From positions 1 through 51,473 of the forward strand of contig JBHHUP010000005.1 in the NCBI GenBank assembly GCA_046753845.1: a stretch of 51,473 nt of DNA. Reading direction: 5' to 3'. Below the pieces are notes generated by a model. That model was not told where the DNA came from and did not search any database. It saw only the letters and a list, made by a program, of their open reading frames with translations. The position numbers and the translations under genes were made by a program. This stretch comes from Thermodesulfobacteriota bacterium. Its GTDB lineage: Bacteria > Desulfobacterota > GWC2-55-46 > JADFVP01. Below are positions 1-51,473 of the stretch, piece by piece. Positions within the stretch are counted from its first letter, which is position 1. The number at the start of each line of letters is the position of its first letter.

Positions 1-1182
1 GGCCATAACACGGGGGCGCGCGCAAAGGGCAGCGGGGATTCCAATAAACCTCTGAAGGGCGCGCAGGAGCCCCGTAACGGCCCTAATGGTCTTAACCCCG
101 ATGAGCATCTCCTTTAAAAGGGAGGAGAGAAGCGCCGTAGAGGAGGAAGCGCCCGAGTGTGAAGAAGACCCCGGCAGGTCACCTGTTTTTTCAGGGTCAA
201 GGCAAAGGTCATGAAAAAAAGCGGCGAGCTTAAGGCTAAGCGCGGCTGAGGGCCAAGTCTGATGATCCATAAAATAAGACCTCATCTCAGCAGGACAAGC
301 GCAAAAAGAACCTGCCTCTATCTCACCGTGAAGTGTATCGGCCTCCTTAAGGGTCTTGAGTGAGACAGGTGATTTACAGAGGAGATCGGCTGCCCCTCTT
401 AAGGACTTCAGGGGCGGCATCGCCACATCCAAAAGGTCAAGCTCCACAAGGCAGGCAATGGCCTCCGCGGTACGGTGGGCGGTAAAGATAAGCGCGATCT
501 CATCCCTTATCCTCTCTATTGATACAGACTTCTCCTCTATCAAGGGGGCCTGTTTTTTTATGAGCTCCCGCGTCTTCTCATCTATAGTAAGCCCATACCG
601 GTAAGAGAGCCGCACCGCCCTGAGGCTCCTTAAGGGGTCTGCTCTCAATGCCTCCTCACCGGCAAGGCGAAGGGCCCTCTTATCACAGTCAATGAGACCT
701 CCAAGAGGGTCTATAAGAGTCACGGCAGGCGGGTCTGCACATAAAGGGGCGAGAGGCAGTGCCATGGCGTTAAGGGTAAAGTCTCTCTGCAGGAGGTCGT
801 CTTCCACCCGTGGGAATCGAAGAGGGAGAAAATCCATGGTAATAATTATTCCCGCCTTCTTAATGGCGACCCTGTAAAGACCGTTCTCTTTATCAAGGAG
901 AAAGGCGCTGCCGCCGAGCTCACGGGCTGCCTCGGCGGCAAGCTCAGCCGTCTCGCCCTCAACGAGGAAATCGTAATCACGGGGCAGCGCTTCATTCAGT
1001 AAGATATTTCGTATCATACCTCCCACAAGGTAGATAGAGAGGCCTCTACCTGCGGCAAGTCTGGTTACGGCAGAGAGAAAGACGTCTTCAGCAAGTGGAG
1101 AAAACCTCTCAAAAAAAAGGGGCCCCCGAAGGCCCTTCTCAGCACTTGCACCCTTCTTCGGCGGCCGCGCAGGGGACTTCAC
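1..1182 (-). CDS. Class II tRNA nucleotidyltransferase / poly(A) polymerase family, probably CC-adding type, with degenerate HD region (3' end runs off the window)
   Basis: Not in the ORF track. Manual minus-strand translation is open from GTG 1182 (GTGA overlap with the upstream stop) to base 1. Motifs: IYLVGGMIRNILL..RDYDF, EDDLLQRDFTLNAMA, IDPLGG, ADPLRSLRAVR, SIERIRDE, AAFFHD. Confidence 0.9.
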   Translation of the reverse strand, partial: MKSPARPPKKGASAEKGLRGPLFFERFSPLAEDVFLSAVTRLAAGRGLSIYLVGGMIRNILLNEALPRDYDFLVEGETAELAAEAARELGGSAFLLDKENGLYRVAIKKAGIIITMDFLPLRFPRVEDDLLQRDFTLNAMALPLAPLCADPPAVTLIDPLGGLIDCDKRALRLAGEEALRADPLRSLRAVRLSYRYGLTIDEKTRELIKKQAPLIEEKSVSIERIRDEIALIFTAHRTAEAIACLVELDLLDVAMPPLKSLRGAADLLCKSPVSLKTLKEADTLHGEIEAGSFCACPAEMRSYFMDHQTWPSAALSLKLAAFFHDLCLDPEKTGDLPGSSSHSGASSSTALLSSLLKEMLIGVKTIRAVTGLLRALQRFIGIPAALCARPRVMA

Positions 1183-4100
1183 AGCAGTTCCACCTCCAGA
1201 ATAGAGTCCCTTTGAGGTATGGTATTCTTGTGGCTCACGAATTTTTTAATTTTTTTGGCTACATCGCGGAACTTCGGGTCTGTCTCGTATATTGAGATAA
1301 AGATTCCCTCGGCCTCACGCTCCTGGCCGGAGGCGGAATAAGAGGACGCAAGATCATAGAGAAAACCCTGTCTCTGCTCATCAGAGCCGTTAAAGGCCTT
1401 TAAGACCTTCAGGTAATAGATTATGGCCTCCTCGAAATTAGCCTCGGACATAGCGCAGGCGGCCAGATTTATATAGCAATCAAGGCCAAGGCTCTTGTCC
1501 TTCAAGGCGATCTTAAACTCCCTTGCCGCCTCTTTAAAGAGCTCCATCTCCAGGTATTCCTTGCCGAGATTAAAGTGCGTGCCCGCGTCTTCTGTACTTA
1601 ACTGCTTCTCAAAACCTGTTTTAAATTCTTCATAGGTCTCAAAAACATCGCCTGCCGCGCTGCTTCTCGCAAGGTTCTGAATGGCCTCTTCAAGCTCAGG
1701 CTCTGTGTATATCTCTACCTGCTCAGCGGCCTCAAAGGATTTTTCTGAGGCCTCAAATTCATCTCCGCCCTCTAACTCCGAAGGGGTTTCTTCCTCTTGA
1801 GAGAACCCTTCAGCTGGCGAGATATCGTAATCAACAGATGCGCCGGATGGCTCCAACTCATGGGAGATATGATCTTCATCAGGGGCATCTTCAGCGGGAG
1901 AGATATCAAAATCATCAGAGACTTCATCTTCAATCGGCCTCTCTTCCTCAATAAGGGACTGAGGTACCTCTTCATCTTCGATAATAGATTCATCTTCGCC
2001 AAGGTCTTCAGGCGCGGTCTCCGCCCCGGCGGTCTCTTCTATAAGAGCCTCCCCATCATGGGGCTCGGCCTCGGCTATGGGCTCTTCTTCTCTTAATTCA
2101 TCAGAGGTCTCCAACTCACCGTGGTCAGATAACTCCTCGCCCTCTGTCTCACCTTGCAGGACCTCCAGTACATCGGCAGACTCAAGGTCTTCATCGGTTT
2201 CTACCTCCAAAGGCTCTGCCTCTAAGATAGATTCCAAAGTATTTTCTTCATCCTGAGCGGCCTCTAACTCACCGGGCCCTTTTGCCTCAAGTTCACCTGC
2301 GCCAAGAGAAGTCTCGCTCTCTTCTACGGGCTCTAAATCATCATCGCTTCCGCTCTTTTCCTCACCAGAGACCTCATCCTCGGCAAAAGATACCGGGGAT
2401 TCAAAGCCTTCAGCTTCAGCCTCCGTCTCGTCCCCGCCGTGAGTTTCCAGAGATGAATCTACCTCACCGGACTCTTCAGGTGCCTCACCATCAAGAGAAG
2501 CTTCTTCTTCAATAAGAGGCTTAGTTAACTCATCCTCTTCGATAACATCTTCATCGTCGCCAAGGTCTTCAGGTGCGGACTCTACCCCAAGGCTCTCGTC
2601 TGTAAAAACATCTGCCGCAACAGCGGGTTCGTCAAGAGAAATCTCCCCATCATGAGGCTCTGCCTCAGCAACAGTATCGTCTAATAACTCCCGGTCTTCA
2701 AACTCATCTTCACCCTCAGATACCTCCGGCAATTCCGGCTCATAAGAGAGGTCTTCATTCTCCGGAACGTCCCCTTCGATAAGAGGCTCGTCATCGCCCA
2801 TAACTCCCTGCGTCTCCGACTCAAAAGAGGTATCATCCTCATCGGATATTTTTTCCTCCGCGGCAGCATCTTCCTCCCCTGAAGACTCTATCTCTTCAGG
2901 CTCATCAATGGCCTCCAACTCATCTAAGGCCGCGGCCTCATGGGAGGTCTCTGCATCCACAATAAATGATTGTGAAGACTCCGTCTCTTCGGAGAATTCT
3001 TCGCCCTCAGAAAGTTCTTCTACGAGTTCCTGCTCCTCACCCTCATTAGATTCAGAGGCGCGAAACTCTTCACGGGCAGCTTCGTCATCAACGGAGCCTT
3101 CAGCACCGGGCTCTTCAGTAACGTACTCCACCGGGGCAGCGTTTTCATCTTCTGAGGCCTCTACCTCTTCAGACAGGATCGGTGAAGCAGTTTCATCTCC
3201 ATCACCTTTTACCTCAGGCACTTCATAAGAACCAAAGGCCCAGGAAGCCTCCAGCTCATCAGCAGGCGCCTCTGCGCTGGGCTCTTCGCCCTCTGTATCA
3301 ACGTGATCTTCAACCGCAAGTTCGTCCTCGGCCTCGGCATTGTCCGCTGATTCTTCAAGAGAAGTCTCCAGCCCGGTAGAAGGCTCTAAATCCTCAACGG
3401 GTCCTTCCTCTACAGACAGCTCTTCTTCACCTGACTCTTCGGTAACAAGCGGCTCATCCTCTACAGAAGGCTCAGGGGCCTCCAACTCTTCAACAAACTC
3501 TATCTCACCTGCGGCCTCGGCCTCGGTGGGGAATTCATTATCATCAAGTCCGCTAATCTCCAACTCCTCCGATGCCGTTATCTCATCACCGGACTCTTCA
3601 ATAACAGGAAGTTCGTCTTCCTCGTCAAAACCAGAAGAAGTATGAGGCTCATCTGCGGGCCCTTCTTCCTCTTTAATATCCTCAGAAGATTCCGTAACCT
3701 CGGGAAGCGATTCTTCCTCGCCGGATAATTCTTCTATGGAAGGTTCCAGGACAATAGCGGCCTCGTACTCTTCAGATAACTCCCCATCATGAGGCTCTGC
3801 CTCATCAAGAAGTTCCTCACCCTCAGAGGACTGAACAGGAGCTCTCTCAACGGCAAGTTCTTCAGTACCAGACTCCTCTTCTCCGGTCTCAAGTTCCTCA
3901 TCAATCTCAAGTTCGTCCTCGGCCTCGGCATTGTCCGCTGATTCTTCAAGAGAAGTCTCCAGCCCGGTAGAAGGCTCTAAATCCTCAACGGGTCCTTCCT
4001 CTACAGACAGCTCTTCTTCACCTGACTCTTCGGTAACAAGCGGCTCATCCTCTACAGAAGGCTCAGGGGCCTCCAACTCTTCAACAAACTCTATCTCACC

Positions 4101-5927
4101 TGCGGCCTCGGCCTCGGTGGGGAATTCATTATCATCAAGTCCGCTAATCTCCAACTCCTCCGATGCCGTTATCTCATCACCGGACTCTTCAATAACAGGA
4201 AGTTCGTCTTCCTCGTCAAAACCAGAAGAAGTATCAGATTCGGCGGCAGACTCTACATCATCACCGGGGCCTTCTTCTACGGAGGGCTCGTCCTCACCAG
4301 AAGACCCGGTCTCAGTAAAACCCTCAAAATCTATCTCAATCCCTTCATCTACAGATAGATCCTCTTCAACAAGCTTTTCGCCTTCAGCGACAATGGGCTC
4401 TGCATCGGGGGCACTTACCTGCTCCCGGGCCCCGCCTGCAGCTCTCTCTTCCTCTACCCCTGACTCATCAGGCAAACCCGATTCAGCATCAAAACCCTCT
4501 TCAATAAAATCAATTACAGCATCGTCTTCAGCATCCTCAAGTGAGGAGGCTGAGGCGCCGCTTAACTCCTCTTCATCCAAAACAGGCTCATCGGCAGGGC
4601 CAGGAGACTCCGCCACGGCGTTCTCTTCATCAGAGATAGAGGCGGGAGCAGATTCACCTTCACCCTGCTCCGCCATTTCAGAGGACTCTAACCCTTCATC
4701 AAAGTGCCCCTTAAGGCTTTCTTCATTAAGGCCGGCCTTATCTTCAACGGTATTTTCTCTCTCAAGCAAAGCGTCTTCGCCCGTCTCAAGACCGGGTATA
4801 TCAAGGTTTATGTACTCATCACCGTCCTCATGGCCTGCCTTTTCCACTGGGCCTTGCTGACTCTCTTCCAAGGGCTCCGACTCACCGCCGCCCTCATCGT
4901 CAAAACCCTCAAGGGCAATCTCTATATCTTCATCATCAACTCCATCTTCCTCTGCTTCTTCAATTTCTAATTCTTCACACTCTTCCCCGTTAACTTCGTC
5001 CTCAAGAGAGGTCTGCTCCGGAGACTCGCCGGCAGCAGACTCATCAACAAACTCAGCGCTCTCATTAGAGACAGGGATCTCTTCAATCGCATCAAGACCT
5101 TCATCAGCGAGATCATCTGGTAATTCATCGCCGCCGTAACTCTCTATAAAACTAAGGCTCTCGCCATGGTCGGCCCTGACAAAAAGAATTGCCTTGCTGA
5201 CCCCCAGCGCCTCTTCGAGTTCGCCGGACTGAACATGAATGTTCAATAATTTGGAGGCGTACTTAACAAACTCCTCATCCTCGCTTTTTTCTCTGTATAT
5301 ATCCATAAGCCCCGTAAGGACTCGCGGCTCATCGGGATAATGGCCGTAAAGCTCCAGAAATATCTCCTCGGCCTTCTTAAGGTTGCCTGACTCAAAAAGT
5401 TTTCCGCAAACAAGGCGGTAAACCTCAAGGGCGTCATCGATAAAATCGAGTTTTCTGAACATATCGGCGAGCTTAAGCTTGATGCTCATATTCGATGGGT
5501 CAAGCTCCACCATCTTTTTGAGAATATCCAACTCCTCATTATCCATGCCCTTCTGCTCAAAGGTATTGAGGATAATGGTATACTGACTCATGGCATCGGC
5601 GATAAGGCGCTGTTTTGTATACAACTCGGCCAGTTTATAATGAGTATCCGTACTACTGCCTGACTCGATGGTGAGGGCCCTCTTATAAACGGCTATGGCC
5701 TTAAGGTAAAAACCGCGCCTCGCGTTGTATTTGGCCGCGCTCGTATACTCCCTTACGGCATCCTCAAGCTGGCCGGTCTTGACAAAGAGGTCGCCGAGAC
5801 GAAGACGCAGAGAGACGTCAGCAGAATCCATGTCTATTAAAGACCTGTAATCCGCAACGGCTTTCTCAAAGGCGCCCTTCTTAACATACTTCTGCGCCCT
5901 CTTGAGTATTTTATCCTTCTGACTCAT
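1179..5927 (-). CDS. Giant TPR protein: N-terminal TPR array, roughly 1150-aa Glu/Asp-rich low-complexity linker, C-terminal TPR domain
   Basis: 1582-aa ORF with TPR helices (LRLRLGDLFVKTGQLEDAVREY, YLKAIAVYKRAL). The C-terminal THFNLGKEYLEMELFKEAAREF and terminal DPKFRDV resemble deltaproteobacterial motility/polarity TPR proteins. Confidence 0.85.
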   Translation of the reverse strand: MSQKDKILKRAQKYVKKGAFEKAVADYRSLIDMDSADVSLRLRLGDLFVKTGQLEDAVREYTSAAKYNARRGFYLKAIAVYKRALTIESGSSTDTHYKLAELYTKQRLIADAMSQYTIILNTFEQKGMDNEELDILKKMVELDPSNMSIKLKLADMFRKLDFIDDALEVYRLVCGKLFESGNLKKAEEIFLELYGHYPDEPRVLTGLMDIYREKSEDEEFVKYASKLLNIHVQSGELEEALGVSKAILFVRADHGESLSFIESYGGDELPDDLADEGLDAIEEIPVSNESAEFVDESAAGESPEQTSLEDEVNGEECEELEIEEAEEDGVDDEDIEIALEGFDDEGGGESEPLEESQQGPVEKAGHEDGDEYINLDIPGLETGEDALLERENTVEDKAGLNEESLKGHFDEGLESSEMAEQGEGESAPASISDEENAVAESPGPADEPVLDEEELSGASASSLEDAEDDAVIDFIEEGFDAESGLPDESGVEEERAAGGAREQVSAPDAEPIVAEGEKLVEEDLSVDEGIEIDFEGFTETGSSGEDEPSVEEGPGDDVESAAESDTSSGFDEEDELPVIEESGDEITASEELEISGLDDNEFPTEAEAAGEIEFVEELEAPEPSVEDEPLVTEESGEEELSVEEGPVEDLEPSTGLETSLEESADNAEAEDELEIDEELETGEEESGTEELAVERAPVQSSEGEELLDEAEPHDGELSEEYEAAIVLEPSIEELSGEEESLPEVTESSEDIKEEEGPADEPHTSSGFDEEDELPVIEESGDEITASEELEISGLDDNEFPTEAEAAGEIEFVEELEAPEPSVEDEPLVTEESGEEELSVEEGPVEDLEPSTGLETSLEESADNAEAEDELAVEDHVDTEGEEPSAEAPADELEASWAFGSYEVPEVKGDGDETASPILSEEVEASEDENAAPVEYVTEEPGAEGSVDDEAAREEFRASESNEGEEQELVEELSEGEEFSEETESSQSFIVDAETSHEAAALDELEAIDEPEEIESSGEEDAAAEEKISDEDDTSFESETQGVMGDDEPLIEGDVPENEDLSYEPELPEVSEGEDEFEDRELLDDTVAEAEPHDGEISLDEPAVAADVFTDESLGVESAPEDLGDDEDVIEEDELTKPLIEEEASLDGEAPEESGEVDSSLETHGGDETEAEAEGFESPVSFAEDEVSGEEKSGSDDDLEPVEESETSLGAGELEAKGPGELEAAQDEENTLESILEAEPLEVETDEDLESADVLEVLQGETEGEELSDHGELETSDELREEEPIAEAEPHDGEALIEETAGAETAPEDLGEDESIIEDEEVPQSLIEEERPIEDEVSDDFDISPAEDAPDEDHISHELEPSGASVDYDISPAEGFSQEEETPSELEGGDEFEASEKSFEAAEQVEIYTEPELEEAIQNLARSSAAGDVFETYEEFKTGFEKQLSTEDAGTHFNLGKEYLEMELFKEAAREFKIALKDKSLGLDCYINLAACAMSEANFEEAIIYYLKVLKAFNGSDEQRQGFLYDLASSYSASGQEREAEGIFISIYETDPKFRDVAKKIKKFVSHKNTIPQRDSILEVELL
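3317..3643. repeat. 327-bp direct repeat, copy 1 (in-frame, 109 codons)
   Basis: Sequence CAAGTTCGTCCTCGGCC...CCAGAAGAAGTAT appears identical by eye to 3908-4234; offset 591 bp. Confidence 0.93.
3908..4234. repeat. 327-bp direct repeat, copy 2
   Basis: Matches 3317-3643; the protein segment TSSGFDEEDELPV...ADNAEAEDEL occurs twice. Confidence 0.93.
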
Positions 5928-5961
5928 AGCGGCCTTTCACCATTTTTTTTATCAGCTTCCA

Positions 5962-6777
5962 TTAGAGCCCGCCCATAGCCATAAAAACACCGTCCCTGCC
6001 AGGGGCCCCGGGCAAAGCCGCATCTTCATTCCACTCTTTTCTCAAATACCTTTGCTCCATTAGCCCCTTCTTCATCTCCAGCTCAGGCTCCGTCAAGACC
6101 GCGCCTGTAAAAGAGGCCCTCAGCGACTCACTTACCTTTTGTACAAAGACCTTTTGAAAGGCCTCCCGCTCCACACTGCAAAACTCCAGAACAGCAGCGG
6201 TCTTCAGAAGGATATCATCACCGAATATATCCTTCCAGAGGGCGCGGTTCAGACCGAATATTATGGAGCCGTGCTGCAGCAGAGCGCCCTTTACACGCCT
6301 CTGCGCGCTTCCCGCTATCTTTCTTCCTCCCACAAGCACCTCGTAGCGGGCGGAGCTGGCAAAACATGCCGCGCTCTTTTTGTAAGCCCTTGAAGACATG
6401 GGGCGAGAAAAGTCCGCCTCAAGACCAAATTCACGAAGGGTAAGAACAATGGCCCGGCTTAGGGCCGCGTAACAGCCCGCGATGCCCATGGAGTGTAGAG
6501 GACTCCGCGCGCCGGCGATTACGGCATAAGTGAACTCAATCTCATGAAGAAGAGCCCGGCCCCCGGTAATGCGCCGTACCAGAGGCAGCCCCATACCCGC
6601 AAAGGAAGCGGCCTTTTGAAGATAGCCCAGAGATATAGTCGGTTCACTCCAGCCGTATAAACGGAGCACCGGGCTGAAGGCCTTGTCAATGGAGGCGCTC
6701 CTAAGCAGCGCCTCATCGACTGCCATGTTCTCGGCCCCCCCGCATGGCGGGTCTATGATCAGCCTCCACTCTTCCAT
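5962..6777 (-). CDS. Lipoate-protein ligase A / LipM-type octanoyltransferase
   Basis: WRLIID..G.ENMAVDEALL, LRLYGW..PTISLGY, RRITGGRALLH, GRKIAGSAQRR, LQHGSI. Confidence 0.9.
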   Translation of the reverse strand: MEEWRLIIDPPCGGAENMAVDEALLRSASIDKAFSPVLRLYGWSEPTISLGYLQKAASFAGMGLPLVRRITGGRALLHEIEFTYAVIAGARSPLHSMGIAGCYAALSRAIVLTLREFGLEADFSRPMSSRAYKKSAACFASSARYEVLVGGRKIAGSAQRRVKGALLQHGSIIFGLNRALWKDIFGDDILLKTAAVLEFCSVEREAFQKVFVQKVSESLRASFTGAVLTEPELEMKKGLMEQRYLRKEWNEDAALPGAPGRDGVFMAMGGL

Positions 6778-6896
6778 AATCGACTAATTAGAAAAAATTG
6801 TTTAATATTTCACAGAAAAAAAAGATAATCAAAGGTTTAGCGCAGTATCCGAAGAGAAAGTATCAGAAAAGGTATACCCTTACCACAACATCTATT

Positions 6897-8231
6897 TTAG
6901 GTAAATCTGGCAAGAAAATCTATATCTATTTTACCGGCGAGGAAATCATGATTCCTCATTATCTTGATCAGGAGCGGCACATTGGTCTTGATACCCTTCA
7001 GATGAAACTCCCCCAGGGCCCTGCTCATCCTTGCTATGGCCGCCTCTCTGGAGTCGGCATGGACTATTATCTTGGCAAGAAGGCTGTCATAATAAGGCGA
7101 GATGGTACAGCCGCAGTATATGGCCGTATCAACCCTTACTCCCGGGCCACCGGGCAGGACAAGCTCGGTAATTTTACCGGCAGAGGGCACAAAGGTCACC
7201 GGATCCTCGGCATTTACACGGCACTCAATGCTGTGCCCTTCCATCTTTACATTGCGCTGCCGAAGACGCGTCTTTTTCGTGGCCGCTATCTTTATCTGTT
7301 CCTTGATAATATCAATACCCGTAACCATCTCCGTAACAGGATGCTCCACCTGAATACGGGGGTTCATCTCCATGAAGTAAAATTTTTTGTCCTTATCAAG
7401 GAGAAACTCCACGGTTCCGGCGCTGGTATAACCGATGGCCTTGGCGAGCCTTACGGCGGCCTCTCCCATCTTCTGACGAAGCTTCTCATCTACGGCGGGG
7501 CTTGGAGACTCCTCGATAATCTTCTGATGCCGCCTCTGTATGGAGCACTCCCTCTCTCCAAGATGCACAACGTTGCCCGCGTCATCGGCAATAATCTGTA
7601 TCTCCACATGACGCGGCAGTTCACAGTACTTTTCTATAAAAACCTCTCCGTCGCCGAATGAGGTTATGGCTTCACGGCGGGCCATGTGAAATGAGTTCGG
7701 CATACTGGCCTCTGTGTGGACAAGTTTCATCCCCCTGCCGCCGCCGCCGCTCGATGCCTTTAAGAGGACGGGATAGCCTATTTTTTTTGCTATCTTCACG
7801 GCCTCATCGCCATCCTCAATAGGTGCGTTGGACCACTGGAGCACAGGGACTTTTACACCCTCGGCCAACTTTTTTGCCTGCACCTTATTACCCATGAGTT
7901 TTATGATGGCCGAGGAAGGGCCGATGAACTTAATACCGCATTTTTCGCAGGCCTCGGCAAAGGCCGCGTTCTCTGCGAGAAATCCGTACCCCGGATGCAT
8001 GGCCTCGGCATCGGCCACCTCCATGGTGCTGATAAGGTGTATCATATTAAGGTAACTGTCAACTGCCTTGGGCGCGCCTATGCAGATTGCCCCGTCGGCA
8101 AACTTTACATGAAGAGACTCCTTGTCGGCCTCTGAGTACACGGCCAGGGTCTTTATGCCAAGCTCCCTGCAGGCCCTGATTATCCGTACGGCTATCTCGC
8201 CCCTGTTGGCTATCAGTACTTTATTAAACAT
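6897..8231 (-). CDS. accC: Acetyl-CoA carboxylase biotin carboxylase subunit
   Basis: KVLIANRGEIAVRIIR, HPGYGFLAEN, GGGGRGM, ERECSIQRRHQK, FMEMNPRIQVEH. Confidence 0.97.
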   Translation of the reverse strand: MFNKVLIANRGEIAVRIIRACRELGIKTLAVYSEADKESLHVKFADGAICIGAPKAVDSYLNMIHLISTMEVADAEAMHPGYGFLAENAAFAEACEKCGIKFIGPSSAIIKLMGNKVQAKKLAEGVKVPVLQWSNAPIEDGDEAVKIAKKIGYPVLLKASSGGGGRGMKLVHTEASMPNSFHMARREAITSFGDGEVFIEKYCELPRHVEIQIIADDAGNVVHLGERECSIQRRHQKIIEESPSPAVDEKLRQKMGEAAVRLAKAIGYTSAGTVEFLLDKDKKFYFMEMNPRIQVEHPVTEMVTGIDIIKEQIKIAATKKTRLRQRNVKMEGHSIECRVNAEDPVTFVPSAGKITELVLPGGPGVRVDTAIYCGCTISPYYDSLLAKIIVHADSREAAIARMSRALGEFHLKGIKTNVPLLIKIMRNHDFLAGKIDIDFLARFT

Positions 8232-8404
8232 AGTCTTGTCTAACTCCTGTTGTCATGGGGCTTCATTAAAAGAGACCTCTGCTGCCGGGAGCGCGCCTCT
8301 ATCTCTCTTTACCGGCTTAAAGGCCCCCCCTCCATCGCAGCCTGCCATGCCTCTCAGCATATCCCCTGCCGCCCCTTGCGTTCACCATTACCCTTGACGG
8401 GCCG

Positions 8405-8887
8405 CTATGAGACATCTATATAAAAAAGCGGCTCTCCGTACTCCACGGGCTGACCGTTCTCCACGAGGATAGAGGTGATAATACCGTTAAACTCGGACTC
8501 CACCTCGTTCATGAGCTTCATTGCCTCTATGATACAGAGTGTCTGACCCTTGCTGACACGGCTGCCCACATCTACGTAGGCATCGGAATCAGGCGCCGGT
8601 GCTCCGTAAAAGGTGCCTACCATAGGGGAGGTGACTGTCTTGATGTTCTTGGCAGGCTTTGTCTCCGAGCTGTCAGCCGTCTCTACAGGAGGCGAAACAG
8701 GCGCAGGCGCGGCGGCAGGCACAAGGGTAAGCTCCGAAGCAGGCGCCCCCTCTGCCCCGCGTTCTGTGCCGGCCGGAAAACGTCTTTTGATTTTCAGCCT
8801 GCCCTCGCTATCCTCGGACTCAAGCTCAACTATGTCGGTATTTCTTAAAAACCTGTACAAGGCCTTTATTTCTTTTATGTTCATCAT
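8405..8887 (-). CDS. accB: Biotin carboxyl carrier protein
   Basis: SPMVGTFY, EAMKLMNE biotinylation motif, Pro/Ala linker. Confidence 0.97.
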   Translation of the reverse strand: MMNIKEIKALYRFLRNTDIVELESEDSEGRLKIKRRFPAGTERGAEGAPASELTLVPAAAPAPVSPPVETADSSETKPAKNIKTVTSPMVGTFYGAPAPDSDAYVDVGSRVSKGQTLCIIEAMKLMNEVESEFNGIITSILVENGQPVEYGEPLFYIDVS

Positions 8888-8896
8888 GCCTCCTGA

Positions 8897-10045
8897 TTAT
8901 ATACAGAGAAGTTTCTCCGGCGAATTGGTAATTAACTCCGCGCCGTCTTTTTTTACAAGCACCATATCCTCAATCCTTACCCCGCCCCAATCAGGCAGGT
9001 ATATACCTGGCTCCACTGTAACAATCATGCCATCAGTAAGTACGTCCATACTCTTTGGCCCTACGCCGGGGCCCTCGTGAACGGCAAGCCCGATGCCGTG
9101 TCCCGTGCCGTGGCCGAAATACTGTCCGTAACCTGACTTCTTAATATGCCTCCTTGCCGCCGAGTCAACATGAGAAGCCTTTACGCCCCCGGTGATCTTC
9201 TCCACGGCGAGCATCTGAGCCTCTTTCACTATGCGGTATATCTTTTTCTGCAGGCGAGTGCTTCTGCCAACGGCAAAGGTTCTCGTGCCGTCAGAGCAGT
9301 ACCCTCTGTAACGGACGCCCATGTCCATGACTACAAGCTCGCCCTTTTTTATCTCTTTACCGGAGGCCTTGCCGTGGGGCAGCGCACCGCGCGGCCCCGA
9401 GGCCACAATGGACTCAAATGACGGCCCCTCAGCTCCCCTGGTAATAAAGTAATCCTCAATCCTGCGCGCTACGGCCCGCTCTACGGCGCCGGGACGAAGA
9501 AGCCTCTCGGCCCTTTTAAAGCCGCCCTCAAGTATGGAGGCGGCTTTTTTTACAAGCTCTATCTCAGAGCTCTCCTTTGCCATCCTGAGGGGCCCCGTGA
9601 GATTAGATAGCGGGCGAAGCCTCGTAGGCTTTAAGGCGGCCTTTAGCTGCCCAAAGGCCCGGTAACTAAGGGCGCCTCCGTCAAGTCCAACGCTGCCGGT
9701 AAGGGAGAGTTTTTTTATCTCCCCTGCGATGACAGAAAAAAGCTCTTTTTTGTATATTTTTACGGAAAAACCGTGTTTTTTTACCTCTTCACGGGCCTGT
9801 GAGGCGTATCTCGAATCTGTTAAGAGCGTAGATTTTTTCTCGCTTATAATCAAATACGCGCTCGAGCCCGTAAAGCCCGTTAAGTAGCGGATATTATCAA
9901 GACCTGTCTCTACAAAGATCTTGATACGTTGTGCGCCCATGGCGGAGAGCATCTCGGCGCGCCGCTTTTTGTAATCCCCCTGAGACCTGATAATGGATAT
10001 CTCCCTTGCTGCATAATAGCCCCAAAAAAGGCTAAAAATTAACAA
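8897..10045 (-). CDS. Xaa-Pro aminopeptidase (M24 family); start uncertain
   Basis: NIRYLTGFTGS, SFESIVASGPRGALPHG, DMG..Y.GYCSDGTRT, HGTGHGIGLAVHEGP, TVEPGIY, GGVRIED. Confidence 0.93.
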   Translation of the reverse strand: MLIFSLFWGYYAAREISIIRSQGDYKKRRAEMLSAMGAQRIKIFVETGLDNIRYLTGFTGSSAYLIISEKKSTLLTDSRYASQAREEVKKHGFSVKIYKKELFSVIAGEIKKLSLTGSVGLDGGALSYRAFGQLKAALKPTRLRPLSNLTGPLRMAKESSEIELVKKAASILEGGFKRAERLLRPGAVERAVARRIEDYFITRGAEGPSFESIVASGPRGALPHGKASGKEIKKGELVVMDMGVRYRGYCSDGTRTFAVGRSTRLQKKIYRIVKEAQMLAVEKITGGVKASHVDSAARRHIKKSGYGQYFGHGTGHGIGLAVHEGPGVGPKSMDVLTDGMIVTVEPGIYLPDWGGVRIEDMVLVKKDGAELITNSPEKLLCI

Positions 10046-10079
10046 AACGAGTTAAAATTGAGCTAAAAAACCCATTTTT

Positions 10080-10265
10080 TCAGTTATCTTTAAATATGCC
10101 CTTCTTCCGTCTTTTTGAGAGGGCAATGTCCTTGAGGTCCTTTATCTTCTGCGTTATTTCCTCATCAGAGGGGCTCGTAAGGGCAAGAATATTGTAAATC
10201 ATGAGGGCGTCTTCAAGAAAACCCTGATCTTCAAGGACCTCTGCCATGGTCCTTGTAAAAAACAT
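10080..10265 (-). CDS. Small (61 aa) single-TPR-like protein
   Basis: ATG at 10265 gives MFFTRTMAEVLEDQGFLEDALMIYNIL, matching the T-x-T-(L/M)-A-E-x(4)-QG-x(4)-A-x-x-I-Y TPR-like module. It lies between aroB and the M24 peptidase. Confidence 0.7.
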   Translation of the reverse strand: MFFTRTMAEVLEDQGFLEDALMIYNILALTSPSDEEITQKIKDLKDIALSKRRKKGIFKDN

Positions 10266-10475
10266 ATCATCGCCAGCCTTTATCTCTCTCACAAGGATCC
10301 CGCATTTTTTTGCGAAAAAGGGGTAAAATAGCCCAAAAAAGCCCTTAAATGAAAGATTATTGCAGAATAAGAGGCAAGTCAAGAAGATTCTTTGTTAAGA
10401 ACAAAAGGGAGGAAAAAAAGAAGTACTTCTCATCAGCGGCTGGTCTGATAATTGCTAAACACAAACGAGAGAAAA

Positions 10476-11555
10476 CTACGAGGCGCGGAAAAATTCCTCA
10501 AGTTCAGCAGCGGTAACATCACGTAACTCCACTTGTCCTATATCTCGTATGAGGATAAAACGCATGCGCCCACCGCTGACTTTTTTATCATGACTCATGG
10601 CCTCGATATAGGCACGGGCATCTATCTCCGAAGGCGGCGCGGGAAGGCCCAGCGCGGAGACAAGGGCCTCGATACGCTCTGCCGTCTGCACATCAGAGAG
10701 ACCGAGTTTTACTGAGAACCTTGCCGCCATAACCAAACCCATGGCAACGGCCTCGCCGTGCCTATAGACCCCGTACCCTGCTACGGACTCTATGGCATGG
10801 CCGAAGGTATGGCCGAGATTAAGTACGGCCCTCCTGCCCGTGGTCTCAAACTCATCGTCGGATACTACCTCGGCCTTAATGGCGCAGGAGCGTCTTACGG
10901 CCTTGATGATAACGTCATCTAAAGCAAGTAAACCCGGGGCATTTTGCTCAAGGAATCCAAAAAAATCTTTATCAAGTATTACGCCGTATTTAATCACCTC
11001 GGCAAGCCCTGTCTTCACATCCCTCACGTCAAGGGTATTTAACGTATCAGGGTCAATAAGAACTGCCTTCGGCTGATAAAAACTTCCGATAAGGTTTTTT
11101 CCTCCGCTGTGGTTTACCGCCGTCTTACCGCCTACGGAGCTGTCTACCTCGGCAAGAAGCGTTGTGGGAATCTGCACGTAAGGGACGCCGCGAAGGTACG
11201 TTGCCGCGGCAAAACCCGTAATGTCACCTATAACTCCGCCGCCAAGGGCGATTATGGGCGAGCCCCTCTCAAAACGGTTCTCAACAAGTACATCGTATAT
11301 CTTATTAAGCTCGGAAAGGTTCTTATACTCCTCGCCATCGGGCACGGTTATAAGCAGAGGTTTAAATCCGCCCGCTCCCGTAAGGCTCTGTAGAAGGGCC
11401 TCGCCGTAGAGACTGTAAACCGTGGGGTTTGTTACAATAGCGCAGGGCCCGCTGAAGCCAAGCTCCTTAAGGCGCACTCCAACCTCTCTTATAAGCCCGC
11501 GCTTAATCTCAATAGGGTAGCTTCTATTATCGAGCTCGACAATAATCTTAGACAT
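10476..11555 (-). CDS. aroB: 3-dehydroquinate synthase
   Basis: PDGEEYK, ALGGGVIGD, PTTLLAEVDSSVGGKTAVN, LNLGHTFGHAIE, HGEAVA. Confidence 0.97.
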   Translation of the reverse strand: MSKIIVELDNRSYPIEIKRGLIREVGVRLKELGFSGPCAIVTNPTVYSLYGEALLQSLTGAGGFKPLLITVPDGEEYKNLSELNKIYDVLVENRFERGSPIIALGGGVIGDITGFAAATYLRGVPYVQIPTTLLAEVDSSVGGKTAVNHSGGKNLIGSFYQPKAVLIDPDTLNTLDVRDVKTGLAEVIKYGVILDKDFFGFLEQNAPGLLALDDVIIKAVRRSCAIKAEVVSDDEFETTGRRAVLNLGHTFGHAIESVAGYGVYRHGEAVAMGLVMAARFSVKLGLSDVQTAERIEALVSALGLPAPPSEIDARAYIEAMSHDKKVSGGRMRFILIRDIGQVELRDVTAAELEEFFRAS

Positions 11556-11602
11556 ATTCTATTCTTCCTTATATAAAGACGGGGCTATTATAACACTTAA
11601 TT

Positions 11603-12142
11603 TTACGCATTCTCCCCTTCGATAAAAGCCCTTATTTTTCCAACCACCTCGGCAACGCCGTAATCAGTGGTATCAATACTCAGCTCGCACTCATTGTAAG
11701 CCCGTTCTCTCTCTTGTAGGAGTCTCTTTATCTCGGCCTCTCTGTCTTGAGCCCCAAGAAGAGGCCTGCTCTCTGCTGTGCAGCCCGGCACGGCCCGCGA
11801 CGTTCTCTCCAGAATACTCGCAACGCTCGCCCTAAGGCATATAATAAAACCCCACTCTTTTAAGAGCGCCCTGTTCGCCCTGTCTACCACGGTGCCGCCG
11901 CCAGTAGCAAGAACAATAGAATCGCCGAGGGCGCCTGATACGACGCGTCTTACGGCCTCACTCTCAAGTTCACGAAAAGCGGGCTCGCCAAGGTCGCTGA
12001 AGATCTCCCTTATGGACTTTCCCGCCGAGTCCTCAATAAGGCTGTCAAGGTCTACAAAGGTCATCCCAAGCTCGCGGGCAAGGCGGTACGCAACAGTAGA
12101 TTTACCTGTACCCATAAAACCTGAGAGCACGATATTTTTCAT
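11603..12142 (-). CDS. aroK: Shikimate kinase
   Basis: Likely start ATG 12142 (MKNIVLSGFMGTGKSTV); GEPAFRELE, ATGGG, RPLL. Confidence 0.95.
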   Translation of the reverse strand: MKNIVLSGFMGTGKSTVAYRLARELGMTFVDLDSLIEDSAGKSIREIFSDLGEPAFRELESEAVRRVVSGALGDSIVLATGGGTVVDRANRALLKEWGFIICLRASVASILERTSRAVPGCTAESRPLLGAQDREAEIKRLLQERERAYNECELSIDTTDYGVAEVVGKIRAFIEGENA

Positions 12143-12318
12143 ATCAAAAAAAAGGGCTGCCGCCGCCGGAACCAAAAGACCGGGGCAGAGGCCCTCCCCC
12201 ATAAGTATTTTTTACACAGACCGCGCCCATGGCGGAGGGGCGGGCAGGCCAAAGTAATCAGCACACCCCCATGACCCCGCCCAGATACTATATCCACCAT
12301 GTGGGGGGCGCCCAAAGC

Positions 12319-13521
12319 TTAAAACTTCAGGACCTGCCTGATATAAGATGTGACGTTTCTCTTAATCTCGCTCATGGAATCACCGCCGAACTTTTCAAGA
12401 AAGGCGCAGGCAATGGTAAAGGCCACAACGGCCTCGGCAACAACAGTGGCCGCCGGAAGGGCGCATATATCAGATCTTTCCACACCTGCCTTTATAGTCT
12501 TTCCCGTAAGGATATCCACGGAGCGAAGGGGCTTGTAAAGGGTTGGTATGGGCTTCATCACCGCCCGCAGCAGAATGGTCTCACCGTTAGATGTGCCGCC
12601 CTCTATGCCCCCTGCGTTATTAGTCCTTCTGTAGTAAGGGTGATTCTCCGGCCAGAAATAAGGGGGAGTGTTTTTTTCAGGTTTTCTAAAAAATATCTCA
12701 TCATGAACCTCTGAGCCGGGACGAAAGCCATCTTCAAAACCAAGCCCAACCTCAACGCCTTTCATGGCCTGAATGCTCATAAGGGAGCCTGCGAGGCGGC
12801 CGTCAAGTTTTCTATCCCACTGCACGTGGCTTCCAAGCCCGGGAGGCACCCCTGTAACGGCTACCTTATACACACCGCCAAGGCTGTCTCCGGCGGCCTT
12901 GGCCTCGTCAATACGTTTTTTCATCTTTTCCGTAGTAGTACACCCGGGGCACCTTACAACAGACCTCTCGGCCTTCTCGAATAGCTTCTTCGGGTCCAGC
13001 TTCTTCGGGGCCTTCCAAGAGACGCCGCCAAGGGTCTCTACCCAGCTGTAGACATTTATTCCAAACTCCTCAAGGAGCCTTCTCGCCGCCGCTCCAACGG
13101 CAACCCTTGTGGCCGTCTCACGGGCGCTTGAACGCTCGAGGATATTCCTGAGATCACGGTGCCCGTATTTGAGCCCCCCGGCAAGGTCGGCGTGACCGGG
13201 CCTCGGCTCTGTAAGGACCTTTGTATTAATGCCTTTTAAGGGGCCGTCAGGACCCATAACACCCTGCCAGTTCTCCCAGTCGCGGTTGTTTATTACCATG
13301 GTAAGGGGCGAGCCAAGGGTAAAACCGCCGCGAAGCCCGGAGGTCACGTCTACGCGGTCGCTCTCTATGGCCATACGGCCGCCGCGTCCGTAACCGCCCT
13401 GACGCCTCTTCAGCTCCCTGTCTATAAAGGCGCTGCCAAGGCGAAGCCCCGCGGGAAGCCCCTCAAGTATGGCCGTAAGATTTTTTCCATGGGACTCACC
13501 TGCGTTCAGATACCTTAACAT
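12319..13521 (-). CDS. aroC: Chorismate synthase
   Basis: AGESHG, RRQGGYGRGGR, PRPGHAD, ERSSARET, TNNAGGIEGG, MKPIPTL, ERSD; AAGGAGG SD upstream. Confidence 0.97.
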   Translation of the reverse strand: MLRYLNAGESHGKNLTAILEGLPAGLRLGSAFIDRELKRRQGGYGRGGRMAIESDRVDVTSGLRGGFTLGSPLTMVINNRDWENWQGVMGPDGPLKGINTKVLTEPRPGHADLAGGLKYGHRDLRNILERSSARETATRVAVGAAARRLLEEFGINVYSWVETLGGVSWKAPKKLDPKKLFEKAERSVVRCPGCTTTEKMKKRIDEAKAAGDSLGGVYKVAVTGVPPGLGSHVQWDRKLDGRLAGSLMSIQAMKGVEVGLGFEDGFRPGSEVHDEIFFRKPEKNTPPYFWPENHPYYRRTNNAGGIEGGTSNGETILLRAVMKPIPTLYKPLRSVDILTGKTIKAGVERSDICALPAATVVAEAVVAFTIACAFLEKFGGDSMSEIKRNVTSYIRQVLKF

Positions 13522-13732
13522 CCTACAAAACCTCCTTTAATCAAAGCCGCATAAAAAAGGCCGCCCATAAGGCGCGCCTGCCTTCATGAGACCCTGAACA
13601 AGTTCGTACTTCCAAGGCATAGATGATCAAAGAAGAGACCATTCCCATAATATCAGAAACATGGAAAAGACCCTTCTTTTGGACAAAAAACCCCCTAAAT
13701 CCACCTGATAATCACCAAAAGGCCTAACAAAC

Positions 13733-14134
13733 CTATTTTTTCACCACCGGTCCGCCGGCCTTTACCCAAGCCGCATAACCGCCGTCCAGTGCCTTTACTC
13801 TTCTAAAACCCGCCTTCATGAGATAGAGCGCAGCACCTGCGCTCGATGCCTCATGGGGTCACGTACAGTAAGTGACTATCTCCGTGCCCATGGGGAGCTC
13901 AAACATACGGGCCTCAAGGTCATCGGGGGCAATGCGTTTATCACCCTTTATCCGTGTATCCATGGCCTCATAAGCACCCTTTGAACGGATATCAAGTATG
14001 AGTATCTTCTTTCCGGCCTTCATATCGGCCATCACTTCCTCAGGAGTAACCCTTACAACGTCCTGAATGGTAACGGCGGAGGCGAAGGTAGAGATACCAA
14101 ATACAAGAACAAGAGCGAGTATTATTTTTTTCAT
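13733..14134 (-). CDS. Exported rhodanese-domain selenoprotein (133 aa; Sec at codon 92, UGA 13859-13861)
   Basis: Signal peptide MKKIILALVLVFGISTFASA; rhodanese motifs ILDIR and IKG. Reading through TGA gives EIVTYCT-U-PHEASSAGAALYLMKAGFRRVKALDGGYAAWVKAGGPVVKK-TAG, which completes the rhodanese fold. A SECIS-like hairpin lies directly 3' of the UGA. Confidence 0.88.
13817..13855 (-). promoter_or_regulatory. Bacterial SECIS element
   Basis: mRNA after UGA: CCC CAUGAG GCAUC GAGCGCAG GUG CUGCGCUC UAU CUCAUG. Lower stem 6 bp, internal loop, upper stem 8 bp, G-starting apical loop about 21-22 nt from the UGA. Confidence 0.82.
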
Positions 14135-14273
14135 ATATTAATGCCTCCTTCGAATTATAATGGCACATTATCACACAATTGTCCTTAAAAATCAAAGGGC
14201 CTGAGAGTACATTTAGAGGTTACTGCTTATTTTATATGTGGTATGAGGTGAGAAAATCCTCTATAATACGGAG

Positions 14274-14522
14274 ATGGAAAAAATAGATGCAAAAAGAAGG
14301 CTTGACGCCAGAGGCATGTCGTGCCCAATGCCATCGGTAAAGACGGCCCTTGAACTTGAGGGTATGCAGACGGGCGAGGTCTTAGAGGTCATTACTGACG
14401 ACCCTGTATCAAAGACAGACCTGCCCATCTGGGCGCGGGCCTCGGGCAACACCGTACTCGCCATAAGCGAAGAGGCCCTTGAGGGCCGAGACTCCATTAC
14501 CATTTATGTGCAGAAGGGGTAG
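14274..14522 (+). CDS. TusA/SirA-family sulfur carrier protein
   Basis: LDARGMSCPMP, GEVLEVITDDP.S..DLP.W; 82 aa. Confidence 0.92.
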   Translation: MEKIDAKRRLDARGMSCPMPSVKTALELEGMQTGEVLEVITDDPVSKTDLPIWARASGNTVLAISEEALEGRDSITIYVQKG

Positions 14523-14525
14523 GGG

Positions 14526-15293
14526 TTGAGCGAGAGACTGTACCACCTGAACCTTACAAAAGAAGATATTGAGGGGGCCACCGTGGCCCTTATGCCCGGG
14601 GACCCGGCAAGGGCAGGTAAGATAGCCCTTGAGGTATCACGTTCATACTGCTCTACGGCTACGGAGCTTGCCTTAAAACGGGAGTTCACCACCTTCATAG
14701 TCCCAACGGATGATGCCCCCGTTATAGTAACCTCAACAGGCATAGGCGGCCCCTCTGTATCCATCGCCATAGAAGAGCTCGCACGCATCGGTATCCGCAC
14801 CTTTATACGCGTCGGCACAACAGGGGCCATTCAGGATTACCTTAAAAACGGCGACTGCGTCATCACCACGGGAGCCGTACGCCTTGACGGGGCCTCACGG
14901 CATTACGCCCCCCTATCATACCCCGCCGTAGCGAGTCTTCGCGTAACAAACGCCCTTGTAGCAGGGGCCGAGATGGCCGAAGTTCCATTTCATACAGGTA
15001 TTACCGCCTCATCGGATACCTTTTATCAGGGCGAGGAAAAAGCCGAGTCATTTAGAAAATACGCCATAAAGGATATAAGAGGCTCAACAGAAGAGTGGCG
15101 CATGCTCCATGTCCTTAATTACGAGATGGAGTCGGCAACCCTTCTTACGGCAACGGCCTCAATGGGCCTTGAGGGCGGCTGCGTTACAGGGGTCATCAAC
15201 GGCGCCGAGAGCGGCAATATAACGGCCGAGGTCCTCGCAAGAGGCGAGGCGAATGTCATAAAGGCCGCGACAGCGGCCCTGCGTTTTTTATAA
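14526..15293 (+). CDS. udp: Uridine phosphorylase-like nucleoside phosphorylase (NP-I family)
   Basis: YHLNL, MPGDP.R, REFTT, STGIGGPS.SIA.EELA, RVGTTGAIQ, AVRLDGAS.HYAP, ASSDTFY, NYEMESATLL. Confidence 0.85.
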   Translation: MSERLYHLNLTKEDIEGATVALMPGDPARAGKIALEVSRSYCSTATELALKREFTTFIVPTDDAPVIVTSTGIGGPSVSIAIEELARIGIRTFIRVGTTGAIQDYLKNGDCVITTGAVRLDGASRHYAPLSYPAVASLRVTNALVAGAEMAEVPFHTGITASSDTFYQGEEKAESFRKYAIKDIRGSTEEWRMLHVLNYEMESATLLTATASMGLEGGCVTGVINGAESGNITAEVLARGEANVIKAATAALRFL

Positions 15294-15325
15294 AAACCCA
15301 TAGCCGCCCAGGGGCCGCTAAATGA

Positions 15326-15838
15326 GTGATCATGAATAAATCCACGAAAAAATACCTGCTGCCGCTCCTTATCCTATTTATCTTAATATCAGGATGCGCA
15401 CCCGTCATATCACGGCCCGTGCTAAATGAGGTGGACAAGAGACTTACATTCGCCGAGATAAAAAAAGACCCCTCGGCCCACGGTAAAGCCATTGCGCTCC
15501 TTGGCGGCAAGGTCATAAAGGTTACAAACATAAAAGACGGAACCCTCGTCGAGGTACTGCAATCTCCGCTGGCGCGCAACCTGAAACCACTGCCCGAGAA
15601 GAGGTCAGAGGGCCGCTTCCTCATCCATTTCAAGGGTTTTATCGACCCCCTCGTATACATGGATAAGCTCATTACCGTGGCCGGCCAACTAACCGACCCC
15701 CTTACAAGGCCGATTAACAGGAGGGATTACACCTACCCCGTTATCAAGGTAAAAGAACATTACCTCTGGCGCATGGGCCATGACAACTCCCCTCCCGTGA
15801 GTTTCGGCATAGGCCTCGGGCTCTCAGGCGGATTCTGA
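15326..15838 (+). CDS. Slp-family outer-membrane lipoprotein
   Basis: Lipobox LISGC; LGGKVI...N....T.VEVLQ.PL, SEGRFL, GFIDP, ITVAG, YTYPVI, terminal FGIGLG. Confidence 0.88.
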   Translation: MIMNKSTKKYLLPLLILFILISGCAPVISRPVLNEVDKRLTFAEIKKDPSAHGKAIALLGGKVIKVTNIKDGTLVEVLQSPLARNLKPLPEKRSEGRFLIHFKGFIDPLVYMDKLITVAGQLTDPLTRPINRRDYTYPVIKVKEHYLWRMGHDNSPPVSFGIGLGLSGGF

Positions 15839-16075
15839 GTACCGCCGCCCAAAACGAGCTTATAATTACCGCGCTTTTTATTCACACCTTCTTACAGTTA
15901 CCCCTATACCCTAATCAGCCCTATAATGTGAGCTGCCGCCGCCCTCTTCTCTCTACCCTTTCCACCTCTAAGTTAAAGAATTCAGCCCATTCTGCGATAA
16001 TAATAATGACCTGTATTCGTGGCAAGCTCAGCTCTGCGTTATAAAGCAAAAAAACTTGGGGAGGAAAAAAAAGGG

Positions 16076-16942
16076 ATGAAGACACGTGATGAGATACTGC
16101 AGGACCTTGGCAGGATTCAAGACCTGCCCTCTTTGCCGAGGGTAGTAATAAAACTTCAGCAGGAGATGAACAAGGCCGAGGTCAGCATAGATGCCGTAGC
16201 GCGCATCATCAACGAAGACCCGCCCATAGCCCTGAAGGTATTAAAAGTAGTAAACTCCCCGGTATACCGCGCCATGCGCAAGATCGTAAGTATATCCGAT
16301 GCCACCATACGCATGGGGCTAAAGGAGATATACGAGATAGTGCTCTCCACGGCAATGTGCGACATAATGAGAGGAGGCGCGGGTATAGACTACACCCGGT
16401 TCTGGAATCACAGCATATCCGTGGCCCATGCGGGAAAGGCCATTATCCAAATCTCTTCGGAACGAGGCGGGGCATTTACAAAACCCGTGGCAGACGCCGC
16501 CTTCACCGCGGCCCTCTTACATGATATAGGGATGCTTATACTTAATAAATATAAACCCGGTACATATGAGAAGGTAATGGCAATACGCAAAGATGACGCC
16601 AGCATACCTATATCCGACCTTGAAGAGCAGGCCTTTGGCATAACTCACGCAGACGCGGGGGCATTTCTGCTTCGGAGATGGCATCTTCCCGAGGAAATCA
16701 TTATAGGGGTGGAGAGCCACCACAGGCACAACATTGAGCAGGCCGACCCGCCTGTGGCTCAGATTATCCACGCCGCCGACTACACCTGCGTACAAGAGGG
16801 CATAGACGGCGGTCTTGAGAGCGTCTCCATGGATTTTAATGATTCGGCATGGCAGGAGCTCAGTCTAAAGACAGAAGATATCCCCGAAATCATAAAGTTC
16901 GTGCGTGAACACCTGCAGCAGTCGCCGCTGCTCGTGGCCTGA
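16076..16942 (+). CDS. HDOD-domain protein
   Basis: LPSLPRVV, DPPIALKVLKVVNSP, FWNHS, AALLHDIG, THADAGAFLL..WHLP; likely ATG 16076. Confidence 0.92.
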   Translation: MKTRDEILQDLGRIQDLPSLPRVVIKLQQEMNKAEVSIDAVARIINEDPPIALKVLKVVNSPVYRAMRKIVSISDATIRMGLKEIYEIVLSTAMCDIMRGGAGIDYTRFWNHSISVAHAGKAIIQISSERGGAFTKPVADAAFTAALLHDIGMLILNKYKPGTYEKVMAIRKDDASIPISDLEEQAFGITHADAGAFLLRRWHLPEEIIIGVESHHRHNIEQADPPVAQIIHAADYTCVQEGIDGGLESVSMDFNDSAWQELSLKTEDIPEIIKFVREHLQQSPLLVA

Positions 16943-17007
16943 TAAGGGGTTTTTTAATGCCCCGTCCCCCCATGCCCGGATAAAAGAAGATAATAACAAT
17001 ACAATAT

Positions 17008-17046
17008 AAAAAAACCCCCCTCCTGTCTTAAAGAGAAGGGGGGGGG
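17008..17046 (-). terminator. Intrinsic terminator after rpe, between convergent genes
   Basis: C-run/G-run stem followed by T7 on the minus strand. Confidence 0.55.
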
Positions 17047-17086
17047 TAAACTCTAAGCATATAAGGTATACAGGAAAAAAATCCCC

Positions 17087-17743
17087 TTAAATTCCCTCTA
17101 CGGCCTCGCGCATCTGCCTTATAGTATCACTGTAGGAAGGCGTCTTGAATATACCCGAGCCCGCCACGACCACGTCAGCTCCGGCAAGAGCCACCTCTGC
17201 GATATTATCTACCTTTATGCCGCCGTCTACCTCAAGCTCCGTAGAGAGGCAGCGCTCTTTTATAATGGAGCGCACTTCTGTTATCTTCTTTAGAGCGCCG
17301 TGGATAAAGCTCTGTCCGCCAAACCCCGGGTTGACGCTCATAACAAGAACAAGGTCAAGGTCATCGATAATATCATGAAGCGCACTTACCGGGGTTGCGG
17401 GGTTAATGGATACGCCTGCCCGCGCGCCGCTGGCCTTTATTAGCTGAACCGTACCGTGCAGGTGCCGCGTGGCCTCGGCGTGTACGGTTATGATACCTGC
17501 GCCGGCCTCTGCGAACTCGGGAACATAACGCTCTGGCTCCTCTATCATAAGATGCACGTCAAGGGGCACTGTGGCAACAGACTTCAGGGCCTTTACCACA
17601 AAGGGGCCTATGGTGATATTAGAGACAAAACGGCCGTCCATTACGTCTACATGGAGGTAATCTGCACCGGCCTCGGTAACGGCCCGCACCTCCTCGGAGA
17701 GCCTGGTAAAGTCCGCCGAGAGCATTGATGGTGATATCTTCAT
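17087..17743 (-). CDS. rpe: Ribulose-phosphate 3-epimerase
   Basis: SPSMLSADF, HVDVMDG.FV.NITIG, DVHLMI, MSVNPGFGGQSF, EVDGG, VAGS. Confidence 0.97.
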   Translation of the reverse strand: MKISPSMLSADFTRLSEEVRAVTEAGADYLHVDVMDGRFVSNITIGPFVVKALKSVATVPLDVHLMIEEPERYVPEFAEAGAGIITVHAEATRHLHGTVQLIKASGARAGVSINPATPVSALHDIIDDLDLVLVMSVNPGFGGQSFIHGALKKITEVRSIIKERCLSTELEVDGGIKVDNIAEVALAGADVVVAGSGIFKTPSYSDTIRQMREAVEGI

Positions 17744-17796
17744 AAGCCGCCTCTTAATAAGTATGATTTAATGGAACAAAATAATGAATAAAAAAA

Positions 17797-18321
17797 TTAC
17801 CGCCCCAGCGCTTCTTCTATCTTGCCGGCAAGAAACTCCTCGGGCCTTACACCGCTCTGAATGTAGCTTACCGCACCGTCGCTCTTTACGATATAGGTCT
17901 TTGGTATACCCATTACATTATAGAGGTTTGAGATACTCCCATCGCTATCAGGGCCCGCGGGAAAGGTCCAGCCCATCTCCTTGAGGTAGGCCCTTGAGCC
18001 CTTCTCGGTATCATCTACGGCCACCCCAACAAAGACCAGACCCCTTGGACCGAACTTCTTGTACAGGGACTCCAGCGCGGGCCCTTCCATCCTGCATGGG
18101 CCGCACCATGAGGCCCAGAAGTTTATAAGGACGGGATGCCCCAGCTGTGATGAGAGCCTGAACTCCTCTCCGGAGAAGGTCTTTATGATAAAGTCTGCGG
18201 CAGGGCCTCCCAAGGTATTGATAGGGGCGGCCTTCTTCGCAGCTGTCTCAGCGCCCTGCTCCTGCCCGGAACAGCCGACAAAGAAAAGAAGCGTCAGCAA
18301 GACCAATATACCGTATCTCAT
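17797..18321 (-). CDS. TlpA/ResA-family thiol-disulfide oxidoreductase lipoprotein
   Basis: Lipobox FFVGC, INFWASWCGPCRME, GIP cis-Pro loop; alternative start 18360. Confidence 0.9.
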   Translation of the reverse strand: MRYGILVLLTLLFFVGCSGQEQGAETAAKKAAPINTLGGPAADFIIKTFSGEEFRLSSQLGHPVLINFWASWCGPCRMEGPALESLYKKFGPRGLVFVGVAVDDTEKGSRAYLKEMGWTFPAGPDSDGSISNLYNVMGIPKTYIVKSDGAVSYIQSGVRPEEFLAGKIEEALGR

Positions 18322-18475
18322 CGGGGTTTGATAAGGTATCAACTGAGAAAAAAACCTCATGTTCCTCTTGTTATCATGGGAATATTATAGATGAAAAAAT
18401 AGCGCTGAGATAAAACAAGGACAGTCCCGCTGCACTGCCCTTGCCTGCTCTCGGCCTATGGGAAGAATAAAGGGA

Positions 18476-18805
18476 TTAGCCTGCGGCCTTATCCACAAGA
18501 TCTGTTATCTGCTTCTTTGGTACAGCTCCCACAACCTGGTCAACTACCTTGCCCTCATTAAAGAGAATGAGCGTTGGTATGCCCCTTACGCCGAATTTAC
18601 CGGGGGTTGCCGGGTTCTCATCAACGTTCATCTTCGCTACCAGGAGTTTACCGTCGTACTCACCGGCAACCTCTTCTACCACGGGAGCTATGGCCCGGCA
18701 TGGTGCGCACCAGCTTGCCCAAAAATCAACGAGCGTCGGTACATCTGCTGATAAAACTATACTCTCGAAATTTGAGTCAGTGACGTGAATAACCTTATCT
18801 GACAT
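18476..18805 (-). CDS. trxA: Thioredoxin
   Basis: VDFWASWCAPCRAIAP, GVRGIPTL; 109 aa. Confidence 0.96.
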   Translation of the reverse strand: MSDKVIHVTDSNFESIVLSADVPTLVDFWASWCAPCRAIAPVVEEVAGEYDGKLLVAKMNVDENPATPGKFGVRGIPTLILFNEGKVVDQVVGAVPKKQITDLVDKAAG

Positions 18806-18866
18806 AGAGAAGTCTCCTTTGAACCTTTTTTACGGCCGTAAAATGAAAATATTGAAGTCTTATTGT

Positions 18867-18895
18867 AATATAGAGAAATGCACATGCACTGTCAA
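18867..18895 (-). promoter_or_regulatory. Sigma70-type promoter for trxA
   Basis: Minus strand TTGACA-17 nt-TATATT. Confidence 0.6.
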
Positions 18896-18939
18896 CCTCT
18901 TATTTCCATCCCTTTGCCATTAAAGCATGCTTAATCCTC

Positions 18940-18968
18940 TTGACATGAAAACCACGAAGATGGACAAT
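18940..18968 (+). promoter_or_regulatory. Sigma70-type promoter for the 89-aa ORF
   Basis: TTGACA-17 nt-GACAAT; ATG 7 nt downstream of the -10 box. Confidence 0.5.
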
Positions 18969-18975
18969 ACAAGGC

Positions 18976-19245
18976 ATGAAAGATGAACTGCTTCTTGAAA
19001 AACTCGAAGAGACGGCCGGCAAGCTCTCCATCAAGGTAGGCTACGAGAACCTCCACAAGGGCGAGGTACGCACCAACGGAGGGATCTTTACCTTAAAAGG
19101 CGAGCAGCGCATACTCATACACAAAAAACTATCCCTGAAAGACCGTGTAGGGGTGCTTCTGCACCTTCTATCCCTCCTTGATACCGAGTCCCTGCACCTA
19201 CCCGATGCCGTAAGAACAAAGATTGAAGGCTCGCGAAAACCTTGA
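18976..19245 (+). CDS. Small hypothetical protein (89 aa)
   Basis: Clean ATG ORF with natural composition (LLEKLEE.A.KL.I.V.YE...GG...LKGE..I.I.K.L) and a promoter-like sequence upstream. Confidence 0.75.
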   Translation: MKDELLLEKLEETAGKLSIKVGYENLHKGEVRTNGGIFTLKGEQRILIHKKLSLKDRVGVLLHLLSLLDTESLHLPDAVRTKIEGSRKP

Positions 19246-19623
19246 ACAGGCTCCTTCTTGCCTCCCGCTCCTTAGGCCTTTACTTAATACATAAAAAATG
19301 ATAAACTTTAATAGATGGTAGTTTGTCCAAATCCCTCCGGGCAGGTTGGACTTACTACAAAAGAGCTGAGGGCCTATGCCGCCAAAGGGGGCAGAAACTC
19401 AGACTTCGGCGTACAAAAAGTGTACTCCCCTGTCTATAATGTCTTGGTGTGTAAGCATCTTTGCCATCATCAGAGCAGTAACTCAGCTTAAACTCAAGAG
19501 AATCAAGGGCCGAATATGTGCAGAACACCACATTTATTCCCGGCGATATAGATTGTACAAACATTTTCTTAAGAACAACGCCTATATATGCGCGTTTGGA
19601 TTAAACCCCTGGAGACATAAGTA

Positions 19624-21366
19624 ATGACTAAGAAAAAAACCCCTTATATGAAAACAACCTTTTTCCTATTGTTTGTCATGCTTATCTCCTCTTTCATCTT
19701 CACCTCCGCCTCTTCCGCCGGCGGCATGAATCTCAGCGGCAGGGACGAGACCATGGTGCAAAGGGGTAAGGTCTACTACTACTACATGACCGCTCATACC
19801 CTTAAAGAAAACGGGTACACTAAAGACGCCCTTGAGCTCTACAAAAAAGCCCTTGAAATAGACGCCGACTCCACGGTGCTCCACGATGAGACAGCTGAAC
19901 TGTATCTTCGCCTCGGCAATTATGCCCTGGCTAAGGAACACCTCTTTGCCTCCATTAAAAAAGATGACACCAAATCACACACTCACGTACTTCTCGCCGA
20001 GCTGTACACCATTATAAAAGAGAACGATAAAGCGGCCAAGAGCTACAACAAGGCCATAAAACTTGACCCCGATAACCAGAGCATCTATCTCTACCTCGCT
20101 ACTTTCTACGCAAGGATTAACGAGTCTGATAAAGGCATCAACGTCCTTAAGGGTCTGCTTAAAAAGAATCCCGAGTCTATAATGGCATACTATTACATGG
20201 CCAAGATAGAGGTGAAGAGAGACAGACTCGCCATGGCGGAAAAATATTACAATAAGACGCTCTCAATTAGCAGTACCTTTGCTCCGGCATACTCCGAGCT
20301 CGCCATGACCTACGAGGCCGATAAAAAACCGGAACTCGCCGAGAAGACCTACAGAAAGGCCATCTCCATACTGCAGTCCCCGAAAGACTTTATGTCCAGA
20401 CTCGGATCCCTTCTCTTAAAGCAGAACAAGATGGAAGAGGCCCTTAAGATATACGCACAGCTGGAAAAATACAGCAGCACCCGGTACGGGGCCATGGCCA
20501 AGATAGGTCTGATACGCTTTGAGCAAAAAGACTTTGACGGCTCCATAAAAAAATTCAGCGAGCTGCTTGATGAGAACCCCAGGCTAAACAAAATACGGTA
20601 CTATCTCGCGACGAGCTATGAGGCAAAAGGGAACCTTGACAGGGCCATTGAGGAGTTCTCGCGCATACCCGATGATGACTCAAGCTACGTAGACTCCAAG
20701 GTGCACCTCGCGTATATGTTTGAGCAGCAGGGCAAGAGAGACAAATCCATTAAAGAGCTAAAAGACGCCCTAGCCGTTAAAAAAAATGACCCCGAGCTCA
20801 TTAACCTCATTGTTACGGTATTAAGAGAATCAGATAAATCAGCTGAGGCCATCTCTATCATTAACGAGGCCATTAGCCGGGACCCGCAGAACGCCGAGTT
20901 TTACTTTACCCTCGGCGTCATCTACGATGATCTGGGCAAGGATAAACTCGTATTTGGCGCCATGGAAAAAGCCATCGAGCTGGACCCGCGCCACAGTAAA
21001 GCCCTGAACTACATGGGGTACAGCTACGCGGAGCGGGGCATTGAGCTGGATAAGGCGGAGAAATACCTCAAAAGGGCCCTTGAGATAAAACCCGGAAACG
21101 GCTACTACCTTGACAGCCTGGGATGGATCTACTACAAAAAAGGCGATTACGATACGGCCATTAGAAATCTCGCCGAGGCGGTGAAGCTGCTCCCCGAGGA
21201 CCCCCTTATAGTAGAACACCTCGGAGACGCCTACCTTAAAAAGAATCTCAAGGAAAAGGCCCTCACCTTTTATAAAAACGCATCGAACCTTAACACTAAA
21301 AATAAAGGAATTAAGACAAAGATAGAGGCGCTTAAAAAAACAATACCCGCGGCAAGAGCAAGATAA
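19624..21366 (+). CDS. Exported multi-TPR protein
   Basis: N-terminal hydrophobic signal, many TPRs, C-terminal ALNYMGYSYAE and YLDSLGWIYYK..EHLGDAY, typical of the TPR gene preceding lolB-like genes. Confidence 0.9.
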   Translation: MTKKKTPYMKTTFFLLFVMLISSFIFTSASSAGGMNLSGRDETMVQRGKVYYYYMTAHTLKENGYTKDALELYKKALEIDADSTVLHDETAELYLRLGNYALAKEHLFASIKKDDTKSHTHVLLAELYTIIKENDKAAKSYNKAIKLDPDNQSIYLYLATFYARINESDKGINVLKGLLKKNPESIMAYYYMAKIEVKRDRLAMAEKYYNKTLSISSTFAPAYSELAMTYEADKKPELAEKTYRKAISILQSPKDFMSRLGSLLLKQNKMEEALKIYAQLEKYSSTRYGAMAKIGLIRFEQKDFDGSIKKFSELLDENPRLNKIRYYLATSYEAKGNLDRAIEEFSRIPDDDSSYVDSKVHLAYMFEQQGKRDKSIKELKDALAVKKNDPELINLIVTVLRESDKSAEAISIINEAISRDPQNAEFYFTLGVIYDDLGKDKLVFGAMEKAIELDPRHSKALNYMGYSYAERGIELDKAEKYLKRALEIKPGNGYYLDSLGWIYYKKGDYDTAIRNLAEAVKLLPEDPLIVEHLGDAYLKKNLKEKALTFYKNASNLNTKNKGIKTKIEALKKTIPAARAR

Positions 21367-21370
21367 AGGC

Positions 21371-21985
21371 ATGAGACATCGCTGCCGGGTACTCGCGATT
21401 ATCCCCGTCATTTTTCTTGCCGTTGGCTGCGCGGGGAGGGATAATCAGCTTAAGCTTAACCCTCAAGAGAGCATAAAGACATTAAAGGCAACGGCCATTG
21501 TAGAGTTTACAAATATCAAGACGGAAAAAGGCCGTGCCCTTATCACGGTAAATACACCGGACTCCTTCAGGATTGAGATAAAAGGCCCCCTCGGAGTTAC
21601 AACGGCGCTTATCTCAGGCAACGGTGATAGTATTACATTCCTCTACAGAGGAGAGAGTACTACATACAAGGCCGGCGACGCGCGCCTGCCTCTCAGGATA
21701 AGGGCCGCAGAACTCGTATCAATGCTACTCGGAGCCGAAGACTTTCCGCCTCGTAATGACCGGAGCTTTACAACAGAAAACCTGCCCAATGGCAGAAGCA
21801 TCACCAGACGTTTTGATAATGACCTGCTCTACATGGCCTACATGAGTGACTACCGGCCCGTCGCAGGCGCCTCTCTTCCCTACACCATATCCATAGAGGG
21901 CAGGGGTTATAAACTACTTATAAAATATATAAATGTGGATTTAAAAACTGTAACAAAAAATTCTTATTTTAAAACAACACGTTGA
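21371..21985 (+). CDS. LolB/LolA-fold-like lipoprotein
   Basis: Lipobox LAVGC; PDSFRIEIKGPLG motif; C-terminal YRPVAG.SLPY.I; follows the TPR gene. Confidence 0.6.
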   Translation: MRHRCRVLAIIPVIFLAVGCAGRDNQLKLNPQESIKTLKATAIVEFTNIKTEKGRALITVNTPDSFRIEIKGPLGVTTALISGNGDSITFLYRGESTTYKAGDARLPLRIRAAELVSMLLGAEDFPPRNDRSFTTENLPNGRSITRRFDNDLLYMAYMSDYRPVAGASLPYTISIEGRGYKLLIKYINVDLKTVTKNSYFKTTR

Positions 21986-22004
21986 CTCAAAAAAACTTTC
22001 AAAG

Positions 22005-22033
22005 TTGACTATCAGGATTCTTTGTGATATAAA
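22005..22033 (+). promoter_or_regulatory. Sigma70-type promoter for carD
   Basis: TTGACT-17 nt-TATAAA. Confidence 0.55.
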
Positions 22034-22086
22034 TAACATACTCAAACAAGACCGCTCGAGAAAAGCCCCACAAAAAAAGGAACTTC

Positions 22087-22599
22087 ATGTCAAAGGAAAT
22101 AAGTCAGTCATTTAAAGCCGGTGACCTGGCCGTATACCCCGCTCATGGCGTGGGCAAAGTCATCGGAGTGGAGACCCGTGAGGTCTCCGGTATTGGAACC
22201 TGTTTTTACATCATCAAAGTCCTTGATACAGACGCAACTATCATGGTTCCCGTGCAAAACGCAAACCACGTGGGACTTAGAAAAATTATGAACAAGAGCC
22301 AGGTGCCGCAGGTATACGCCATCCTGCAAGACCGCGATGATAGCACAGCAGATACCCAGACATGGAACAGGCGTTACCGGGAATATACAGAAAAAATTAA
22401 AAGCGGCAGCGTCATGGAGCTCGCCAAGGTATTAAGAGACCTCTACATCCTCAAATTCGATAAAGAACTCTCCTTTGGTGAGAGAAAAATGTTCGATACT
22501 GCAAAGACATTACTTGTAAAAGAACTATCAGTAGCGCAAAAGACCAACGAAGATACCATCGAAGAAGAACTATACAGCCTCCTGAAAACCGAATCCTAA
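22087..22599 (+). CDS. carD: CarD/CdnL-family RNA polymerase-binding transcription factor
   Basis: FKAGD.AVYPAHGVG, IMVPV...VGLR, TWNRRYREY.EKIKSG, LSFGERKM. Confidence 0.95.
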   Translation: MSKEISQSFKAGDLAVYPAHGVGKVIGVETREVSGIGTCFYIIKVLDTDATIMVPVQNANHVGLRKIMNKSQVPQVYAILQDRDDSTADTQTWNRRYREYTEKIKSGSVMELAKVLRDLYILKFDKELSFGERKMFDTAKTLLVKELSVAQKTNEDTIEEELYSLLKTES

Positions 22600-22671
22600 G
22601 GGGCCTATAAAGGGGGCCGAAATAAGGGGCAGATATAAGGGGGAGGTATAAGGGGGAGGTATAAGGGGGAG
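22597..22671 (+). repeat. Tandem 13-bp repeat TATAAGGGGGAGG (about 3 exact plus 3 degenerate units)
   Basis: Exact units at 22634 and 22647, a 12/13 unit at 22660, and degenerate TAAGGGG units from the carD stop codon onward. Confidence 0.85.
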
Positions 22672-22912
22672 AAAAACGGGGCCGTGGCGTATTAAAGAGG
22701 CCGGGGTATATTTACGGGGCGGACTTACAACGGGGCGAAACAACCTGAAAGATTAATTAGGCGGACTTTACAAGAGGGCGCCCTGCAACAGACAAAGTAA
22801 TAAGATGCATTAATACAATAGATAGAGACAAAGACCTCCTTTCTGCCATGCCTGTTCACAAAACATGAGGCAAACTCTCTAATAAAAAAATCTAATATAA
22901 TCATATTTATTC

Positions 22913-22944
22913 AAACCGGTTTCCTCATAAGGAACCGGTTTTTT
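22913..22944 (+). terminator. Intrinsic terminator-like hairpin
   Basis: AAACCGGTT(T)CCT-CATA-AGGAACCGGTTT followed by Ts. Confidence 0.6.
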
Positions 22945-23152
22945 AACTCAGAGAGACCCTCAAGCTACTAAGTCAAGTTTTCAAATAATGGCGTTTTTGA
23001 ACAAAAAGGCCACTTTTTTGCTTAAAAAGGGCTCTTTTATAACATAAACGTAAAAACATTGATATTACCCTCTCTCCCTCCGTGGAAGAGTTTATTTTTT
23101 ACAAAAAGCATCGTATTTTTTTAAGTTTTTGCCAAAAATGGCCCGATTATAC

Positions 23153-23926
23153 ATGAAAACATCAGTATCCTCTGAAAAACCACTAAAAACCCTGGTCATA
23201 ATACCGGCCGCAGGCCGCGGAGTGCGCATGGGCGGAGAGAATAAACTTCTCCTCCCCCTGCTTGGGGCTCCCATTCTACTGCGAAGCATTCGGGCCTTTC
23301 AAGACTCTCCGCTTATCACAGCCATTACCCTGGCGGTCTCAGATGATACCGCCGAATTCTGTAAAAACCATATTCAAGACCGCCCTGAATTCACCAAGGT
23401 AAAAAAACTTGTACCCGGCGGTCCTACGCGTCAGGACTCAGTCTACAACGCCCTTAAGAAGACGACCCTTTACTATGACATTATCCTTGTCCACGACGGC
23501 GCGCGCCCCCTTGTGACCTCATCCATCATTACCGCCGCCATTAAACAAGCCGCATGCCACGGAGCGGCCGTACCCGTTGTTGAGGTAAAGGACACTATTA
23601 AAGAAGTCTCTGAGGGGGTTATAAAAAACACGCCCCTTAGAAGTTCCCTCCGTGCCGTGCAGACGCCGCAGGCATTCAAGAGTGATCTACTCATGGGGGC
23701 CTTTGAAGCTGCGGTTAAAGAAAATTTTACAGGTACAGACGAGGCCTCCCTCCTTGAACGCATCGCCATACCGGTATGTACATTCGCCGGTTCATACGAG
23801 AATATAAAGATAACAACACCTGAAGACATGCTCATAGCCGAGTCCATCCTGCAAAGAAGGGCCTCAGAAAAGGATAGCCCAGATAAGAGTACCGCCGCTG
23901 CCCCCGAAAAGGACAAAAAAGGTTGA
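23153..23926 (+). CDS. ispD: 2-C-methyl-D-erythritol 4-phosphate cytidylyltransferase (start uncertain, 23129-23153)
   Basis: IPAAGRGVRM, GGPTRQDSV, VHDGARP, QTPQAF, TDEASL, NIKITTPED. Confidence 0.96.
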   Translation: MKTSVSSEKPLKTLVIIPAAGRGVRMGGENKLLLPLLGAPILLRSIRAFQDSPLITAITLAVSDDTAEFCKNHIQDRPEFTKVKKLVPGGPTRQDSVYNALKKTTLYYDIILVHDGARPLVTSSIITAAIKQAACHGAAVPVVEVKDTIKEVSEGVIKNTPLRSSLRAVQTPQAFKSDLLMGAFEAAVKENFTGTDEASLLERIAIPVCTFAGSYENIKITTPEDMLIAESILQRRASEKDSPDKSTAAAPEKDKKG

Positions 23927-23960
23927 AAGCCCGCCCCCCATATTGTATCTTGATAGGGCT

Positions 23961-24443
23961 ATGAGAATAGGTTTTGGTTACGATGTTCACAGGTTCACCG
24001 CGAATAGGCCGCTCGTACTCGGAGGTCTTACCGTACCCTTTACACATGGGCTAAGAGGTCATTCCGATGCCGACGTACTGCTGCACGCGATAATCGACGC
24101 CCTCCTCGGAGCCGCATCTTTAGGGGATATCGGTCTGCATTTTCCTCCCGATGACCCGGCCTACAAAGGCATCCTAAGCCTCACCCTCCTTGCCAGGACA
24201 GCCGAGGCCCTTAATGAAAAAGGCTACGCCCTCTCCAACCTCGACTCTACAATTGTATGCGAGGCCCCAAAGCTCATTGACCATATACCTGCCATGCGGG
24301 CTAATATCACACGTACCCTTGCCTGCGCCGAGGATCAGATAAATATTAAAGCAACTACTGAAGAAGGCCTTGGCTTTACCGGAAACGGTGAGGGCATGGC
24401 CGCCTATGCCGTGGCCCTTATAGAGAAGAGTACAAGACCGTGA
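23961..24443 (+). CDS. ispF: 2-C-methyl-D-erythritol 2,4-cyclodiphosphate synthase
   Basis: MRIGFGYDVH, GHSDADVLLHA..DALLGA, GDIG.HFP, KATTEE.LGF. Confidence 0.97.
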   Translation: MRIGFGYDVHRFTANRPLVLGGLTVPFTHGLRGHSDADVLLHAIIDALLGAASLGDIGLHFPPDDPAYKGILSLTLLARTAEALNEKGYALSNLDSTIVCEAPKLIDHIPAMRANITRTLACAEDQINIKATTEEGLGFTGNGEGMAAYAVALIEKSTRP

Positions 24444-25828
24444 AGGTACGGACCCGTTTCGCGCCGAGCCCCACAGGACTCTTGCACGTGGGAGGGGTAA
24501 GAACGGCCCTCTTCAACTACCTCTTCGCAAAAAATAAGGGCGGGACCTTTGTCCTCAGGATGGAAGATACGGATAAAGCGCGTTCAAGGCCTGAGTTCGA
24601 GAATGCCTTAATGGCCGATATGCTGTGGCTCGGTCTAAAGTGGGACGAAGGCCCTGGGATGAGTACCGGCGAGTACGGCCCGTACAGACAGTCCGAGCGA
24701 GGTGGTCTTTACAAAAGGTTGGCGGAAAAGCTCCTTGAAAGAGGTCTCGCCTACAGATGCCGCTGCACAAAGGAACGACTGAAAAAACTAAGTGAAGAGC
24801 AGGCAAAGGCAGGAGCGCCACCGCGCTATGACGGAAGATGCCGTGAGCTGAGAGGAGTGCCTCTGGAGACTGAGTCTGTACTGCGTTTTATTATCCCTGA
24901 TAAAGAGGTAGCCTTTACCGACCTCGTACACGGCCCCCTCGCCTTTGACAAGAAGGCATTCGGGGATTTTATTATTCAGACCCCCCACGGCGAGGCCACT
25001 TATAACTTCGCCTCTGCCGTTGATGACGGCCTAATGAAGATCTCACATGTAATACGTGGCGACGACCACCTCTCAAACACACCGAGGCATATACTCCTTA
25101 TGGAGGCCATGGGCTTCACGCCCCCCCTCTATGCCCACGTGCCCCTTGTCCTCGGGCCGGACCGTAAACCCCTTGGCAAGAGAGACGCCGGAGCGGGGAT
25201 TAAAGAGCTCAGAGAGGCAGGGTACCTGCCCGAGGCCCTCCTTAACGCCGCGGCAAGGCTGGGCTGGGCGCCGGGAGATGATTCCATCACACTTACTGAA
25301 ATGGCCGCGTCCTTCTCTATAAACAAACTCTCCGTAAGTCCGTCTATCTTTGAACCCGCTCTCTTAAAAGGCCTTAACAAAAAGGCCCTCTCTAATATGA
25401 GTACCGGGGAGGTTATAAAACTCGCCCATCTGCAGGACCTTACTGAAGATAAAAAAATTCTTCACACTGCCGTAGAGGCGATAGCCGGTACGGCCTCTAC
25501 GCTAAGAGAGTTAGAAACCCTCGTAAGACCTTTTCTCAAAGGCCCTGTTATTACCCCTGAGGCCGCCGCGCTCATCAATACCAGCGATGGCAGGGCCCTC
25601 CTGGCGGCTCTTATGGAGGAGCTCGATAATGGCGTACATACTTATGATGACCTTATAAAAAAGGCAAGAGAAAAGACAGACTTTAGGGGCCGCGCCTTAT
25701 TTATGCCCCTTAGATGCGCCCTAACCGGAGCTGCCACGGGGATAGAGCTGAAAAAGATATTTAATATACTCGGAGCTGGTGAAGTCTCCAGGAGAATTAA
25801 AGCTGCCCTTGCTATCAGTAAAGCCTGA
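24440..25828 (+). CDS. gltX: Glutamyl-tRNA synthetase (divergent KMSKS loop)
   Basis: RFAPSPTGLLHVGG, LRMEDTD, PYRQSER, YNFASAVDD..MKISHVIRGDDH; C-terminal anticodon domain (LFMPLRCALTG). Confidence 0.9.
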   Translation: MKVRTRFAPSPTGLLHVGGVRTALFNYLFAKNKGGTFVLRMEDTDKARSRPEFENALMADMLWLGLKWDEGPGMSTGEYGPYRQSERGGLYKRLAEKLLERGLAYRCRCTKERLKKLSEEQAKAGAPPRYDGRCRELRGVPLETESVLRFIIPDKEVAFTDLVHGPLAFDKKAFGDFIIQTPHGEATYNFASAVDDGLMKISHVIRGDDHLSNTPRHILLMEAMGFTPPLYAHVPLVLGPDRKPLGKRDAGAGIKELREAGYLPEALLNAAARLGWAPGDDSITLTEMAASFSINKLSVSPSIFEPALLKGLNKKALSNMSTGEVIKLAHLQDLTEDKKILHTAVEAIAGTASTLRELETLVRPFLKGPVITPEAAALINTSDGRALLAALMEELDNGVHTYDDLIKKAREKTDFRGRALFMPLRCALTGAATGIELKKIFNILGAGEVSRRIKAALAISKA

Positions 25829-25918
25829 GGCGAAACTTCGGAATTAAGAGATTGGTAGAGGGCAACACTCAACACCCCCTGCCGGGGCTAAAAAAACCAA
25901 AAACCACAAAGAGGTCAC

Positions 25919-27376
25919 ATGGGACTTAAAGTTTTCAACTCACTCTCAAGACAAAAAGAAGAGTTCGTACCTGCCGAAGAAGGCAGGGTCAGGATGTATG
26001 TCTGCGGCCCCACGGTCTATGCCCCCGCTCATATAGGACACGCCAGAAGCGCCGTATCCTTTGACGTAATTTACCGCTACCTGAAGTACAGAGGATATGA
26101 GGTCACCTACGCGCGCAACTACACTGATGTTGATGACAAGATCATCGCCCGAGCAAATGAACTTGGGCTTGAATCCGCTAAACTCGCCGAAGATAACATA
26201 GAGGCATTTGACTCTGATATGGGGGCCCTTGGCGTGCTGCTGCCTCCCATAAGGCCAAAGGCCACGGAGACCATGGCCGAGATTATAGAGCTCGCCGGGG
26301 ACCTCATCAAAAAAGGATTCGCCTATGAGCTCGAGGGAGACGTTTATTTTGCCGTACGGAAACTCGATGATTACGGCAAGCTCTCAGGCAAGAACATCGA
26401 CGACCTCGAGGCAGGCGCCCGTGTGGACGTGGACTCAAGAAAGAGAGACCCACTGGATTTCGCGCTCTGGAAGGCCGCTAAAGAGGGCGAGCCATCGTGG
26501 GAAAGCCCCTGGGGCAGAGGACGCCCGGGGTGGCATATTGAGTGCTCCTGCATGTGCATGAAGTGGCTCGGCAAGACAATCGACATACACGGCGGCGGAA
26601 AGGACTTAATCTTTCCTCACCATGAGAATGAGATAGCCCAGAGCGAGGCGGCTACGGGCCAAAAACCCTTTGTCAAGTACTGGCTCCACAACGGATTTGT
26701 AAATATCGATAAGGTGAAGATGAGTAAATCTCTTGGCAACATACTTAATATTCACGATGCCCTTGGCTCCACCACCGGCGAGGCCATAAGGTTTTTCCTG
26801 CTCTCAAATCATTACCGCTCACCTGTGGATTACAGCGCCGAGTCGCTTAAAGAGGCCGGTGCGGCCATGGAGAGATTTTATAAGACAGTTGAGAGGATTC
26901 ACATTGAGGGCGGCCCCAATGTAAAGAAGGCTCCAGAAGAAGGTAACCTTAAAAAACGACTCGCGCCCGTCATAGAGGCCATGGACGATGACTTCAACAC
27001 CGCCGGTCTCATAGGTCTGCTATTTAAGGAGATAACACGTGCCAACCGTATACTTGATAATATCAGGGACAATGATGCCGACGGATCCGTGGAGGAGAAC
27101 CAGAGAGAACTTGCTTTGATACTCACCCTCTTTAAAGAGGCGGGCAGCTTTTTAGGGCTCTTTACAACAGAGGCTGAGTCTTACCTTAATCAGAAAAAGG
27201 ATGCCTCTAAAGTTGATGCCCAAGAGATAGAGCTGCTTATAGAAGAAAGAAAAAAGGCGAGGCAGAATAAAGACTTTAAGAAGGCCGATGAGATACGGAA
27301 AAGCCTTCTTGAGCAGGGTATTGAGCTTGAAGATAACCGCGAGGGCACACGCTGGAGTCTAAAGACAGATGCTTAA
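25919..27376 (+). CDS. cysS: Cysteinyl-tRNA synthetase
   Basis: MYVCGPTVY..AHIGH, DFALWK, GRPGWHIECS, DLIFPHHENE, KMSKS. Confidence 0.98.
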   Translation: MGLKVFNSLSRQKEEFVPAEEGRVRMYVCGPTVYAPAHIGHARSAVSFDVIYRYLKYRGYEVTYARNYTDVDDKIIARANELGLESAKLAEDNIEAFDSDMGALGVLLPPIRPKATETMAEIIELAGDLIKKGFAYELEGDVYFAVRKLDDYGKLSGKNIDDLEAGARVDVDSRKRDPLDFALWKAAKEGEPSWESPWGRGRPGWHIECSCMCMKWLGKTIDIHGGGKDLIFPHHENEIAQSEAATGQKPFVKYWLHNGFVNIDKVKMSKSLGNILNIHDALGSTTGEAIRFFLLSNHYRSPVDYSAESLKEAGAAMERFYKTVERIHIEGGPNVKKAPEEGNLKKRLAPVIEAMDDDFNTAGLIGLLFKEITRANRILDNIRDNDADGSVEENQRELALILTLFKEAGSFLGLFTTEAESYLNQKKDASKVDAQEIELLIEERKKARQNKDFKKADEIRKSLLEQGIELEDNREGTRWSLKTDA

Positions 27377-27454
27377 ACTCTTATACCGGCTGTGAACTTA
27401 AATTAAGAAAGAAGAAATAATAGCAGGGGGGGGGACAGATAGAGGGTAAAACTC

Positions 27455-27835
27455 TCAGAGACTCTCGCTTCGCACCATGGACTCAATACCATCGGCTACT
27501 TCCGGTGCAATCGAGGTAAACCTTATACCCATACCGGGTTCCGCCCTGAAGCCGGGCTCAAGACCTCTTCTCCAGACCACCTCACAGCCGCACCGCGTCT
27601 CCTTGGAGAGACCCGGCAGCATAAAACTTATCTCCATCTGCTCACCAACTTCGCGCGGGTTTACCGAGGCTATAAACATACCGCCGCGGCCGATGGTCTT
27701 GGCATAACCGAAAAATACACCACAGGAGTCCTCTCCCTTTATCTTAAGGACAAGGAGCTGGCTCCTGAGGTTAACACGCCTGTTAGCCCTCAAAGCCACA
27801 TAATCTATCTCTTTATCCTTATCACCACCTGCCAT
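27455..27835 (-). CDS. Stand-alone PilZ-domain protein
   Basis: RANRR, GGMFI, EVVW, PGMGIRF. Confidence 0.85.
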   Translation of the reverse strand: MAGGDKDKEIDYVALRANRRVNLRSQLLVLKIKGEDSCGVFFGYAKTIGRGGMFIASVNPREVGEQMEISFMLPGLSKETRCGCEVVWRRGLEPGFRAEPGMGIRFTSIAPEVADGIESMVRSESL

Positions 27836-28367
27836 GATGTATAATCTCCTTAAGGGGTTTTCTGTTCTTTTCTTCTATTGCAAGAGGTTCTTTAGCGTAT
27901 CCCAGGGCAATGACAGCTACTACATCCATTGCGGCAGGGATATTAAGTATGGCCTTTACCCGCGCGGGGTCTATGGCCGCTATCCAGCATGTTCCAAGCC
28001 CCTCGGCCGTGGCAGCTGTTATCATCTCCGTTACGGCTATGGTAACGTCCACCCAGGCGTAATTCACGCCGTCTACTCTTCTTGTCCAGGCACTGCCCCT
28101 ATCAGCGCAGGCAACTACGGCTACGGGAGCATCCTTGAAACCCTCTTTTGTGAAGACCTCGTTAAGGGCCTCACGATACTTATTTTCTACAAGAATAAAA
28201 TGCCAGGGCTGACGGTTAGCCGCGCTCTGGGCCCTCTGCAGGACTGCCATGAGGCGGTCTATCTTTTCCGGCTCTATGGCTTTTACGGAGAATTCCCTGA
28301 GACTCTTTCTCCTTCTGAGAATACTATAAAACCGCTCCAACTCAACATCCATCAACTGTACCGCCAC
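27822..28367 (-). CDS. Nitroreductase family protein
   Basis: RRKSLREF, AQSAANRQPWHF, GLGTCWI, ALGY, RKPL.EII. Confidence 0.92.
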   Translation of the reverse strand: MAVQLMDVELERFYSILRRRKSLREFSVKAIEPEKIDRLMAVLQRAQSAANRQPWHFILVENKYREALNEVFTKEGFKDAPVAVVACADRGSAWTRRVDGVNYAWVDVTIAVTEMITAATAEGLGTCWIAAIDPARVKAILNIPAAMDVVAVIALGYAKEPLAIEEKNRKPLKEIIHHGRW

Positions 28368-28486
28368 TTACCCATAAAATACCGAAGTTTTCCACCAGAC
28401 TAAATAAAGAACAAGGCACATATCCCGACGCCTCAATAATGCCTCATAACTAATTAATATACAAGCATAATTATTATACCAGCCCC

Positions 28487-29389
28487 CTATATAATGGCGT
28501 CCACAAATTCTCTGGCATTAAACTCGCGTAGATCCTCAACACCCTCGCCTACACCGATGTAACGTATGGGAATCTTGAGCTCCTTGGCCAGAGGCACTAT
28601 AATGCCGCCCTTTGCCGTGCCGTCAAGTTTGGTAAGGACTATGCCCGTAACGCCGATGGCGTCATTAAAGAGACGCGCCTGATTAAGGGCGTTCTGACCC
28701 GTAGAGGCGTCCAGAACAAGGAGCTTCTCATGAGGTGCTCCGGCCAGCTCTCGGGCGGCGATACGATTAATTTTTTTCAACTCATCCATAAGGTTAGACT
28801 TTGTATGGAGCCTTCCTGCCGTGTCAAGTAGTATGATGTTGGCGTACCTGCCGATAGCGGCCTTAATGGTATCAAAAGTTACCGCCCCTGGGTCTGTACC
28901 GATTGACTGCCTTATAACATCGCAGCCCGTACGTTCTCCCCAGAGCTCCAGCTGTTCGCCTGCCGCGGCGCGAAAGGTATCTCCTGCGCCGAGTATAACG
29001 CTCTTTCCCGTACTTGAGAGATGAGCAGATAACTTGCCTATGGTAGTCGTCTTGCCAACGCCGTTTACCCCCATGACAAGGATCATAAAAGGGCTTCTCT
29101 CAATCTTTAAGGGGGCCTCTACATCTTTTAATATCTCATACAGATAATCACGCAGGTATGCCTGCAGACGACTCACATGCTGGCCGCCCATGCTCCGTAT
29201 ACGCTCTGCTATATCCAGAGACGTGCCCACCCCTATGTCCGAGGTAATTAGAGATTCTTCGAGGGTCTCTAAAAACTCTTCCCGGCTCATCGTCGGAGCT
29301 GCGCCCTCCACACCGCCCATAATAGCGTTGTGTGTCTTCGAGAGCCTTTGCCTCAGCCCGGATATCCCGGACCTCATCTTTTTGAACAT
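28487..29389 (-). CDS. ftsY: SRP receptor FtsY (NG domain only)
   Basis: [41 protein letters not shown]. Confidence 0.97.
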
Positions 29390-29618
29390 GTATTCTATCC
29401 CGCAAGATTAATTCTCCCTTTTTACCACAAAAGACCCTAATGTAAAAGCCTTTTTCAACCTTCACGGTACTCCTCCTTAAGGGTCAATAACCATGACGTA
29501 AGTCACAGGCCCTGTAGTGCAGAGTTTTTTACATTAAATCATAAAGGGGTTACTGACGATAAAAGATAGACAAAAAAAGAGGACATAAGACCTTAAGTGC
29601 GGTTATCAGGCAGTCGCC

Positions 29619-30098
29619 TCAGCCTTTGTGGAGTGTGAGAATCTTTTTAATGATATTCGTAGTAGAGCGCCCCTTCAGGAGCCTTACCCTTCTCACCACG
29701 CCGCCGCCTGCCTTAACCACCCCGCCGCCAACTATCTCATGGGCGGCCCAGTCCGCCCCCTTTACGAGTATATCGGGTTTTAATGCGGAGATAAGGCGTA
29801 AGGGGGTCTCGTCGTTAAAAATCACCACATAATCCACGCACCGGAGGGCCGAGAGGACCTCGGCCCGCTCGGCCTCTGGTACAATGGGCCTGTCGCTGCC
29901 CTTAATGGCCCTTACAGAGGCATCGCTGTTAATTCCAACTACAAGTATATCCCCGAAGGCTCTGGCCTTTGTAAGGTATCTCACGTGTCCTGCGTGTATA
30001 ATATCAAAACATCCGTTGGTAAAGGCTACCTTGCGTCCCGCTTTACGCAGCGGCGCAAGCTCCGTGAGGAGCCTCTTAAGAGAGATTACATTTTTCAT
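29619..30098 (-). CDS. rfaE2: D-glycero-beta-D-manno-heptose 1-phosphate adenylyltransferase (RfaE domain II / HldC)
   Basis: FTNGCFDIIHAGH, GINSDASV..IKG..RP, VKGADW, STTNII. Confidence 0.93.
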   Translation of the reverse strand: MKNVISLKRLLTELAPLRKAGRKVAFTNGCFDIIHAGHVRYLTKARAFGDILVVGINSDASVRAIKGSDRPIVPEAERAEVLSALRCVDYVVIFNDETPLRLISALKPDILVKGADWAAHEIVGGGVVKAGGGVVRRVRLLKGRSTTNIIKKILTLHKG

Positions 30099-30151
30099 TA
30101 TCAGACCTCTGGCCTTATACTCAAAAGCAGCCCCTTAAGAGGGCACTTCCA

Positions 30152-30877
30152 TCAACTAACAGCTCTTGCCAATGTAATAACCGTTACCCGCGCCCCGGCC
30201 CTCTTTAAGACCAGCGCGCACTCCCCCACAGTCGCCCCGGTAGTAAATACATCATCTACGAGGACAACATCTTTGCCATTAAAGAGCCCGGTCTCCCTTA
30301 CCATAAAGGCCCCGGCTACATTCGCAGACCTCTCCGTGCCTCTTAGCCCAACCTGCGAGGGTGTCGCCCTTATGCGCTGCAAGTTTGATATATCCAGCTT
30401 TACCGAGAGGACCTTTGACATATGCCGCGCCAGGAGTACGGATTGGTTAAAACCTCTGAAGGTAATTTTTTTTCTGTGCAGCGGCACAGCTGCGATAATA
30501 TCCGGCGTAACTGCCAGCTCCGTCACGGCCGCGGCCATTATCCATCCAAGGTACGAGCCAAGCATGGTGCCCCATTTATATTTTAGGCAATGGACGGCCT
30601 CTCTTACCTCGCCTTTAAAATAATATAGACTACGGGCCCTGAAAAAGGCAGGTGTTTTTCGTATGCAGTTACCGCAGGTATGGTCTTCACTTGCCGCATC
30701 TTTGAAGGGTATGCCGCAGATAGTACAGAGCGGCCCCTTTATACGGTAAGCGCCAAAGGCCGAGGCGCATTTACCGCATAACTCCAGGTTATGCTTATTT
30801 ACCGCCTCGGTACAGAGAGGACAATGAGGCGGAAACAAAATATCCTTAAAGGCATCTGCCACTGCTCGTGAACTCAT
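30152..30877 (-). CDS. comF: ComF family protein (double Zn ribbon plus PRTase fold)
   Basis: Four CxxC pairs, VPLH......RGFNQS, R..NV.GAF, LVDDVFTTGAT. Confidence 0.93.
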   Translation of the reverse strand: MSSRAVADAFKDILFPPHCPLCTEAVNKHNLELCGKCASAFGAYRIKGPLCTICGIPFKDAASEDHTCGNCIRKTPAFFRARSLYYFKGEVREAVHCLKYKWGTMLGSYLGWIMAAAVTELAVTPDIIAAVPLHRKKITFRGFNQSVLLARHMSKVLSVKLDISNLQRIRATPSQVGLRGTERSANVAGAFMVRETGLFNGKDVVLVDDVFTTGATVGECALVLKRAGARVTVITLARAVS

Positions 30878-30992
30878 GGAAATAGTATATACCAGTTAGA
30901 AAATATTGAATACTTTTTTTATGGAGTACAAGAGAGTTGAGTCGAAAGCCAACGCAAAAAAAAAAGAGAGGGAAGATAAATGGAATTGACGA

Positions 30993-31021
30993 TTGACAGA
31001 TACAACATGAACGGTTATAAG
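30993..31021 (+). promoter_or_regulatory. Sigma70-type promoter for the histone-like gene
   Basis: TTGACA-17 nt-TATAAG; AGGAGG SD before ATG 31095. Confidence 0.55.
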
Positions 31022-31094
31022 TGAAATGTAAGTTAAATTGCAAATGCATCGTCGCAGTTAATATTAAGGTCTATAAAAAAGAGGAGGAAGATTA

Positions 31095-31694
31095 ATGAAG
31101 ACATGGGAAAAACTATCTCATAAAGTTTCCGATGAGTGGAAACTCCTGGAGAAGAAGCTTAAAGAGTCCGTAAAAAAAGGACAAAAAGACGCGCAGAGCC
31201 TGAAACAGAAGGCCATAAAGAGCGAGAAAGAATCACGGCTCCTTCAGAAAACACTGAAAAAGTGGGAGGGTACCGTAAAAAGATTAAAAAAGACGGCCTC
31301 TGATGTATCAACGAAGAGCAGAACCATTGAGAGCACGCTGAAGAAAAAGTTAGCGAGTACAGAGGCGCAGTACAAGACGCGTATCAGCCGTCTTGAGAAG
31401 AAAATAAAGACACTTGAAGAGAAGGCCGCCAAGAAGATTGGAGGCAAAAAAAGCTCAGGCGGCGTAAAAGCAGCGCCAACTAAAAAAACCGCGGCCAAAA
31501 AGAGCCCCGCCAGGAAAAAAACCGCGGCAAAAAAAACAGTAGCGAAAAAGAGCACGGCCAAGAAAAAAACCGCGGCAAAAAAAACAACGGCTAAAAAAAG
31601 CCCCGTGAAAGCAAAGACCGCTCTCAAAAAAACCGCGGCCAAAAAGAGTCCGGCAAAGAAAAAGACAGCGGCCAAACCAAAGGGCAGAAAATAG
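31095..31694 (+). CDS. Lys-rich protein: N-terminal coiled coil plus histone-H1-like KKTAAKK repeat tail
   Basis: Strong SD and promoter; C-terminal repeats KKTAAKKSPA / KKTAAKK. Confidence 0.85.
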   Translation: MKTWEKLSHKVSDEWKLLEKKLKESVKKGQKDAQSLKQKAIKSEKESRLLQKTLKKWEGTVKRLKKTASDVSTKSRTIESTLKKKLASTEAQYKTRISRLEKKIKTLEEKAAKKIGGKKSSGGVKAAPTKKTAAKKSPARKKTAAKKTVAKKSTAKKKTAAKKTTAKKSPVKAKTALKKTAAKKSPAKKKTAAKPKGRK

Positions 31695-31781
31695 AGTAGT
31701 CTCCCGCACCCCATTAAACCGCGGTAAGAGTCTAAGTATGGGTGGTAGAGGGTTGCATGGAATAAGCAGGCTTTAGATAAG

Positions 31782-31830
31782 AAAAAAAGAAGACGTCCGG
31801 CCGGGGATTTTATCCCTCGCCGGACGTCTC
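31782..31830 (-). terminator. Strong intrinsic terminator for the minus-strand (tat) transcript
   Basis: AGACGTCCGGC...GCCGGACGTCT stem with inner GGGAT/ATCCC pairing, followed by T7 on the minus strand. Confidence 0.75.
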
Positions 31831-32019
31831 AATTTGGAGTATTCTCAAAGTCAAGGAAGCACAAAGGTACTGAGCCGCCAACTCACATAATCAAGCCTTA
31901 CCGGCCTTGAGTTAAATGCTCTATTTCATGGAGAGCCTCGAAGACTCCTCCATTGCTCTTAACACAAACATATGGCGCTAAGAGCGAAAGCGCATTTCAT
32001 AGGCGTGCCTGCCGCATTA

Positions 32020-32790
32020 CTATTCATCAGTCTCATCTTCCGTTACAACGGACACCTTCTTCTTTTTTCCAAAAATCCTCGCAAGCGCGACACCGAGAAA
32101 ATAAAGTACAAGAAGGGGCCCGGCCATGAGCATCTGATTAAAGGCGTCAGGGGTAGGGGTAAGAACGGCCGAGGCGATGACAATTGCGATAACGGCATAC
32201 CTCCACCAGGAGAGAAAGCGGCCTGCCGTAACAACACCCGTGCGGGCAAGGACAAGCATGGCAAGGGGAAGCTGGTAGACAACACCAAATGCTATGAGAA
32301 GCCTTGTCACAAGGGAGAAGTAACTGTTCATGGAGATAAAAGGCTTTAACTGCGGCCCCGAATAGCTCATGAGGAACTTAAAGGCAAAGGGAAAGACAAC
32401 AAAAAAAGCGAATAAGAGACCGCTGATAAAGAGGGCGCAGGAGAAAAAAACCGTTGCCAGAAACCAGCGCCTCTCTGTGGCGTAGAGCCCGGGTGCCACA
32501 AAAGACCATATCTCAAAGAGGATAACAGGGCTTGCCAGAGCGGCGGCCCCAAGAAAACCTACCTTTATATAAACAAAAAATGGCTCAACAAGCCCGCTAA
32601 AGGCAATGAACTCCGAACCTTCGGGCATAACGGGCAGCAGGGGTGATATGAGGAAGGAATAGAGTCTCTCGGAAAAAAAATATGATATGGCAAAACCAAT
32701 AACAAGGGCCACGATGGAGACAAGAAGCCTTTTTCTAAGCTCGCGCAGATGCCCCGTCAGCCGCGCTGCCGCCGCCTTTTCATCTGTCAT
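32020..32790 (-). CDS. tatC: Twin-arginine translocase TatC
   Basis: HLRELRKRL, EPFFVY.K, W.FVAPGLY..E, YQLP, LTPTPD. Confidence 0.96.
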   Translation of the reverse strand: MTDEKAAAARLTGHLRELRKRLLVSIVALVIGFAISYFFSERLYSFLISPLLPVMPEGSEFIAFSGLVEPFFVYIKVGFLGAAALASPVILFEIWSFVAPGLYATERRWFLATVFFSCALFISGLLFAFFVVFPFAFKFLMSYSGPQLKPFISMNSYFSLVTRLLIAFGVVYQLPLAMLVLARTGVVTAGRFLSWWRYAVIAIVIASAVLTPTPDAFNQMLMAGPLLVLYFLGVALARIFGKKKKVSVVTEDETDE

Positions 32791-32792
32791 AA

Positions 32793-33083
32793 TCAGGTAG
32801 CCTTTCCTGAGTCGCCGTCTGATGCCTCAGCAGATGAGGTCTCTGCCGCGGGGTGTTCTGCGGAGCTTTTTTCTCCTCTTTTATCCTTTACGCTAAAGTC
32901 CTCCTTAGCGAGACCGGATATATCCATATCCGTTACCGTACGCTTCAAGTCGAGCCCTGTTCTCCTGAGATCATTATAAGCCTTGGCCGCGGTTCTCGCC
33001 ACCTCCGGGAGCTTATCAGGGCCCAGCACAAGAAGCGCCACTACAAGAACAAGAAGAAGTTCAGTAAAGCCTATTCCAAACAT
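32793..33083 (-). CDS. tatB: Twin-arginine translocase TatB (TatA/B family)
   Basis: MFGIGFTELLLVLVVALLVLGPDKLPE; directly upstream of tatC. Confidence 0.9.
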   Translation of the reverse strand: MFGIGFTELLLVLVVALLVLGPDKLPEVARTAAKAYNDLRRTGLDLKRTVTDMDISGLAKEDFSVKDKRGEKSSAEHPAAETSSAEASDGDSGKAT

Positions 33084-33111
33084 TCGTTAAACCTTAATCT
33101 CTTAGAAAAAA

Positions 33112-33576
33112 TTAATCCGCAGGCGGTATGGCGAGCACGGGCACATGGGCATTTCTCATTACATATTCCGTATTGGAGCCGTAGACAAGCCGTCCTACGC
33201 CGCCTTCGCCGGCTGTGCCCATGATTATTATATCCGCAGTCTTTTCCAGAGATACCCTTAGTATTTCGGTCTCAGGAGAGCCGGAACAGATAATGGGCTC
33301 AAGGTCTTCGCCGGGATAAGAGAGACGGGCGCAGAATCTTTTCAGCAGCTTTGCCTCCTCTGATTCTTCTTCTTTCTCAAGCACATCAAAAGAGATATGC
33401 GGCACGTACATGCCGCCGCCCTCAAGAGAAAGGTCAACAACATGAAGCACGTATAACTTGGCCCCGTAACACTTCCCGAGAGAAGTCGCGTAAGCAGATG
33501 CCCGCTCTGAAATCTTGGAAAAATCAGTTGGAAAAAGAATACGCTTGAAGGTTATCTCTTCACTATTTATGCCCAT
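33112..33576 (-). CDS. Universal stress protein (UspA family)
   Basis: ILFPTDFS, LHVV, ADIIIMGT.G, GS.TE.VMR.A.VPVL. Confidence 0.93.
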   Translation of the reverse strand: MGINSEEITFKRILFPTDFSKISERASAYATSLGKCYGAKLYVLHVVDLSLEGGGMYVPHISFDVLEKEEESEEAKLLKRFCARLSYPGEDLEPIICSGSPETEILRVSLEKTADIIIMGTAGEGGVGRLVYGSNTEYVMRNAHVPVLAIPPAD

Positions 33577-33774
33577 GAGCCCCCCTTATTAATAATGTAT
33601 ATGTCTTATCATATTATAATAACACGATATTTTGCAATAGGTTTTCTTTTTCTACTGATAAAAAAAGTATTGACCTTCACGAGTCTTAATGGTAAATAAT
33701 GTTACAAATAGATTTAAAGCGCAAGTTACTCTTCCTACTCTTTTTAACTCTCATACTCTAAGATACGCGCTGAC

Positions 33775-34908
33775 ATGGATAAAAAATCGTTTTTCCACAC
33801 CTTGAGCTCCACCTCGCTTCGCGCACTTGTTCCTTTTATTATCGCCGTAGTTGTTGTAATTTTCTTCGGGCTGAATAAAAGGGCCTTTCCCACAGACATC
33901 ATCTCTCAAAGTAAATCAAGCCTTGAAGACTCCGAAACCTCGGGGATAAAAGACCTTATCGCAACCACTCCCCTTACCCTTGAGAAACCGTCCACCCTTG
34001 CCTCCAACTACCCGGAGCCCAGACTCATTACTGAGAGAGAGACCCGTAACCATAAGATGATAACCCGCGCGCTGGCGATCCCGCCGAATATCACAAGAGG
34101 TAATATTCATGGGACAAGGATAGCCGTGACCTTTGACGGAGGCATAGGCGCGGGACAGGCGGATGAGATACTTGATATACTTAAGAGAAGGAACATCCAG
34201 ACTACCGTCTTTTTAAGCGGAGACTTCATAAGGCTCCATCCACGCATAACAAGGCGTATTGTAGCTGAAGGGCACGAGGTGGGCAACCACAGCACCACGC
34301 ACCCCCATCTTACAGAGCTTGAGATTAACGGCACACAGAAGACCCTGCCCCATGTTACAAGGGCTTTTCTTGTTAGTGAGCTCAATATTGCGGAGACGCG
34401 CTTCTTCGCAGTTACGGGCAAGCATATGTCGCCGCTCTGGAGGGCGCCATACGGAGAGGTAAACTCAGAGCTCCGTGCCTGGGCCTTCAGCGCCGGGTAC
34501 CTTCATATCGGATGGACCTATGACAGGAAAAAACGCGCAAGCCTTGATAGCCTTGACTGGGTCGATGATAAGTCCTCACGCCTCTATCACAGCCCTGAAG
34601 AAGTTAAAGAAAGAATACTTGGTTTTGGCGATAATGGAGGCCACCTCGGAGGCGGTATAATACTCATGCACCTTGGAACAGACCGCGGTGCTGACAGGGT
34701 CTCATCAATACTGGGTGAGATGCTTGATGACCTTATTAAAAAAGGACTCAGCGTAGTAAAAGTATCGGACCTTATAGGTAATAAGAGACTGCTTCGAGAG
34801 GCAGGGCTGAAAAAGACCAGGTACTACCAGGCCAAGAGAGAGGCCGATAGAGAGACCTCATCGCAACACTTCAAGATTCATGTAAGAAGCATGCCTTTAA
34901 AGGGCTGA
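33775..34908 (+). CDS. Membrane-anchored polysaccharide deacetylase (CE4/NodB)
   Basis: N-terminal TM; VTFDGG (motif 1 variant), GHEVGNHSTTHP, WRAPYGE, SLDW, IILMH. Confidence 0.88.
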   Translation: MDKKSFFHTLSSTSLRALVPFIIAVVVVIFFGLNKRAFPTDIISQSKSSLEDSETSGIKDLIATTPLTLEKPSTLASNYPEPRLITERETRNHKMITRALAIPPNITRGNIHGTRIAVTFDGGIGAGQADEILDILKRRNIQTTVFLSGDFIRLHPRITRRIVAEGHEVGNHSTTHPHLTELEINGTQKTLPHVTRAFLVSELNIAETRFFAVTGKHMSPLWRAPYGEVNSELRAWAFSAGYLHIGWTYDRKKRASLDSLDWVDDKSSRLYHSPEEVKERILGFGDNGGHLGGGIILMHLGTDRGADRVSSILGEMLDDLIKKGLSVVKVSDLIGNKRLLREAGLKKTRYYQAKREADRETSSQHFKIHVRSMPLKG

Positions 34909-35034
34909 TAAGCGCCTATGGCCTTAACGGCCTTGCGGCTTACAACCACAGGCCATATCCCTCATCCCTCTTGAATACCGCTTTATACCCACTGCCATCC
35001 ATGCACCACGGATTATTTTCTAACGATAAGACCT

Positions 35035-35718
35035 TCAGCCTCTTTCTCTTTGATAAGCGGCCCTGCCGCCTCTGCCGGTAAAAAACTTTATAAGCACAGC
35101 CCCTGCCACAAAGCCGCCGATATGGGCGTACCACGCTATGCCCGTGCCGCTTCCCGAGCTCAGCAGCTGAAAGAGAAACCAGATGCCGAGAAAGAATACC
35201 GCCCTTATCCTTACGATGCTCACAAAGACAAAGAGAAATATAAGCGTCTTTACGTTTGCTCGCGGGAATAGGACAAAGTACGCTCCTAGCACCCCTGCGA
35301 TGGCACCGGAGGCCCCTATCATGGGCAAAGTAGAGGTAGGTGAGACCAGCACATGAGCTCCGCTCGCGATAAGGCCCGTAAGCAGATAAAAAAGTATGAA
35401 TTTAAAGCGCCCGAGGCGGTCCTCAATATTATCTCCAAAAATCCATAGAAATAACATGTTTCCCGCAAGATGAAAAAAACCGCCATGCACAAAGATAGAT
35501 GTTACAAGGGTAAGAGGCGGCATCACTACGGCAGTCTGCCCAATGTCCTTAAAATGAGTTATCTCATAAGGGATAGCGGCGGTGGAGTAGATAAAATTTC
35601 CCATTCCTCTGTACCCGAGGCTAAGCTCATAGACAAAGACCGTCACGTTAATGAGAATGATGCTGACGGTTATATAGGGAAAGGATTCGCGCGGCGCGTC
35701 GTCTTTTAATGGAATCAT
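35035..35718 (-). CDS. Rhomboid intramembrane serine protease
   Basis: HGGFFHLAGNMLFLWIFG..IE, GASGAIAG, AHIGGF. Confidence 0.95.
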   Translation of the reverse strand: MIPLKDDAPRESFPYITVSIILINVTVFVYELSLGYRGMGNFIYSTAAIPYEITHFKDIGQTAVVMPPLTLVTSIFVHGGFFHLAGNMLFLWIFGDNIEDRLGRFKFILFYLLTGLIASGAHVLVSPTSTLPMIGASGAIAGVLGAYFVLFPRANVKTLIFLFVFVSIVRIRAVFFLGIWFLFQLLSSGSGTGIAWYAHIGGFVAGAVLIKFFTGRGGRAAYQRERG

Positions 35719-35762
35719 AGGCTGCTCTCTTTTATGCCTGACCTCCGGTGAGTGCTTGCCTA

Positions 35763-36653
35763 TCAGGGCTTATAATACATTAACTGGCGCGCCTGTGAAG
35801 AGATGAATTCAGTAAATCGCTCCACCTCTTTTAGCCTCAAGGGGATAAAAGTAGATGCTATCTCCACGTTCTCTTTTAACTGTTCAAGGGTATCGCACCC
35901 GATTACACCCGTTGATACAGGTTGAGTAAGGGCGTAACAGAAGAGCAGCCTCTTAGGGGCGTTAAGACCGCCTCTAAGATAGACCTTCATGGCGATTATA
36001 CCCATATCCTTTGCGCTCGCCGCAGGTACCACCTCTTCTATGAAGGGTTTATAGGCCGGCTCCGCGGGATTTACCGGCATAAGTACGGTATCAAAGTCGT
36101 ACTCACTGACGCACCTTGCCAGCACCGCGGGGTCGTGGTGGCCCGTTACTCCGATAAAGCGCACAAGACCCTTTGCCTTTGCCTCCGTAAAGGCCTCGTA
36201 AGCGCCTCCCGGGGCAAAAATGGCCGAGACATCCTGCTCTGTCCTCACATCATGGATCTGCCAGAGGTCAAGGTAATCAGTGCCCATGTTCTTTAATGTC
36301 TCATGCAGATGGGCCATGGCGCCCTTATACTCTCTTGCGTGAGATTTACTGGCCAGAAAGACCTCTTTACGCCTCTGCCCCAGGGCGACCCCGTAATAGG
36401 ACTCGCTGCCTTCATAGGCCCTTGCCGATTCCATATAGTTGACGCCCATATCAAGAGCGCCGTTAATAAGCTCTACGGCCTTTTTTTCCTCCCCCCAGGA
36501 CCTTAAGACCCCTTCGCCGCCAAGCCCCAGTATGCTAACGAACTCTCCTGTGGCGCCGAGCTTTCTACGTGGAATCTCATGACTTTTTCCGCAGCACTCT
36601 TCCTTTTCCATCTTCTTAATATCTCCCATGACGGCCCGTGCCGCTCCTATCAC
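35763..36653 (-). CDS. Aldo/keto reductase (start uncertain)
   Basis: R.LGATG..VS.LGLGG, GVNYMESARAY, LASK, TDYLDLWQIH, GLVRFIGVTGH, IAMK. Confidence 0.9.
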   Translation of the reverse strand: MIGAARAVMGDIKKMEKEECCGKSHEIPRRKLGATGEFVSILGLGGEGVLRSWGEEKKAVELINGALDMGVNYMESARAYEGSESYYGVALGQRRKEVFLASKSHAREYKGAMAHLHETLKNMGTDYLDLWQIHDVRTEQDVSAIFAPGGAYEAFTEAKAKGLVRFIGVTGHHDPAVLARCVSEYDFDTVLMPVNPAEPAYKPFIEEVVPAASAKDMGIIAMKVYLRGGLNAPKRLLFCYALTQPVSTGVIGCDTLEQLKENVEIASTFIPLRLKEVERFTEFISSQARQLMYYKP

Positions 36654-36822
36654 GCGCCCGTAGTTAACTGAGCAAATATACTGCCTTTCAATCCTTTTAT
36701 TAAAAATACTAACACAGAAAGGGAGTTTCTTTAAATTTTAAATAGAGAGAAGGGGGGGCGAGGGGCAGTAAAAATGGGGAAGATAGGCGAAGAAGCATGA
36801 GGTTAATATAGCGGCGCCGCGC

Positions 36823-38223
36823 TCAGGCGCTGAGGCTTATCGGTAAAAAAACCTTGAACCTGCTTCCCCTGCCCTTCTCGCTCTCAACGGTGATATGGCC
36901 GCCGTGGGCGTTGACTATGGCATTAACAATGGAAAGCCCGAGGCCCGAGCCCACGGTAAGGCCGCGGCTGGCATCGGTGCGGTAAAACCTCTTGAAGATG
37001 TTCTCAAGGTCCTTCTCGTCTATGCCCATACCCGTGTCCTCTACAGAGACCTCGCAGAACTTATCAGCTATTGAGACAGAGACATCAACACGGCCTCCCT
37101 TATGATTATACTTTACTGCGTTCTCAATAAGGTTGGTAAAGACCTCAAAGAGGCTCTCCCTGTCCGCTCTTATATCCACATCAGCCCCCTCTCTCATACT
37201 GAGGGCAACCCCTTTCTCAGAGGCCGCCTGCCCTACGAGCCTGAAGACATCGCTTATAAGGGGCCTTACGTTCAGACGTACCAGACGAAGCTCCGATGAG
37301 TTTGAATCTATCCTTGAGATTACGAGTATCCTGTTTATAAGCTCCGTCATCCTGTTAACGGTAACACCTATCTTCGTCAATGCGTCTTTATACACCGCTC
37401 CCTCCCGTTCCCTTGAGAGCATGACATCGCAGTAGCTCTTAATAACAGAGGTAGGGGTGCGCAGCTCATGAGAGGCGTCGGAGAGAAATTTTTTCTTTCT
37501 CTCAAAGGACTGCTCAAGGCGGCTGAGCATGGTATTAAAGCTCGATGTAAGGTCTCTTAACTCAAGAGGGCTGTGCTTTTCATCAACCCTCTCGTAAAGG
37601 TTTTTATCGGTAATATGGCTTATCTTGTCGGTAAACATCTTAATGGGCCGCAGGGCCCACTTTGTCATGAAGAATATACCCATGGCGCAGATCAGAAAAA
37701 CAGCGGGGTATATAATAAGGACTATCCTCCTGAAGGAATTCACAAGGCGATAGGTATTGGTCAGTGAATCCGCCACCTGAAAGATAAGCACCAGTCCGCC
37801 AAAGTCCACAGACTTGCTGATGAGCCTGAGAGGTTTGTCATTTGGCCCGTCTACGGTATAAAAGACACCTTCTGCCGTGGCCGGAAGTATGGGAAGATGC
37901 AGCCCGGCGCTTAGCGATGGCGAGCTCGCAAGGATCTTACCCTCTACTGAGGCTATCTGGTAGTATCGGCCTGAAAACTTTTTCCCGTACTTACCCTTGG
38001 CCGCAAGAGACAACTCCTTAAGCTCCGTATGAAGCTGACCGTGACGTTTTTCTATCCTCAATATGCCGCTCATGATGTCTACCTCTGAGCGGACATGTTC
38101 ATCAACAAAATCTATTGCCACTCCCTCAAGCTCGTAGTAAAGAAATATCTCAAGCCCTGCGAATACAATAGAGAATATGGCAAGGCACCATATAATTATC
38201 TTTATCTTGATTGAGTTAAACAT
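36823..38223 (-). CDS. HAMP-domain sensor histidine kinase (CusS/CzcS-like)
   Basis: Two TMs, HAMP, DASHELRTP, NLIENAVKY, DTGMGI, GSGLGL. Confidence 0.93.
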   Translation of the reverse strand: MFNSIKIKIIIWCLAIFSIVFAGLEIFLYYELEGVAIDFVDEHVRSEVDIMSGILRIEKRHGQLHTELKELSLAAKGKYGKKFSGRYYQIASVEGKILASSPSLSAGLHLPILPATAEGVFYTVDGPNDKPLRLISKSVDFGGLVLIFQVADSLTNTYRLVNSFRRIVLIIYPAVFLICAMGIFFMTKWALRPIKMFTDKISHITDKNLYERVDEKHSPLELRDLTSSFNTMLSRLEQSFERKKKFLSDASHELRTPTSVIKSYCDVMLSREREGAVYKDALTKIGVTVNRMTELINRILVISRIDSNSSELRLVRLNVRPLISDVFRLVGQAASEKGVALSMREGADVDIRADRESLFEVFTNLIENAVKYNHKGGRVDVSVSIADKFCEVSVEDTGMGIDEKDLENIFKRFYRTDASRGLTVGSGLGLSIVNAIVNAHGGHITVESEKGRGSRFKVFLPISLSA

Positions 38224-38235
38224 ATAGGGTAGGGC

Positions 38236-38907
38236 TTACTCTTCTTTTAAGATGTATCCCGCGCCCCTGATGGTATGGATCAGCTTTGGCCAGGGCTCTT
38301 TGTCTATCTTTTTTCGAAGGTAATTGATATATACGTCTACAACATTTGAGTCCATTTCGGCGTCTTCATGGTATATGTGCTCTACTATCTCTGTTCTTGA
38401 TACAACGGTCCCTTTATTATAGGCCAGATACTCCAGAAGGGCATATTCCCTTGCAGAGAGCTTTATAGCCATGCCCTCTCTCGTGACCTCGTGGCTCGCC
38501 GTGTTTATCTCCATATCTGCAATTCGAAGCACTGCCTCACGGGCCTCGCCTCCCCTTCTTATAAGAGACCTCAGCCGCGCCACAAGCTCCGTAAACTCAA
38601 AAGGCTTTGTCATGTAATCATCGGCCCCGGTGTCAAGGCCCTCTATCTTGTCCATAAGGGCGTCCCTGGCCGTAAGGAGCAGCACCGGTGTCTTTACACC
38701 TTTTTTTCTAAGGGTGCTCAGAAGCGTAAGGCCGTCTATCACAGGCAGCATGATATCAAGGATAATGGCGTCAAGAGGGTAGTTCTCAGCCATATAAAGG
38801 CCCTCTTCGCCGTCATTGGCTATATCGACGATATAACCCTCCTCCTCAAGTCCCATCTGTATTATATTTGCAAGGTCCTTCTCGTCCTCTACAATCAGTA
38901 CTCTCAT
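38236..38907 (-). CDS. OmpR-family response regulator (CusR/CzcR-like)
   Basis: LIVEDE, LDIMLP..DG, LTARD, GADDY.TKPF, SNVVDVYINYLRKKID, HTIRGAGY. Confidence 0.95.
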   Translation of the reverse strand: MRVLIVEDEKDLANIIQMGLEEEGYIVDIANDGEEGLYMAENYPLDAIILDIMLPVIDGLTLLSTLRKKGVKTPVLLLTARDALMDKIEGLDTGADDYMTKPFEFTELVARLRSLIRRGGEAREAVLRIADMEINTASHEVTREGMAIKLSAREYALLEYLAYNKGTVVSRTEIVEHIYHEDAEMDSNVVDVYINYLRKKIDKEPWPKLIHTIRGAGYILKEE

Positions 38908-39614
38908 CTCTTTATCCTGTCCTTAAATGCCCTGAACTTGTCTTCAGGTATAAATTTTACACCGTTTATCATGGAAGATAAGAGGCCCGTCTTCTCGTGA
39001 AGCTCGTGTATTACCACGGCGCCTACGTGTGAAATTATAAAAAATATCATGAAATCAAAACCAAACTCGTGAATCTCCCCGGCGCCATCCTTGATGAGGC
39101 TAAGGGTCCCCTTGGTAAAACCCGCGAAAAAGCCCTGCCACGGCGCCATATGCTTCTCAATGCCGGCAAGGGAGAGGCCCGTAAGAATCTGTAAGACAAC
39201 TACAAGAAAGAGGGCCAGATAAAAGAGTGCGCCAAGAGGATCATGGCCCATGTATCTAAACTTGGCGGGGCCCTTTTTGAAACCACGGGCATGCCACTTC
39301 AGTTTATGAGCTATATAACCAATCTTCTCGGCTGTAAAGGGCCAGAGGTCCCTCCACCTTGCGTACTCATTGCCGCCAAACCCCCATAAGACCCTGAGGA
39401 TGACCGTAACAATAAGGGCATAACCTATATAAACATGATAATCCATAAGCTGATGCCTGAAGTGCTTTCCAACATGGAAGTCCTTAAGTATCTCAGAGGA
39501 GACGGCAAGGGCCATGAGCACAAGTATGAGCAAAACGTTACACCAGTGCAGAACCCTTGTCTCCCAGTCCCATATTTTGACAAGTACACGTTCCTCTTCA
39601 TTCTTTAAGATCAT
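38904..39614 (-). CDS. Cytochrome b/b6-domain membrane protein (Ni/Fe-hydrogenase cytochrome b-like)
   Basis: VKIWD..TRVLHW, H.Y.GY, RVLWGF.G..YARW, GHDPLGA, EIHE, SHVGAV, SMING.K. Confidence 0.88.
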   Translation of the reverse strand: MILKNEEERVLVKIWDWETRVLHWCNVLLILVLMALAVSSEILKDFHVGKHFRHQLMDYHVYIGYALIVTVILRVLWGFGGNEYARWRDLWPFTAEKIGYIAHKLKWHARGFKKGPAKFRYMGHDPLGALFYLALFLVVVLQILTGLSLAGIEKHMAPWQGFFAGFTKGTLSLIKDGAGEIHEFGFDFMIFFIISHVGAVVIHELHEKTGLLSSMINGVKFIPEDKFRAFKDRIKR

Positions 39615-39995
39615 AGTAATACCTTTTCACATATTTAACTTGGAAAATCAATATAAATGCATGCCCTTACCATAGACTTTTCTCTCCGGGACAAGGTACT
39701 ATGATATGGCATATTATATTAAAAAGAGATTAGAATGAGATGGCAGGCAACAAAAGGCGCATAAGATGGATGTGAGAGAGAGGCCTTATTAGATAAAAAA
39801 TTCTTCGTAACTTAAAAAATACACTTGCAATAGAGAGTAAAAAGATTAAAATTACTGCCATTATTCTTGTTTTTATCGTAACATCATAACCCGGACATGA
39901 GAGCAGTAAAAACCGGCTTCTTCCACAGGGCTATAGCACCAGGCATACCTAAAGGTACAAGAACGGATGAGCAAAAAAAAGGGGGTAAGAAAAAG

Positions 39996-40703
39996 ATGAA
40001 GACCGCCCTCATAACTGGCGGGGCCCGCAGGCTCGGTGAGGCCATGAGCATAAAGCTCGCCTCCCTTGGATATAATATCGCTCTCCATTATCACAGCTCA
40101 TCACCGGATGGACTTGTGGAGCGGATTCATTCCTTGGGAGTAAAGTGCCTGCCCCAGAGATACGATCTCACTGATAAAGATGGGGCATCAGAGCTGGTTA
40201 AAGAGGCTGCGGCAAAGCTGCCGCGCCTTGAACTTCTCGTTAATAACGCAGCTATATTCGAGAGGGCATCCTTTACAGAGACCTCAGAGCAACTTCTTGA
40301 AAAGCATATGGAGCTCAACCTCAAGGCCCCATACCGTCTATCAAGGGACTTCGCGCTTACGGCCGACAGGGGGCAGATTATCAACATAATCGATGCCAAT
40401 GCCGTGAAAAACAACTCTGCCTACGCCGCCTATATCATATCCAAGAAAGGGCTCATGGGGCTTACCACCATGACGGCCCTTGAGTTCGCCCCCGCCATCC
40501 GTGTAAACGCAATCGCCCCGGGGCTGATACTTCCCCCGCCCGGCGAGGGTGAAAAATACATGAAAGAGGCCGCAGAAAAAAGAGTGCCCCTTAAGAGACA
40601 GGGTAAGGTTGGGGACATCACGGCCGCCCTTGAGTTCCTTCTTAAGAATGAATTTATAACAGGTCAGATACTTTTTATTGACGGAGGAGAACATCTCAGA
40701 TGA
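39996..40703 (+). CDS. folM: Pteridine reductase-like SDR (FolM/PTR1 family)
   Basis: ALITGGARRLG, LHYHSS, LVNNA.IF, IINIID, Y..SK, RVNAIAPGLIL; adjacent to folX/B and folK. Confidence 0.8.
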   Translation: MKTALITGGARRLGEAMSIKLASLGYNIALHYHSSSPDGLVERIHSLGVKCLPQRYDLTDKDGASELVKEAAAKLPRLELLVNNAAIFERASFTETSEQLLEKHMELNLKAPYRLSRDFALTADRGQIINIIDANAVKNNSAYAAYIISKKGLMGLTTMTALEFAPAIRVNAIAPGLILPPPGEGEKYMKEAAEKRVPLKRQGKVGDITAALEFLLKNEFITGQILFIDGGEHLR

Positions 40704-41047
40704 TTATAAGGATTAAAGACCTAAGGCTTCGCACCATCATCGGCTGCAACAGCTGGGAGAGAGAAAAAAAACAAGACATCACCATTAACGTGCTCATGGA
40801 TTGCGACTCGGATAAAGCCATTATCAGCGATGATATACAAGACACTACAGATTACCGTGAGATAACAAAAGAAATTATAGAGTCCGTGGAGGAGAGTGAG
40901 TTTTTTCTCATTGAAAAACTCGCCGGCTTTATACTGGACATTGTAATGAAACGCAAGTGTGTACGCTCCGCCACAGTAGAGGTAGACAAACCTCATGCCC
41001 TGCGCTTCTCACGCTCAGTCTCAGTGGAGGTCTCGGCTACTCGATGA
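40700..41047 (+). CDS. Dihydroneopterin aldolase / triphosphate epimerase (FolB/FolX family; FolX-like)
   Basis: IRIKDLRLRTIIG...WER..KQD, DY..ITK, F.LIEKLA, VDKPHALRF..SVSV. Confidence 0.88.
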   Translation: MIIRIKDLRLRTIIGCNSWEREKKQDITINVLMDCDSDKAIISDDIQDTTDYREITKEIIESVEESEFFLIEKLAGFILDIVMKRKCVRSATVEVDKPHALRFSRSVSVEVSATR

Positions 41048-41454
41048 ACCGTGCCGTCATAAGCGTTGGCTCCAATATCTCACCGGAGAAAAACATAAAG
41101 GCGGCAGAGGGTATCCTGGCAAGAGAGCAAGACCTTATCAGGGTATCAACCTTTATTCGCACCGCACCCGTGCCTCCTGCGCATGGAGATGATTACCTTA
41201 ACGGCGCCTTTTTAATAGAGACGCCCCTTACGAAAAAAGATCTCGAGGTTTTTCTGAAGGGAGTAGAGAGAAGACTTGGCAGAAAACGCGGCCATGCCCG
41301 ATTCGCGCCGCGAACCATGGACCTTGATATCATTGTATTTAACGGGGCCATAATTGATGATGATTACTATAAATACGGTTTTGTACAAGAGGCCGTAAAG
41401 GAGCTTCTGCCAGAACTGTCCATGGGAAAAATACCCTCCTCCGGACCTTCATAA
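41044..41454 (+). CDS. folK: 2-amino-4-hydroxy-6-hydroxymethyldihydropteridine diphosphokinase
   Basis: ATG 41044 overlaps the upstream stop (ATGA); ISVGSNI, YLNG, E..LGR.R, PRTMDLDI. Confidence 0.92.
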   Translation: MNRAVISVGSNISPEKNIKAAEGILAREQDLIRVSTFIRTAPVPPAHGDDYLNGAFLIETPLTKKDLEVFLKGVERRLGRKRGHARFAPRTMDLDIIVFNGAIIDDDYYKYGFVQEAVKELLPELSMGKIPSSGPS

Positions 41455-41488
41455 TAAAAAAGTCGATGGCAGCGCAAGGTTCTCAATT

Positions 41489-41895
41489 ATGATTTACTTC
41501 ATAAAAAGGCCGAGAAGAGGCTTTCTGCCCGAGAGTCTGATAATAGAGGGCATCAGTTAATCCAATAACTTCAACCCCGCCGAAGGCCTTGAAGAGGCTG
41601 GCGGCTTTTTACTCTTTAAAGGAGCCGAGAAAAAAATCTGGCTCATAGCGACAAGGCTTGGCCTTTACAGCATAAGCGATGATAGAAAGCGTACCGGGCC
41701 GCGTCTAAACTGGTCCATATCCTGCTCCAGGCTCTATAATAAGGGCTCACTCACTCTTTCTGTAAGAGAAAAAAAGGGCACCCCCCCTTGTGGATCACGG
41801 CTACAGAGAAAATAATCCATACAGCCCCCGTCTGTTTATAAGCAGTACCCCGGAAGAGCTGACAAAAAAAACTCATAGAGACAAAGATGGGCTAA
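41489..41895 (+). pseudogene. Probable decayed gene for a hypothetical protein of about 135 aa
   Basis: ATG 41489, in-frame TAA 41558-41560, then about 75 protein-like codons (GFLLFKGAEKKIWLIATRLGLYSISDDRK..PRLNWSI). Apparent frameshifts at homopolymers 41769-41787 and 41864-41871. Confidence 0.5.
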
Positions 41896-41908
41896 GAGGA
41901 TATGGGGC

Positions 41909-43321
41909 TTATAATACTCCCACATCAAGATAAGAACGGGCTATTTTTTCTATGGCGATTACAAAGGCGGCGGTACGAAAATCCTTAAGCCCTTTGCTGT
42001 TCTTCATCTCACGTATCTGCCCGTAGGCGCCGCGCATGGTATCGTCAAGGCCTGACCTTACAAGCGCCAGCTCATCAGGACCTTTGGTGAGGGCATCAAG
42101 GGCCTCGCCTGTAAGTTTTTTAGAGCTTGACTCCTGAATGGCGTCTATAATCTGCCTGCCGCGGGACTCCTCAAACCTCTTTTCCATACGGCCGAAACGA
42201 ATATGCGATAAGTTTCTTACCCACTCGAAGTATGATACAACAACACCTCCGGCGTTCACATAGGCATCGGGAAGTATGGTAACCCCGTTATTATTAAGTA
42301 TCTCATCGGCCTCGAAGGTAGTAGGGCCGTTAGCGGCCTCGGTGATAACCTTTGCCCTTATTTTACCGGCGTTGCCCTTATTTATTACACCCTCAAGAGC
42401 TGCGGGTATAAGGATGTCGCATTCCATCTCAAGCACAGAGGCGCCGTCCTCTACAAAGGCGGCTCCTGGATAACCCTTTACACCGCCCTTCTCAAGGATA
42501 TACTCCTTTACCTGCTGAACTGATATCCCGCCTTCATTCACAAGAGCTCCGTCACGCTCTATGATAGCAACAATGCGTGCGCCGTCATCCTCGGATACGA
42601 ATTTACCGGCATGATAACCCACGTTGCCAAGTCCCTGCAGTACAACATGTTTACCCTCAAGACCACCCGTTAAACCGGCCGCAGCCACATCGTCACCGTG
42701 GCGGAAAAACTCACGCAGCACATACTGCACGCCGCGGCCCGTGGCCTCTATCCTTCCCCTTACGCCTCCAAGGTGTACGGGTTTTCCCGTTACGCAGGCA
42801 ACATAATTTATATCATCAGGATGAAGGTGCTTATAGGTATCGAGAATCCAAGCCATCTCCCTCTGCCCTGTGCCCATGTCCGGCGCCGGAACATTAGTGG
42901 AGGGGCTGAGAAACCCCCGTGTAGCCAGCTCTCTGGCGTATCGGCGCGTAATCATCCTCATCTCGTCTCTGGTGTACTTAGCGGGGTCGATGCAAACACC
43001 TCCCTTGGAGCCCCCAAAAGGCACGTCCACTATGGCGCACTTGTAGGACATGAGGGCCGCAAGGGCCTTTATCTCGTCCTGATTTACCGTTGTGGCGTAC
43101 CGTATGCCCCCCTTCGAGGGCAGCCTGTGTATGCTGTGCAGGGCCCTCCAGCCCTTGAAGACCTCAACCCTGCCCTTAATCTCAACTGGGAATCTCAGCT
43201 CGAGTACGGCGTTACATCCCTTGATGGCTGAGGCAAGTCCCTCCTCAAGACCAAGCACCTCCAAGGCCTTATCTGCCATGCGGTCAACATTGTCACAAAA
43301 ACTCAGTCCATTTTTATCCAT
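41909..43321 (-). CDS. gdhA: Glutamate dehydrogenase (Glu/Leu/Phe/Val DH family)
   Basis: KGGIRY, MSYKCA.VDVPFGGSKGG, VPAPDMGT, GR.EATGRG, QGLGNVG, EAANGP, NAGGVVVSYFEW. Confidence 0.92.
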   Translation of the reverse strand: MDKNGLSFCDNVDRMADKALEVLGLEEGLASAIKGCNAVLELRFPVEIKGRVEVFKGWRALHSIHRLPSKGGIRYATTVNQDEIKALAALMSYKCAIVDVPFGGSKGGVCIDPAKYTRDEMRMITRRYARELATRGFLSPSTNVPAPDMGTGQREMAWILDTYKHLHPDDINYVACVTGKPVHLGGVRGRIEATGRGVQYVLREFFRHGDDVAAAGLTGGLEGKHVVLQGLGNVGYHAGKFVSEDDGARIVAIIERDGALVNEGGISVQQVKEYILEKGGVKGYPGAAFVEDGASVLEMECDILIPAALEGVINKGNAGKIRAKVITEAANGPTTFEADEILNNNGVTILPDAYVNAGGVVVSYFEWVRNLSHIRFGRMEKRFEESRGRQIIDAIQESSSKKLTGEALDALTKGPDELALVRSGLDDTMRGAYGQIREMKNSKGLKDFRTAAFVIAIEKIARSYLDVGVL

Positions 43322-43444
43322 CAGAAGATCCCCCTTTTAGTTAACAATCTTACAAATTATCTTTCGGAGATAAGGCAAATAACTTTATTTTTTTCCTCTT
43401 TCCTCTATCCTCTCTACCTCACCATCGTAAAAAAAAAGACGGCC

Positions 43445-44125
43445 TTAAGGCCGCCCCATGAGCTTGAACCAGAGATTGGTCGTATCTCGAAATATATCAT
43501 CAACAGAGGCATCCATTACACGCCAGCCCCCTCTGGCCACCTCGCCGTCAAGCTGCCCCGGGGCCCATCCGGCATAACCGCCAAAGGCCCGCACCGCTTT
43601 TGCTTCAATACTGCCGCTCTTGAAAAAATCCTTGAATAAGACAACATCCCATCCTGCGTACAGGTCGCCTGCCATGTGCTCGGTGCCGAATAGAGGACTC
43701 TTCGAGAGCGCCAGGATGGTAAGACGGCTCTTCTCCACAGGCCCGCCCCATGAGAGTGGGAGCAGAGTACCCTGCAGCCATGCAACCTCAGGTAAGGCCT
43801 CGGAGAGTTTTACCTTCGTCGGCCTGTTTATGACTACCCCTAAAGCACCAAGAGGATTGTAATCAATGAGATATATAACTGCCTTATGAAAGTGCGGGTC
43901 CCGCATTGCGCCTCTGGCTACAAGAAACTTTCCCTTTGAAAGAGGCACGGAAGAGGCGCTTCGGGGTGTGCTTAATTCCTTACCCTTATCAAGGCTCGCG
44001 TGCAGTAGAGGGCTTCGTGCAAGGCCGATAAAGAGAAGCGTTACAATAAAAAGACCAATGGGTAAGTACAGGTTTTTAATAACCGCGAGAACCTGATTAA
44101 GATATCTTGTTTTCATACTGTACAC
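43445..44125 (-). CDS. YqgE/AlgH (UPF0301) family protein with N-terminal hydrophobic extension
   Basis: GKFLVA...M.DP.F...VIY, GALGVVINRP, GGPV, GYAGW.PGQLDGE. Confidence 0.88.
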   Translation of the reverse strand: MYSMKTRYLNQVLAVIKNLYLPIGLFIVTLLFIGLARSPLLHASLDKGKELSTPRSASSVPLSKGKFLVARGAMRDPHFHKAVIYLIDYNPLGALGVVINRPTKVKLSEALPEVAWLQGTLLPLSWGGPVEKSRLTILALSKSPLFGTEHMAGDLYAGWDVVLFKDFFKSGSIEAKAVRAFGGYAGWAPGQLDGEVARGGWRVMDASVDDIFRDTTNLWFKLMGRP

Positions 44126-44286
44126 CTCTTCAAAGCGGCAGAAGGCTCGGCAAAGGAGCTGAAGATTTCAAGGCAGACATATTGTAAACCTCCCTTTAAT
44201 ATGGTTCTAACACAGAATCCCACACTCTTTCGAGGGAAAAAACTCACCATCAAGAAGAAAGAAAATGCAGCAACAGGGAAATAGAC

Positions 44287-44318
44287 AAAAAAAAGAGGCG
44301 GACCCCGAAAGGTCCGCC
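44287..44318 (-). terminator. Intrinsic terminator of the glnB-glnA operon
   Basis: GGCGGACC/GGTCCGCC 8-bp stem followed by T8 on the minus strand. Confidence 0.8.
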
Positions 44319-44449
44319 CCATAACTGCTTACATACTCAATACTTACTCCCCTTAGCCCCTCCCCAAAAGAGAACCACCCTCACGGCGGCCCTCCTTCAC
44401 ACCCCTCACGCACACCCCCTTAGTATTAGCAGCCCTTTTACAGGCCCCT

Positions 44450-45862
44450 TTAGCAGTCGTAGTACAAGAAGAACTCATGAGGCGTTGGCCGGAGCCTCAC
44501 CTCTGAGATCTCATTTTTTCTCTTATATTCTATCCACTTATCAATGACATCCTCTGTAAAAACATCACCCTTCAGAAGGAACTCATGGTCCTCTTCCAAG
44601 GCATCAATGGCATCCTCAAGAGAACCCGCCGCAGAAGGAATGTCTTTAAGCTCCTCTGGGCTGAGACCGTATATGTCCTTATCAAGAGGATCACCGGGAT
44701 CGATCTTATTCTGTATACCATCAAGGCCTGCCATGAGAAGGGCGGAAAAAGCCAGGTACCCGTTACATGAGGGGTCAGGGAAGCGCACCTCTATCCTCTT
44801 TGAGTTGGGCGAGGCCGAGTACATGGGTATCCGGAGGGATGCCGAGCGGTTACGGCCCGAGTAGGCAAGATTTATCGGGGCCTCAAAGCCCGGAACAAGC
44901 CTCTTATAGGAGTTTGTAGAGGGGTTGCAGAAGGCGTTAAGTGCCTTGGCGTGCTTTAGAATCCCGCCGATAAAGTGCATTGCCATCTCACTCATACCAC
45001 CATAGCCATCACCGGCAAAGAGGGGTTTACCATCCTTCCAGATGGACATATGGGTATGCATACCCGTGCCGTTATCACCTAAGATGGGTTTCGGCATAAA
45101 GGTCACGGTCTTGCCCCAGCGTTTCGCCACGTTCTTTATAACGTACTTGAACCACATAAGCTGGTCGGCCATCTTCAGAAGGGGGGCGAACCTCATATCT
45201 ATCTCGGCCTGCCCGGCGGTTGCCACCTCGTGGTGCTGACACTCTACGGCTATGCCCACCTGCTCCATGACAAGACACATCTCGGTCCTTAAATCCTGAA
45301 AACTATCTGTAGGAGGAACGGGAAAGTAGCCTTCCTTGTGCCTCGGCTTGTAGCCGAGGTTGGGGCACTCTTCCCTGCCCGTATTCCAGATACCCTCTGT
45401 AGAATCGACGGCATAAAAACTGTTGTCAGGGCCTTCGCCGTACCTGATATCATCAAAGATAAAAAACTCCGGTTCGGGCCCGATGTAGACGGTATCCCCG
45501 ATGCCCGTTGAGGCCAGGTATAACTCCGCCTTTTTAGCGATGTTCCTCGGGTCCCGCGTGTAGCTCTCTCTTGTAATAGGGTCAATAATATCGCAGGTAA
45601 GGCTAAGGGTGGGCACCTCGTTAAAGGGGTCCATCATAGCAGTAGCTGGGTCGGGGATAACAAGCATATCAGAGGCGTGTATGGGTTTCCAACCCCTTAT
45701 GCTTGAGCCGTCAAAACCCAGTCCGTCTTCGAATAAATCTTCAGAAAACTCGCTAACGGGAACGGTAAAGTGCTGCCATATCCCGATAAAATCCGTAAAT
45801 TTAAGGTCAACCATCTTAGTGCCTTTTTCCGCTGCAAAGGCCACTACCTCCTTGGGTGTCAT
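44450..45862 (-). CDS. glnA: Glutamine synthetase type I
   Basis: ATG 45862 with AAGGAGG SD; [62 protein letters not shown] adenylylation region. Confidence 0.98.
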
Positions 45863-45939
45863 TGCTACCTCCTTCAATTGGTTTATTATGGCCCTGCTTA
45901 AGATAAATTATTATCCCTGCAAAACCGGCCCGCTTGGAC

Positions 45940-46299
<360 letters not shown>

Positions 46300-46383
46300 T
46301 CAGTTAAATTTTCTCCGTGATAGGATAATTTACAACACGGGAGCAATTATTACAACACTTTTAAGAGATTCTCAGTATAATTC

Positions 46384-46400
46384 TGCAATTATCGTGCCTT
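46384..46400 (-). promoter_or_regulatory. Sigma54 (-24/-12) promoter of glnB-glnA
   Basis: Minus strand AAGGCACG-ATAA-TTGCA matches (T)GGCACG-N4-TTGC, upstream of nitrogen genes. Confidence 0.8.
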
Positions 46401-46502
46401 CTGTGAAACCCTTTATTTATGGGACTTTTTCCACGCCGCGTAGAAACTTATGCCTAAAAAAAAGTCATACACCTATTGAGGCCGCCTAAATTATCATCAT
46501 TC

Positions 46503-48914
46503 TCACAAGATATTCACGGGGTCCATCTCAGCGACAAAACGTGTTGTAGTTGAGGTAAATTTTTCTCTAAACCCCCGGGCAAGCTCTACTACAAAATCAT
46601 GGAGTCTTCGGGGCTCTGCTCCCTTGACGAGCATATGATACCTGTGCTCACCCTTAACCCTCGCCACAAGGGCCGGGGCAGGGCCAAGGCAGGAGATATC
46701 CTCTTCAAAGGCCGGCAGCAGCCTCCGGGCCGCTTGCTGTAATACTCTTGAGGCCTTAAGGGCCGCCCTCTCACCGGGGCCCTCTATCCTTATAAGGGCG
46801 AGCCTTGAAAAAGGCGGGTAAGAGAGCTCTCTACGAATCTTTATCTCCTCGGCGTAAAAACCGTCATAATCGTGCTCCGCCGCCCTCTTAAGGGCGTAAT
46901 GAGAGGAATTTGTGCTCTGTATTACCACCCTTCCCGTTGTCTCACCCCTGCCGCCTCGCCCGGCGGCCTGAGTCACGAGCTGAAAGGTACGCTCAGGAGA
47001 TCGGAAGTCCGGGATATTCAGTGACGTATCGCCTGAGATTATACCTACAAGGGTAATACCGGGGTAATGGTGTCCCTTTGAGACCATCTGTGTGCCGATG
47101 AGCACATCGGCCTCCCCCCTCTCCATGGCCATCATCATGGCCTTCATGGCCCCTTTTTTCCTCGTGGTATCGCTATCCATACGGAGAATTTCTTTCTCCG
47201 GAAAGAGCCTCCGCACCTCTGACTCCACCTTCTCCGTACCCATGCCGGGGTCCTTTAAGTTTATCCCCTTACAGAGCGGACAGCAATCCGGCGCTGCGGC
47301 AGAGTACCAACAGTAATGACAGCGAAGTTTCTTTACCCCCTTATGAAAGGTAAGCGTTACGGAGCAGTTCACACAGGTAAAGCTGTACCCGCAGTCTCTG
47401 CAGATAAGGCACCCAGAAAAACCGCGCCTGTTAAGAAATAGCAAAACCTGATGGCCTCTCATGAAGGTCTCCTTCATGAGAACCAAGAGCCTCTCGGAGA
47501 TAACCTGCCCTCCGCTGCCCTTCATATCCACTATCTCAACAGCCGGCAGCAGCCTCTCCTCTACCCTTTTATCAAGACGAAGCATGGTAAAGCGCCCTCT
47601 GCTGGAGTTATAAAAAGTCTCAACAGCCGGGGTGGCGGAGCCGAGAACAACAGGGATTTTTAAAAACTTTCCAAGCATCAAGGCCGCGTCCCTGCCGTTA
47701 TAGCGCACGCCGTCGTCCTGCTTGTATGAGGGATCGTGCTCCTCGTCCACTATGATAAGGGATAAATCCGCAACAGGAGCGAAGAGGGCGGAGCGGGCCC
47801 CGACTATAATGGACGCCTCGCCGCTCTGAATACGCCTCCACTGACCGCACCTCTCAGACTCTGTGAGTCCGCTGTGATATATTGCAACTTGAGCGCCGAA
47901 CCTCTCTTTAAGGTACTCAGCGGCCCATGAGGTAAGTGCGATCTCAGGTACAAGCAAGAGTGCCCTGCCGCCCGAGCGCACTACCTCTTCGAGTACTTCA
48001 AGGTACACAAGGGTCTTTCCGCTTCCTGTCACACCGTAGAGTAAAAAGGGTGAGAACACCTCTTTTCCCAGGACTTTGCTTATGGCCTCTATGGCGGCCT
48101 TCTGCTCATCATTGGGCTCATGACGGGCGGCGCGGCCGGTAACCGCTCTCATGGGGTCTGGCGAGGCAGACCTCTCCGTTACACTTACAAGGCCCCTGCC
48201 ATTAAGCCTCTTCACCGTAGCCGAGGCATTACCAAATGTTTTATTGAGTTCCCAAAGAGAGGTCTCGCCATGTTCAAGGAGAAACTCATATAGGCGTTTC
48301 TGAGCCGGTCTGGACCTGCCGGGAGCATCAGAGGTATTACAGATTACCGGCGCTATGAGCCTCTCTATCCTGCCCTTATTATTACCCTTTAGCTTAAGGT
48401 CTTCGAGAATAAGACCCCTTGCCAGGAGGCGGGCAAGGACACTGTAGACGGCCCTTCCCCTGAACTTCTTCAATAAGGCCGTAAGGGGTACTTCTTTTTT
48501 GGACTCAGAGATAAAAGAGAGCACCTCCCCTGCAAGCCCCTTTACCACAGTACCGCCCGCGCTGCCGGCAGAGGTTAAGGTAAAAAACCTCCTGCCCTTT
48601 ATCTCCGAGCCCGGCGGGTGTATCAGGGCAAGTACCTGCCCGAGGGGGGCCATGTAATAGGCTGATATCCACTTTAAAAATCTGAAACCACGGGCATCAA
48701 AGATAGGCGCCGCATCAAGGACGTCGATTATATCGCGCACCTTCTTAATATCCGATTGTGTACAAAGGGCCGTCACGTAACCCGTCAGTGCTCTCTTTCC
48801 AAGGGGCACGAGTACACGCTTGCCCACGGCAACGTCGCCGGCGAATCCCGAAGGCACGGCGTAGGTCAAGGGCTTATCGATTGAGACGGGAAGGGCAACC
48901 TCTGCGTAAGACAA
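46503..48914 (-). CDS. priA: Primosomal protein N'
   Basis: Likely TTG 48914 with GGAGG SD; GVTGSGKT, LVPEIAL, DEEHD.SYKQ, SATP, four CxxC pairs, GTQM.SKG, QAAGRGGR. Confidence 0.96.
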   Translation of the reverse strand: MSYAEVALPVSIDKPLTYAVPSGFAGDVAVGKRVLVPLGKRALTGYVTALCTQSDIKKVRDIIDVLDAAPIFDARGFRFLKWISAYYMAPLGQVLALIHPPGSEIKGRRFFTLTSAGSAGGTVVKGLAGEVLSFISESKKEVPLTALLKKFRGRAVYSVLARLLARGLILEDLKLKGNNKGRIERLIAPVICNTSDAPGRSRPAQKRLYEFLLEHGETSLWELNKTFGNASATVKRLNGRGLVSVTERSASPDPMRAVTGRAARHEPNDEQKAAIEAISKVLGKEVFSPFLLYGVTGSGKTLVYLEVLEEVVRSGGRALLLVPEIALTSWAAEYLKERFGAQVAIYHSGLTESERCGQWRRIQSGEASIIVGARSALFAPVADLSLIIVDEEHDPSYKQDDGVRYNGRDAALMLGKFLKIPVVLGSATPAVETFYNSSRGRFTMLRLDKRVEERLLPAVEIVDMKGSGGQVISERLLVLMKETFMRGHQVLLFLNRRGFSGCLICRDCGYSFTCVNCSVTLTFHKGVKKLRCHYCWYSAAAPDCCPLCKGINLKDPGMGTEKVESEVRRLFPEKEILRMDSDTTRKKGAMKAMMMAMERGEADVLIGTQMVSKGHHYPGITLVGIISGDTSLNIPDFRSPERTFQLVTQAAGRGGRGETTGRVVIQSTNSSHYALKRAAEHDYDGFYAEEIKIRRELSYPPFSRLALIRIEGPGERAALKASRVLQQAARRLLPAFEEDISCLGPAPALVARVKGEHRYHMLVKGAEPRRLHDFVVELARGFREKFTSTTTRFVAEMDPVNIL

Positions 48915-49120
48915 CGTAAAAACCTCCCTTACTTTCTTTTGGAAAAAAGAAAGTAAGATAAAGAAAACCAATAGGGGGGAGGCGCACTTTATTGCTAATA
49001 AGATAGCACAGGAGCCCCGCGTAACCCTATAAAGAGATATATCTTAAAATATCTTAACAGAAAAAAAGAAGAGGATAAAAATTTATCTGAGATTAAGGCA
49101 GAAAAACGACTGAGGGGGTA

Positions 49121-50533
49121 CTACTCCTCTACCCACTCTCCCCTGGACTCGTAATCACCGTGGGTAGTATCCTGATTCTCAAACCTCGTATACTGCTTAC
49201 GGAAGGTAAGGTGAATGGTGTCCGTTGGGCCGTTACGCTGTTTTGCCACTATTATCTCGGCATCACCGCGTTTGCCGCAAGAACAATAATCCTTTGGACA
49301 CTCACAGGGCCGATAGACGGAGTCTCTGTAAACGAACATCACCACATCAGCGTCCTGCTCAATGGCCCCGGATTCTCTGAGGTCCGAGAGCATGGGTTTA
49401 TTGCCCTCTCTTCTCTCTGTCATACGCGACAACTGAGACAGGGCCACTACGGGAATATGCAGCTCCTTGGCCATGGCCTTAAGTGAGCGGGATATCTCGG
49501 AAATCTCCTGCTCCCTGCTTGCGCTGCTTCTTCTGCCCCTCATGAGCTGAAGGTAATCCACGATGACCATTTTAAGGCCGAACTCAGACTTCCACCTTCT
49601 CGCCTTGGCCCTCATCTCAAGTACGCTCTGCGCCGGGGTATCGTCAATAAAAACAGGAGCATCAAAAAGCGCGCCAACTGCGTTAGTAAGCCTCGGCCAG
49701 TCTTCTTCTTTTAAAAAACCGCTGCGGAGCTTACCGAGGTCCACCTTTGCCCTTGAGGAGAGCATCCTCTGCACAAGCTGTTCTTTACTCATCTCAAGGG
49801 AAAATACGGCTACAGGGGCCTTGTGATCCAGCGCCGCCATCTCGGCGATATTAAGGGCGAAAGAGGTCTTTCCCATGCTGGGCCTACCGGCGATAATGAT
49901 AAGGTCGGAGTTCTGAAAACCTGCCGTAAGCCTGTCAAGGTCTGTAAAACCCGTGGCAACGCCTGTTATGGCGTTCTTCTTAGCATATAGCTTTTCTATG
50001 CTCTCAAAGGTATCCTTAATGATATCCTTCAGGGCAAAGAAGGTCTTTTTCGCCCTGTCCTGGGTTACCTCGAATATCTTCTGCTCGGAGTCGTCAATGT
50101 ACTCCTCCACGGAATCCATGGACTCGTAACCACGCGCCGATATGGCGGAGGTAGTGGATATCATCCGCCGCAGAAGAGACTTTTCTTTAACAATCTTGGC
50201 GTAATAGGTAATATTGGAGGCAGTAGGCGTGGCCTCGGCAAGAACGCCTATATAAGAAAGACCACCCACGGGACCAAGTATGGTAGTGGTCTTAAAGAGG
50301 TCCGCAACGGTTACGACATCAACAGGGATATTTTTCTCGAAGAGGCTTACCATGCCCTTGAAGAGCTCGGCATGCACCTTGTGGTAAAAATCAGAACCAT
50401 CATCAGTGAGGATATCGAGTATCCTAGCGATGGAATCCTTCTCAATGAGGATACTGCCAAGCACAGACTGTTCCGCCTCAATATTATGGGGCGGAGTCTT
50501 GTAGAGTTCTTCTTTACGGTTACTGACTGCCAT
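49121..50533 (-). CDS. dnaB: Replicative DNA helicase
   Basis: PPHNIEAEQSVLG, GRPSMGKT, FSLEM, VDYLQLM, LSQLSR, DLRESGAIEQDAD, KQRNGP; no intein. Confidence 0.98.
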   Translation of the reverse strand: MAVSNRKEELYKTPPHNIEAEQSVLGSILIEKDSIARILDILTDDGSDFYHKVHAELFKGMVSLFEKNIPVDVVTVADLFKTTTILGPVGGLSYIGVLAEATPTASNITYYAKIVKEKSLLRRMISTTSAISARGYESMDSVEEYIDDSEQKIFEVTQDRAKKTFFALKDIIKDTFESIEKLYAKKNAITGVATGFTDLDRLTAGFQNSDLIIIAGRPSMGKTSFALNIAEMAALDHKAPVAVFSLEMSKEQLVQRMLSSRAKVDLGKLRSGFLKEEDWPRLTNAVGALFDAPVFIDDTPAQSVLEMRAKARRWKSEFGLKMVIVDYLQLMRGRRSSASREQEISEISRSLKAMAKELHIPVVALSQLSRMTERREGNKPMLSDLRESGAIEQDADVVMFVYRDSVYRPCECPKDYCSCGKRGDAEIIVAKQRNGPTDTIHLTFRKQYTRFENQDTTHGDYESRGEWVEE

Positions 50534-50886
50534 GGCGAACTATAAACAGAGGCTAAGGTGTGGTAAGAGCATAGGCCTGACGCATATTCTGTAAGGCGGC
50601 CCTGCTAAAAAAATCATCGTAAAACTGAAGATGCCTGAAGGCAAAAATCCCGGTATGCAGTTAAAGTAAGCACAGTAAGAAATCCCCCCTCCCCCACGCT
50701 CGAATGTTTCTTCCCCTTACTCCCGAAGCCCACAAGCGCAAAGGCTCTACTTTGCAAACCCCCGGCAGCGTCCCTTCTTCCTTAGCCCCCTGCATTAGAG
50801 CGATTGCCCCTGAGCTTTACTTAACCCCCTGGTCCCCTTCCCTGAGATCCCGACCACCAAGCAAGCCCCCCCTTGCCAGGGGGCCC

Positions 50887-51342
50887 TTAGCCTGCGTCCT
50901 GCTTTGTGACTTCTACGGTGATTTTAGCGATTACACCGCCGTAAAGTTTTATCTCTACATCATGCGCGCCGAGCTGTTTAATGGGCTCGATGATGTGGAT
51001 ATGTTTCTTGTCAATGGAGCTAAATCCCTTCTCGTGCAGACCCTTCTCAATATCGCTTGAGGTAACAGAGCCGAAGAGTTTGTCTTCCTCACCGCTCTTT
51101 CTCGCAAAGTTAAGAACAACACCGGAAAGCTCGGAGGCGGACTTTTCTGAAGCGGCCTTTTTTTCTGCTTCTTTCTTGAGATAGGCCTCTTTCTCGGCAT
51201 TAAACTGCCTGAGGTTACCTGGTGTAGCCGCTACGGCCATGCCGCCGGGTATAAGGTAATTCCTCGCGTATCCGGGAGCGACTTTTAATGTATCGCCATA
51301 ATTACCGAGGTTGGTAATATCTTTTTTCAATATAACTTCCAT
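50887..51342 (-). CDS. rplI: 50S ribosomal protein L9
   Basis: MEVIL.....LG..GD...V.PGYARNYLIP, KLFGSVT, PIKQLG. Confidence 0.97.
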   Translation of the reverse strand: MEVILKKDITNLGNYGDTLKVAPGYARNYLIPGGMAVAATPGNLRQFNAEKEAYLKKEAEKKAASEKSASELSGVVLNFARKSGEEDKLFGSVTSSDIEKGLHEKGFSSIDKKHIHIIEPIKQLGAHDVEIKLYGGVIAKITVEVTKQDAG

Positions 51343-51368
51343 CTATACTATCTCCTCAAAGAAGTCTT

Positions 51369-51473
51369 TTACTGGAAATTAAGGGAGCTAAAGGGCAGAA
51401 TCGCAAGTACCCTTGCCCGTTTTATGGCCAGACAAACCTTTCTCTGGTGTTTCGCGCAGGTGCCGGTAATCCT
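51369..51473 (-). CDS. rpsR: 30S ribosomal protein S18, C-terminal part (5' end outside the window)
   Basis: Manual translation [37 protein letters not shown]; directly upstream of rplI. Confidence 0.95.

Follow-up and report, generated by a model that had tools for sequence, protein, structure and literature searches.

A predicted exported rhodanese selenoprotein encoded across an in-frame UGA in a Thermodesulfobacteriota genome

Does a gene that halts at a TGA codon in the middle of a rhodanese active-site loop really end there, or is the TGA read as selenocysteine (Sec)? This question was raised by a minus-strand locus in the window, the 51,473-nucleotide stretch of DNA from a Thermodesulfobacteriota bacterium that was analyzed here (contig JBHHUP010000005.1, assembly GCA_046753845.1). 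According to the original prediction, the open reading frame stops inside the active-site loop and continues in frame for 41 further codons, and both points held. The frame (14134-13859, 91 codons, ending in EIVTYCT) runs into a TGA at 13861-13859, which both the sequence and an alignment with Escherichia coli GlpE place in the loop, and past the TGA it continues for exactly 41 codons (PHEASSAGAALYLMKAGFRRVKALDGGYAAWVKAGGPVVKK) to a TAG at 13735-13733, read from the sequence as the true stop. With TGA read as U, the full coding sequence (13733-14134, minus strand, 133 codons plus TAG) gives a 133-amino-acid protein, in which translation, Pfam, and AlphaFold2 together delineate a signal-peptide-like N terminus and one complete rhodanese domain with the in-frame UGA. 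A Shine-Dalgarno-like AAGGAGG (14144-14150, minus strand) lies 9 nt ahead of the ATG, and a weak promoter-like element, TTGATT-17-GATAAT with a TG extension (14167-14195, minus strand), is a consensus match only, with 1 site found and 1.3 expected from shuffles. An exported rhodanese selenoprotein best explains the arrangement of the gene, the conservation of its UGA, a SECIS core, Cys-bearing homologues, a rhodanese fold, and an N-terminal extension that is hydrophobic. Thus, with a probability of about 0.88, the locus is one gene for a 133-amino-acid rhodanese selenoprotein with a SECIS-decoded UGA and Sec-type export, for which we infer Sec insertion, signal cleavage, localization, substrate, and partners.

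That the TGA might be a sequencing error was named at the outset as one of the conditions that would refute this reading, and both the read-derived contigs and the homologous loci speak against it. Four runs of a single hydrothermal-vent metagenome sample are represented by Logan contigs that cover 13600-14300 with zero differing letters; as these possibly come from the source sample, they rule out only an error private to the MAG assembly and are not independent. Across the same-order loci L076 to L105 (n = 30, with L076 being the window's own), TGA was present at the site in all 30, as C-T-TGA in 29 and as TGA-T-TGA in one, L098, a UxU variant with two TGA codons that reads L-Y-U-T-U-P-D-E. 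Another of the C-T-TGA loci, L082, ends at a contig edge 22 codons past the TGA. A six-frame search of 77 same-order species genomes gave a match in 66 of them, and among the 112 matches listed, 83 by hand count had a TGA in frame, the 56 best ones all among them; the exact TGA site was confirmed for the 30 loci L076 to L105, while the remaining in-frame TGA matches were counted by frame only.

The DNA beyond the TGA behaved as coding sequence. Codons were compared pairwise among 28 full orthologues (378 pairs), leaving out L082, truncated by its contig end, and the UxU variant L098. Over the 38 codons past the TGA, differences at codon positions 1, 2, and 3 numbered 4210, 2941, and 7041, respectively, and the differing codons comprised 4159 synonymous and 5209 nonsynonymous ones, compared with 1206 and 8195 in the +1 frame of the same DNA; the corresponding counts for the 38 codons upstream of the TGA were 3754 and 6510. 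Mean amino acid identity to the window protein was 70% downstream of the TGA versus 60% upstream. Because change is biased toward third positions, synonymous differences are in excess over the +1 frame, and identity is higher downstream than upstream, the region past the UGA is judged from these comparisons to be coding and under purifying selection, with a constraint at least equal to that of the upstream part.

If the UGA specifies selenocysteine, homologues should carry either Cys or TGA at position 92, and this was the pattern observed. In a 27-sequence protein alignment, C90 (codon TGT, 13865-13867, minus strand) was invariant, and position 92 (codon TGA, 13859-13861, minus strand) was always U or C. 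In addition to the 30 same-order loci with TGA, 19 more distant homologous loci were taken from genome and metagenome collections, and 14 of them read (I/V)(T/S/A)YCTCPHEAS, where the Cys stands precisely in place of the UGA; nine of the 14 come from Acidobacteriota MAGs (Pyrinomonadaceae for the most part) and five from metagenome contigs. As for the other five, L017 (a Thermodesulfobacteriota MAG, 80% identity) carries the TGA, and four very distant rhodaneses have unrelated loops. The protein P0023 has YCSCP at the loop. A phmmer comparison with E. coli GlpE (1gmx; E value of 7.7e-6) put position 92 on the Cys of CYHGNSS, which we take to be the catalytic Cys of GlpE, with C90-T91 forming a two-residue insertion before it. 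Pfam Rhodanese (PF00581) matched residues 31-125 (13760-14044, minus strand) at 47.5 bits against a cutoff of 22.2, spanning the TGA. The AlphaFold2 model computed from the alignment (pLDDT 90.3, pTM 0.80) placed residues 90-95 in the loop between a strand (85-89) and a helix (96-107), with an N-terminal helix (2-16) modeled at low confidence apart from the domain. The top and listed Foldseek matches against the PDB were all of the rhodanese fold, including single-domain rhodaneses, rhodanese-domain fusions, and Cdc25-type phosphatases. By both the Pfam threshold and the alpha/beta fold with its loop between strand and helix, this is a rhodanese homology domain, in which the alignments place U92 at the catalytic-Cys position of the loop.

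A hairpin follows the UGA, as had been proposed from the sequence with two stems, a G-starting loop about 21 nt downstream, and a geometry fitting bacterial SECIS elements; RNA folding agreed, with the spacing now counted as 22 nt. A segment of 81 nt that surrounds the UGA and continues past it folded into a two-tier hairpin of -29.5 kcal/mol (z of -2.28; 5 of 200 shuffles as good), which as folded here extends over 13807-13860 (minus strand) and has an apical loop GUG (13836-13834) beginning 22 nt past the UGA. The conserved core (13826-13844, minus strand) is its 8-bp upper stem, GAGCGCAG/CUGCGCUC. In a gap-free alignment of 28 orthologues over 75 nt (from 9 nt ahead of the TGA to 63 nt beyond it), RNAalifold retained the upper stem only. 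Of the cells in the upper helix (columns 27-34 against 38-45; 13844-13826), 93.3% were paired; the two lower helices, with 61% and 75%, were poorly conserved. For the whole structure, the covariation score and the percentage paired were reached by 0 of 500 shuffles, and sliding the partners by 1-3 columns lowered the paired cells from 77.5% to 40-52%. Pair 33:39 occurred as A-U and as C-G in 13 sequences each, and pair 27:45 was G-C in 26 and C-G in 2; in pairs 27:45, 30:42, and 33:39, both partners are third codon positions, so that the compensatory changes alter no amino acid on either side. Moreover, the mean majority fraction at third positions was 0.84 inside the SECIS core versus 0.60 outside it, and columns 36 (the loop U, the wobble base of a Gly or Arg codon) and 42 (the G that is the wobble base of an Ala codon) were invariant in 28 of 28 sequences. 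The bSECIS model, as given in the legend to Fig. 2 of PMC13188914, has a loop of 3-9 nt with a G in its first two positions (mostly G and then G/U), an upper stem of 4-16 bp, a minimum free energy of -7.5 kcal/mol or lower, and a distance of 16-37 nt from the UGA to the loop. With its GUG loop, an 8-bp stem, a spacing of 22 nt, and a free energy of -26 to -29.5 kcal/mol, the window hairpin lies within every one of these published bounds and adds an upper stem with compensatory changes. An Rfam scan of 13650-14000 at an E value of 10 or lower returned no matching family, which is uninformative because bacterial SECIS elements are poorly covered in Rfam. The hairpin of a paralogue in the same genome, folded alone, gave no significant structure (z of +1.65), yet it has the same GCGCC-CGUGC-GGCG core.

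The genome itself, a 66%-complete MAG whose 95 contigs total 1.55 Mb, supplied part of the machinery expected of a selenoprotein-encoding bacterium. Of selABCD, the presence of which had been proposed as a check, selA was found (532 bits, cutoff of 268), whereas selB, selD, and tRNA-Sec yielded nothing above cutoff in this 66%-complete MAG. All three scored above curated cutoffs in five of five relatives (four of the same genus, 96-100% complete, and one of the same family), and the selD of each of the five contains one in-frame TGA and is thus itself a selenoprotein gene. Because the MAG is 66% complete and ARAGORN recovered only 24 tRNA genes in it, none for Sec, the missing genes are weak counterevidence. 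Furthermore, selB and selD lie side by side on one contig in the congeners, suggesting that the loss of one contig from the assembly could account for both being missing. The window's genome also encodes a second C-T-U rhodanese, the paralogue mentioned above (G000:C18, locus L113:1963-2295; loop AYCTUTDEHSS), which has no N-terminal extension.

Two other readings of the UGA have to be weighed against decoding as selenocysteine. The TGA could be a genuine stop, with the locus being a decaying pseudogene or encoding a truncated 91-amino-acid protein and the downstream frame a mere remnant, and gene callers and public databases indeed store entries of 91-99 amino acids, while selB, selD, and tRNA-Sec were not found in this MAG. 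This is extremely improbable, however, given a frame that has stayed open at 70% identity with mostly third-position change over 28 genomes and a TGA kept at one site in all 30 same-order loci; moreover, the 91-amino-acid product would lack the rest of the active-site loop and two helices of the rhodanese fold. Alternatively, the UGA could be read through without selenocysteine, by near-cognate Trp or Cys suppression or by local or global reassignment of TGA, a reading that draws on the incomplete machinery of this MAG and on the indirect nature of the case for Sec insertion. TGA ends 231 of the 781 long ORFs in the window's genome, so there is no global reassignment; Cys, the usual counterpart of Sec, occupies the site in homologues; a conserved hairpin with an invariant G-U loop stands at SECIS distance; and the congeners have complete Sec machinery. 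Considering these observations, non-Sec read-through is very improbable, and a UGA decoded as selenocysteine is the reading carried forward here.

The N terminus of the window protein, MKKIILALVLVFGISTFASA followed by VTIQD, has the basic start MKK, a 14-residue hydrophobic core, and an A-S-A end, with a mean Kyte-Doolittle hydropathy of 3.06 over 12 residues. The secretion signal peptide that had been proposed for it (codons 1-20, 14075-14134, minus strand) was likewise apparent in the relatives: 20 of 20 orthologues of the exported type have a 12-residue stretch with a mean hydropathy of 2.3-3.3 within their first 35 residues. The paralogue, which is of a cytoplasmic type, and the Acidobacteriota Cys forms start at the domain, with hydropathy no higher than 1.3. 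The prediction of export through a Sec-type signal peptide, with probable cleavage after A-S-A, is well supported by this hydropathy heuristic and by the homologues with shorter N termini.

Rhodanese-like selenoproteins had been said to be on record already, and curated models and the literature bear this out. The best NCBIfam match was NF041203, "rhodanese_LYCAU, rhodanese-related (seleno)protein," against which the window protein scored 91.8 bits with a cutoff of 115; therefore, it is a divergent relative in the same homologous group and not an NF041203 member by NCBI's rule. Same-order orthologues fell on both sides of the cutoff, with L089 (122) and L100 (116.4) passing and L103 (103.6) and L086 (89.5) failing, and L096 (88.8) and the window's paralogue (105.1) were also below it. 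The window protein shares with the NF041203 family a single rhodanese domain, a C-x-U in the active-site loop, and a length of about 126-135 amino acids, and the model aligns from window residue 10, so that the hydrophobic N terminus is covered; it differs from the L-Y-C-A-U of the family name in having V-T-Y-C-T-U. Rhodanese selenoproteins with a CxU motif already feature in the reviews PMC13188914 and PMC9312934, the former of which defines "form 3" of the rhodanese-like selenoproteins as a rhodanese domain plus a CxU Sec motif, and in the window protein C90-T91-U92 lies within the Pfam rhodanese match. To judge from these two reviews, no biochemically characterized member of the rhodanese CxU family is evident, and the main text of PMC13188914 contains neither "signal peptide" nor "periplasm." Among the 15 results listed, our literature search found no paper on an exported Sec-rhodanese, and survey supplements may hold more. 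PMC1976440 describes eight rhodanese-related selenoprotein genes and a UxU form in Deltaproteobacteria symbiotic with Olavius; the same-order orthologue L098 resembles that UxU form, whereas the window gene has Cys at the first position. The kind of protein is therefore known, and what is new is a divergent lineage missed by the curated model, together with explicit evidence for a SECIS and an export signal.

Comparison with rhodaneses of known structure indicates where the window protein departs from them. It shares the single-domain rhodanese fold of E. coli GlpE (thiosulfate sulfurtransferase, 1gmx), with Foldseek TM scores of 0.65-0.78, and its UPHEASS aligns with CYHGNSS in the catalytic loop, whereas GlpE is cytoplasmic, uses Cys, and is without the C-T insertion before the catalytic position. 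A weak but significant match (residues 23-130, E value of 3.3e-4) was obtained to Wolinella succinogenes Sud (PDB 1qxn, deposited as "sulfide dehydrogenase"), which we take to be a periplasmic polysulfide-sulfur transferase. Both Sud and, by prediction, the window protein are exported single-domain rhodaneses of anaerobic sulfur-metabolizing bacteria; unlike the window protein, Sud has a single Cys, with neither Sec nor a vicinal Cys. Genes for a polysulfide reductase were absent beside the window gene.

These features allow a working scheme to be drawn. Translation would start at the ATG at 14134, and the SECIS (core 13844-13826, loop GUG) would recruit SelB with Sec-tRNA(Sec) at the UGA (13861-13859), so that selenocysteine is inserted and the ribosome continues to the TAG at 13735. 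The product would then be exported across the cytoplasmic membrane by its N-terminal Sec-type signal peptide, leaving a mature protein of about 113 amino acids that consists of a single rhodanese domain whose loop opens with C90-T91-U92. In rhodanese chemistry, a persulfide is formed on the catalytic Cys. Because of this chemistry, and because Sec92 has a Cys two residues before it, the protein is read as an exported acceptor and donor of sulfane sulfur: the U92 selenolate would take sulfane sulfur from polysulfide or thiosulfate to form an Se-S(n) adduct, from which the sulfur would be handed to a periplasmic acceptor, or which would be resolved by Cys90 to give a selenenylsulfide with release of sulfide. 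The protein may thereby cycle through a C90-U92 selenenylsulfide. A role in sulfur transfer or reduction is put forward tentatively, with the odds somewhat against it as a specific assignment. A precedent for selenium-aided handling of polysulfide in the periplasm is the Geobacter multiheme selenoenzyme MccSep, as described in PMC13510729.

Both the location and the role assumed in this scheme have competitors. The N-terminal segment of an otherwise real selenoprotein might be an uncleaved membrane anchor, or the protein might not be exported in soluble periplasmic form, which would suit the single AlphaFold2 helix over residues 2-16 and the poor A-x-A of some orthologues (e.g., ..PAIGAG and ..LHATG). 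Against this, the window protein itself opens in the classic way with K-K, continues with 14 hydrophobic residues, and has V-T after A-S-A, so that an anchor appears unlikely, and in either case the domain would face the periplasm. As for the role, the gene neighborhood shows no consistent functional partner. A divergent neighbor encodes a TusA-family sulfur carrier (14274-14522, plus strand; PF01206, 79.7 bits), and such a gene adjoins in 11 of the 30 loci, which are the closest ones and in which the whole neighborhood (aroC, PNP, and Slp) is syntenic, while none of the 19 more distant same-order loci has it adjacent; a TusA partnership was therefore rejected, the adjacency being limited to closest, syntenic loci. 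In 14 of these 19 loci, a hybrid PAS-HisKA-HATPase-REC kinase gene on the same strand immediately precedes the rhodanese gene, which raises the alternative that the exported C-x-U rhodanese is mainly a signaling or redox-sensing accessory of a two-component system and not a metabolic sulfur carrier. In the window and its 10 closest loci, however, aroC and tusA flank the gene and a kinase is absent from the vicinity, no close orthologue of the kinase was found in the window's incomplete genome (best 28% identity), and adjacency alone is no proof of interaction; a signaling accessory is consequently an unlikely account. More specifically, the C-T-U rhodanese could conceivably be a selenium-based periplasmic sensor or relay, whose selenenylsulfide/selenolate state reports polysulfide or redox status to the upstream hybrid PAS kinase and which became uncoupled and moved beside tusA in the window's genus. 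This is a speculative and quite unlikely idea which, if true, would represent the first signaling role for a bacterial selenoprotein.

The main value of the finding is a correction of annotation, in that a Thermodesulfobacteriota clade has one or two rhodanese selenoprotein genes, and no new kind of system is opened by it. Truncation by standard annotation, anticipated in the original prediction, was evident in the public protein sets. A search of about 5.8 billion proteins gave 22 matches, 21 of which, the window's own entry included, are stubs of 91-99 amino acids ending in (V/I)TYCT, two of them bearing the NCBI name "rhodanese-like domain-containing protein." Among 1.84 billion representatives, a further search recovered the generic rhodanese superfamily (4332 matches at an E value of 0.001 or lower, 4 of them at 1e-30 or lower) and otherwise just more truncated entries of 93-96 amino acids. 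Pipelines relying on the NF041203 cutoff will not rescue the UGA because the window protein falls about 23 bits short. Since stubs are what is stored and the curated model misses the lineage, selenoproteome counts and reconstructions of sulfur metabolism in hydrothermal-vent sulfur bacteria undercount such proteins. A rhodanese with predicted export and Sec at the catalytic position is also a good candidate for periplasmic handling of polysulfide or thiosulfate.

Further selenoprotein candidates were sought in the window's genome. No in-frame TGA was present in its matches to Molybdopterin (PF00384, 3 matches) or FlpD (PF02662, 1 match). A crude scan of the whole genome for Cys-flanked TGA codons returned 162 candidates, mostly spurious, of which three were followed up. 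The frame at C36:422-1372 was rejected as a selenoprotein, being moaE and then moaB in frame. The frame at C62:2643-4577 is a radical-SAM/ArsM fusion with the TGA 30 codons before its end. In a PrdB-like ORF (C15:8332-9132), which is a candidate selenoprotein gene, the family match spans an in-frame TGA, with scores of 186 bits to TIGR04483 (cutoff of 300) and 65.2 bits to TIGR01918 (cutoff of 65.45).

The genome holds a second rhodanese selenoprotein gene, encoding 110 aa on the plus strand (G000:C18:16962-17294, corresponding to positions 1963-2295 of locus L113) and reading AYCTUTDEHSS. Because it lacks an N-terminal hydrophobic segment, this second rhodanese is probably cytoplasmic. It scored 105.1 bits against the NCBIfam rhodanese_LYCAU (seleno)protein model NF041203, under the cut-off of 115. 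The GCGCC-CGUGC-GGCG core found in the main gene recurs 3' of its UGA, and the L113 hairpin folded by itself gave no significant structure. Among the same-order orthologues of the main gene, one (L098:1501-1884, corresponding to G030:C3:186754-187137) contains two selenocysteine codons (..IDLY-TGA-T-TGA-PDEYTS), a U-x-U form that resembles the variant described for Olavius symbionts (PMC1976440).

Two further candidate selenoprotein genes were noted in the same genome. A PrdB-like frame of 267 codons with one in-frame TGA (L115, G000:C15:8332-9132, ..LTPG-U-GVCN..) was matched across the TGA by family models for D-proline reductase PrdB/selenoprotein B, with scores of 186 bits for TIGR04483 (under its cut-off) and 65.2 bits for TIGR01918 (cut-off, 65.45), and is probably another selenoprotein gene. 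The other candidate, a radical-SAM/arsenite-methyltransferase-like fusion on the minus strand (L116, G000:C62:2643-4577), has a TGA in the context ..SGCC-TGA-DPLY.., 30 codons ahead of the next stop; the related NCBIfam models are selenoprotein families, and their matches stop short of this TGA. In two congeners, selD (L108, G062:C5:9470-10390; L109, G064:C37:12510-13430) sits immediately 3' of selB and carries one in-frame TGA, so that the selenophosphate synthetase of these congeners contains Sec.

With regard to gene neighborhoods, 14 of the 19 more distant loci from the same order (L087-L095, L097-L099, L101, and L102) encode a kinase of the hybrid sensor type, with PAS, HisKA, HATPase_c, and Response_reg domains, 5' of the rhodanese selenoprotein and on its strand; the kinase gene ends 16 to ∼120 nt ahead of the selenoprotein gene. 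In the window, no such kinase lies near the rhodanese gene. The TusA-family neighbor in the window (14274-14522, plus strand) had YedF, annotated as a "sulfurtransferase-like selenium metabolism protein," as its best NCBIfam match (49.5 bits, under the cut-off of 79), while TusA proper scored 35.6 bits.

In three of the four Logan runs from one hydrothermal-vent sample, the contig graph branched precisely at the conserved SECIS core (window positions 13816-13852). The second contig at the branch (428 nt, depth of 10 to 15) had no more than these ∼30 nt in common with the window before diverging, which suggests that a relative present alongside this organism carries a separate copy of the rhodanese gene.

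Follow-up and report, generated by a model that had tools for sequence, protein, structure and literature searches.

In sulfur oxidizers, TusA's CPXP-motif cysteine acts as the sulfur carrier, and rhd, tusA and dsrE2 have been described as a syntenic sulfur-transfer set (PMC11094781). Rhodanese-like selenoproteins with a CxU motif are already catalogued, as "form 3" in PMC13188914 and as "COG0607 form 2" in PMC9312934, and the Sud protein of Wolinella succinogenes is reported to be periplasmic (PMC4288042). On the tRNA side, the TusA relay is described as dispensable in many species, with a CxxC-C, Fe-S subtype of MnmA in existence, and TudS as turning 2- or 4-thiouracil into uracil (PMC8584467), while SelU makes Se2U from s2U (PMC9312934). 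In the uridine phosphorylase (Udp) of Escherichia coli, uracil is read by a network made up of Gln166, Arg168 and Arg223, and this Gln166 enzyme already cleaves 2-thiouridine well (PMC5238616).

Here, we report on the window, a stretch of 51,473 nucleotides from a Thermodesulfobacteriota bacterium (contig JBHHUP010000005.1, assembly GCA_046753845.1), in which genes for a selenocysteine (Sec)-containing rhodanese, a TusA and a variant Udp are neighbors (Table 1). A first-pass annotation of this DNA had described a 139-bp divergent spacer (14135-14273) between the rhodanese gene and tusA, a CPMP motif in TusA and a gap of 3 nt from the tusA stop to the udp start. This layout, coordinates included, was confirmed on the sequence. 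All three gene identities also hold: Pfam scans returned Rhodanese (across the TGA), TusA and PNP_UDP_1, and the phosphorylase passed NF008383. The gene order is aroC<-rhodanese followed by tusA->udp->slp->HDOD and rpe<-. The locus was compared across 41 genomes, namely the window's own assembly (1.56 Mb, 66% complete) and 40 relatives, the close ones being metagenome-assembled genomes (MAGs) labelled Deltaproteobacteria or Thermodesulfobacteriota. Most of the set consists of fragmented MAGs, in which contig ends cut several rpe or upstream links; related genomes are not independent, and the synteny counts given below are not a statistical test. The best explanation, to which we assign a probability of about 0.7, is that the trio is what remains of two divergent operons joined by the loss of intervening genes, the products of which likely work separately.

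Table 1. Coordinates of the features discussed (positions in the window, or in loci of relatives where a locus name precedes them)
Feature	Position	Strand	Remark
Rhodanese selenoprotein gene	14134-13733	-	133 aa with TGA read as Sec92
tusA	14274-14522	+	82 aa, CPMP, Cys17; Pfam TusA
udp	14526-15293	+	TTG start, 255 aa; uridine phosphorylase, Glu166 subfamily
Slp-family lipoprotein gene	15326-15838	+	32 nt past udp; background neighbor
aroC	12319-13521	-	Anchors the ancestral locus on its left in the window's family
rpe (ribulose-phosphate 3-epimerase)	17087-17743	-	Named by sequence recognition; most widespread udp neighbor
In-frame TGA, Sec92	13859-13861	-	Same position in homologues
SECIS-like hairpin	13826-13844	-	8 pairs, 3-nt loop, within coding sequence
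Sigma70-like rhodanese promoter	14167-14195	-	TTGATT-17-GATAAT, TG before -10; inferred
TATAAT	14262-14267	+	6 nt before tusA ATG; inferred
Codons E170-E171-K172	15033-15041	+	E. coli Q166-E167-R168; base-binding site changed
G226	15201-15203	+	E. coli R223; Gly unique to this genome (220 rows)
cheR-kinase-rhodanese rows	L102:8978-13144, L103:4633-8937, L104:4258-8589, L114:276-4621, L117:5244-9736, L119:5168-8001

The Sec-rhodanese and the divergent spacer

The active-site loop of the rhodanese reads YCTUP, with Cys90 two residues ahead of the Sec. The Pfam Rhodanese match (E value, 2.7e-12) runs across the in-frame TGA, which was found at the identical place in all 18 homologues read. The SECIS-like hairpin starts at base 18, counted from the T of TGA. 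Its pairing was kept in 97% (97.2%) of 144 cells, compared with 26 to 61% for slid controls, and in 8 cells both partners differed, by A-U/C-G changes that fall at synonymous positions. None of 500 shuffles reached the pairing score, a generous control given that the structure was derived from these same, related sequences. The own assembly contains selA, as do 34 of the 41 genomes overall, and selD and tRNA-Sec accompanied selA in each of three same-genus genomes searched (G001, G003 and G006); selD and tRNA-Sec were not found in the own, 66%-complete assembly. As the TGA position and the paired hairpin are kept and Sec machinery is present, the Sec reading goes beyond chance. Each of the features expected of a bacterial selenoprotein (a conserved UGA at a Cys-like site, a SECIS hairpin and Sec machinery) was found, and the identification as a selenoprotein is well supported.

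The best NCBIfam model for the rhodanese was NF041203, matched over the full model (E value, 2.6e-26), with a score of 91.8 bits that lies below the curated cut-off of 115. The CxU motif of that family is present, and by sequence the protein would work like NF041203 proteins without being filed as a member. Residues 1 to 20 consist of a basic start and a hydrophobic core followed by ASA|VT, the maximum 11-residue hydropathy being 3.41, and similar N termini occur in the 16 aligned homologues (one start uncertain). The rhodanese is thus likely exported, with a cleavage site predicted by rule; TusA and Udp carry no export signal. Sud (PDB 1QXN) was the last of 17 weak sequence matches to the rhodanese (E value, 3.3e-4).

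Outside the window, the same genome encodes a second Sec-rhodanese (C18:16962-17291; loop YCTUT) that lacks a signal (hydropathy, 0.55) and, judged by topology, would be a better partner for TusA than the window's rhodanese. In one relative (G021, L102:12728-13144), the rhodanese gene contains two in-frame TGAs in a Y-U-T-U-P loop, both residues of which may be Sec.

Within the window's genus, the spacer retains the putative rhodanese promoter and the TATAAT of tusA with a variable block between them. Promoter and terminator scan hits occurred at chance level, and the rhodanese promoter is supported by conservation. Both hexamer regions of the rhodanese promoter are largely conserved in the genus, and TATAAT (once TATACT) is kept 6 to 7 nt before the tusA ATG in all nine same-genus genomes, with no conserved Shine-Dalgarno sequence ahead of tusA in these nine. 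A leaderless start of tusA-udp-slp is possible; across the genome, leaderless sites showed no excess at 6 to 7 nt (13 and 5 of 1,722 starts versus about 10 per position). The arrangement would fit two separate promoters. A partial inverted repeat, ATAATG-GCA-CATTAT, lies at positions 14155-14173 over the -10/start region of the rhodanese promoter, is partly conserved in the genus and could be an operator or a pair of overlapping divergent -10 elements. In view of the conserved elements and this repeat, the spacer may provide shared regulation. Downstream, tusA and udp likely share one transcript, having been inherited as members of one operon, and slp likely shares a transcript with udp.

TusA and the Glu166 subfamily of uridine phosphorylases

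TusA scored 79.7 bits against PF01206 (cut-off, 28.6), and C17-P18-M19-P20 was invariant in 33 of 33 sequences. It is the paralog placed after dsrE2 in relatives and falls under the NCBIfam cut-offs for YedF and YeeD (49.5 < 79, 27.3 < 110 and 17.3 < 147.5); the YeeE/YedE transporter (PF04143) was over cut-off in none of five genomes. Within the genus, in which dsrE2 was not found, tusA has been under purifying selection (dN of 0.10 to 0.19 and dS of 0.83 to 1.33 over six pairs), and so TusA presumably has a partner. Purifying selection on udp and on the rhodanese gene was similar. The other TusA adjoins genes that by recognition are sulfite-reductase-like, ThiS-like, CysM-like, Mec-like and MoeB-like. 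TusA domains also occur within open frames of 830 to 870 aa (G016:C161, G017:C74 and G035:C4), which we presume may be CoA-disulfide reductase-rhodanese-TusA-DsrE fusions.

The Udp passed NF008383 (294 bits; cut-off, 262), fell short of TIGR01718 (267 versus 280.3) and is 51% identical to E. coli Udp. Its predicted structure (pLDDT, 90) has the NP-I fold, and the best 50 structure matches of the model were all uridine phosphorylases. The residues that bind phosphate and ribose are unchanged (H8, G26, R30, R48, R91, T94, E196, M197 and E198 in E. coli numbering). In contrast, the uracil-reading triad is replaced throughout, by Glu, Lys and Gly (Q166 to E170, R168 to K172 and R223 to G226), and one residue is missing before N222, which bears out the earlier description of a variant udp. 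The missing residue is next to the C5 pocket, which in E. coli is presumably lined by I220 and V221.

Of 220 rows of homologues, drawn from loci and from proteins with duplicates included, 192 had Glu166 together with the deletion before Asn222, 27 had Gln166 at the E. coli spacing and 1 was cut; the 184 distinct sequences divided into 157 and 27, respectively. Lys168 occurred in 35 rows and, among loci, was confined to the window's genus. The Glu166 subfamily is narrow, as 150 representatives at 50% identity, 113 of them readable at the site, included 78 with Gln and only 8 with Glu, 2 of these with a GEER motif. Outside the relatives, it was found in Brocadiae (anammox), a Nitrospirota and Gemmatimonadota; no tusA match was detected in the fetched flanks of these udp genes. 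Trees suggested a separate origin of Glu166 in Gemmatimonadota, a reading that we set aside because an AU test (43 rows, 27 of them with E, run after taking out the trait columns) keeps one clade (P = 0.71). As one clade was not rejected, the covariation of Glu166 and the deletion is counted as a single event. In the Gemmatimonadota proteins (L069, L071, L074 and L090; udp at about 4001-4750 in L069, L071 and L090 and at 3129-3875 in L074), D160 is changed to Ala, and R223 is Leu, Ile or Val in three of the four.

This Udp is likely a pyrimidine ribonucleoside phosphorylase feeding pentose metabolism, and Glu166 may shift its base preference. Glu166 would hold the N3-H contact and drop the donor to O2, suiting S or NH2 at C2; if protonated, it could mimic Gln. 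Trimeric purine nucleoside phosphorylases read 6-oxopurines with Glu and Asn. Purine specificity of the variant is nevertheless unlikely, as it retains the insert for pyrimidine specificity and all 41 genomes encode a further PF01048 protein, the sequence of which is likely of MTAP type. The own assembly also has an MTAP-like phosphorylase gene followed by a PfkB-like kinase gene (G000:C6:27565-29381; names by recognition), likely a separate nucleoside salvage pair. Searches of open-access literature brought up no title or abstract on a tusA-udp operon or a Q166E Udp.

Gene order in relatives and alternative readings

Across the 41 genomes, this udp was found in 30 (31 matches minus one dropped at 22% identity; two are fragments at contig ends), this tusA paralog in 24 and dsrE2 in 12. 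The tight trio occurs in 10, comprising all 9 genomes of the window's genus (g1) and its sister G011, and these group at 99% in a GyrB tree that sampled 35 of the 41 genomes and 6 of the 10. The neighborhood, conservation of which the first-pass annotation had proposed to check, is thus tight over one genus plus a sister. Contigs from four hydrothermal-vent runs showed no other letters in tusA or udp; these runs belong to a single sample, which may be where this DNA came from, and are not independent.

Relatives carry a longer locus. Its left arm reads aroC<-(mcp, regulator)<-rhodanese<-hybrid histidine kinase<-cheR and its right arm (P-type ATPase)->dsrE2->tusA->udp->slp...rpe<-, the P-type ATPase gene being present ahead of dsrE2 in some relatives only. 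The aroC anchor of G010 is placed as in the window, and in six relatives (G010, G012, G021, G025, G030 and G040) the rhodanese gene lies downstream of the cheR-kinase genes on the same strand. The gap between the rhodanese gene and tusA is 4.9 to 7.9 kb in G010, G021 and G025 and 785 bp in G009, an intermediate in which dsrE2 lies between (rhodanese<->dsrE2-tusA-udp). Many subsets survive: dsrE2-tusA without adjoining udp (udp missing in G010, G012, G025 and G034 and elsewhere in G017 and G022), tusA with neither dsrE2 nor udp (G014), the ATPase gene directly followed by udp (G030 and G040), and tusA-udp without dsrE2 (genus g1, G011 and G019). Given the longer locus and these subsets, the window is likely a deleted form. 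No orthologue of the kinase, cheR, ATPase or dsrE2 genes was found in the window's own genome (best matches of 27 to 39%, partial).

Under the two-operon reading, the CxU loop of the rhodanese would act on sulfane sulfur or in thiol redox beyond the cytoplasm, like periplasmic Sud, with a historical tie to the cheR-kinase signalling operon. TusA would carry persulfide in the cytoplasm, as in dsrE2-tusA pairs, and Udp would convert a uridine-like nucleoside and phosphate to the base and ribose-1-phosphate for pentose metabolism, its base preference possibly altered by Glu166. The row of cheR, a hybrid histidine kinase with sCache, HAMP and PAS domains and the likely exported Sec-rhodanese, often followed by a response regulator, is a possible periplasmic sulfur/redox sensing unit.

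Where tusA and udp are both present they adjoin in 17 of 19 genomes, and Glu166 was found in all 28 tusA-adjacent loci read; both observations, like the purifying selection on tusA, count against a mere collapse of the locus. The adjacency occurs in G019 on one side of the deepest GyrB split and in families f1/f8 on the other, and the pair survived at least two losses of dsrE2. Each of the 12 dsrE2 genes detected has this tusA directly after it. Measured against all udp genomes, tusA directly precedes udp in 17 of 30 (three families); as a control for background synteny, 20 of the 30 (five families) have rpe no more than 7 kb from udp, four of them at 40 to 85 bp on the same strand. Among 80 udp loci, 22 have tusA alongside, all from the window's lineage. 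The three-way neighborhood, for which a coincidental linkage had been allowed earlier, is likely a product of gene loss; tusA-udp is a real pair. Two side observations concern this pair. Two contigs of one MAG (L042 and L096) each carry tusA-udp, one udp being broken N-terminally, the result of either duplication or bin contamination. In G019 (L111:3476-6900), sat and a PAPS-reductase gene are found close to tusA-udp, and an opposite-strand fxsA lies between them.

In one alternative, tusA and the Glu166 udp form a unit of two genes that deals with thio-modified pyrimidine nucleosides released by tRNA turnover, and the rhodanese is a bystander. Udp would free 2- or 4-thiouracil (possibly 5-substituted), TudS would desulfurate it and TusA would capture the persulfide. 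This is unlikely. Against the 17-of-19 adjacency stand 11 of 30 udp genomes without such a tusA (contig ends cut 2 of these), and no anammox udp locus had tusA nearby. The change affects the residue described as reading O2/N3 (Q166), with the deletion by the C5 pocket; however, the cleavage of 2-thiouridine reported for the Gln166 enzyme (PMC5238616) means that a special enzyme is unneeded. A TudS-family gene is present in 36 of 41 genomes, the window's own included, but elsewhere in the genome, next to purM/purN where seen. MnmA was found in four of five genomes searched. It carries PNPCxxCN in the three loci read. In G006, whose locus alone was long enough to show this, it lies behind iscS-iscU-like genes, and in G003 behind an iscU-like gene (names by recognition); it is likely of the CxxC-C, Fe-S type. 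Upp was not over cut-off in any of five genomes, so that re-entry of uracil is not evident; ThiI was likewise not over cut-off in five, and a search for uridine kinase gave weak PF00485 matches only. A preference of the variant Udp for thio-uridines would be a minority reading. The broader proposal, that the Glu166 subfamily is specialized for thio-, C2- or C5-modified tRNA uridines and co-expressed with a sulfur-recapturing TusA in this order, seems to us rather improbable.

Doubtful to a greater degree is the idea that the rhodanese and TusA are survivors of a membrane-spanning relay of the rhd-tusA-dsrE2 type, retained at one divergent promoter for co-regulation, with udp a passenger. G009 does show rhodanese<->dsrE2-tusA, the rhodanese gene stayed near tusA in g1, G009 and G011 despite loss of the kinase and cheR genes, and the three genes belong to a set described as syntenic. 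However, the rhodaneses described in PMC11094781 carry CRXGC[R/T] and belong to cytoplasmic systems, in contrast to the CTUP loop and likely signal peptide found here, and dsrE2 was not found in any of the nine g1 genomes. Neither DsrA nor YeeE/YedE was over cut-off in five genomes each. Psr was rejected as a rhodanese partner, since the NrfD gene of the single locus read does not belong to Psr; we take the locus to be an alternative-complex-III-like cluster.

The single system for selenium/sulfur trafficking or seleno-pyrimidine salvage that had originally been proposed is very improbable: the tight trio in 10 genomes, purifying selection on all three genes and selA in 34 of 41 genomes would agree with it, but dsrE2-tusA-udp is kept in three 100%-complete genomes (G028, G032 and G038) without Sec-rhodanese or selA (G028 also without selD and tRNA-Sec), which largely refutes it, Sec is a catalytic-loop residue rather than cargo, the rhodanese is likely exported and belongs to a cheR-kinase operon in the six relatives while TusA and Udp are signal-less, TusA is below the YedF and YeeD cut-offs, and MnmH/SelU was over cut-off in none of the 41 genomes (control over cut-off in 1 of 14), leaving no sign of selenouridine to salvage. 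What stands of the proposal is the conserved neighborhood and the tusA-udp pair, without a three-gene module.

The three-gene system thus likely does not exist, and the trio is a clear case of gene loss making conserved neighbors. Worth keeping is a natural Udp subfamily that replaces a residue described as central to uracil recognition. A new base specificity, if shown, would help with annotation, with tracing what becomes of modified tRNA nucleosides and with nucleoside biocatalysis; if the link between thio-uridines and TusA were true, it would be the first from nucleoside salvage back to persulfide trafficking. A side lead is the link between a likely exported Sec-rhodanese and a CheR-kinase signalling operon.

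Comparison with described systems

The rhodanese shares with the CxU rhodanese-like selenoproteins of NF041203 a single rhodanese domain and a C-x-U loop, and differs in its sub-cut-off score, its YCTUP sequence, its likely export signal and the cheR-kinase linkage seen in relatives. Sud of W. succinogenes likewise has a single rhodanese domain, and export of the window's protein is likely, a working analogy only. Unlike Sud, the window's rhodanese has a Sec loop, and no polysulfide reductase was identified in its genus.

The rhd-tusA-dsrE2 cluster of Allochromatium vinosum and sHdr organisms, as described in PMC11094781, resembles the longer locus, in which a CPxP TusA follows a DsrE2-type gene in 12 relatives with the rhodanese nearby. 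In contrast to that cluster, no dsrE2 was found in the window's genus, the rhodanese gene is divergent, contains Sec and likely encodes an exported protein, and udp follows. No DsrA was over cut-off in five genomes here. With the E. coli IscS-TusA-TusBCD-TusE-MnmA relay, the locus has in common the TusA fold and CPxP motif, and MnmA occurs in these genomes; however, MnmA here is of the PNPCxxCN form, follows iscS-iscU in G006 and is not encoded at the locus.

With regard to modified pyrimidines, the MnmH/SelU gene treated in PMC9312934 was not found in the 41 genomes. The TudS-family gene is shared with the thiouracil salvage described in PMC8584467 and lies away from the window's locus. Finally, the window's Udp has the same fold as E. 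coli Udp (NF008383; PDB 1RXC), with a Foldseek TM score of about 0.9. Q166E, the residue fewer before N222 and a shorter loop after it distinguish the whole subfamily from the E. coli enzyme, whereas R168K is specific to the genus and R223G to the window's genome.
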